64,000 nucleotides of DNA, taken from the NCBI RefSeq assembly GCF_009914755.1, contig NC_060947.1, one strand, 5' to 3'. Of this stretch, positions 1-64,000 are shown one piece after another. The notes under the pieces were generated by a model. The model was given only the letters and a program-made list of their open reading frames with translations. It had not been told where the DNA came from and ran no database searches. Origin of the DNA: the human T2T-CHM13v2.0 reference genome, Homo sapiens. A program made the position numbers and the translations under genes. The first letter of the stretch is position 1. The number at the start of each line of letters is the position of its first letter.

Positions 1-169
1 GTTTGGTCCCCTTGTTTCTTCTTTATAATGATTTAGCTTTTCTCACCTTTTCTCTACTTGTTGAGGGAGATTGACTCCAGGAATAATGTGGACAGGCTTG
101 ATTTCATCTGTACCAAAAATTATTTAAGCCCATAAAGTCTATATGTATGGACATTCACAGTGCCTGATA

Positions 170-800
170 TTAGCTACCTTTTGTTGAGTGCTTATGTGAG
201 CAAAACACTAAGCTAAGAAATTTACATATATTATCTTATCACATCCTTACAGCACCCACTTGAAGCATGTTATGGGCTGAATTGTGTGACCCTCCCCAGT
301 TGATATGTTGCAGTCTTAACCCGTAGTCCCTCAGGATGTGATCTTATGTGGCCTTTAGAGAGGTAATAAAGGTAAAACGAGATGATTAAGGTGTGTCCTT
401 ATAAAAAGGGGAAATTTGGATACAGGCATGTGTGTGGGGAGAACATCATGTGAACATGAGGACAGCCATCTACAAGCCAAGGGAAAAGGTCCGGAAGAGA
501 TCCTTCTCTCACAGCCCCTAGGAGAAACCAACTCTGCAGACACTGTGATCTCAGCCTTTTAGCCCCCAGAATTGTGAGATGATACTTTTCTGTTGTTTAA
601 GTAACCTTTCTCCAAGTTTGTGGTGCTTTGTTATAGCAATCCTAGCAGACTAATGCAAGAGAGTATTACTATTAACCCCACTCTACAGATGAATAAGCTG
701 AGGTGCAGAAATGTAACTGACATGTGCAAGGTCACAAAGTAAATAAGGGCAAAGCTGAGATTTGAACCCAGTTCAGTCTCACATGAGAATCTGCTCCCCG
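170..800 (-). mobile_element. MIR SINE split by an MLT1B LTR (pieces about 170-267 and 658-800)
   Basis: ttgttgagtgcttatgtg...catccttacagcaccc on the left; ctacagatgaataagctgagg...aaggtcaca...gatttgaacccag on the right. Confidence 0.7.
268..657 (+). mobile_element. MLT1B-like MaLR solo LTR
   Basis: Begins tgttatgggctgaattgtgt and ends ttatagcaatcctagcagactaatgca; typical MLT1 internal motifs (gacagccatctacaagcc). Confidence 0.85.
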
Positions 801-3189
801 TTGTCATGTGCTATTTGCCTACAGTCTCTGGCTAGCCCGCAAGACTAGCTTATTATTGTACCTCCTTGAATTTTATAACTACACAGCAAAACAATAGTCA
901 CTTAAAAGCCATATTGAAATGATTTTTACTTTTAAGAACTTTTTTGGGGGAGAGGCAGGGAAAAGGCATAGCTGGGAGATAGATGCACTTATTACTGAGA
1001 AATTGTTCCTGGGGCACCCAGAGCAATATTTCTTAGCCTAAAGCTGTCAAGTCAATATTGCCCAACAAATGGCCTTCTGTAGTCATTGTCGCTCCCTGCA
1101 ATGTGGGGCTCTGAGACTCAGTTTAGTCGTTTGCTGGGATACTTCCTGAGACTGGTTAGGCCAGCACAATCTGATTTCTTTCCTTTTGTTCATGTTGGAA
1201 AGTGATGGAAAGGCAGAACAAGCACTAAATCACTTCTATTCTGTGTGTTCAAAGGCTGGTTTTAAGTTACTTTCTGTGAAACAGTTGAGCCTAAATTTAC
1301 TTGATGTGGATACAAAAGTTTCTCTGTGGAAACATATCGGGCTTATTAGAGACTCTCCCAGGGTAGGACAACAGTTTGGATTATGTAGCAAAACATTTCA
1401 AACCAAGTACTATGTGCTAATGGTTTATATACAAGTGATAAGATAAAAGGGCCTTTTGGAGTTATGCTCGAAGACACTAATTAAATTCGCATCAACAAGT
1501 CAACATATTGGTCTCATATGGATTTGAGCACTTTGGAAATGCTTTTGTTTTGATACAATTAATTAAATTCACACATTTTGCTGATATTGATTAGTCACCT
1601 TAAAACACAGATGGCAAAAGTTGAAGCTTTGAATAGCACTTTTGAATGCATTTCTATGTTGCTGAGTAAATTAGAATAGTTTTTCCTTTCAAGGAGCTAA
1701 TTGACTCGAATTTTCAAAATTTCATGGCAGATAGTGAACAGTTGATTCTTTCTCAACAAATTCAATCCAAATGATGCATGCTTTTACTTAACTGCTACAG
1801 GCTTAACTGCAGTTTTAAATTATTCTCAAAGCAGAGGCAATAAAGCATTTCAGTAAATATGTCTCAAAGGAGAAGTTAGGAAGAAAAAGCACAAGTATTC
1901 CCAGTAGCCACTGTTCAGGTCACTGTTTGAAACTACAAGGCACATGTCAAAGAATTATGACCTGCCATGGGCAGTATTTTTCAGTTAGGAGCTTATAAAT
2001 ATCTCAAGGGCCTGAAGAAATGACTCCAAACAGAAAACGAATAAACCCTACAGGAATACTTCATTTGAAAACTAAATATCTGTGGCCTTGTCTTGTCAAC
2101 AAAATTGGATTTCTCTCTGTTATTATGTTGTTTCTACTTATGACTGCATCATAATGGAAATCTAGGGAGAAAAGCACGTGTGTGGAGTCTTCAACATGGC
2201 TGTGCCTTAGCAACAGGAGCTACTTGCCAAAATGACGGAGTTTGCTTCCTGACATTCCTTCTCCTTGTTCTTGGCTCCTTAAATCATGAGTTGCAAAAGG
2301 CCAAAAGGATTTGCTCATTTTGCCCAGCTTGAAAACGTAATCTGCGCTTTAGAACACTAAGATGGAGAATTAGATTCGCTTCAATAGATGTTAATCTAGT
2401 GATGATTGTGCGTAAAGCCCTGCACTTGGTGCTGGCAAGCTGGTGGGAAAGAGGCAGGGTGGTAGAGGTGACAATGATAAAGAGATGAGTGAGGGATGGT
2501 GTCTACCCTCTTGAATAATAGCTAACATTTAGTGAATACATCCTATGCCTCAGACACTGTGCTAAGCACTTAAAACCACTTACTTAATTTAATGACTGTA
2601 TAGGTAGGTGCTATTTGTTTATACATTATACAGATGATAAAACTGAGGCTCAGAGAAATTAAGTAACTGCTCCTGCTTCTCATTCACCTTTGCTGGCACA
2701 TCTTCCTCACCACCTAACTCTGCAGCACCCCGGGGCTTAGTATTTGGCTCTCTTCTTGGTCTATACTCACTCACCTCATGATCTCATTTAGTTTTGTGGC
2801 TTTAGATACCATGTATATTTTTAATAGGCATCTCAGACTTTACAGGTTCTAAATAGAGATCCTGATCTTCCCCCTCCTTAAAAAGTGCTCCTTCCCTTGT
2901 CTTCCCAGTCTGAGCTGATGGAAACTTCATTCTTCCTCTTCTTAGGCTAAAAACATTTTTTAAGTATATCTCACTTTTTTAAAGTATATTTTTAAAATAT
3001 ACCTAAAAAATAAGTATAAAATATACTTTTTAAATATACTTTTTTAAAAGTATATCTCACATCTTTTAAGTATACCTGGAATCTGACTACTCTTCATCTT
3101 CAAGGCTACCATTTTGGCCTGAGCCACTGTCTTCTATTGCCTGAATGACTACTGTAGTTTCTTAACAAGCCTCTCAGCTTCTTTCTTGA

Positions 3190-4929
3190 CAGTTATTGCT
3201 GTGTAATAAATTGCCACAAACTCAGCAACTTAAAACACTCATGTATTATCTTGCAGTTTTGTAAATCAGAAGTCCAGAGGGCTCAGATGGGTTCTCTGCT
3301 TAGGGTTTCACAAGGCTGAAGTCAAAGTGTCAGCCAGGCTGGACTCTTACTTGAAAGCTTTGGGGTCAGAATCCACTTCCAAGCTCATCTGGGCTGTAGG
3401 CAGAATCCAGATACTCATGGCTGTAAGTCTGAGGCCTGTTTTCTTGCTGGCTGCTGGCTGCGGGGGGGTCACTCTGGAATGCTACAGGCTACACACGTTT
3501 CTTCTCAAGCAGTCCTCTCCATCTTCAAAGCCAGCAATAGCATACCAAAGTCCCCTTGTGCTACAGATCCATCTAACTCCCTCTTCTGCTACCAGCTGGA
3601 GAAACCCTCTGCTTTTATTATTATTAATAAATTATACTTTAAGTTCTGGGGTACATGTGCAGAAAGTGTTTGTTATATAGGTATACACGTGCCATGGTGG
3701 TTTGCTGCACCCATCAACCCATCATCTACATTAGGTATTTCTCCTAATGCTATCCTTCCCCGAGCCCCCGACCCCCTGACAGGCCCTGGTGTGTGATGTT
3801 CACCTTCCTGTGTCCATGTGTTCTCATTGTTCAATTCCCACTTATGAGTGAGAGCATGCAGTGTTCGGTTTTCTGTTCTTCTGATAGTTTGCTGAGAATG
3901 ATGGTTTCCAGCTTCATCCATGTCCCTGCAAAGGACATGAACTCATCCTTTTTATGACTGCATAGTAGTCCACGGTGTGTATGTGCCATATTTTCTTTAT
4001 CCAGTCTATCATTGATGGGCATTTGGGTTGGTTCCAAGTCTTTGCTATTGTGAACAGTGCTGCAATAAACATATGTGTGCATGTATCTTTATAGTAGAAT
4101 AATTTATAATCCTTTGGGTATATATCCAGTAATGGGATGGCTGGGTCAAATGGTGTTTCTAGTTCTAGATCCCTGAGGAATCGCCACACTGACTTCCACA
4201 ATGGTTGAACTAGTTTACAGTCCCACCAACAGTGTAAAAGTGTTCCTATTTCTCCACATTCTCTCCAGCACCTGTTGTTTCCTGACTTTTTAATGATCGC
4301 CATTCTAACTGGTGTGAGATGATATCTCATTGTGGTTTTGATTTGCATTTCTCTGATGATCAGTGATGATGAGCTTTTTTTTAATATGTCTGTTGGCTGC
4401 ATAAATGTCTTCTTTTGAGAAGTGTCTGTTCATATCCTTCACCCACTTTTTGATGGGGTTGTTCATTTTTTCTTGTAAATTTGTTTAAGTTATTTGTAGA
4501 TTCTGGACATTAGCCCTTTGTCAGATGGATAGATTGCAAAAGTTTTCTCCCATTCTGTAGGTTGCTTGTTCACTCTGATGATAGTTTCTTTTGCTGTGCA
4601 GAAGCTCTTTAGTTTAATTAGAATCATGTTTGTCTATTTTGGCTTTCGTTGCCATTGCTTTTGGTCTTTTAGTCATGAAATCTTAACCCTCTACTTTTGA
4701 AGGGCTCACTTGATTGGGTCAGGCCCAACCAAGTCATCTCCATACCTTTAAGGTCAACTGACTTGGAATTTTCATTATTTCTGTAAAATCTCTTCAGAGC
4801 TGTACCCAGATCAGCATTTAGTTGAATAAACAGGAAACAAAAATTTGGGGGGGGCGTGGTGGGGGATCCATATTTAGAATGCTGCCCATAAAATAAAAAA
4901 GAATTAATATTAGAATGCTGCCTACCATA
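3190..4929 (-). mobile_element. MLT1E-like MaLR LTR split by an L1PA (3190-3616 and 4685-4929)
   Basis: attgctgtgtaataaattgccacaaactcagcaacttaaaac...gaatccacttccaagctc...; ends ttagaatgctgcctaccata. Confidence 0.75.
3617..4684 (-). mobile_element. 5'-truncated L1PA (L1PA6/7-like, with younger-type patches)
   Basis: ORF2 C-terminus in ORFs 3914..4402 and 3831..4082, plus 3' UTR; TSD aaccctct(g/a)ctttt at 3603-3616 and 4685-4698. Confidence 0.92.
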
Positions 4930-5814
4930 CCTCCCTGCAGTTTTTTCTCCACTCGGAAGCTAGTGTGATCCTGTTCAAATGTAAGTGAGATCCTGTCATT
5001 TCTGTACCCACAATCCTCTAGTGGCTCCTCATCTCCTTACCATGTCCAAAGTCAAACTCTTCATCATGCCCCACAAGGCCCTCATGGTCTGGACTGTGCC
5101 CCTTATCACTCTGACTTCTTCTCCTACTTTCTTTCACTTACCCTCCCCCTCACTTGTTTTCCCTCTGGACATACTTGAATGCTCCAAGCACGATCCCACT
5201 TCAGGGCCTTTGTATATGCTGTTTGGTCAGCTTGGGATGACTTTCCCCTTGATAACTACTTACCTTAATATTTCTACTCAATTTTCACCCTCTCACTAAG
5301 GTCTTCTTTGACAACTTTTTTGAAGTTACACCCTACTCCATACTCCCTAAGCCCCCTTCCCGCTTCAGTTTCTTCCAGATCCTTTATTACTCTCTAACAT
5401 AAAATATGTAAATACATAAAATATAGTTTACACTTTTATCTTGTTTATTGCCTTTTTCTTAGAATGTAAGACCCACAAGGGACTTTGTTCACTGATGTAT
5501 CCCTAGCACCTAGTACAATGTCTAGAACAGAGCAAGCACTCAATACATATGTGTTAAATGAATGAATCAGTGAGCTTGCCCAAAGTCACACACACTAGTA
5601 GTAAGTGACAGAGTTGGAATTTGAACATGAAACACATACCACCTCCCTGTAGCTTAGAACCCAATGGTAAGGGTGAGGATAAACAAAGTTAAGACTATAG
5701 TAAAAAATGCTCTAAGGAAAATGCTGTAGAGGAGATGCCAACCGAAGATTCTAGAATTTTCAAGGATAGAGAAGTCATACCTGGCTGTGGTGATCACAGA
5801 TGAGACAGAAGGGG

Positions 5815-6040
5815 AAAAGACAGAGACAGGGAGGACAAGCAATGTGGAAATGGAGGCAGAGATTGGGGTAATGAAGCCACAAACCAAGGAAAGACGAAGA
5901 ATGCTAGGCAGCCACAGTGAGTATGGCTTTGCTGACACCTTGATTTCAAACTTCTGGTCTTTATAACTGTGATAGAAAGAAGTTCTGTTGTTTTAAGTCA
6001 CCAAGTCTATGGTAATTTGTTATGGCAGCCCCATGAAAGC
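5815..6040 (+). mobile_element. MLT1C/D-like LTR 3' fragment
   Basis: ggaggcagagattggggtaatg...gctgacaccttgatttcaaacttctgg...ggtaatttgttatggcagcc. Confidence 0.7.
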
Positions 6041-6060
6041 ACTGAAAGAGATTTGAAGGA

Positions 6061-7052
6061 TGAGTAGGATTGCTGTCGATTCTGCGCTGCACTCCTTCAA
6101 TTCCGTCAGGTCCAAAAGATTTGTTCACCCAGCTCCTTGGGTTCTGTGGGTTGCCAGTCTTCAGCTGTCAGCCCTTTATAGGAACTATTTCTGCCAAAGT
6201 GGGGACCTTGTCCATAGCAACGTCCCTGTCCTGCAGAAAGTTTGCATCCAGTGACTGTTCAAAATGGGGGTTGTATGAGTTATCAATTGATCCATAATAA
6301 ATTATCACACAGTTAATGGCTGAAAACAACACATATTTATTATCTCACAGTTTCTGTGGGTCAGGAGTCTGGACATAGCTTTACTGAGTTATCTGTATAG
6401 GGTCTTACAAGGCTTTCAAGGTATCAGCCAGGACACATTGTCATCTGGAGGCCTGTCTGGGGCAGAATTCACTTCTAAACTCAGGTTGTTGGCAGAATTC
6501 ATGTCCTTACTGTTGTAGGGATGAGGCCGCTGGCTTCTGGCTTCTTGCTGATTATTGGTTGGAGGCTGCCCTTTGCTCCTGGAGGCCATCGGACAGTCCC
6601 ATACCACATGGGCTTTCTCAACTTGGATATCTTATCAATCCAACAAGTAGAGTCTCTAGAATGACTTTGGTAGCAAGACAGTCTTATACGGCATAATATA
6701 ATCATAAAGCTGACATCCTATTTCCTTTGCTGTATTCTGTTGATTAGGAGCAAGTTACCAGGTTCAGTACATGCACTAGGAGGCAGGGATGACTCAGGGA
6801 GCATCTTAGAGTCTGTTTGCCACAGGAGTATAAAGGCCTGGTCCTCTTGTTTTCACTGGAGACAGCTGCGAAGGGCCATCCTGGGTTTTTATCTTTTTGT
6901 GGGCTTAGCTGTGGCATTGTGTGATCACACTATGGCCCAGATTTTCCCTCTGCTCACTCTGACTTCATTTCCTTCCATTCCACAGGTTGATCCTGACAGC
7001 ATTCCCTTATAAATGATCTTCACTCTCATTTCCATCTCAGAATCTGGGGAAC
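6061..7052 (+). mobile_element. LTR16-like ERVL LTR split by an MLT1E/F LTR
   Basis: tgcatccagtgactg...ggggt / ggagtataaaggcctgg...ccatctcagaatctgggg. Confidence 0.6.
6272..6824 (-). mobile_element. MLT1E/F-like MaLR solo LTR
   Basis: TG...CA termini (tgtatgagtt...gtctgtttgccaca); 5-bp TSD ggggt (6267-6271) / ggagt (6825-6829). Confidence 0.8.
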
Positions 7053-7059
7053 TTCATAG

Positions 7060-7335
7060 GCGGAAGTGAAGAGGCTATTGGAGGGTATTCCAGGATGAGG
7101 GAACATATTAAAATACTGAATAAAAATGTAGGGTCTGTGGGTGAGGGAAACAATGGAATATCCAATTAGAATGGGTTAAAGAAAAGGATGGAATGTGAGG
7201 CTAGAAATTCAGGCTGGGGCCACTGTGTGGAGGACCCTGAATGGCATACTCAGACGAGTGAGGCAGTGGGAAACCTTGGAGGGTTTTGAGCACAAGACAT
7301 TAGCACCAGGCTTTGATTATGATTCTGACAGCAAA
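7060..7335 (-). mobile_element. Degenerate L2 fragment
   Basis: gagggtattccagg...gaggctagaaattcaggctgggg...ggcagtgggaaaccttggagggttttgagca. Confidence 0.55.
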
Positions 7336-7593
7336 CTGTTTCAAATACTTTAGGAGGGCCTTATATCTGTTAAAAGAATGATGTAGTAAAAATATGTAAA
7401 GTGGCTTCCAGGGGAGCTCCTCTTATACATGTAGGCATAGAGTTTTCTCTCTTAGGGACAAAATGAAGCCTATGGCTGTTATGAGTTGAACTGGAATTCA
7501 TATGTTGAAATCCTAACCCCCAGTACTTCAGAATGTGACTCTATTTGGAGATATGGTCTTTACGTAGGGATAATCAAGTTAAGATGGTGTCAG

Positions 7594-8428
7594 CACACTT
7601 CTCAAAAGATGACATTTATGCAGCCAACAAACATATGAAAAAAAGCTGAACATCACTGATCATTAGAGAAATGCAAATCTAAACCACAATAAGATACCAT
7701 CTCATGCCAGTCACAATGGCAATTATTACAAAGTCAAAAAACAACTGATACTTCTGAGGTTGCAGAGAAAAAGGAACACTTTTATACTGTTGGTAGGAGT
7801 ATAAATTAATTCAACCATGTGGAAGACGGATTGTGAGGAATTGTGAATCCCTCAAAGACCTAGAAGCAGAAATTTAACCCAGCAATTCCACTACTAGGTA
7901 TATACCCAAAGGAGTATAAATTATTCTATTACAAAGATGCATGCATGTGTATGTTTGTTGCAGTAATATGCACAATAGCAAAGACATGGATTCAACCCAA
8001 ATGCCCATCAGTGGTAGGCTGGATAAAGAAAATGTGGTACATATACACCATGGAATACTATGCAGCCATAAAAAGGAACAAGATCATGTCCTTTGCAGGG
8101 ACATGGATGGAGCTGGAAGCCATTATCTTCAGCAAACTAATGCAGGAACAGTAAACCAAAACACTGCATGTTCTCACTTTTAAGTGGGAGCTGAACTATG
8201 AGAACACATGGACACAGGGAGAGGAGAAACACACACTGGGGCCTGTTAGAGAGTGGGGGTAGGGGAAGGGAGAGCATCAGGAAGAATAGCTAATGGATGT
8301 TGGGCTTAATACCAAGGTGATGAATTGATCGATGCAGCAAACCACCATGGCTCATGCTTACCTGTGTAACAGACCTGCATATCTTGCACATATACTCTGG
8401 AACTTAAAATAAAAGTTGAAGGAAAAAA
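7594..8428 (+). mobile_element. 5'-truncated older L1PA (L1PA13-15-like)
   Basis: ORF2 C-terminus (7945..8154); 3' UTR gagagcatcaggaagaatagctaatggatg...aaaataaaagttgaagg; diverged TSD aagatggtgtcag / aagatgaaggcag. Confidence 0.85.
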
Positions 8429-8496
8429 AAGATGAAGGCAGTAGTCTGGGCCCTAATCCAATATGATTGGTGTTGTTATAAAAAAGGGAAATTTGG

Positions 8497-8905
8497 TGTC
8501 CATCAATGGATAAAAAAAATGTGGTACATATACACCATGGAATACTATGCAGCCATAAAAAGGAATGAGGTCATGTCCTTTTCAGGGACATGGATGAAGC
8601 TGGAAGCCATCATCCTCAGCAAACTAAAACAGGAAAAGAAAACCAAACACTGCATGTTCTCACTCATAAGTGGGAATTGAACAATGAAAACACATGGACA
8701 AAGGGAGGGAAACAACATACACCGGGGCGAGTTGGGGGCTGGGGGGCGAGGGGAGGAAGAGCATTAGGACAGATAGCTAATGAATGCAGGGCTTAAAACC
8801 TAGATGACGGGTTGATAGGTGCAGCAAACCACCATGGCACACATATACCTATGTCACAAACCTACATGTTCTGCACTTGTGTCCCGGAACTTAATATAAA
8901 ATTTT
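8497..8905 (+). mobile_element. 5'-truncated L1PA (L1PA10/11-like)
   Basis: ORF2 tail [19 protein letters not shown]; perfect 17-bp TSD aaaaaagggaaatttgg at 8480-8496 and 8906-8922. Confidence 0.9.
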
Positions 8906-9286
8906 AAAAAAGGGAAATTTGGGTTTGTGGATGCACACACACGCCCACACACGCACAAGGAGAATACCATGTGAAGATGAAGGCAGAAATTGGAATGATG
9001 AAGCTGCAAGCTGAGGAATACCAAGGATTGCTGGCCATCACCAGAGGCTAGGAGAGAGATACGGAGCAGTCTTCCTCAGAACTCTCAGAAGGAATCAACT
9101 CTGCCGACACCTTGGTTTCAGACTTCTAGCCTCCAGAACTGTGAAACGACAAATTCCCATTGTTTAAGCCACCCAGTTTGTGGCATTTAGTTATGGCAGC
9201 CCTAGCAAATTAGTACAATAGCTCTTTCTCCTCAGTTTCCTGGCTGTGAGCTCTGTGAGAAAGAGACCATGTCTGTGATTGCTCAC

Positions 9287-9440
9287 TGTATCAGTTAGGA
9301 TGCTTCAGGCTTCAAGCAACAGAAAACTTAACTAAAAGTGGTTTGAAACATAACAACATTTATTATTTCACATGAGAATATCAGAGGTAGGGCTGTCCCA
9401 GAATGGATTAACTCAACAGTTTAGTGATGTCAGGGCTTAA
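9287..9440 (-). mobile_element. Old MLT1 (J/K/L-like) LTR end fragment
   Basis: tgtatcagttaggatgcttcaggcttcaagcaacagaaaac...atttattatttcacat. Confidence 0.55.
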
Positions 9441-9623
9441 GTTTAGCTACCTTGCTCTGGTTTCAGGGCTTGAGATCTTTGGGACCACTCAGATGATCCT
9501 AAGTAGGGATAGAATCCACGTGAGGTATGGTTTATTTCCACTTCATGCTGCCTGTTATCTCATCTTTTCAGGTCCCAACCCTAGATGATGGGTGGTTTTT
9601 AGGGCTCCCAACCTTTGCAGACA

Positions 9624-9690
9624 CTGTATTCCACATTTTTTTATTACCCTGTATTCCACATTTTTTATTAGCCTGTATTCCACATTTTTT
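9624..9690. repeat. Tandem repeat, about 24-bp unit x3 (ctgtattccacattttttatta..)
   Basis: Three direct copies visible in the sequence. Confidence 0.9.
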
Positions 9691-10019
9691 CTCTCCAATG
9701 CTGTCAAAAATGTTGCTCAGCCTCTCAGTCACTTCTATATTGGTGAAAGCCCCATGGACAAAAGTGGATCAAATACCTCTCTTGGTTTCCTGATTCAGCT
9801 CTGTTTCCAGCCTTGGTAATTCTCCACTCTTTCATTATTTCTTTGATAATTATAGAAATGTGTTCTTTTAAAAATAGTGTCTTTTCTCAGTTTTCTTTAG
9901 CAGAAAGGCAGGTCTGAATTAACTCATCTTTAATGATCAGAAACAGAACTCTATCTTTTTAGACTTTATCACTAAAACAAAAATTATACAAGCTACTTCA
10001 GTAGCCCCCCTCTCTCTCA

Positions 10020-10300
10020 AGAAGGAACCATTATTTTGAATTTAGTTTTTATAATTTCATATATTTGATACATAGGTGTGTATCCTCAAACAATGCATGG
10101 TATTGTTGTTATAAATGGCATTATACCATATTCTTCTGCAGCTTTCTTTTTCTGTCTAGTATGTTTTTGATATTTATTCCATTTTGTTATGCTAGAGACA
10201 CAGTATATTAATTATACTTGCCTCATAGTATTCCCTTGTATGATTGCACCACAATTACTCATTCATTCTCCTGTTGATGAACATTGGGGTTATTTGCGTT
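10020..10300 (-). mobile_element. L1ME-type 3' end fragment
   Basis: ataaatggcattataccatattcttctgc...tagtattcccttgtatga...ttcattctcctgttgatgaacattgggg. Confidence 0.55.
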
Positions 10301-11236
10301 TTAAAATGTGCAGTCTGGTCCAGGCCACAATATTTGTATTTGACTCAACAAAGATGAGAAAGTAGTGCCTCTTAGACAATCAAAAGGCTTAGATGAAACT
10401 TCCATGCTCAAAAATGTCCCAAGGGAAATTAAAAATTCTCAGTTGACAAATGAAGACCAGAACTTAATAACTCTACAAAATTCTTTGAGTAAAAATTTGA
10501 TCACATATGATGAAGGAAATGGGGGCCCCATCCTTATCCAAAGGTCCTAAGTGTCCACTGGTACAAGGTGCTGGGATAGACAGAGGACAGAACTGGTCAC
10601 GTGGCTGTGGTACTGGATCCCCTGCAGGGCAGGGGAGCTGGCTGTTGAGATGGCTTTGCTGCTGCAGAGTACACAGACCTTGGTTCCAGACCTGGGCCAT
10701 CATCGGTTTCCTTACCCATATTGATGTTTTGCAATCTTTTTATGGACTTACTCCTTTTTGATAAACTTTAAAATCCTTTGCCTCCCTTCATACTGCTTTT
10801 TCATCCTTTGCTTTTTTCCTAACGCTTTCTTATGAAAATTTTCAAACATCCAGCAAAGTTGAAAGAAATTTGCAATGAACAACCACATGGTACCATTGGA
10901 TTTTATAATTAACATTTTGCTATTTTTGCTTCATTATCCATCTGTCCATCTATCTATGTCTGTTCTCATTTATCCATCCATCTTATTTTTTTTTCTGTTG
11001 CATTGGACAGCAAGTTGCAGACATTAATATACTTTACCTCTAAACCCTTCAGTATGAATATCATTAAGTTCAATATTTGTTATTTTTTAATTGAAGTAAA
11101 ATTCACATACAATGAAATGCAGTGATCTTATGAGTACCATTCTATAAGGTCTGATAAATGCACATACCATATAATCCTAGCCCCTATCAAGATACAGAAC
11201 ATTTCCAATAGCCCAGAAAGCACCCCCACGCTCCTT

Positions 11237-11346
11237 CCAAGTCAATCTCTGCCTTCACCCTCCACAGGAAACCATGGTTCTGATTTTTCTACCAAGTCAA
11301 TCTCTGCCTTCACCCTCCACAGGAAACCATGGTTCTGATTTTTCTA
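11237..11346. repeat. Perfect 55-bp tandem duplication
   Basis: ccaagtcaatctctgccttcaccctccacaggaaaccatggttctgatttttcta x2, followed by cca. Confidence 0.95.
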
Positions 11347-11522
11347 CCATAGTTATTTTAATAACTTTTATTTGGAAATAATTTCAAACTTAAAGAAAAG
11401 TTGCAAGAAAAATAATACTACAAAGACCATCTAGATACTCTTCACCCAGATCCACCTCTCATTAACATTTAACTAATTTGATTTGGCATTTGCTTTCTTT
11501 CTATGTATATAGATTTTTTTTA

Positions 11523-11660
11523 ACCTGGAGTGATGGCATGCACCTGTAATCCCAGCTATGCGGGAGGCTGAGGTGGGAGGGTTGCTTGAGTCCAGGACTT
11601 TGAGACTAGCCTGAGCAACATAGTGAGACTCATGCTTCTAAATTTTTTTTAAATAAAAAT
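11523..11660 (+). mobile_element. FLAM-type free Alu monomer
   Basis: gcacctgtaatcccagctatgcgggaggctgaggtgggagggttgcttgagtccaggactttgagactagcctgagcaacatagtgagac. Confidence 0.8.
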
Positions 11661-11849
11661 AATTTTTTTTTTCTGAAGCACTTGAGATTAAGTAGCATGC
11701 AACCATAGATTAGTTTTGCCCCTTGTAGAAGTTCATAGAACTTCACACAGCATGACTTTCGTTTTTAAATTTTTAAGAAGGTAATATATTCACATTGTTA
11801 ACAGAATCAATAGTATGGAAAGCGTTAATGAAAAACAGCAGTCTCTTTT

Positions 11850-13685
<1,836 letters not shown>

Positions 13686-13904
13686 TTAACCAATCCCGCA
13701 ATTCTGTCCTGTCCTTAAGAGTCTATATCTTTTTATTCTTTTAAATATTCCTTGTGGTAGTTACTTCCTGATTCGTAAAATAATGTTATATTATTGTTTT
13801 TTGTTTCAGCAATTTTAGACATTATCTAGTCATTTTACATTATGATAGATCCATTCATTATTACTATTCACTCATTAATCCATTCATTCAACAAATATTT
13901 TTCT

Positions 13905-14770
13905 GGGTGAACACAAATTTTTATTTCACCTGAGTAAATAGCTAGAGGTGGGATTGCTGGGCCATATAGTCAGTGTATGTTTAACTTTGTAAGAAACTGA
14001 CAAACTAATTTGCAAAGGATATGTGCCATTTTGCGTTCTCATCAGCAATATATAAGAATTCCAGTTGCTCTGCCTCCTCACCAGGTATTGTCAACATTAT
14101 CAACTTTAGGCATTCAAATAGGTGTGTTGTGATATCTCATTATGGTATACATTTTCATAGCTCCAATGACTAATGATGTTGAGCATGTTTTTAATGTGCT
14201 TATAGACATCTCTAAATAATTTTTGGTGAAATGTCTATTCAAGTATTTTGCCCATTTAAAAAACCTTATTATCTTATTAATTTTATTATTGTTGAGTTTT
14301 AAGAGTTTATTGTATATTCTAGAAACAATTTATTTGTCAGATGTGTGGTTTTCAAATATTTTCTCCCAGTCTGTGACTTGTCTTTTCAGTCTCTTAATGG
14401 TATCTTTTGCAGAGGAAAAGTTTATAATTTTAATGAAGTCCTATTTATTATTTTTTTCTTGTATTGATAATGCTTTTGCTGTTGTATTTTAAAACTAATT
14501 GCTAAACCCAAGGTCACAAAGACTTCTCCTATGTTTTATTTTAAAAGTTTTTATAGCTTTATGTTTCATATTTAGGTTTATGATCTATTTTGAGTTAATT
14601 GTTGTATAAGGTGTGAGCTTCAGATGTAGGTTAATTTTTTTTTGCAAATGCATGCATACGGTTCCTTTCGCCATTTAGTTTTTCTGGGGCCCAAAATTAA
14701 TTTGTCATATTTGTGTGCGTCTATTTCTGGACTCTGCATTTTGTTCTGTGTGTTCTATATGTTTGAACTA
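13905..14770 (-). mobile_element. Old L1M (MB/MD/ME) ORF2 3' region
   Basis: ggtgggattgctgggccatat...atctcattatgg...ttttctcccagtctgtgacttgtctttt. Confidence 0.75.
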
Positions 14771-15021
14771 TATGTTTCTTTTTTTTTTGAGGTAACAAAT
14801 ATTACCCCTGCTACCCTTGTGTATCCATCTAGAGATATTCTTTGTATATGTAACTATATATGTAAGTATATTTGTTATTCTTTTTGAGCTTACTGAAATA
14901 GTCACATAATTTAAACACAATTTTGCACTTTGCCTTTTAAAAACTGATACACTCACTATAATCAGGTTTTCTACAACTTGCTGCAAAAAATAGTCCCATT
15001 TCATCTCATGGGCAAGGTTAT

Positions 15022-15092
15022 ACACACACACACACACACACACGCACACACACACACACAGAATGTGTGTGTGTGTGTGTGTGTGTGTGTGT
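15022..15092. repeat. (CA)n-GAA-(TG)n microsatellite inverted repeat
   Basis: CA tract 15022-15060, gaa, TG tract 15064-15092. Confidence 0.95.
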
Positions 15093-15305
15093 TGAGTGTC
15101 CCTAAAGCAAATGCTCCAAAATCAAAAACTTTTTGAGCACTGACATGATGCTCAAAGGAAATGCTCATTGGACTATCTTGGATTTTGGATTTTGGGATTA
15201 AGAATGTTCAACCAATAAGTATAATGCAAATATTCCCAAATCTGAAAATATCCCAAATCCCAAACACTTCTGCTTCCAAGCATTTTGGATAAAGGATACT
15301 CCACC

Positions 15306-15307
<2 letters not shown>
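15091..15307 (+). mobile_element. Tigger4a/MER46A-like MITE
   Basis: gttgagtgtccctaa...aactttttgagcactgacatgatgctcaaaggaaatgctcattgg...ggataaaggatactccacct; followed by ta and a (CA)n tract at 15310-15347. Confidence 0.8.
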
Positions 15308-15344
<37 letters not shown>

Positions 15345-15354
15345 ACAAGCATAT

Positions 15355-15680
15355 CCAACCTAATTCTTCTCCCTCTAGTGGTTTCTGGGCTGACGGTTTT
15401 CAGTGTGATTGCAAGGATATTGGATTTCAAGGCTATTCTTAAGCTGAGGAGAGTGGTATGGGAATAAGTTCAGTTAAAATGCCTCAAAGCTCACTCTTTT
15501 ACAGAAACTCAGCCATTTTTCTTGAATAAATACTCCCCAGATTTCTGAAGTCCCTTGGTTAATTTCCAGAGTTCTTAAAATGTTGGTTCTGACAAATTAT
15601 TTTCCAGTGTTCTCATTGCTTCTATGGGGAAAAGAATTTTTGGATATCTTTATTCCACCATTCCTACTGATGTCACTTGG
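15355..15680 (-). mobile_element. Old L1M 5' end fragment
   Basis: cagccattttcttgaataaatactcc...ttaatttccagagttct...ccaccattcctactgatgtcac. Confidence 0.5.
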
Positions 15681-15849
15681 GAGATTTTCATAAAACAGAT
15701 TTTTTCCTGCATATTTTATTCTTTCTAAGTTTGGGTTCCCTTATTTATTTATTTATATTATAAAGAATATATTTATTCTTTCTAAGTTTGGGTTCTCTTA
15801 TTTCTGTTTGGTTTGTTTGCTTGTTTAATTTTGGAGGTCTTTCTCAAAT

Positions 15850-16425
15850 TTATTCATTCATTCAACAAATATTGAGTGTCTAAAATGTGCCAGGTACTTC
15901 ATGTGAACAAAATTAAAACAAAGACCATACTGACACAGAGTTTACATTCTAGAGGAATGGTAATAATATAATGTTAGATGATGTCTGCTGAGTGCTGTGA
16001 AGAAAAATAAGGCAAACTATCCAGAGCAAGAGAGAGATGCAGAGCAAGAGAGAGATGCAGTACAAAGGCACTGACATGAAAAGATATTTGATATAATTGA
16101 ATAGCCAGGAGACTTAGCAAAGGAAAGAGCAGTAAGAAGTGGATTTGGAAAGGAAAGGCCTTTGTGCGCCTGGCAATGGACTTTGGCTTTTATTTTGATC
16201 AAGGCAGGAAACCATTGGAGGCTTTTTATAAAGAAGAGTGACATCTTTTGGGTATGTCTTAAAAGTCTAATTGATGATTCTACTGAGAATAGGCTGTAAG
16301 AGGGTGAGGGTAGAAGATGGGAAACAAGTTAGGAGACTATTGCAACAATCCAGGTGAGAGATAAAGGTGGCCTAGGTGAGGGTGGCGGAAATGGAGGTGA
16401 TGATAAATGGTAGGATTCAAATATC
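15850..16425 (-). mobile_element. L2 3' portion (contains an 18-bp tandem duplication at 16023-16060)
   Basis: ttcattcattcaacaaatattgagtgtctaaaatgtgccagg...gttaggagactattgcaacaatccaggtgagag. Confidence 0.75.
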
Positions 16426-16429
16426 TCAT

Positions 16430-17240
16430 GAACCTTGGCAGTCTGTATGTATTTAAAAGTGAGGCACAGAAACATTTATTGAAAGCCTGTCTGTGGTTGA
16501 AGATTGTTGACTGGTAGTCTACAATGAAGAGTGGTTAGGCAAGGAGCCAGACTTTTCCATTGGGACTTAAATCTCCTATGTAGAAATCTTTTTTGCTCAG
16601 ATAGGTCATTTTTTTCAACAATAATTCTTCCCTATCTTGGAGCATGTTGGAATATAAGCTTGGCTCCTGTCAATTTTAAACCTAGCAAGGGAGAACTTGG
16701 AAGTGGGGGTGGGCTCAGCCTCACAGGTTCAGGAGCAAGTGTTCAAGACATCTCCCTGTTTTAGGCTATAAGACTTACCCCCTGCTCACCAGCATAGCTC
16801 GTGTCTTTTAAACCCTAGACATCTTCATTTAATATAAACTTCATTTAATGTTTCCAGAAATAAAACCTCGTTTCTTGCCTGGATGCTTACTATGAAGGTG
16901 GGAACCTCAGAGAGTATTTAGTTCATGTACAGATATTCAAACAATGTCCTATTTTCAGCTCTGTACTTCGGACCTGCCTTATTGGTGCCTCTCAGGTCTT
17001 AAAGAGCAAATCAACTGGCTATGTTCTGCATCCTCCTCTGCAGGCATTTAAAGTTGTAGCATTCTTCTCTTTGTTCTACTTCCAAAAATTGTTGAAATTT
17101 TTCACCCACTGATGTCTTCTATCCTAATCTTTTGGGTCCTTATATGTTTATGCCTTTTAAAAATTCATTTGCTGTCATTTTGGGAGCACTTGGAAGGGAA
17201 AGGAGATAGATAACGTGCTGTCAACCAGCATCTTTACCCA
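16430..17240 (-). mobile_element. Probable old L1M 5' region
   Basis: Resembles L1M 5' UTR ends (tgtcattttgggagcacttggaaggg...cagcatctttacc); family uncertain. Confidence 0.35.
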
Positions 17241-17464
17241 GTAAGTATACTTCTTTCACACTCCCTATGACCCTCTGAAGATTTGGATTTCCTTTCCCTA
17301 CACTGAGAACCATTGATATATTGGGCATCTATCATCGAATTTTAGGGTTCTACTTTAGAGACAAACAGATATGAGTTCGATTTCCACTTACACTTTTACT
17401 AGTTGTGTGATCATGGAAAAATCACCTAAGTTACTTGGGCCTCAGTTTCTTCATTTTAAAATAA

Positions 17465-17600
17465 TATTACGTTTTATGTGTGTATATGTATATATATATA
17501 TATGTATTAAGTTTTATGTGTGTATATGTCTATATATATGTATTACGTTTTATGTGTGTATATGTGTATATATATATACATATACAGACATATATGTATT
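17465..17600. repeat. TA/TG-rich tandem repeat, about 34-bp unit
   Basis: tatta(c/a)gttttatgtgtgtatatgt..tatatatg repeated 3 times plus a partial copy. Confidence 0.85.
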
Positions 17601-17639
17601 AATTATTCACATCCATTTTAAACATGAAGAAACTGAGGG

Positions 17640-17886
17640 TTCTGGGGATCTGATGTACAGCACAATCATTGTAGTTAATAATACTATATTGTTTGCTTGA
17701 AATTTGGTAAGAGAGCAGATCTTAAATGTTTTTAATACACACACACAGTGGCAACTGTGGTGAATGATGTGTTAGTTTGATTGGGATAGTCATTATACAA
17801 TATATACATATATTAAATCATGTTGTATACCTTGAATCTATACCATTTTTATTTGTCAATTATACCTCAATTGAGTTGGAAAAAAA
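17640..17886 (+). mobile_element. L1MA9/10- or L1MB-like 3' end
   Basis: gatctgatgtacagca...cttgaaatttggtaagagagcagatcttaaatg...gtcaattatacctcaat...ggaaaaaa. Confidence 0.75.
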
Positions 17887-17991
17887 TTGGGGTGATTATT
17901 ATACCACATCAAATTGATGTTATAAATGCTTAATGTGCTAATCTATGTAAACCTCTTAGCACAGACTGATCCATGCTTAATAAATGGTATA

Positions 17992-18461
17992 TATTTCACT
18001 TAGCATAATGACCTCCAGTTTCGTTCATATTGCTGCAAGTGAAAGGCCCAGAAAGACAAACATGGCATGTTCTCACTTATTTGTAGGTTCTAAAAATCAA
18101 AACAATTGAACTCATGGAAATAGAGAGTAGAAGGATGGTTACCAGAGGCTGGGAAGGTTAGTGGGAAGGTTAAGGTGAAGTGGGGATGGTTAATGGGTAC
18201 AAAAAAATAGGACGAATGAATAAGATCTAGTATCTGGTAGAGGAACAGGGTGACTATAGTCAATAATAAATTAATTGTACATTTAAAAATAACTAAAAGA
18301 GTGTAATTGAATTGTTTGTAACACAAATTATAAATACTTGAGAGGATGGATACCCCATTTTATGGGACGCGATTGTTATGCATTGCAGTCCTGTATCAAA
18401 ACATCTCATGTACTCCATAAATTTACACACCCACAAAATTAAAAATTAAAATTAAAAAAAT
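17992..18461 (+). mobile_element. L1MA2/3-like 3' end with a 5' inversion
   Basis: Inverted piece 17992-18043; sense piece cagaaagacaaac...aaaaatcaaaacaattgaactcatgg...cccacaaaattaaaaattaaa. Confidence 0.8.
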
Positions 18462-18659
18462 AAACTTCTTATCTAAACTGATCATTCTGCTGGGAGGGAG
18501 AATAATTTGGTGGGCATGGGGTGTGCTTACATTCCATAAGCTATGATTCCTTAAATTGTATCTGTTGTTTGTAAATAAAAGAAGACCTTTTCAGTAGGAG
18601 GTATGAAGATTGCCTAGTTAATCTTACCACATGATTATGTGTAAACATGAGTAAACACT

Positions 18660-19400
18660 CATCATCTTTATTCATTTGGTCATTCATTCTTTAATTCATT
18701 CATTTAACATTTGTTGAGCTCTTACCATATGTCAGGCACTATGATAGGTGGCTGGGAGACAGCACAGGCAAGACTCAGCAAAGCAGTTAAACAGGGTTCT
18801 CCACTTCAAGTATATAGCAGGCCAGGGGTAGATAGACAAGGAAGGGCGATTTTGAAACAATGTAATTGTGCTATGATGCAACACATGTTGCTGTGATTAA
18901 CTGTTTGATGTCTCTCTTTCACTATAAAAAGACCTCATCTATCTTGTTTATCACTGTTGTCCCGGTGTCTAGCATTGTGCCTGGCACATGAGAGGTCCTC
19001 AATAAAACTTTTTTATTGAAAAAATGATGTGTAATGAAAATCTTTCTTTGATAAGTTTACATAGAAAATATATTTGAAAATTTTACCTTTAATTCTTAAG
19101 AGGAGAGCATTCCTGCAATGTATGTGTGTTCGGTGAGTGAGTGCATGACTGAATATTTGGCAAAGGGTGAGTCAAGGATAAGAGGAAGTACACCACAGTT
19201 CAACAAATATTTCCTGGGTGCCAACTCTGTGCCAGGCATAGTGTAGGGTATGGAGGATACAGAGATGAATAAGACATAGCTTTTGCCCTTAAGGATCTCC
19301 AAGTCTAGCCTGGAGACAGACATGTGAACTGTGAATTACAGTACAGTATGATAAAGGCCATAAATAAAACTCAAATAAGATGTGAATCTTAAGCTTGAGG
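18660..19400. mobile_element. Three L2 3'-end fragments (about 18660-18890 minus, 18895-19025 plus, 19195-19400 minus)
   Basis: cattcatttaacatttgttgagc; gtgcctggcacatg...ctcaataaaa; ttcaacaaatatttcctgggtgccaactctgtgccagg. Confidence 0.65.
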
Positions 19401-20767
19401 GCTTTGGGTAAGGCTAGAGCCATTAAACATGATTCTGAAGACATGTTCCATTTTCTACAATAAGATTCAGTGGGAAAACAATTGCTCAGAGAATCTATTA
19501 TATATTTTTCAGAGAAAGTATGGAAATCTCATTATTGTTAATGGCAATAGAATAGAGAAGAAAATAGAATGAAAAGCAATATCTAAATAAGCTATCATTA
19601 TATATGAAATAGAGTCACTTAGTGGTTAAGTGATTTTTGTTAAGAAGTTATCTTGGCAGTCGCTTTTGGAAAAAGAAGATCAAAAGCATACCAAGAATGC
19701 CAGTTAATGCCATCATTATTTACTTAGTATAAATTTACAGGAAAATATGTTCATGGAAATAAAACATCATCTAAAGAATTGAGTGTGATTTTCATCTTTA
19801 TTGTTGTGTATCACTTTTCCTTTAAAAAGCAAACAAACTATTTATAACTTTACTATAGGAAACAGTGACTGAGTTGATAAAGAAGGTATACTAGGTAAGA
19901 AAAATAAGTAACAATGGCTTAGAAGTCACCACTCCATCCAAACAACAAGTAGAAAACTGAAAAAACTGAAAAATCAATACATCTTCTTAGATCCTTCAGA
20001 GAAGTGAGGTCTTAGGGCCAACCACTGCCACAAAAGTAGAACAGACAAGCAGATACAGAGAATCATAACTTACCAGAGCAGAAATCCCAAAGGAGAAATC
20101 TCCCCATAAACTAGTTCTGGGGTAGGAAAGCCTTAATCGTAATTGAAAAATTGTTGGAGGCTCAGTGTGGACAACTCTCAGAGTTAAAAACTCCAGGGGG
20201 ATCAAGTCATAGGGAGACCTATATTTTGTAAATTTTACCTCCAAGAGTTCTACATGTCCTCACAGTGAATATTGGAGAAAAATCTCCTTGTTCTTCCAGC
20301 AGGCGTTAGGGGGAAAGAAACCATTTTGAGATACAGCAGAGCATTCTGTTCTTCACAAGTCCAGCCCTCAGAAGAAACTATTTTTACCAATCTAAACTGC
20401 TGGGGTTATATCAAAGCCTAACCCACCTGGGGGAAGGGAAATAACCAGCTCCAGCTCCAGCTCCCTGTAGCTTTCCTCATGAGAAAAAAGAAATACCCGA
20501 CTCCAGACCCCTCCAGCCATCTTTCCCCGCCTAAGAGTTGCTGGGGGATGGTGGAGGGGGGAGGCATGACTGAAAAACAGTGGTGAAGTTCACAGTCCAG
20601 GGGCACAGGCACACCAAAAGACTGAGACCTAATCATAGGATTATAGAATGCTTTCTCTCCTCCCGCACCTTAACACCACATTACTAAAGGCCTGTTTACT
20701 GCTGTTGCTTTTAGCCAGTACATCACGTCCACCTTTCACCAAAAAATTACAAGGCATACTCAAAGGC

Positions 20768-20812
20768 AAAACAAAAACAAAAACAAAAACAAAAACAAAA
20801 ACAAAAACAAAA
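20768..20812. repeat. (CAAAAA)n microsatellite
   Basis: Visible in the sequence; gives KTKTKT in ORF 20648..21100. Confidence 0.9.
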
Positions 20813-21741
20813 CCACAGTTTGAAGAGATTGAACCAACATCAGAACCAGGGTCAGATATGGCTAGAATGTTGGAATTATCAGATCAGGAATTTAAAAAAT
20901 TAGACAACATGAAAGAACAGATGGATAATGTAAGCAGAGAGCTAGAAATTCTAAGAAGAAATTTAAAAATACTCAAGGTCAAAAGCATTGTAACAGAAAT
21001 AAAGAATGCCTTTGATGGGATCATCACTAGACTGGACACAGTGAGGAAAGAATTTGCACTTGAGGACGTGGTAATAGAAACTTCCAAAACAGAACAATGA
21101 CTGGGAAAAAAAGAGTACAAATATCTAAAAAATGTGAGACAATTACAAAAGGTATAATATTCATAATAGAATACCAGAATGAGAAGAAAAAGACAAAGGA
21201 ACAGAAGAAATGTTAGAAGCAGTAATGACTAAACAAAACAAAATAAAACAAGTCTACACCTAGGCATATCGTTTTCAAATTGCAGAAAATCAAAGATAAA
21301 ACAAAAATCTTGAATGAAGCCAGAGAAACCACCTTATCTCTAGAGAAGCAAAGATAATAATTACATCTGGCTTTTCCTCAGAAACCAGTGAAGCAAGAAC
21401 AAGGTAAAATAAAATTAAACATTTAAAGTGTTGAGAAAAAAAGACTCACCAACCTAGAATTATTTGCCTTACCAAAGTATCCTTCAAAAGTGGAGAATAA
21501 ATACTTTCTCAGAAAAATAAAAATTGAGGGAATTTATGTCAGTAGACCTGTCTTGCAAGAAATGTTATAAGTTATTTGGAGAGATGCAAAATGATATAGA
21601 TCAGAAATGCAGGTCAATATAAAGAAATGAAGAGCATCAGAGAAGGAATAAGTGAAAGTAAAATAAAATGTTTTATTTTTCTTATTCTTAGTTGATCTGA
21701 CAACAGTTTATTCAACATAATAATAGCAACAATGTATTTGG

Positions 21742-21743
<2 letters not shown>

Positions 21744-21776
<33 letters not shown>
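21744..21776. repeat. (TG)n microsatellite
   Basis: Visible in the sequence. Confidence 0.95.
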
Positions 21777-21777
<1 letters not shown>

Positions 21778-22227
21778 ATTTGCTAGGTATGTTTATATGT
21801 AAGGGAAATGAATGACAGCAATGAAACAAGGTACAGGAGGGGATAGTTAAAAACATTTTGTTATTGTAAGGTACTTGCCATATCCATGATACCCATTTGG
21901 GTGACAGATACTATAAAGTGGTATGCTGTTATTTGAAAATGGATTTGGATTAGCTGCAAATATATATTGCAAATTCTAGGGTAACCACCAAAAATAGTTT
22001 AAAAATTATAAAACATATGTTAAGAAGGGAGAGAAAGTGGAATGATATCAAATGCTCAATTAAAACCACAAGAGGCAGGAAAAGTATGAAAGACAAAAAT
22101 AGGAAAAATAAACAAAGGCAAGAAGTAGAAAACTATAGTAAATATGGTAAATATTATAATAATCCAACTATATCAATAATCACTTTAAATGTCAATGGTC
22201 TAAATACACCAATTAAAACAGATTTCT

Positions 22228-22525
<298 letters not shown>

Positions 22526-22535
22526 GACGGATTTC

Positions 22536-22796
22536 ACAGAAAGACAAATACCACATGTTCTCACTTATAAGTGGGAGCTAAATAATATATACACATGGAT
22601 GTAGCATGTGGAATGACAGACAATGGAGATTTGGAAAGGTGAGGGGGTGAGAGGTGGGTGGGTGATGAGAAATTATTTAATGAGTACAATATACATTATT
22701 TGGGTGATGGATACCCTGTAAACTCTAACTTCACCAATAAGCAATCTATGCATGTAACAAAATTGCACTTGTACGCCATAAATGTATACAAATAAA
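22536..22796 (+). mobile_element. L1PB4-like 3' end
   Basis: gttctcacttataagtgggagctaaat...gatgagaaattatttaatgagtacaat...aaattgcacttgtac..cataaatgtatacaaataaaa. Confidence 0.75.
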
Positions 22797-22804
22797 AGAG
22801 TTTG

Positions 22805-23320
22805 TCAGAGTGGATTAAAAAAATCTATGTGTTGTCTACAAAAAAACCACTTAAAATATAAAAACAGGAGGGTGGAGCCAAGACGGCCGAATAGCAACAG
22901 CTCCAGTCTACAGCTCCCAGCGTGAGCGATGCAGAAGATGGGTGATTTCTGCATTTCCAACTGAGGTACTGGGTTCATCTCACTGGGGAGTGTCGGAAAG
23001 CGGGTGCAGGACAGTGGGTGCAGCGCACCAAGCGTGAGCCGAAGCAGGGCGAGGCATCGCCTCACCCGGGAAGCATAAGAGGTCAGGGAATTCCCTTTCC
23101 TAGTCAAAGAAAGGGGTGACAGATGGCACCTGGAAAATCGGGTCACTCCCACCCTAATACTGCACTTTTCCAACAGTCTTAGCAAACAGCACACCAGGAG
23201 ATTATATCCTGTGCCTGGCTCAGAGGGTCCTATGCCCACGGAGCCTCGATCATTGCTAGCACAGCACTCTGAGATCAAACCACAAGGCACCAGCGAGGCT
23301 GGGGGAGGGGCGCCCGCCAT
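22805..23320 (-). CDS. L1 antisense ORF0-like frame, extended to 171 aa (translation unproven)
   Basis: MAGAPPPASL...GPSEPG...RVGVTRFSRC starts at M44 of ORF 22805..23449; start context gcaATGg. Confidence 0.45.
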   Translation of the reverse strand: MAGAPPPASLVPCGLISECCASNDRGSVGIGPSEPGTGYNLLVCCLLRLLEKCSIRVGVTRFSRCHLSPLSLTRKGNSLTSYASRVRRCLALLRLTLGALHPLSCTRFPTLPSEMNPVPQLEMQKSPIFCIAHAGSCRLELLLFGRLGSTLLFLYFKWFFCRQHIDFFNPL

Positions 23321-23899
23321 TGCCGAGGCTTGAGTAGGTAAACAAACCGGCTGGGAAGCTTGAACTGGGTGGAGCCCACTGCAACTCAAGGAGGCCTGCC
23401 TGTCTGCCTCTGTAGACTCCACCTCTGGGGGCAGGGCATAGCCAAACAAAAGGCAGCAGAAACTTCTGCAGACTTAAATGTCCCTGTCTGAAAGCTTGGA
23501 AGAGAGTAGTGGTTCTCCCAGCACGCAGCTGGAGATCTGAGAACAGACAGATTGCCTCCTCAAGTGGGTCCCTGACTCCCGAGTAGCCTAACTGGGAGGC
23601 ACCCCACAGTAGGGTCAGACTGACACCTCACATGGCTGGGTACTACTCTGAGACAAAACTTCCAGAGGAACAATCAGGCAGCAACACTTGCTGTTCACCA
23701 ATATCCCCTGTTCTGCAGCCTCTGCTGCTGATACCCAGGCAAACAGGGTCTGGAGTGGACGTCCAGCAAACTCCAACAGACCTGTAGCTGAGGGTCCTGA
23801 CTGTTAGAAGGAAAACGAACAAACAGAAAGGACATCCACACCAAAACCCCATCTGTACGTCACCATCATCAAAGACCAAAGGTAGATAAAACCACAAAG
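22867..23899 (+). promoter_or_regulatory. L1 5' UTR with internal sense and antisense promoter
   Basis: CpG-richer 5' UTR upstream of the ORF1 ATG; YY1 core mutated (caagaCggcc); retains the about 129-bp segment (about 23642-23771) that younger L1s lost. Confidence 0.8.
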
Positions 23900-24916
23900 A
23901 TGGGGAAAAAACAGAGTAGAAAAACTGGAAACTCTAAAAATCAGAGCGCCTCTCCTCCTCCAAAGGAACGCAGCTCCTCACCAGCAACGGAACAAAGCTG
24001 GACGGAGAATGACTTTGACGAGTTGAGAGAAGAAGGCTTCAGATGATCAAACTACTCCGAGCTAAAGGAGGAAGTTCGAACCCATGGCAAAGAAGTTAAA
24101 AACCTTGAAAAAAAATTAGACGAATGGCTAACTAGAATAACCAATGCAGAGAAGTCCTTTAAGGACCTGATGGAGCTGAAAACCATGGCATGAGAACTAC
24201 GTGACGAATGCAGAAGCCTCCGTAGCCGATGCGATCAACTGGAAGAAAGGTTATCAGTGACAGAAGATCAAATGAATGAAATGGAGCGAGAAGAGAAGTT
24301 TAAAGAAAAAAGAATAAAAAGAAACGAACAAAGCCTCCAAGAAATATGGGACTGTGTGAAAAGACCAAATCTATCTCTGATTGGTGTACCTGAAAGTGAC
24401 GGGTAGAATGGAACCAAGTTGGAAAACACTCTGCAGGATATTATCCAGGAGAATTTCCCCAATCTAGCAAGGCAGGCCAAGATTCAAATTCAGGAAATAC
24501 AGAGAATGCCACAAAGATACTCCTCGAGAAGAGCAACTCCAAGACACATAATTGTCAAATTCACCAAAGTTGAAATGAAGGAAAAAGTGTTAAGGGCAGC
24601 CAGAGAGAAAGGTCGGGTTACCCAAAAAGGGAAGCCCATCAGACTAACAGCTCATCTCTCAGCAGAAACTCTACAAGCCAGAAGAGAGTGGGGGCCAATA
24701 TTCAACATTCTTAAAGAAAAGAATTTTCAACCCAGAATTTCATATCCAGCCAAACTAAGCTTCATAAGAGAAGGAGAAATAAAATACTTTACAGACAAGC
24801 AAATGCTGAGAGATTTTGTCACCACCAGACCTGCCCTAAAAGAGCTCCTGAAGGAAGCATTAAACATGGAAAGGAAAAACCGGTACCAGCCACTGCAAAA
24901 ACATGCCAAATTGTAG
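23900..24916 (+). pseudogene. L1 ORF1p, disrupted by premature stops
   Basis: atggggaaaaaacag at 23900; in-frame stops upstream of the intact C-terminal part 24419..24916 (ending RYQPLQKHAKL). Confidence 0.9.
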
Positions 24917-24964
24917 AGACCATTGAGGCTAGGAAGAAACTGCATCAACTAACAAGCAAAATAA

Positions 24965-28781
<3,817 letters not shown>

Positions 28782-29890
28782 ACAATGAGAACACATGGAC
28801 ACAGGAAGGGGAACATCACACACCGGGGCCTGTTGTGGGGTGGATGGAAGGGGGAGGGATAGCATTAGGAGATATACCTAATGTTAAATGACGAGTTAAT
28901 GGGTGCAGCGCACCAACATGGCACATGTATACATATGTAACAAACCTGCACATTGTGTACATGTACCCTAAAACTTAAAGTGTAATAAAAAAAGAAAGAA
29001 ATATAAAAACACATATAGATTAAAAGCAAATAAACTATGATAACACTAATCAAAACAAAGTCGAATACACTATATTAATTTCAAACAGAGCAGACTTCAG
29101 GGCAAGGAAAGTTATCAGGGATAAAGAGGGGCAATGCATAATGATAAAGAGGTTAATACTCAAGGAAGACACAGTAATCCCTAATGTGTATACACCTAAC
29201 AATAGAGAATCAAAATACATGAAGCAAAACCTGATAGAATTATAAGGAGAAATACATGAATTCAGTGTTATTGTTGGAGACCAGCACCTCTTTATCAGAA
29301 ATGAACAGATCCAGCAGGCAGAAAATTAGTAAGGACAAAGTTGAACTCAACAGCACCATCATTATGTAATATTCTAAATACTTTGTTGTCATTTCAACAA
29401 TGTTCATAGCATCTTCACTAGGAGTAGATCCCTTCTCAAGAAACCACTTCCTTTGCTCATTCATAAGAAGCAACTCCCCATTCATAAAAGTTTTATCATG
29501 AGATTGTAGCAATTAGGCTCCCCTTCTAATTCTAGTTCTCTTACACTTTCTACCACATCTGCTGCTGTTTCCACCACTGAAGGCTTGAACCCTTCAAAGT
29601 CATCCATAAGGGTTGGAATCAGCTTCTTCCAAACTCTTGTTAATGTTGATATTTTGACCTCCACCATATTTGACCTCCACATATTTGACCTCCATTCAAG
29701 AATCATGAATGTTGTTAATGGCATCTAAATGGTAAATCCTTTCCAGAAGGCTTTCAATTTATTTTGCCCAGATCCATCAGAAAAGTCAGTGTCTGTGATA
29801 GCTATAGCCTTATGAAATGTATTTGCTAACTACTAAGACCTGAAAGTCAAAATTATTCCTTGATCTCAGGGCTCCATAGTGGATGTTGTG

Positions 29891-30182
29891 TGTTTTAGTC
29901 CATTTTTGCACTGCTCTAAAGAACTACTTGAGACTGGGGAATTTACAAAGAAAAGAGGTTTAATTGACTCACAGTTCCACATGGCTGGGGATGCCTCAGG
30001 AAACTTACAATCATGTGGAAGGTGACAGGGAAGCAAGACACGTCTTACATTGGCAGTAGGGAGGTGGGGGGACTGCTGCACACTTTTAAACCATCAGTTC
30101 TTGTGAGAACTCACTATTACAAGAATAGCATAGAGGAAGCTGTCCCCATGATCAAATTATCTCCCATCAGGTCCTTTCTCCG
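29891..30182 (-). mobile_element. THE1D/MSTA-like LTR, truncated
   Basis: tgttttagtccattt...gaggtttaattgactcacagttccacatggctgggg...cccatgatcaaattatctcccatcagg; stops before the other LTR terminus. Confidence 0.85.
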
Positions 30183-30188
30183 AGGTCC

Positions 30189-30404
30189 AAAGTATCTTCC
30201 ACTTTGTTTTGATTAGTGTTATCATAGTTTATCTTTATTTACTTTTAATCTATATGTGTCTTTATATCTAAAGTGTCTTTATATTTAAAGTGTCTTCCAC
30301 TTTGTTTTGATTAGTGTTATCATAGTTTATCTTTATTTACTTTTAATCTATATGTGTCTTTATATCTAAAGTGTCTTTATATTTAAAGTGTCTTTATATT
30401 TAAA
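30189..30404 (-). repeat. 98-bp unit x2 plus 17-bp sub-repeats; inverted copy of nearby L1MC sequence
   Basis: Units 30189-30286 and 30287-30384; the reverse complement matches 22848-22866 joined to 29012-29070. Confidence 0.9.
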
Positions 30405-30921
30405 CTCCCATCTCCCTGGGACAGAGCACCTGGGGGAAGGAGTGGCTGTGGATGCAGCTTCAGCGGACTTAAACGTTCCTGCCTGCTGGCTCTGAAGAGA
30501 GCAGCAGATTTCCCAGCACAGCATTCAAGTTCTGCTAAGGGACAGACTGCCTCCTCAAGTGGGTCCCTGACTCCCATCCTCCTGAGTGGGAGACACCTCC
30601 CAGCAGGGGTTGACAGACACCTCATACAGGAGAGTTTTGGCTGGCATCTTGTGGGTGACCCTCTGGGCGAGGCTTCCAGAGGAAGGAGCAGGCAGCAATC
30701 TTTGCTGTTCCGCAGCCTCTGCTGGTGATACTCAGGCAAACAGGGTCTGGAGTGGACCTCCAGCAAACTCCAGCAGACCTGCAGAAGAGGGGCCTGACTG
30801 TTAGAAGGAAAACTAACAAACGAAAAGCAATAACGTCAACATCAAAAAACAGGATGTTCACACAAAAACCCCATCTGAAGGTCACCAACATCAAAGACCA
30901 AAGGTAGATGAATCTACAAAG

Positions 30922-31946
30922 ATGAGGAAAAACCAGTGCAAAAGGCTGAAAATTCCAAAAACCAGTATGCCTCTTCTCCTCCAAGGGATCACAACTCCTT
31001 GCCAGCAAGGGAACAAAACTGGATAGAGAATGAGTTTGACGAACTGACAGAAGTGGGCTTCAGAAGGTGGGTAATAACAAACTCCTCTGAGCTAAAGGAG
31101 CATGTTCTAACCCAATGCAAAGAAGCTAAGAACCTTGAGAAAAGGTTGCAGGAACTGCTAACTAGAATAACCAGTTTAGAGAAGAACATAAATGACCTGA
31201 TGGAGCTGAAAAACACAGCATGAGAACTTCATGAAGCATACACAAGTATCAATCGCCAAATCACTCAAGCAGAAGAAAGGATATCAGAGATTGAAGATCA
31301 ACTTAATGAAATAAAGTGTGAAGACAAGATTAGAGAAAAAAGAATGAAAAGGAACAAACAAAGCCTCCAAGAAATATGGGACTATGTGAAAAGACCAAAC
31401 CTACGTTTGATTGGTGTACCTGAAAGTGATGGGGAGCATAGAACCAAACTTGAAAACACTCTTCAGGATATTATCCATGAGAACTTCCCCAACCCAGCAA
31501 GGCATGCCAAAATTAAAATTCAGGAAATACAGAGAACACCACAAAGATATTCCTTGAGAAGAGCAATCCCAAGACACATAATCGACAGATTCACCAAGGT
31601 TGAAATGAAGGAAAAAATGTTAAGGGCAGGCAGAGAGAAAGATCGGGTTACCCACAAAGGAAAGCTCATCAGACTAACAGCGGATCTCTCTGCAGAAACC
31701 CTACAAGCCAGAAGAGAGTGGGGGCCAATATTCAACATGCTTAAAGAAAAGATTTCTCAACCCAGAATTTCATATCCAGCCAAACTAAGCTTCATAAGTG
31801 AAGGAGAAATAAAATCCTTTACAGACAAGCAAATGCTGAGGGATTTTGTCACCACCAGGCCTACTTTACAAGAGCTCCTGAAGGAAGCACTAAATATGGA
31901 AAGGAAAAACCAGTACCAGCCACTGCAAAAACATATCAAAATGTAA
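30922..31946 (+). pseudogene. L1 ORF1p, disrupted
   Basis: atgaggaaaaaccag at 30922; fragments 30936..31223 and 31344..31946. Confidence 0.88.
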
Positions 31947-32009
31947 AGACCATCAACACTATGAAGAAACTGCATCAACAAACGGGCAAAAAAACCAGCT
32001 AGTATCATA

Positions 32010-35846
<3,837 letters not shown>

Positions 35847-38800
35847 ACAGTGAGAACACATGGACACGAGGAGGGGAACATCTCACACTGGGGCCTGTCA
35901 GGGGGTGTGGGCTAAGGGAGGGATAGCATTAGGAGAAATACCTAATGTAGATGACGGGTTGATGGGTGCAGTAAGCCACCATGGCTCATGTATGCCTATG
36001 TAACAAACCTTCAAGTCCTGCACATGTATTCCAGAACTTAAAGTATAATAAAAAAACAAAAAATCAGTATTGGCTTCAACTTGAAGTCATCAGCTGCATT
36101 ATCCCTCAGTGAGTGAGTCAAGCCTGTCCTTTGAAGCTTTGAAGCCAGATAGTGACTTCTGTCTAGCTATGAAAGCCCTAGATGGCGTCTACTTCCAATA
36201 TAAGTCCGTTTTATCTACGTTGAAAATCTGTTGATGAAATGTAGCCATCTTTATCAATGTTCTTAGCTAGATCTTCTGGATAACCTGCTGCACCTTCCAC
36301 ATCGGCACCTGCTTCTTCACTTTGCACTTTTATGTTATTGAGATAGCTTCTTTCCTTAAGCCTCATGAACCAACCTCTTCCAGCTTCATACATTTATTTT
36401 GCAGCTTCCTAACCTCTCTCAGCCTTAATAGAATTGAAGAGAGTTAGGGCCTTACTCTGGTTCAGACTTTGGCTTAAGGGAATTTTGTGGCTGGTTTGAT
36501 CTTCTATCCAGACCACTAAAATTTTCCCCATATCAGCAATAAGGCTTTTTTAAACTTTCTTACCATTTGTGCATTCCCTCGAGTAGCACTTCTAACTTCC
36601 TTCAAGAACTTTTCCTTTGCATTTATAAGTTGGCTAACTATTTGGCAAAAGAGGCTTAGCTTTTGACCTATTTTGGATTTTGACATGCTTTCCTCACTAA
36701 CCTTAATCATTTCTAGCTTTTGATTTAAAGTGAGAAATGTGTGAGTCTTCCTTTCATTGGAACACGTAGAGGCCATTATAAGGATATTAACTGACCCAAT
36801 TCAATATTATTGTGTCTCAGGGAATAGGGAGAACTGAGGAGAGGGAGAGAGATGGGAGAATAGCCAGTCAGTGGAGCAGTCAGAACACACACAATATTTA
36901 ACAATTAAGTTTACCAACTTATATGGATGCAGTTCATGGAGCCCCAAAACAATTACAATAACAACCTCAAAGACCACTGATCACAAATCATCATTAACAG
37001 ATAGAATAATAATGAAAAAATTTGAAATAATGTGAGAATTACCAATATGTGACACAGATACATGAAGTGAGCATATGCTATTGGGAAAATGTCACTGATA
37101 GACTTTCTCAATGCAGGGTTAATACAAACCTTCAATTTGTAAAAAAGCATAGTATCTGTGAAACACAATAAAGAGAATCACAATAAAATGAAGTTTGTTT
37201 GTATCAAAAATGAAAGTGAAAATATCAGCACAGTTTCTATGGACATTGAAAGATAACAATGGAATATTGTGAACAACTCTGTGCCCACAAATTTGATAAC
37301 CTAGGTGAAATGCATGAATTCTTTAAAAGACATAATCTGCCAAAACTCATACAAGTAGAAATAGGCAATCTGAATAGGCCTATATCTATAAAATAAATTG
37401 AATCAATAGTTAACACCTTTGAAAACAAAATGTACCAGCTCCAGCTGGGTTCACTGATAAATTATACCAAACATTTAAGTGTGAAATTATATCAATTCTC
37501 TACAATCTCTTCTAGAAGATAGAAGCCAAGGGAATTCTTCCTAACTCATTCTGTGATGTCAGCGTTATGCTAACACTGAACCTGACAAAGATGTTACAAG
37601 AAAAGAAAATAACAGACCAATATCTCTCGTGAGCATAGACGTAAACATCCTCAATAAAATATTAACAAATCAAATCCAAGAATGTATAAAAAGAATTATA
37701 CCCTACAACCAAGTGAGATTTATCCCAGGTATGCAAGATTGGTTTAACATTTGAAAATCAATTAATGTAATCTATTATATCAACAGGCTAAAGAAGAAAA
37801 AAAATCACCTGATCATATTAATAGATGCAGAAAAAGCATTTAACAAAATCCAACACCTATTCATGATAAAACTCTCAGCAAACAAGGAATAGAGAAGAGC
37901 TTCTTCAACTTGATAAAGAACATCTGCAAAACTCTCAGAGCTAACATCATACTTAATGGTAAGAAACTCAAAGCTGTCCCACTAAGATCAGAAACAAGGT
38001 TAGGATGTTCTCTCTCACCACTTCTTTTCAACATTGCACTGGAAGTCCCAGCTAATGCCATAAAACAATAAAAGGAAATAACAGGTATACAGACTAGGAG
38101 GGAAGAACTCAAACTATCTTTTGTTTGCGGATGACGTAATTGTCTATGTAGAAAATCCAAAATAACTGACCAAAAAATTACTGGAACTAATAAGCAATTA
38201 TGGCAAAATTGTGGGACACAAGGTTAATATACAAAAATCAATTGCTTTCCCATATATCAGAGCAAGTGGAATTTGAAATTAAAAACACATTAGCATTCAC
38301 ATTAGCACTCCTAATATGAAATATTTAGGTATAAATCCAACAAAATATGTACAAGATCTATATTAGGAAAACTACAAAACTCTAATGAAAAATATCAAAG
38401 AGTGAAATAAATAAAGGGATATTCTATGCTCATAGATAGGAAGACTCAATATTATGAAGATATCAGTTCTTCTGATCTTGAGCTAAAGAGTCAATGCAAT
38501 TCCCATCAGAATCCTAGCAAGTCCAATTTTGTGGTTATCAATAAACTGATTTTAACATTTATTTAGAGAGGCAAAACACCCAGAACAGCCCTCTGAATAT
38601 TGAAAGATAAGAACAAAATTAAGGGACTGACACCACCCTACTTCAAGATTTACTATAAAGCTACAGTAATCAAGACAGTGTAGTACTGGTAAAAGAATAG
38701 ACAAATAGATCAGTGGAATATAATAGAGAGGCCAGAAATAGACTCATACATATAGTCAACTTATCTTTAACAAAGGAGCAAAGGCAATGCAATAAAGCAA

Positions 38801-39190
38801 ATACAGTTTTTTCAACAATGGTGCTGGAACAACTGGACATGCACATGCAGAAAAATGAACATAGACACAGACTTTATACCCTTCATGAGAATTAACTAAA
38901 AATAGATTATGAATCTAAATGTAAAATGCAAAACTGTGAAGCTCCTAGAAGATATCATAGGAAAAAACCAAATTGACTTTAGGTATGGTGATGACGTTTT
39001 AGATACAACACCAAAGGCACAATCCATGAAATAAATAGTTGATAAGCTAGATATCATTAAAATGAACACTTCTGCTCTACAAAAGACAAGGTCAAGAGAA
39101 TGAGCAGACAAACCACAGACTGGCAGATATTTGCAAAAGACACAAGTGATAAAGGACTGTTACACAAGAGTCCTTAAAAAGAGTCCTTAA

Positions 39191-39513
<323 letters not shown>

Positions 39514-39686
39514 TCAACAGTTAGACAACAAACAACCCAATTAAAAATGGGCAAAAAAAAAAACTTGAGCAGACATGTCACCAAAGAAAATATACACATG
39601 GCAATTATGCAAATGAAACAATGTCCAACATCGTATGTGTTTACGGAATTGTAAATTAAAACAACAACGAGATACCACTCAATACC

Positions 39687-40373
39687 AAAGACACATGCAC
39701 ACGTATGTTTATTGCGGCACTATTCACAATAGCAAAGACTTGGAACCAACCCAAATGTCCATCAATGATAGACTGGATTAAGAAAATGTGGCACATATCA
39801 CAGGAAGGGGAACATCACACACTGGGGCCTGTTGTGGGGTTGGGGGAGGGGGGAGGGATAGCATTAGGAGATATATCTAATGTTAAATGACGAGTTAATG
39901 GGTGCAGCACACCAACATGGCACATGTATACATATGTAACAAACCTGCACATTGTGCACATGTACCCTAAAACTTAAAGTATAATAATAAAAAAAGAAAA
40001 CGTGGCACATATACACCATGGAATACTATGCAGCCATAAAAAATGATGAGTTCATGTCCTTTGTAGGGCACATGGATGAAGCTGGAAACCATCATTCTCA
40101 GCAAACTATCACAAGGACAGAAAACCAAACACCGCATGTTCTCACTCATAGGTGGGAATTGAGCAATGAGAACACTTGGACACAGGAAGGGGAACATCAC
40201 ACACTGGGGCCTGTCGTGGGGTGGGGGGAGGGGGAGGGATAGCATTAGGAGATATACCTAATGTAAATGATGATTTAATGGTTGCAGCACACCAATATGG
40301 CACATGTATACATATGTAACAAACTTGCACGTTGTGCACATGTACCCTAGAACTTAAAGTATATAAAAAAAAA
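39687..40373 (+). mobile_element. L1PA5-like 3' fragment containing a nested L1PA 3' end
   Basis: ORF2 tail is interrupted at 39798 and resumes at 39994; ends ccctagaacttaaagtatataaaaaaaa. Confidence 0.88.
39799..39993 (+). mobile_element. L1PA4-like 3' UTR-only insertion
   Basis: 19-bp TSD aagaaaa(t/c)gtggcacatat at 39780-39798 and 39994-40012. Confidence 0.9.
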
Positions 40374-41116
40374 ATGGACAAAATCTAAAACACTAACAAT
40401 ACCAAATACTGGCAAGGACGTGGAGCAAAAGGAACTCTCATTTATAGCTGGTGGAAATGCAAAATGGTAGAGCCACTTTGGAGGACACTTTGGCAGTTTT
40501 TTTACAAAACTGAACATACTCTTACCACAGGATCCAGTAATCATGCTCTTTGGTATTTATTCAAATGAATTGAAAGCTTATGTCCACACAAAAACCTGCA
40601 CACAATGTTTATAGGAGATTTATCCATAATTGCCACAACTTGGAAGCAACCAAGATGTCCTTCTGTAGGTGAGTGAATAAACTGTGGTACATCTAGACAA
40701 TGGAATATTATTCAGCACTAAAAAGAAATGAGCTGCCAAGCCATGAAAAGACATGGAAGAAACTTAAATGCATATTACTAAGAGAAAGAAGCCAATCTGG
40801 AAAGGCTACATACTGTATGATGCCAATTACATGACATTCTGAAAAAGAGAAAAGTATGGAGGTAATAAAGGGATCCGTGGTTACCAGATGTTAAGGGGGA
40901 GAGAGGGATGAGGACACTGAGCACAGATGATTTTTAGGGCAGTGAAACTGTTCTGTATTGGGCACATGTCGTTATGCATTTGTCCAAACCTGTAGAATGT
41001 ACAACTTCAAGAGTGAAACCTAATGTAAACTATGTACTTTAGGTGATAATGATGTATAGATTTATCTATTGTAAGAAATGTGCTACTGTGACTCAGGATG
41101 TTGATAGTACCAGCGA

Positions 41117-41152
<36 letters not shown>

Positions 41153-41299
41153 ATGGTAGGTATATGGGAACTCTGTATTTTCCACTCACTTTGGCCTTGT
41201 ACCTAAAGCCAATATAAAAATAAAGTTTATCAATTAAAATAAAGAAATATCATCTTGAATAAAAGTTTTTTTCTTTTAAAAAGTGGTAGCCATTTACTT

Positions 41300-41835
41300 T
41301 AAAAATAATTTTTAGGCATAATTTACATACAATAACATTTACTTATTTTAGGTGAATCATTTAATGAATTTTGACAATTGAATACAGTCATGTCCCCATC
41401 ATCACAGTGAAGATAAAGAATATTTCTATGCTTCTAAATAATTCCTGTTAACTCCTTTGTGGTAGATTCCCTCTCCCCAGTCCCTGGCCCTGGGCAATCA
41501 CGGATCTACTTTGTCACTACAGTTTTGCCTGTTGAGGATTCCTCATAAATGGAATCATACTGTATGTAGCCTTTTGTTTCTTGCTTTTTTCACTGAGTGT
41601 GTTTCTCTGGAGAGCCATCAATGCTATTGCATGTATCATAGTTCATTTCTTTTTTATAGTGGAATAGTATTCCATTGTATGACTCTACCATCTACTGTTG
41701 GATATTTGGGTTGAAATAAGTATTCAAATATTTATTTGAGATAAATGTTACAAAACTGGCTATGAACAATCATGTGAAAGTCTTTGTATGGACATAGTTG
41801 TTCATTTCCCCTTGGTAAATACTTAGGAGGGGCTG
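41300..41835 (-). mobile_element. L1ME-like 3' end
   Basis: ggcataatttacatacaat...ccctgggcaatcacggatctactttgtc...cataaatggaatcatactgtatgtagcc. Confidence 0.7.
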
Positions 41836-42227
41836 ATAACTTTTCATCTTTGAAATACGTTTTTGAAGAAAACAAAGCAGCCTAAGGGTTAATCTGTACA
41901 TCAGAACCAAAAGGGCTATGTCTGGTGCTTCGTTTGCCTGCTGCCTAATAAAGCACAAAGAAGCACCTCTGATTACAGACAGATTAACTTTCAGCTGACT
42001 GTATCTAAAGTCCTATTCCCCACTAATTCCAACACCACACAGTGCAAGCAATCCCTAATGCCATTTGTTGAGAATGGATAAAGTTGATGGGTTTTTGCTC
42101 TGCCCAGAGATTTTTTCTATGAATTTACTAAATTTATGAAAATTCATAAACTAAAGGTTTCTATTATTCTGCATGCTTAATTCAACTATTGTTAATCTAC
42201 TAAAAGGCTATTAAGCAGGTTGTTTTC

Positions 42228-42541
<314 letters not shown>

Positions 42542-42599
42542 TGTTTTCAGCTTTCTTAATGAACATTTGCTTTCATAAAATTTGCTGCCCCCATACATG

Positions 42600-44340
42600 C
42601 TGTGTATATTCTCACCTTTGTACCTTAACTCATGCTGTTCCCTGTTCCCAGACTTCCCTTTCCCTACATCTTGACATGTCCAAAGCCTATCTATTCTTTT
42701 ACACCTACATCTGGCCTTTCCCCTGAAGGTCCTACAGAAGTTTCTATGTCTCTTTCTATGTCTTGTCTCTTTCCCATCCCCCTCCCTTCTTCTCTTACTT
42801 TTTCCTGAAGCCCCTTAACCTTCCATTTCGTATTCTGAATGCTTTTGCCATATATTCAATGTTAACTTTGGGGCCTATTGAGAACAGGAGTAATATTGAA
42901 TAACTTTGGATATGCTCAGAATGACTAGATCATGGACATACTTGGTACTTAGAATACATTAAGTCACAAGATTTTCATGGAGTGTTGACTATGTGCCAGG
43001 CATGGGGCTAGGTGCTGAGTGTGCAAAGGTAAATGACAGACTCTGCTCTCAAGGTGCTCTGATGTGGTAAGTTAGAGGCATCCACAGGGGACTGTGGAAA
43101 TCCAGATGAGGTGGCTTAAGTGACTTTTATGGAAGAATAAATTAGGAGAGGCTTTCTGAAATGAGGTGATGCCTGAGATGAGACTTGAAGGTTTACTGGG
43201 CAAGGTTAAAGGAGAACATTCCAAGAAAAGGTGATGGTATGAACAAAGACTAAATCTCATTGTGGCAAACTATAGGGCATTCAAAGCTTTCTAGAAGACA
43301 GCCCAAGTATCCTCAGAAAACTCCTTCGTCCTTCACCAACAGTTCAGTCCACAGTTACTCTAGCAAACCCACTGCTTTCCTTTCCCTGTACAGAAAATGT
43401 GAATTTCCTCTTCTATCCCTTCACCTAGGCATTCCTTCTACTCAGAACACCTTATCCTTTTTTTTAACCCTTCTATACCATGTCTGGTATTTTACTTTCC
43501 TTACAACATTGTCTCAAGATTTCTTCATCTAAGAAGTTTTCTCTGATTAATTCCAACCAACTCTCACTATCCTTCACTCAGTTTCAATTGGAGCAGTTTT
43601 TGATATTATGTACAGCAGATGAATTTGAGTCCTTGTCTTAGCTGTGAATCTTTCAGGTTGGTTGAGCTTAAGAAACTTCCTTAATGTTCTAATTATTAAC
43701 ATAATAGAGATATGCCTCTCAGAGAGTGGTGGTGATGGTCTAAAGAGGTCCAAGATGTAGGGTGCTTAGCACAGTGCCTGGCAAATAGTAAATCCCAAAT
43801 AAAGGGCATTAGTAATTGTTGTCATTAATAATCATTGTTCTCAGCTTGTTTCAAGTGCACATATTTTAACTCCACAGTTATTGCTCAGCCTCTTAAAAGC
43901 TGGGACTCAGTCTTTGTTCAGCATGATTTCACACTGTTTGGCACAGGTATGTACTCCATAAATGTTAATTTCTAGCTTGCCTATGTGACCTAATTGGTTA
44001 AATTCAACACTCTATTTCTGATGACTTATATTTTTCAATCATTCAACCCCATTATAATTTTACTGATGGATGAGAATCTGCCATCTGAGCTGAAAGCCAA
44101 TCCAACACAGACTTCTTATATGCCCAGCATTAAGGTAGGTGCTATTGGGGGATGTATATATTAATAACAACAGTGACCATTTAGGGCAGGAATTGCAATC
44201 CCAATTGAAAGATGAAAAAAACTAAGACTCAAGGAGGTCAAAATGTTGGTGATGGTCACATCTCCTACAGTTAATGAAAAGTAGAAATAAGATCAGAAGT
44301 CAGGTCTTCCTTTAGTTCTGTGCTCTTCCATATACCACGA
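42600..44340. mobile_element. Degenerate L2 and MIR fragments
   Basis: L2 minus about 42960-43270 (gactatgtgccaggcatggggctagg); MIR plus about 43610-43830 (gtgcttagcacagtgcctggc); MIR minus about 44160-44340. Confidence 0.55.
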
Positions 44341-44938
44341 CCTTTCTAGAGCCTTTCCTGACCCTCTGAAGGCTTCTAGGAGAGAGCGAAAACAATAGCA
44401 GCCAGGAGTGCCTTACTCTTTCACATCTATTACAAATTGTCAGAGAATCTGTAATGCTCAGTACATTCATCGTGCATCTCAATTGCCCACGCTGCTTCCT
44501 TAGTGCTGTCACTCACTCTGGGGGTCTCCAAGGAGACAATGCACATTCTGACAATCAGCTCTTGGCACCTTCACCTTGATATTTTTGCAAACATTTACAT
44601 TGCTGGGTTCATTCCTTCAGTTTTGAGGTGTTGTTTTATATAAAACTGTGTGGTCCTTCAATTCATGCTGACTGGAAATTGGGCTCCAGTGTCCCCAAAC
44701 CACGATGCTCCCAGAATTGGAGAACTGAAAACAAAGACAGTATGAAGAAACATAGCCTTTGTCCCTACGGATAATTAGGAATTCTGGGGTCATATTAAAT
44801 AGACACACAACCTATCAAACATCTTGGAGCTGTCTCTATCCACTACATCTTATTGAAAACCAAAGGGGAGAGTAGGGGAGCAGAGTTGGGGTGAGAAGAA
44901 AGTTGTCAGAGGCACAGTAGTAATTAAGAGTAAGACCA

Positions 44939-45080
44939 GCTAGGTGTGGTTGCTCACACCTGTAATCCCAGCACTTTGGGAAGCTGAGGCAGGAGGATGG
45001 CTTCAGGCCAGGAGTTAGAGAGACCAGCATGGGCCACATAGTGAGACTCTGTCTCTACCAAAAATAAAATAAAATAAATA
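44939..45080 (+). mobile_element. FLAM_C-like Alu monomer inserted in a MIR
   Basis: Left-arm monomer with A-rich tail; TSD aagagtaag(g)acca at 44926-44938 and 45081-45094. Confidence 0.85.
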
Positions 45081-45280
45081 AAGAGTAAGGACCAAGGTGT
45101 TAGTATTAATCCCGCCTCTCCTTGGCATTGTGAATTTGGTCAGGTTCTAAGCCTCTCTGAATTTCAGTTTCCTTATCTGCAAAAATGCAAATTATTTTTG
45201 TTTGGTGGGAGGACGGGAAGGAGGTAACTACAGAATAAGACAGATATTAAGTTTAGAAATCAGTCAAGGTGAAAACATGG

Positions 45281-46500
<1,220 letters not shown>

Positions 46501-47551
46501 AAATGAGGTTCTTTTCTGTCCCCAACCCCTGCCCAACCCTACCACCATCTTTGGAAGAAAGGCTCTGGATCCAGAAAGGAGTGTTGGGTCTACACCATGT
46601 CTGTTAGAGTGAAACTCTCTGATATGCATGGATTTCAAAATTCCTTCACTGGCAGATGCTATAAATTGGCATTTGAGGAATGATCCAGAGGCAGCTGAAC
46701 CTACCTAATTTTTAAATGAGCAAATCCTAATGCGAATGCTCTTTTTCCCCCAGTCTCTGAAACTTACTATGAGTAAAATCACTATAATAACAATATGGAG
46801 ACATTTATAGCAAATCATTAAAGAAATTCCATTTTCTGTGAGCAAACACAATTTAAGCACTTAACAGCTAAGCTTCTTAAGATTTAGAGCTGACTAGGGA
46901 GCAATTAGGACTGGGTTTTAATTAATACACATGAACTCAGGGGGTTCTGCCAGGAAGAAAGGCTAACTTAGTAAGTAGTGGAAACAGCTTTTGGATTTAA
47001 TTCAGAATATCTCTCAGACATCTTCTTGGAATAGAACACAATTAAACAAATCCTTAACTTATGCACTAATTACAACATGCTATATTCATCTCCCCCTCAT
47101 CCACAACACCCTCGTCATTCAGCCTGACAAGCAAAATATTTGGGGGTGGGGAATGACTGCTGATTTTTAAATGACTATTAAACAGTTAAACTTATCAGCT
47201 ATTCAACAGAAATAGGAACTCCCTCCCTGCTAAATGAGACTGATTAATTAACTGTTGTGTTTGGTGAACTCTGTCCAATGGCAATTTGGAATGCAGCACC
47301 TTCAGCACCTGCATCTAAAGGGGAAAAAGCTAGAAGGGAAAGACCAAGGTACTGAATGCCCCTTGTACATGACCAATTTTCAGGGTTATAAGTCTTCCCC
47401 TTCCCAATTGCCTAGAACTTCTGTAACCCATTCTTGTTAGCTCTTAAGCTGAATGGCTATTTCAGGATATCCACAGCTTGCAAAGTTCCACGTCTAATTA
47501 TTTCTGGGAGTCTCCAGGAGTCCTTTGCTAAGAAACACAGTTCAGATTTGT

Positions 47552-48045
47552 GTGTCAGTTTGGATCCTCTGGGAAGCTAAGATAGAGTTTGAAAGGCAAG
47601 ATACTTATTCATGTAATGCCCATGAAAGATAAAGGGGAGAGGGACCTGGAGTAGGCAGGGAGAGCCTCCAGGCCACAAAGCTGGCCTAGCACCTGTGAGA
47701 GGAGAGGGGAACAAAGGAGGATTGGGTGTGAAGAAGCTCAGACACTGATTAGTTTGGAGAAAATCTTGGCCAGCCCAACTGGCACCAATCTGGCACCAAG
47801 ATTTCCCATAGAGGTGGGCCACGCTGGGCAGAGCTGGCCAGGGTCCTAACACCCTGCCATTCTCTGTCACTGGCCATGGGCAGGCTGGGAAAGGCATGGC
47901 CTCAGCTCAGTGCTGCAGTGGATCCCTATAGCACCACAGCAGCAAGATGCTCTCTGCTAACTGTACCCCTTGCAGGACCAGCCATTGCTTTCCTGAAGGG
48001 AGATCCCAGCAACACCCCTTCCCTCCATGGCTGCCAGAGGAATAC
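47552..48045 (-). mobile_element. LTR16C-like ERVL LTR
   Basis: tgtgtcagtttggatcctctgggaag...ggcagggagagcctc...gggaaaggcatggcctcagc. Confidence 0.6.
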
Positions 48046-48505
48046 ATCTAGAGTATGAGCAGTGGTCCTGCAAGGTGGCCACAGGTATCAATCTTGGGAT
48101 TCGGTGTTTTAAATGACATACTTGAAAACGGCTAGTCCCAGAGGCTTTAATACTCTGTAGGTGTGTTAGAACACAGAACAAGGCTAGCAAGCGGAATTTT
48201 GCCACTGGGAAAATTCCACTGTAGTCAGTTGTATTAAATGTAGAGCCCTACATTAAGATTTTAAGAGGATTAATTATTAAATATATAAATTGAAAACTTC
48301 AGAAGTAACTGAAATTACTTGTTTTATTTGAAACAGGCTTTGAAACCTCTGATATATGGAAATGCTTATGATATGCCGTATTGCAGTCTTTTATCAGTTA
48401 AGTAGGTGATCCAGTCTGCTAAAAACCAACAACTTTGTAAAGGAGTTTTCCTTTATTGTGAAAATATCAAGTGTGACATACATGAAGAGATTTTTTGCTC
48501 AAGTA

Positions 48506-48821
<316 letters not shown>

Positions 48822-48886
48822 TGAGTAAATTATTGACAGGTTATTGATAAAAGTTTAGTGTTTAGAATGGTTATTTTCCCTACATT

Positions 48887-49186
48887 CTTTTTGTTGTTGT
48901 TGTTGTTTCAAGACAGATTCTCTGTCACCCAGGCTGGAATGCAGTGGCACGAACTCGGCTGACTGCAACCTCCACCTCCTATATTCAAGCGATTCTTCTG
49001 CCTTACTCAGCTTCCTGAATAGCTGGGATTACAGGCATGAGCCACCATGCCCAGCTAATTTTTATATTTTTAATAGAGACGGGGTTTTGCCATGTTGGCC
49101 AGCTAGTCTTGAACTCCGGACCACAAGTGATTTGCCCGCCTCGGCTTCCCAAAGTGCTGGGATTACAGGCGTGAGCCACCGAGCCC
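48887..49186 (-). mobile_element. AluS-like element with a (TTG)n tail
   Basis: Dimeric Alu; flanking repeat tattttccct. Confidence 0.88.
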
Positions 49187-49269
49187 TATTTTCCCTGATT
49201 TCCTGTGTGTAATCAGGCACAGATTTATTTTTCTGACTTAACGGGAATGTGATTAATCAGCACATACAC

Positions 49270-49470
49270 TACACTTTTCATGTTTTATTTCTTGTAACCC
49301 TCAAAAGAGCCCCAGGAAGTAGATAGTTTTTCTATGTCCATATTATAGACATGAAAACTGAGAGTGAGAATTTAAGTAGATGGCCCAGTTTTATTATGAT
49401 GGGAAGTGGCAGAACTTAGGTCTGTCAGATTCTGGAAACTGCATGCCCAAAGGCTATACAATACGACACT
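49270..49470 (-). mobile_element. MIR
   Basis: cattatagacatgaaaactgagag...aagtggcagaac. Confidence 0.55.
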
Positions 49471-49724
49471 GCCTATCATGAGTTCAACAGCAAATTCCTC
49501 ATTTATAGGAAATGGACCTGATAGTATCCACAATAATTTATGTCTGCTTAGAGTTCCCCTTTACTCTATTTTGCTGTTGATTTTAAGTGGGCTCATCTGT
49601 TTACCAAAATGAGCAAACTGTGGTCTGGCTAACTGCTTTAAATTGTACACTAAGTTTTATGTGTAAAGAGATTTTTTTTTTAACCCGGGAGGAAATCAAT
49701 AAATGCAATCAGTTTCTAAAAGGA

Positions 49725-52700
49725 ATTTGTCCCGTGGGTTATTTAGTTCTTTGGATTCCAACCATTTGGAGATTTTACTGTTATTCTTCTGTTATTGATT
49801 TGTAGTTTGATTCCATTCTTTTTGGACAACACAATCTGCATTATTTCAATTATTTTAAATTTGTTGAGGCTTACTTTATGTCCCAGGATATGATCTAGAT
49901 TGACATTTTTTCCATAGATATTTGAAAAGAATGTATGTTCTGCTGTTGTTAAGTAGGGTGTTCTACAAATGTTGATTAGATACTGTTGGTTGATAGTGTT
50001 ACTATTTTTTTCAAATATTCTTGCTGCCTTTTTTTGTCCAGTTCTATCAATTGGTGTCAGGGGGTATCATTTTCTCTAATTATAATTGTATAGTGGTCTA
50101 TTTATCTTTTTAGTTCTATCAGTTTTGGCCTGTGTATTTTGCAGCTCTGTTGTTCTATGTATACATTTAGGATTGCTGTGTCCTCTTTGTGGATTGATAG
50201 TTTTTTGTTATATAATACCCTTTTGGTCTCTGGTAATTTACTTTTCTGTAAAGTCTACTTTATCTGATATTAATAAAGCCACTTCTACTCTCTTTTGCAT
50301 GATATATCTTTTTTATCATTTTGCTTTCAACCTGCCTATATTATTATATTTGAGTGAATTTCTTATAGACAGCATATATTTAGGTCATGGTTTAATTAAT
50401 ACACTGTGAATCTATCTTTTAGTTGGCATATGTAGACCATATATGTTTAATGTAATTAGTGATATGTTAGGGCTTAAGTCTGCTGTTTTATTTTTGTTTT
50501 CTGTTTGTTCTTTCTTCATTTCATTTATGTTTCCCTTTCCCTGCTTTCCTATTTGTAACTTGGACACGTTTTCGAATTCCATTCTGATTTATCTATAGTG
50601 TCTTTGAGTGTATCCATTTGTACAGCTTTTTTTAGGGGTTGCTCTAGATATTACATTATATATACACATAACTTATTGCATCATTGATATCATCATTTAC
50701 CAATTAGAGTGAAGTATAGATACTGTATCTTCCTTTACATCCGTTTGCCCTCTCCCATTTATAATATAATTGTCTTAAATATTTTCTCTACCTACATTTA
50801 GAATCACATAAGACGTTGCCATAATTTTTGCTTCAACAATCAACATAATTTAGAAAAATCAAGAAAAGGAAAGGCTTTGTTTTCACCTATATTTTTGCTT
50901 CCTGTGTTCTTCCTTCCTTCCTGATATTCCAAGGTTCCTTTTTTGTCATTTCCTTTTTGTTCAGAAAACTTCCTTTAGCCATTCTTTTAAGGTAGATCTG
51001 CTGGTGAAATATACTCTCAGCTTTTCTTTGTCGGAAAAAGTCTTGATTTCCCCTCTATTCCAGAAGAATATTTTCTCTAGGTATAAGATTATGGTTTTAC
51101 AGTTATTTCTGTACTTAAAAAATGTTGTGCCACTTCTGTCTGGCTTCCATGGCTTCTTATGAGAAGTCCATTGTCATTTTAATTGTTTTTCCCCTATAGG
51201 TTTGGTGTCATTTTTCTCTGGCTGCTTTCAAGATATTTTTTTCTTTGTCTTTATTTTTCAGGTGTTTAATTATGAAATGTCTTGGTATGGATTTCTTTGG
51301 GTCCATTTTGTTTGGGGTTTTCTCAGCTTCTTTAATCTGCAGGTTTATGTCTATTCCCAAATTTGGAAAGTTTTCAGCCATTATTTCTTGGAGTACTTAT
51401 TTAGCCTTGCCCTCTTAATATTCCCCTTCTGGGACTCTGATGACATGAATGTCAGCTATTGTGGTATAGTCCCATAGGTCCCTGAGGTTCTGTTTATTCT
51501 TTTTCGTTTAGTTTTTCTCTGTTGTGTAGGTTGAGTAATTTCTATTGTTCTGTCTTCAAGTTCATGGATTCTTTCCTCCCCTCCATTTTGCTATTAAGCC
51601 TATGCACTGAGCTTTTTATTTTTGTTATTATATTTTTCTCTTCCAAAATTTCCATTTGGTTCTGCTTAATATCTTTGATGTCTTTGCTAAGACTTCTGAT
51701 TCTTTTCTGAGGCTTCCCGTGTTTTGTATGTTTTTTTTTCAAGAGTGTTTGCAATTGCTCCTTTAAACATTTTAGATGATGGTTTCTTTAAAATCTTCAT
51801 CAGATAATTCTAACATCTCTGTCATTCTGGTATTGGCATGTATTGATTGTCTTTTTATACAGTTTGAGATCTTCCTGATTCTTGTCATGACCAGTGATTT
51901 TTTAAATTGAAAATTGGTCATGTTTATATTATGAGGTTGTGGATTTTCTTTAAGTCGTCTGTTTTAGTTGATATTTTCTGACACTGCTCTGGCAGGGAAA
52001 GGTGAGAACATTGCCTCATTACCGCCAGGTGGAGGTAGAAGTTCAGGGTACCCACTAAGCCTTCATTGACACATGAGGGGTAGGCTGTTTATTTGCTGTT
52101 AGGTCGAGGAAGGAGTTCTGGCTTCTCACATAGTCTCCACTGACACTGTGGTGGGGGTGGCCTTGTAACCACTGGACAGTGGTGAAGGTCTTGAGTCTCC
52201 ACTAGGTCCCTTCTTACACTGACTGGCAAGGAATGGGAGGGACTTCCCATAAATTCCACGTGGAGGTGGAAGTACAGGCTCTTGATGTGGTTTCCAATGA
52301 CACTGTGGGGATGGGGGATCATTACTGGCCAGCAGATTAAAGTTCTGGCTCCCTACTTGACCTTAGTTGATAATACTCTTACAGGGTACTGCGGTGCCTT
52401 GTTTTTGCCTTGTAAGAATGGAAGTCTAGGCTCCCTATTTGGCACTTACTGGTGTGGCTGGTGGTGGAACAACAAATTTTTATGTAACATTTAGCTGCAG
52501 TAGAGTGGTTATTCTCTCATTTTTTTTCTTTTTTGCCAGGCTGCCCCTTTCCTGCTCTTTTGGCTAGAGAGAGCAAGCTTGTGTTTTGTCTTCTTTTTCT
52601 GTCTGCTTCTATCAGTCTTTCGAAGTTACCATTTATTTTCAGCTCCATGTCTGGGATATATGAGGCAAAAAGAAACCCAGGGAACTTACTACCATGTCTT

Positions 52701-52866
52701 TCCTTGGGACTCAATGTCCCTAAGCAATCTGGTTTCTTTTCTACATGTTTCAGAGTCCTCTTACTGTTGTTTTACATATAATCCCCAGGTGTCCAATGTT
52801 TCAATTGTACTTAGTAGTTGAAATAGGGAAAAGTATATCTACTCCATCTTCCTGGAGGCAGAAGTC
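49725..52866 (-). mobile_element. Old L1MC/MD 5' half (5' UTR, ORF1 remnant, ORF2 endonuclease start)
   Basis: ORF1-like KDIKDIKQNQMEILEEKNIITKIK (51542..51754); aagtctactttatctgatattaat; 5' end ctactccatcttcctggaggcagaagtc. Confidence 0.75.
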
Positions 52867-53329
52867 CAAAATTGTGTTTTAAAAAAGTTCCTCATAAGCA
52901 GATGCTGTCATTCCCTTGGGATATCTGGGCTCCCCAAATATCTCCTATGGTACTGTCCAGCATTTTTTGTCATGCTGCTTGAAGTTTCATAAATTAGAGT
53001 ATCATTTAGATTAACTAGGATTCTTTTGAAAAATTAGACATTTTTCAGATGTTTAAGGGGACACCGATTTTCTAAGCCACATTGAATAGGACTTATCATG
53101 AAACAGCAGAGATGAAGAACTGCATGCATTCTTGTAGCACAGAGCACCAACCCAGGGAGGACAGTTTAGTGGTGTCCCAGTGGGTAATTTAGAGCAGAGG
53201 TAAAGGCTGTAGGGACTCAGGGAGCTAGGCAACAGGAAGAAAATGCTAGGTGAAGAAAAGCAGATAGAAGGATATTAAAGGTAAACACTAATGATTTTTA
53301 AGTCTTGATTGAGACCCGTTCTGTTCCTA

Positions 53330-53560
53330 AGAATAGTAATTATCCTTTATTTTCTATCAAGTGCCAGGCACTTCAGGTATGTTATCTCACTAAACTCTAT
53401 AATGACTCTGTGGAATAGGAATTGTAATTCTCATTTCACAGAGGAAGCAACTGGGGCATAGAATTTAGGTGACTTCCCTACGTTCTCATAGATAATAGAT
53501 TAAAAGGTCCAGATGTAAACCCAGATCTGTCTGACTTCAAAGTCCAGTTCTTTACCATTG
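53330..53560 (-). mobile_element. MIR
   Basis: ctcatttcacagaggaagcaactgggg...cccagatctgtctgacttcaaagtcc. Confidence 0.7.
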
Positions 53561-53639
53561 CAAATTCACTCTTCTTCCTCTTCCCTCCAGAAGAATGTGA
53601 GTCCTTTCCCTTATACCCTTATACCCAGGCCTTGGGTTC

Positions 53640-53805
53640 ATGAAGATAGCTCCTGAATGCGGGACAGTAGGCTTTTCAGGGGTAGCCTAAGACTCCCCTC
53701 AGCTATGGAGCTTATTTTGTGGACAAACCCATTCTAAATCCAAATAGCTGACTTATAAATGGCCCTTTGGAACACAACCCATTTCAAATGTTGGGGAAGC
53801 TTGTA
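53640..53805. mobile_element. Possible old Tigger-family fragment (Tigger15-like terminus)
   Basis: ggaacacaacccatttcaaatgttggggaagcttg followed by ta resembles a Tigger TIR. Confidence 0.35.
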
Positions 53806-54659
53806 ATTTTCAGTCACATACAAGTGCTTTCTCTCTCTGTCTTTCTCTTTTTCTCTCAATGCTACATTTTCATGTAACTTAAAGAGACAATCAGGTTAGA
53901 ATTTTTAAAATTTATCTTTCAGGTAATGACCCAGTATTTTCCTTCAGGCTCATACAAGCTCTGAGGACTATTGCAATCATTTATAAGATATTTTCATTGG
54001 CCAAGAAACATTTTTGTCTATATTCTGCCATGCAATCTAATAATAGGAGTAATTGATTTAATAATCACAATAGCAGGAACCTCAGGGGGCCATTTAAATG
54101 TGGCCTGTGTTGACATTGCTGAGGCCTTGTTGGAGGCAGGGCCATAAGAGATTGGGTTTTTCATTTCCATAAACAAAAGTACACTTTTCTCCCTTGGTCT
54201 TATATGCAAGAGGCTCCCAACACTTATACACAACTGGGGGATGGGAAGCCAGACAATTGCCATGCAATAGGGCAAAGGAAAACAGAACTATTGAAATTTG
54301 ATGAGTTGTGTTTTTATTTCAATTCTGTCAAAATACCCCAATGAGATTGAGGCGATATCAAATGGGCAATATAAATGCAAATCCAAGGGCTCTCAGTCTG
54401 CCAGCAGAGGTCACTCACTGGGGTGCATTGTAGATATACAGAGGTCAATGTCTATAACAGTACTCAGGTTTACCTGAGATGGAAATCCAGGCTCTATGGT
54501 TTGACTTCATATCTAGGGAATTTCTTATGTGGACACATGTCTTGAATACAGTTATGGAGTTACTATTGACAGCTTTACAGTTGTAAAAATAACTAAAATT
54601 GTTACCAACCTGTTGGTTTTCAAAGAAACTTGAAAGAACACATAAAAATTTTCAAATGA

Positions 54660-55017
54660 AGTTTAGCAGATGGGGGATAGCTGTGGGGAAGCTTAATGAG
54701 CAGCATGATTGTCATAAGGAGGAGGCAGTTACTGGAACCAGTTGTATGAAAGAGCTGAAGGACAAGAGCTACAGAAGGATACAGCAACACAGGTGACCTG
54801 GGATGGAATGGAGCTGGAGGAATAAATACATCAATCTTATTCTCCTCACACTCTCTGACTTCCTGCTGCTGCCCCTTGCCCACTGGCTCAAACTTAACCA
54901 GAATCCAGAAGGCAAAGACAATCCATACAGGTTAGTCTTCCTAGGCACAGAGCAGGATGGAGAAGGGTGAAGAGTGGAAAGTAAATCTGGAGGAGTAGAG
55001 AGAAAACATCCAGCACA
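54660..55017 (-). mobile_element. LTR33-family ERVL LTR
   Basis: ggcacagagcaggatggagaagggtgaagagtgg...atctggagg...aacatccagcaca. Confidence 0.65.
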
Positions 55018-55159
55018 ATGTAATTTGTTCTTATTTTTAGCTATTTATGCCATTGTAAAATAAAATTCAGAAAGCAAACACATATGCAATGTCACCATTA
55101 ACAGTTTGGTTATAATTCTTTCATGAATTTTTTTCTCTGTCTTCTCCTTCCCCCTAACT

Positions 55160-55203
<44 letters not shown>
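55160..55203. repeat. (CA)n microsatellite
   Basis: Visible in the sequence. Confidence 0.95.
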
Positions 55204-55206
<3 letters not shown>

Positions 55207-55212
55207 TATATA

Positions 55213-55610
55213 TGCAATTTAGAGTAGGTTTACCTACTGTAACACACAGACCCTAAGAGACAGTGACTCAAGACCATATAAATTTATTTTTTGATCATGT
55301 AACTGTCCTGGACAAGTGTTTAGTTTGATGGGGTTGCTACCTTCCACAAGGTCATTCAGGGATCCAGGTTTCTTCCATCTCAAGACTGATACATAGCTTA
55401 GGACCTTGTTATTGTCTGCACCCAGGAAATAACATAGAGGAGTACATAGACAGAGGTTTTATGAGCCATTTCTGTTCACATCTATTGGCTAGAGTTGTTA
55501 CATGGCCACACACAACTGCAGGTGTGGCTGGGAAATGCAATTCATCTGTACGTCCAGGAAGAAGGGGTGAATGAACTCTAGTGAAAAAATAGCTAGCACT
55601 CTCTGTGACA
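55213..55610 (-). mobile_element. MLT1J-like LTR
   Basis: gtcattcagggatccaggtttcttccatct...catggccacacacaactgcagg..ggctgggaaatgc. Confidence 0.65.
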
Positions 55611-56119
55611 GTGATGCACTTATGTTTGTGTGTATATGTGAGTGATTTTTACATAAATTGAATCATATTCATATGGATTATTTTTAAGTACACAATTTTG
55701 TGCAGTTTTTTTATGTTTATATTTCCCATTCCACACTTTTCCTCTCCACCTGTATTAACATCTTCCATTCCCACCCCACATAAGCAACTCAGTTTGAGAA
55801 CCTACTGTGCCAACACTCATGCATATGAAAACTTAACAAAAACTAGGAAAGGAGAGGGAACTTCCTCAACTTCAAGAAGAACGTCTACAAAAAACTTATA
55901 GCTAGCATACTTAATGGTTGGATTCTATTCTCCTAAGATCAGAAACAAGGCAAGGATGTTTTCTCTCACCACTCCTATTCAATGTCATACTAGAAATCCT
56001 AGCTAGTGTAGTAAGATAAGAAAATGAAATAAAAGTTATACCTATAGGGAAGGAAGAAATATAACTGTCTTTCTTCACAGATGACGTGATTGTCTAGGGA
56101 GAAAAATCCCAAAAAACTA

Positions 56120-56641
<522 letters not shown>

Positions 56642-57694
56642 CTACATATGGAAACTACAAAATTCTGAGAAAAAATTAAAAATTAAACAATGGAGAGATA
56701 TTACACGTTCATGCATCACTATTGTTAAGATATTAATTCTTCCCAACCTAATCTATAGCTTCAACACAATGCCAAGCAAAATCCCAGCAAACTACTTTTT
56801 AGATATCAACAAACTGTTTTTGAAGTTCATATGGGAAGGCAAAAGACACACAATACTGAAGCCAACACAATGTGAAGAAGAAAAACAAAGTTAGAAGACT
56901 CATACTACCTGATTTTAAGAATTACCATAATGCTACAGTAATCAAGACGGCATAGTATGGGGGAAAGAATAGACAAAGATATCAGGGAAACAGAAAACAG
57001 AGCCCAGAGTAGGCTCAAAAAAATACAGTCAACTGATCTTTGATAAATTAATGAAGGCAATTCAATGGAGAAAGAATAGTTTTTTCAATAAATGGTAATG
57101 GAATAATTGTATGTTCATATGTTGAAAAAAGAACTTAGACACAGATCTTACATCTTTAACAAAGATGGATCATAGACCTAAGTGTAAAATTCAAATTGTA
57201 ACATTTTATAAAAAACTATAGGAAAAATATATAGGTGACCTCGCACTTGATAAGTTTTTAGATACAACACTAAAAGCATGATCCATGAAAGAAACATTAT
57301 GTAACTTTTATTATTTTCTTAAAACTTACAACTTCTGCTCTGTAAAAAGACTTTGTTAAGAGAATAAAAAGACAAGTCACAGAAGGGGAGAAAATATTTG
57401 CAAAACACACATGTCATAAAGACCTATCTAAAATATACAAAAATCCCTTAAAATTCGACAATAAGAAAACAAACAATCCAATTTAAAAATGGACAAAACA
57501 TCTGAAGAGACACAACATCAAAGAAGATATATAAATAAGCATATGAAAAGATGCTCACAATTATTTGTCATTAGGGAATTGCAAATTAAAACAACAATGG
57601 GATACTACTCCATATCCATTAAAAATGGCTAAAATCCAAAACACTGACAATACCAAATCCTGGTGAGGATGCAAAACAATAAGAACTCATTGCT

Positions 57695-58073
<379 letters not shown>

Positions 58074-59275
58074 TTACGAATTTAAACACAGTCTTACCAT
58101 ACAGTCCAGCAACCATGCCTCGAAGTACCTACCTAACTCCAGAAATCATGCTTCTAAAAACTTACCTAACTGTTTAAAAAGCTTATGTCCACATGAAAAC
58201 CTGCTTACCTATGTTTATAGCAGCTTTATTCACAAGAACCAAAACTTGGAAGCTACCAGGATGTCCTTCGATAGGTGAACAGATAAGTAAATTGTAGTAT
58301 ATTCTACAACAGAGTATTATTCAGTAATAAAAAGAAATAAGCTACCAAGACATAAAATGGCATGGATGAATATTAAATGCTATTCCTAAAGAACAGAAGC
58401 CAGTCTGAAAAGGCTACATACTGTGTGATTACAATTATAAAACAATCTGGAAAAGGAGAATTATAGAGACAGTAAACGCCAGTGGTTGCTGGAGGTACGG
58501 GAAAAGTAGAGGAAAGGTGGAATGGGTAAAACACATAGGATGTTTTAGGGCAGCGAAACTATTCTGTATTATACTGTAATTGTGAGTGCATGACACTATG
58601 TGTTTGCCAAAACCCATTGAACTTTACAGTGCATGAACCTTAATGTATCCAAAAAATTTAAAAAGTAATTTAAGAGGTTGGAGAAATCCCAGGGTAACAA
58701 TCTAACTGTATTGTAAATATGCGAAACAACCTCACTTAAGGAGGCTAAGGAAAAAGGTGTTCACCTAAATAACTTTGCTAATAAGTGGAATCAGTAAAAC
58801 TAAAGATGAAAGGAACTGCACATAAGCATTGTACTCTAGTTGACAGAGTTGCTTCACTTGGAGGTACAAGTTAACAATTCTGATGCTGCTACTGATGTAT
58901 ACTGGAATGGAGCAGCTAAGTAAATGAATGTCAGATGGTGGGAACCAGATTTCTCCCTTTTTGGAGTGGGAGTTTACAGATAAGCAAGGGGAGGAAGCTA
59001 GAATAATTTATATGGTGAGAATTAGAGTTGGAGACATCGATATAAACTCATGTTTAGCTTGATATGGATACAGATGGTTGCATATAGAAATATTTATATG
59101 TATGTATATATACATGAGTTAGTATACACACATATATATTTTTCCCTCTGTCAGCTGATAGGGCCTACAGGCAACAACATTCCAGTAGGAATGAATACAA
59201 CTAGTGCCCAGATCTTGGTTTCTAGCACTAATTTCCAATTTAAAAAAAAAAAATAAACAAACAAAAAAAAACAGG

Positions 59276-59642
<367 letters not shown>

Positions 59643-60600
59643 TTATGGTGTCGGGAAGTAAAGAAGTGTTCAAAGATAAAAAAAAAAAAAAAGTAGATCC
59701 ACAAGGATGAGAGTATGTCAAAGAGACTCTGGAGTCCACCAAAAGAGCTCCCAATGGCCAAAGCATGGAATAATTTGGGCAATAAAATAAAAAAAGTAGT
59801 ACTGGCTTATAATAAGTATAAATATCCATGAATCCATATTAGTAAATAAACAACTGGGTAAAGAAACAAATGGGGAAAAGAGCTAAATGTCCTATAGAAT
59901 AATTCCAAATAATTTATGTAGATATTATGCCTCGAAGAGGTGGAGCATAACTTCCCACTCCATAAGTGTGGGCTGCACATAGTAACTTCCTTCCAAAGAG
60001 TATAGTATGGAAAATGGGGGAAAAGTGTAACTTTAAAATGGGGGAACCTGACAAATACTACCTCATCCAGGTAATCAAGGTCAGTATCAACAGTGATAAG
60101 TCATGCTGATAGCATGTGCCCTTGATATGATGTGATGAGAATGGCAATTTATCTCTATGGTCTTCCTCCCCAAAACCCATAACTGTAGTCTAATTATGAT
60201 AAAAACAGCAGGTGAATCCCAGTAGAAGTACATTCTAAACAAATATGACCAGTTCCTAGAAACTGTCAAGGTCTTCAAAAACAAGCAAAGTTTGAGAAAC
60301 TGTCACAGCCAAGAGAGGTCTAAGGAAACATGAAAACTAAATGGAATGCAGTATTCTGTGTGGGATCCTAAAACAAAAAAAGGACATTAGGTAAAAATCT
60401 AAGGATGTCTGATTAAACTATAGACTTTAGTTAATGACAGTGTGTCAATATTTTTAATTAATTGTAACAAAGGTGTCATACTAATGTAAGTAGTTAATCT
60501 GGAAAAAAAATTTGGGTGTGGAACTTCTCTGCACTATTTTTGCAACTGTTCTACAAATCTATAGATATATTCTAAAATAAAAAGTTTATTTTCAAAAATT

Positions 60601-60783
60601 CTACTGTATATCTTTTCATACTTTTTCCCATGCCCATATAATCATACACACAATCTCATGCACAGTTTTTTGGTGATTATTTTTGGAAAATGAAGTCACA
60701 TACATATAGTTCTGCATCTTGCTTTTCTTACTTTTCAATATCCTGTGGAACCCTCTCCAAGTCAACTGGTATAGCTCTTATTT

Positions 60784-60833
<50 letters not shown>

Positions 60834-61440
60834 AACACACACACACACACACACACACACTTTCTCTTTTTTGATGTATGCATAATATGTTATGATGTAA
60901 ATGTAGATGTACCCAAATTAATTCTATCATTTCTCTATTGATAGGCATTAATTTGTCAAAAATTGCCACTAAACAATATTGCAATAAATATCCTTGTATG
61001 TATATCATTATGTATTGGTGCTTTTATATTTACATTATCTTTTCTAGAAGTGGAATTGCTGAGTAGAAGGGCACACGTAGTTTTAATTTTATAGTTACTT
61101 CTAAATTGTTTATCAAAAGGCTGTAATTGTTTTTATTTTGACACATTTATAAGAATCATTGTTACCATAGTTTAAATTGTTTCCAGTCTGATGGATATAA
61201 TGTGTTATTCCTGTGTTACATTATTTTTCATTTCTCTGAGTACTATTGAATTTAAGCATCTTTTTATATTGTTTTCTGGCCCTTTGTATTTGCTCTTCTT
61301 AAATTGACTATTCATGTCTTTTGCCCATGTTTTATTGAATTGTTTGCCTTTTTTGTTCAAATTTCAAGCACTCCTTACAAATGATGTCATGAACTCATTT
61401 GTCGTACTTGTTGCTGATATACTTTCCAAATCTATGATAT
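60601..61440 (-). mobile_element. L1ME3-like 3' region, continuing from about 55690-55808; contains (CT)n(CA)n at 60787-60860
   Basis: aaacaatattgcaataaatatccttgt...ctagaagtggaattgctgagtagaagg...ttcatgtcttttgcccat. Confidence 0.65.
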
Positions 61441-61674
61441 GCCGACAATACGGACTTTGTTCTATAGTGGGTTAAGCCTGTATGTTGGCACTCTTAATTA
61501 ATTTGGTATTTGTAGTCTTTGCTTTTGACAGCATGTTTGTAGGCTGTTTGTTTTTCTTTAGGAGACATTCTGATTGATTTGCATTGGGATTTTCTGATCC
61601 AGAGGCAGCTTTCTCTAAAAGCATACATTTTGCATGAAGATTTCCAAGTCCTACTTCCTTTGCAATCTAACTTA

Positions 61675-62090
61675 TTGCATTCATTGAGTATAGGTTTGGC
61701 TGAATGTAAGCCATCCCAAAATAAAATGGGCTTAAAAGGGAGAGAAGTTTAGTTCTCTTACACATAAAGTTCTGTGCTGTTTTGTTGGCCTTGCTCTGTG
61801 GTTCTGTCCCGGATCCAGGCTTTTTACTTCTTTTTGTGTAGCTTTCCCAGGATGTTATTATCATGCTCATAACTTTGTCTCTATTTCTACCAGACAGAAG
61901 GGGCAAAAGAAAGGAAGAGGTGCACCTTCCCTTCAAGGGCATAAACTGGAAATTACAAAAATCACTTCTGTTTACGTCCAGTGGAGCAGAAATTTATCAT
62001 ATAGCCTTAAGTTGCTGCATGGTAAGCTGGGAAACGCAGCTTTTATTCTAACTGGCCAGGTACTCAGATCAAAATTAGAGATTCTGATAC
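61675..62090 (-). mobile_element. MLT1J/K-like LTR
   Basis: atcacttctgtttacgtccagtgg...ttgctgcatggtaagctgggaaacgcagcttttatt. Confidence 0.55.
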
Positions 62091-62289
62091 TATAGCAGCT
62101 CAGGAGAGCTACTAGTCTCTGCACATTTATCAAGAACCATCTTAAGAGAGAGACATTCCTAACCATAATTCTAAACTACCTTCCTGCCTCCTCCATAATC
62201 TATTATAGCCCTTCCCCTCTCTTGTACACAACTGATAGCTGAGAATCCTAGGGAAAATATGGAAGGACTATCTAAGGAAACATGATTAT

Positions 62290-63260
62290 TTTAAAACTCT
62301 TATAGTAGAAAGTCTCCAAAATGTACAAAATTATATTGAATAGTATCATGAGCCTCCATATACCCATAATCCAGCTTCAACAATTATCAATTCATAACCA
62401 ATTTTGTTTCACCTATAATTTACTTATTCTCCTTGAGATTATTTTGAAGCAAATACTGTGCATCATATAATTTTATGTAAACATAGTTATTTTAAATCTT
62501 TGTTTTTGAAAAACAGCTGACTAATAAACTGGAATAGAGAAAGTTGGAAGATCAGGAAAGGTAGTTATCAAGGGCAAGCCTGGATTATCATTCACCCATA
62601 GCAATGGATTCACTTAAGCATATCTTTATGAAGTCCATATTCTTCTCATGGCTAGCTCCTGGTCATTCGTTAGGTCTTAGTTAAATGTCACACTATCCTT
62701 TTTTTTTGTAGCACATATCACAGTTTATAATTACTTTATTTATTTGTGTGTTTCTTCTAGAAGAATGTAAGCTCCATGAGGACAGGGCCTATCATAATGC
62801 TTGGCACATAGTAGGGCATCAATATATAATTATGTAAGGAAGGAAGGAAGGAAAAGAAACTAAGAAAGGAAGAATTCAAAGCTCTTTATTAGTTGTAGGA
62901 TAGACTGATACTATAGATATTACTATAATGTGAAGCCTGCCTGAAAGGGACTACCAGTTTGGTAAGTAAGACAGCCAGCCAGGCAGGCAACTCTAGCACT
63001 CATTTATTCATCCATTAAGTGAATAGTTGCTGCACATCTACTATGGGTGAGGCCCTGTGTTAGAAAGGTGGACTGTGATAACTGCTAAAACAGATACATA
63101 GAGTGATGGACAGGAGAATTCCGTCTCAGGGAGGCAGGACTCAGGTAGGGCTTTGAAGAATGAGCAGGAAGGACATCAACAAAGGGAAAAGCATTATTGG
63201 AAGTGAGGATAGAGGGATAGAAAGAACAAAGGCCAAGAGGTTGGAAAAATTAGGACACAT
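62290..63260. mobile_element. L1MC5-like 3' fragment (about 62290-62490) and L2 fragments (about 62630-62860 plus, 63000-63260 minus)
   Basis: acccataatccagcttcaacaattatc; gaatgtaagctccatgaggacagg...ttggcacatagtagg. Confidence 0.55.
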
Positions 63261-63583
63261 TCAAAGTCTTATGACATACAATCATTGGAGTAAAATTGTG
63301 CTATTTATGCCCCTGTTTTAAAAAGATAGATAGTAGAAAGACATAGTGGGGGTTGCTGCTCTGGGGTTACAAATTTTTAAAATGAAAAATTAAGAAATGA
63401 AGAAACTCTAACAATTTTTTACTAAGCATGGTCTCTTTTTCTCCAAAAATTCTCTCATAAACAGCTGCTTCTTTATTTAGATAATGGTTATATTGATAAC
63501 AGCATAATACCCCAGGGGAGAGTCATGGAAAATCAAAACAGCTGGGACCTTCGTTAAGTAGAAGAGCTTCTTCTGTTCCCATG

Positions 63584-64000
63584 TGTGGTGGAGTGAAAAA
63601 TGGCCAACTATTTTGTGCTATTTGTCCTGTCAAAAAACAGGGTCTAATTCCTCTCTCCTTGAATCTAGGCTGGCCTTAGTGACTTACTTGACAAATAGAA
63701 TATGGTAGAACTGACATTTTGGGACTTTTGTGGCTGTGTTATAAGAAGCCTTACAGTTTCCACCTGGTTTTCCTAGAACCAAACTACTCTGCTGTAAAGA
63801 AGCCCCCAAAAGGCATGTGGAAATGCCCACAATGAAAAGCATCAAGACCTCTGGCCAACAGCCCCAGCTGAGCTCCCAGATGGCAGCTACTACTAATTTG
63901 CCAGACTTGTGAATATATCACCTTGAAAGCAGATCCTCCAGTCCCGGTTGGGCTGCCTCAGCTGGCGCAACACGAGCAGTGACAGGCCATCTCTGCCAAG
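63584..64000 (+). mobile_element. MLT1F/G/H-like LTR, runs off the window end
   Basis: ccttgaatctaggctggccttagtgacttacttgacaaatagaatatggtagaa...caacagccccagctgagctcccag. Confidence 0.75.

What the first reader, a model, noticed from the sequence alone, without database searches (positions are those of the whole stretch)
30183..30404. Templated inverted filler preserving the empty site of the later L1PA4 insertion
The reverse complement reads cacttta(a/g)atataaagacacatatagattaaaagtaaataaagataaactatgataacactaatcaaaacaaagtggaa. This matches 22848-22866 joined directly to 29012-29070, i.e. the locus without the 6.1-kb L1PA4. It shares the local tatgataacactaatcaaaacaaagt wording and keeps 6 bp (agataa) that the source has lost. 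It is present as two 98-bp units with 17-bp stutters and sits exactly at the L1PA7 5' junction. Inference: it was copied from about 1.2 kb away during L1PA7 integration, before L1PA4 arrived. Its cactttaaat, against today's cacttaaaat, hints that a later substitution created the TT/AAAA site L1PA4 used.
Basis: partly seen in the sequence, partly recalled or inferred. Interest (0 to 1): 0.8.

Follow-up and report, generated by a model that had tools for sequence, protein, structure and literature searches.

The report
Locally copied filler at L1 junction
A short inverted copy of a neighbouring ancient repeat was stitched in when an old L1 retrotransposon landed messily here; it is a neat molecular fossil, but of a kind of repair scar already described.

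Summary
Window 30189-30404 is a 98-nt unit present 2.1 times, with 17-nt stutters. Its reverse complement is a piece of an old L1 ORF2 5' region. It abuts the 5' end of a 5'-truncated older L1PA (30402-36060).

A local origin is strongly supported.
- Across the 3.1-Gb genome, the filler and the old L1 piece at 22848-22866 + 29012-29073 are reciprocal best matches.
- A 32-mer is identical in the source and both units. No other place has fewer than 3 mismatches.
- The two form the only well-supported clade (98/92) among 29 copies.
- The filler runs unbroken across the site where the younger full-length L1PA (22867-28998, 13-nt TSD) now sits. It was therefore copied before that insertion.

New context: filler plus older L1 replace about 60 nt of a MaLR-type LTR and about 250-260 nt of a Tigger-like transposon, with no TSD. 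This looks like an L1 insertion with target deletion and a locally templated 5' filler. That the filler arose in the same event is inferred, not shown.

The 98-nt doubling is younger (98/98 identical). The claim that a substitution created the younger L1's endonuclease site cannot be decided. Close precedents are in print. Interest is low to moderate.

The parts
22848..22866 (+). Left part of the template (source): old L1, ORF2 5' region, immediately left of the younger L1PA
   Evidence: Read. Aligns to the L1-proximal end of each filler unit.
22867..28998 (+). Younger full-length L1PA (6132 nt) that later split the source; flanked by a 13-nt TSD at 22854-22866 and 28999-29011
   Evidence: Sequence read. 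Nearest genomic copies are 96-97% identical (39 non-self hits). CpG 10.6 per kb.
29012..29073 (+). Right part of the template (source): old L1 ORF2 5' region; lacks 6 nt that the filler keeps
   Evidence: Its best non-self hits in the whole genome are the two filler units, at 96.9 and 91.5 bits; the next hit is 59.9. 32-mer test. tblastn to the younger L1's ORF2 piece, aa 42-177, 34-58% identity, E 2e-17.
29362..29891 (.). Left part of a Tigger-like DNA transposon (name recalled, not tested)
   Evidence: Hits at 82-84% identity among 3028 candidates. Mapped on 11 other copies.
29892..30182 (-). MaLR-type solo LTR (name recalled) inserted in the Tigger-like element; lacks about 60 nt at its right end
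   Evidence: Hits at 78-84% identity covering 29897 to 30174-30183. 10 of 10 aligned copies run on about 60 nt to a common terminus with no A-tail.
30183..30188 (.). About 5 nt (up to 12, through 30194) of unassigned sequence between LTR and filler
   Evidence: No second match of the 14-mer 30182-30195 in the window at up to 2 mismatches. No match in 6 reference segments of the deleted Tigger stretch at up to 3 substitutions.
30189..30404 (-). Filler: inverted copy of the source, about 81-84 nt of template, with 17-nt stutters, now doubled by a 98-nt tandem duplication
30402..36060 (+). Older L1PA, 5'-truncated about 540 nt into the 5' UTR, with a short A-rich tail; shares 3 nt (AAA, 30402-30404) with the filler's end
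   Evidence: Nearest copies are 92-94% identical (39 non-self hits). CpG 5.7 per kb. The 3' end was read.
36061..37205 (.). Right part of the same Tigger-like element; 247-261 nt of the element are missing between 29891 and 36061
   Evidence: 6 reference copies.

Best explanation
The filler is a repair scar with no function. An older L1PA integrated in + orientation into a Tigger-like element that already carried a MaLR-type LTR. Reverse transcription started at a T-run/A site in the Tigger (the present 36060/36061). The upstream end of the break was lost or resected back into the LTR, about 310-320 nt in all, so no target-site duplication formed. Before the two ends were joined, one 3' end annealed by a few bases to the old L1 piece about 1.1 kb upstream, in the opposite orientation. 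That end was either the resected upstream top strand or the L1 cDNA. It was extended over about 81-84 nt, slipped on a CAC...CAC 17-nt repeat to give the stutters, and then paired with the other end through AAA. This is synthesis-dependent, microhomology-mediated end joining. At that time the template was still uninterrupted. Later it acquired several substitutions and a 6-nt loss, and was then split by the younger full-length L1PA. Much later a 98-nt tandem duplication doubled the filler. Shown: the local origin, the order relative to the younger L1, the missing target sequence, and the lack of a TSD. Inferred: that filler, deletion and older L1 arose in one event, and which polymerase and strand did the copying.
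For: 1. Local origin, forward search. With the 98-nt unit as query against the 3.1-Gb genome, 40 of 319 candidates were scored. The best non-self hit is the source's right part: 89.7 bits on only 71 nt.
2. With the younger L1 cut out in silico, the 84-nt core scores 99.6 bits on the local site. The best of 34 other loci scores 88.7.
3. Reciprocal search. The source finds the two units at 96.9 and 91.5 bits; the next hit is 59.9 (5 of 5 candidates scored).
4. A 32-mer is identical in the source and both units. There are 0 places with 1-2 mismatches and 5 places with 3 mismatches elsewhere.
5. A 33-mer over the filler's own deletion junction occurs only in the two units at up to 3 mismatches.
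6. Filler and source share 9 minority states and an 8-column gap against 27 other copies.
7. They form the only starred branch, 98/92, of 26 inner branches in a maximum-likelihood tree of 29 rows.
8. Dating. The 6/78 substitutions (7.7%) are like the 6-8% separating the older L1 from its nearest copies.
9. Junction anatomy. L1 homology starts at 30402 (35 of 39 hits). There is no TSD beyond AAA. 247-261 nt of Tigger are missing (6 reference copies), and about 60 nt of LTR are missing (10 of 10 copies).
10. Order of events. The G-to-A change at 22863 is present in both TSD copies of the younger L1 (also at 29008) but absent from the filler.
11. Precedents. Sen et al. 2007 (PMC1920257, passages read) describe 98 extra nt at an L1 5' end matching a local segment, read as SDSA. 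The Mendez-Dorantes et al. preprint (PMC11702581, passages and section 13 read) reports templated insertions and inverted duplications at L1 insertion sites.
Against: - No orthologous locus from another primate could be examined. The pre-insertion state is inferred from paralogous Tigger and LTR copies only.
- The genome search scores only the best candidates (40 of 319), so a closer distant copy is not formally excluded. The two pattern searches argue against one.
- From the filler's side the margin is modest: 99.6 against 88.7 bits.
- All 9 shared minority states lie in the right half of the unit. The left 38 nt of the filler simply carry the family's common states, so they do not on their own point to the local copy.
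- Branch lengths since the split are lopsided: filler 0.0032, source 0.082. About 5-6 changes are on the source side and 1 on the filler side. Under equal rates this has a one-sided probability of about 0.06.
- The microhomologies (AAA; GTAT/ATAC) are short and lie in AT-rich sequence, so chance can give them.
- The A-rich tail and the T-run/A target suggest endonuclease-dependent priming. This differs from the endonuclease-independent cases in which extra nucleotides were catalogued.
Confidence: 0.7

Rival explanations
1. Two-step history. An earlier double-strand break, unrelated to L1, was repaired with a roughly 310-320-nt deletion and the locally templated inverted insertion. The older L1 later inserted at the filler/Tigger joint, using the TTTAAA/T stretch as its target and leaving a TSD of 0-3 nt.
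For: The filler's end (...TTTAAA) and the Tigger sequence at the resumption point (...TAAAT in 6 of 6 reference copies) share TAAA. That would be a typical microhomology joint without any L1. The joint would itself be a T-run/A site attractive to the L1 endonuclease. Local origin of the filler fits this history equally well.
Against: It needs an L1 to land exactly on an older repair joint and to leave no recognisable TSD. L1 insertions with target deletions and extra 5' nucleotides are a described single-event outcome (PMC1920257; PMC11702581).
Confidence: 0.15
2. RNA-templated filler. The L1 reverse transcriptase switched from the L1 RNA, about 540 nt from its 5' end, to a local transcript running antisense through the old L1 piece. 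It copied about 84 nt of that transcript before the cDNA was joined to the upstream end.
For: The orientation fits. A second RNA would appear in its own sense directly 5' of the L1, and here that sense is antisense to the source. L1 chimeras with other RNAs are known (PMC1920257, passages read; PMC13174262, search listing and abstract start only). A nascent local transcript would explain why the neighbour was copied.
Against: No evidence of such a transcript: no gene is annotated in the window (hub note), and none was tested here. The product is identical to that of DNA-templated synthesis, so the sequence cannot separate the two.
Confidence: 0.1
3. The filler is a remnant of an independent old-L1 insertion in minus orientation, of the same subfamily as the neighbour. 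Any resemblance is family resemblance, perhaps sharpened by gene conversion between the inverted copies.
For: Other copies reach 83-88% identity to the filler. The left 38 nt of the filler carry only common family states. One distant copy (L022) shares a 20-nt run of the 'local wording'.
Against: The two are reciprocal best matches in the genome, with a 37-bit gap from the source's side. The 32/32 identity has no other place under 3 mismatches. The clade has 98/92 support. An 84-nt island from the 5' part of ORF2, directly abutted by an LTR on the side where about 4 kb more of a minus-strand L1 should follow, is not what a retrotransposed L1 remnant looks like.
Confidence: 0.03

Closest known systems
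Non-classical L1 insertions with 'extra nucleotides' (Sen et al. 2007, Nucleic Acids Res 35:3741, PMC1920257; passages read)
   Same: [quoted passage not shown] In their locus NCLI48, 98 extra nt at the 5' end match a local segment at 96% and are read as synthesis-dependent strand annealing.
   Different: Their set deviates from the endonuclease site and is often 3'-truncated. Here the L1 keeps its 3' end and an A-rich tail at a T-run/A site. Here the template lies outside the deleted stretch, about 1.1 kb upstream, and is copied in inverted orientation with 17-nt stutters.
L1 insertion-mediated deletion
   Same: Endonuclease-type priming with a poly(A) tail, loss of target DNA, and no TSD.
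   Different: A templated filler is not a defining part of that class. Here the deletion is inferred from paralogous copies and not from an orthologous empty site.
Templated insertions and local inverted duplications at experimental L1 insertion sites (Mendez-Dorantes et al. preprint, PMC11702581; abstract passage, section 13 and foldback passages read)
   Same: Deletions, inversions, inverted duplications and templated insertions are reported at L1 insertion sites. They are attributed to processing of ORF2p-made ends, with microhomology at the 5' junctions of truncated insertions.
   Different: Those are fresh events in cultured cells. This is a fixed germline event, dated by divergence to the age of an old L1PA subfamily. 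The details of their figures were not seen.
Polymerase-theta-type templated insertions in alternative end joining (general knowledge; review PMC12426944, search listing only)
   Same: A copy of nearby sequence in direct or inverted orientation, short microhomologies at both joints, and repeated start-stop synthesis giving stutters.
   Different: Typical tracts are a few to a few tens of nt copied from very close to the break. Here there are about 84 nt copied from 1.1 kb away. The enzyme cannot be inferred from sequence.
Twin-priming 5' inversion of L1 (recalled)
   Same: An inverted L1-derived segment at the 5' side of a truncated L1.
   Different: In twin priming the inverted part comes from the same L1 RNA. 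Here it is an ancient L1 piece whose region is only 34-58% identical at protein level to a young L1PA, and its closest relative is the neighbour.

Membership tests
L1 insertion with target-site deletion (L1IMD / non-classical insertion) | No target-site duplication flanking the L1 | tested here: met
   The left flank ends ...TATATTTAAA. The right flank after the A-rich tail reads TCAGTATTGG. Nothing beyond AAA is shared.
L1 insertion with target-site deletion (L1IMD / non-classical insertion) | Target DNA present in the pre-insertion allele is missing | tested here: inconclusive
   By comparison with paralogous copies, 247-261 nt of Tigger (6 copies) and about 60 nt of LTR (10 of 10 copies) are missing. 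The orthologous empty site could not be examined.
L1 insertion with target-site deletion (L1IMD / non-classical insertion) | Extra non-L1 nucleotides at a junction (frequent in the non-classical set) | tested here: met
   216-222 nt lie between the LTR and the L1 5' end.
Endonuclease-independent L1 insertion (Sen et al. 2007 sense) | Integration site deviates from the endonuclease consensus; often 3' truncation or no poly(A) | tested here: not met
   The L1 3' end and a 14-nt A-rich tail are present. Reference Tigger copies read ...GGTAAATGA at the site, that is ATTT/AC on the primed strand. The consensus TTTT/AA is recalled.
Locally templated insertion by SDSA / microhomology-mediated end joining | The inserted tract matches a nearby sequence better than any other in the genome | tested here: met
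Locally templated insertion by SDSA / microhomology-mediated end joining | Microhomology at the joints | tested here: inconclusive
   AAA at the filler/L1 joint. GTAT/ATAC, possibly more, at the flank/filler joint. Both are short and AT-rich, and 5-12 nt remain unassigned.
Locally templated insertion by SDSA / microhomology-mediated end joining | Dependence on a given polymerase (theta or delta) | not testable with these tools
   Needs genetics in an L1 reporter assay.
Twin-priming 5' inversion | The inverted segment derives from the same L1 RNA as the direct segment | tested here: not met
   The inverted tract is an old-L1 sequence whose nearest relative is the neighbouring copy. The source region is only 34-58% identical at protein level to L1PA ORF2.
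5' transduction | A full-length L1 preceded by sequence from upstream of its source element, in the same orientation | tested here: not met
   The L1 starts about 540 nt inside the 5' UTR. Five of five other copies continue upstream with L1 sequence.

The most novel reading that the evidence does not exclude
The three 17-nt stutters next to the L1 may record repeated cycles of copying, release and re-annealing. On this reading the cycles stopped only when the nascent filler end (...CTTTATATTTAAA) could pair with the L1 cDNA. Other copies of this L1 read ...CTTATAGATAAAA just upstream of the truncation point, an imperfect match of about 9-10 of 13. The templated filler would then have chosen where the L1 was truncated. 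The locus would be a roughly 30-million-year-old germline record of polymerase-theta-like iterative synthesis taking part in L1 5'-end attachment. A smaller add-on: the later T-to-A change at 22853 improved the endonuclease site that the younger L1 then used.
Probability: 0.15. Interest if true: 0.45.

Novelty: new member of a known kind. Interest (0 to 1): 0.3.

Why it matters
The locus is a clean, datable example of how L1 integration intermediates are resolved in the primate germline. It shows target loss, a filler of about 84 nt copied in inverted orientation from 1.1 kb away, and short homologies at both joints. Because the template was later mutated and split by a younger L1, the filler acts as a frozen copy of the older allele. 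It orders three events: copying, then the G-to-A change at 22863, then the younger L1's insertion. It has no evident function and lies in a gene-free stretch. Its value is as a worked case for cataloguing templated fillers at old L1 junctions. It is also a caution for repeat annotation: a short inverted old-L1 island beside a young L1 need not be an independent insertion.

Tried and rejected
- Twin priming and 5' transduction were rejected (see the membership tests).
- An independent minus-strand old-L1 remnant was rejected on the genome-wide tests and on its structure.
- I first took 29897-30183 for an L1 3' end, from memory. Aligning 10 other copies showed a common terminus without an A-tail, so I now read it as a MaLR-type LTR. 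That name is also recalled.
- Origin of the 5-12 unassigned nt at 30183-30194: there is no second match in the window (1 match, itself; 51 of 100 shuffles give at least 1 match). There is none in 6 reference segments of the deleted Tigger stretch. A resemblance to the LTR's own terminal bases was seen by eye only and was not tested.
- A possible degenerate TSD (AAAGTAT... on the left against AAATCAGTAT... on the right) was considered and dropped. It needs two gaps, and the sequence to its left is LTR, not Tigger.
- No primate orthologues, no RepeatMasker or Dfam, and no other human assemblies were available. Subfamily names, presence or absence across species, and polymorphism of the 98-nt doubling were therefore not tested.
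- Literature. Three searches were answered. None of the listings showed a paper on this locus, but no search used the locus or its coordinates as a term. Supplements were not opened.

Full report
**What is there**

Window 30189-30394 is a tandem array with a 98-nt period: 2.1 copies, 99% matches. Inside it are two 17-nt arrays, at 30244-30296 and 30342-30404. Units 30197-30294 and 30295-30392 are identical at 98 of 98 positions.

Read on the minus strand, each unit has two or three 17-nt repeats followed by 64 nt. Together these read as one pass over the 5' part of an old L1 ORF2. The same stretch occurs on the plus strand at 22848-22866 and 29012-29073, on either side of a full-length younger L1PA (22867-28998). 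That L1PA is flanked by a 13-nt target-site duplication at 22854-22866 and 28999-29011.

With the younger L1 removed, the 84-nt core of the filler aligns end to end with 6 substitutions and one 6-nt gap. The source region aligns at protein level to ORF2 residues 42-177 of the younger L1 at 34-58% identity, E 2e-17. It is therefore an ancient L1 piece from the endonuclease end of ORF2. The name L1MC was not checked.

**Is the neighbour really the template?**

Any copy of that old L1 family would look continuous across the younger L1's empty site. The question is therefore whether the filler is closer to the neighbour than to the family at large. The window's own assembly (3.1 Gb) could be searched.

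- Forward search. With the 98-nt unit as query, 319 candidates were found and 40 were scored. After the two units themselves, the best hit is the source's right part: 89.7 bits on 71 nt. Distant copies follow at 88.7, 87.8, 87.8 and 86.9 bits.
- With the empty site rebuilt by slicing and the same scoring, the core gives 99.6 bits on the local site. The best of 34 other loci gives 88.7.
- Reciprocal search. This result is much clearer. The source's right part finds the two units at 96.9 and 91.5 bits, and nothing else above 59.9 (5 candidates, all scored).
- A 32-mer from the source is found with 0 mismatches at exactly three places: the source and the two units. No place has 1 or 2 mismatches, and five places elsewhere have 3. 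The reversed control pattern gave 0 hits.
- A 33-mer across the filler's own internal deletion junction occurs only in the two units at up to 3 mismatches.
- Against 27 distant copies, filler and source share 9 minority states and an 8-column gap.
- In a maximum-likelihood tree of 29 rows they form the only strongly supported branch, 98/92, of 26 inner branches.

I take local origin as established, at about 0.93.

**Results that pull the other way**

- All nine shared minority states lie in the right half of the unit. The left 38 nt of the filler carry only the family's common states and so say nothing about the template.
- Several shared states are not rare in the family: 7 to 10 of 27 copies at four of the columns.
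- The changes since the split are lopsided. At core positions 6, 16 and 35 and at the 6-nt gap, the filler has the state of 24-27 of 27 copies and the source is the odd one. At positions 76 and 80 the source's states are seen in 0 and 2 of 27 copies.
- Only position 8 is private to the filler, and only in one of the 17-nt repeats.
- The tree gives terminal branches of 0.0032 for the filler and 0.082 for the source. With about seven events this has a one-sided probability near 0.06 under equal rates. I treat it as chance but list it as unexplained.

**Surroundings**

- 29362-29891 and 36061 to about 37205 are two parts of one Tigger-like DNA transposon. In six other copies, 247-261 nt lie between the points where the window copy stops and resumes.
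- 29892-30182 is a repeat whose other copies all run on about 60 nt further, to a common terminus followed by unrelated sequence without an A-tail (10 of 10 copies). I read it as a MaLR-type solo LTR in minus orientation. That name is recalled. It is complete on its left side and cut on its right.
- Homology to other copies of the older L1PA starts at 30402 in 35 of 39 non-self hits. This is about 540 nt inside the 5' UTR, by comparison with the full-length L1 in the window.
- The older L1 ends in a 14-nt A-rich tail at about 36060.

The order is therefore: Tigger, LTR cut short, 5-12 unassigned nt, filler, older L1, Tigger resuming about 255 nt downstream. No target-site duplication is present beyond AAA. 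Filler and older L1 together replace about 310-320 nt of target.

**Timing**

- The older L1's nearest genomic copies are 92-94% identical. The younger L1's nearest copies are 96-97% identical (39 non-self hits each). CpG density is 5.7 against 10.6 per kb. The L1 that carries the filler is thus clearly the older.
- The 7.7% substitution distance between filler and source (6 of 78) is about the distance between the older L1 and its nearest relatives. Copying at about the time of that L1's insertion is therefore consistent, though the error is wide.
- The filler has G where the source has A at 22863. Both copies of the younger L1's TSD carry the A (22863 and 29008). The order is copying, then substitution, then the younger L1's insertion.
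- The two 98-nt units show no difference. At the 3-4% pairwise divergence typical of the younger L1's generation, about 3-4 differences would be expected, and the Poisson probability of none is about 0.03. The doubling is therefore recent, or has been homogenised. It is not part of the original event.
- A nine-base near-repeat (AGAYACTTT) at both ends of the unit is a plausible slippage substrate.

**Mechanism**

I favour one event. The L1 endonuclease nicked the Tigger at a T-run/A site; reference copies read ...GGTAAATGA there. Reverse transcription then ran to about 540 nt from the RNA's 5' end. The upstream end was lost back into the LTR.

One free 3' end then annealed to the old L1 piece 1.1 kb upstream in inverted orientation and was extended over about 81-84 nt. 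The flank-side joint can be written with GTAT pairing to ATAC at 29066-29069. Synthesis slipped on the CAC...CAC 17-nt repeat. The new end was joined to the other side through AAA (30402-30404).

The product is the same whether the upstream top strand folded back on its own resected strand or the cDNA end copied the opposite strand. It is also the same if the reverse transcriptase copied a local antisense RNA. Sequence cannot separate these possibilities.

The main rival is a two-step history in which an older repair scar was later hit by the L1. It is favoured by a TAAA overlap between the filler's end and the Tigger resumption point. It needs an L1 to land exactly on the joint and to leave no TSD.

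**Comparison with what is known**

- Sen et al. 2007 (PMC1920257; passages read) catalogued L1 insertions without TSDs. In that set, 15 of 21 carried 4-312 'extra nucleotides' and 18 had target deletions. One locus had 98 extra nt at the L1's 5' end matching a local segment at 96%, read as synthesis-dependent strand annealing.
- The Mendez-Dorantes et al. preprint (PMC11702581; passages and section 13 read) reports deletions, inversions, inverted duplications and templated insertions at experimental L1 insertion sites. It also reports microhomology at the 5' junctions of truncated insertions.
- The present locus differs in detail. It has an A-tail and a passable endonuclease site, so it is closer to L1 insertion-mediated deletion (Han et al. 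2005, recalled and not seen). Its template lies outside the deleted stretch, 1.1 kb away, and is inverted and stuttered.
- It is a new member of a known kind.

The A at 22853 is derived: T is found in 25 of 27 copies and in the filler. It lies just outside the unambiguous TSD, so it cannot be dated relative to the younger L1. The ancestral reading still offers a T-run followed by A on the primed strand. The hint is possible but neither needed nor testable here.

**Verdict**

Local templating before the younger L1's arrival is well supported. Simultaneity with the older L1's integration is likely, at about 0.75 given local origin, but unproven. The doubling is a later event. The finding is a tidy fossil of a described repair outcome. 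Interest is 0.3.

Noticed in passing
window 29892-30182: This stretch looks at first like an L1 3' end. Its relatives all end at a common terminus without an A-tail (10 of 10 copies). It is best read as a MaLR-type solo LTR in minus orientation, inserted in the Tigger-like element and cut about 60 nt short on its right side.
   Followed up: partly
window 29362: The old L1 (plus strand, only about 350 nt into ORF2) stops abruptly against an internal point of the Tigger-like element. This is an older truncation or rearrangement joint. It was not examined, and whether the rest of the old L1 lies beyond 37205 was not checked.
   Followed up: no
window 29650-29700: A short tandem repeat inside the Tigger-like element: a motif of about 14-15 nt (..ATTTGACCTCCA..) read three times in a row. 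Seen by eye.
   Followed up: no
window 22867-28998: The younger L1PA is full length (6132 nt) with a clean 13-nt TSD, but its reading frames are broken. The longest open stretches are 430 and 365 codons.
   Followed up: partly
window 29059-29062: The source reads GTCGAA where the filler reads GTGGAA, and 0 of 27 other copies have C at that column. A CpG was therefore created in the source after the copying. This is unusual for an old repeat, where CpGs normally decay.
   Followed up: partly
filler versus source, whole tract: The changes since the split are unequal: about 5-6 on the source side and 1 on the filler side. Terminal branches are 0.082 against 0.0032. This may be chance (about 0.06) or locally raised mutation near the later L1 insertion. 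It is unexplained.
   Followed up: partly
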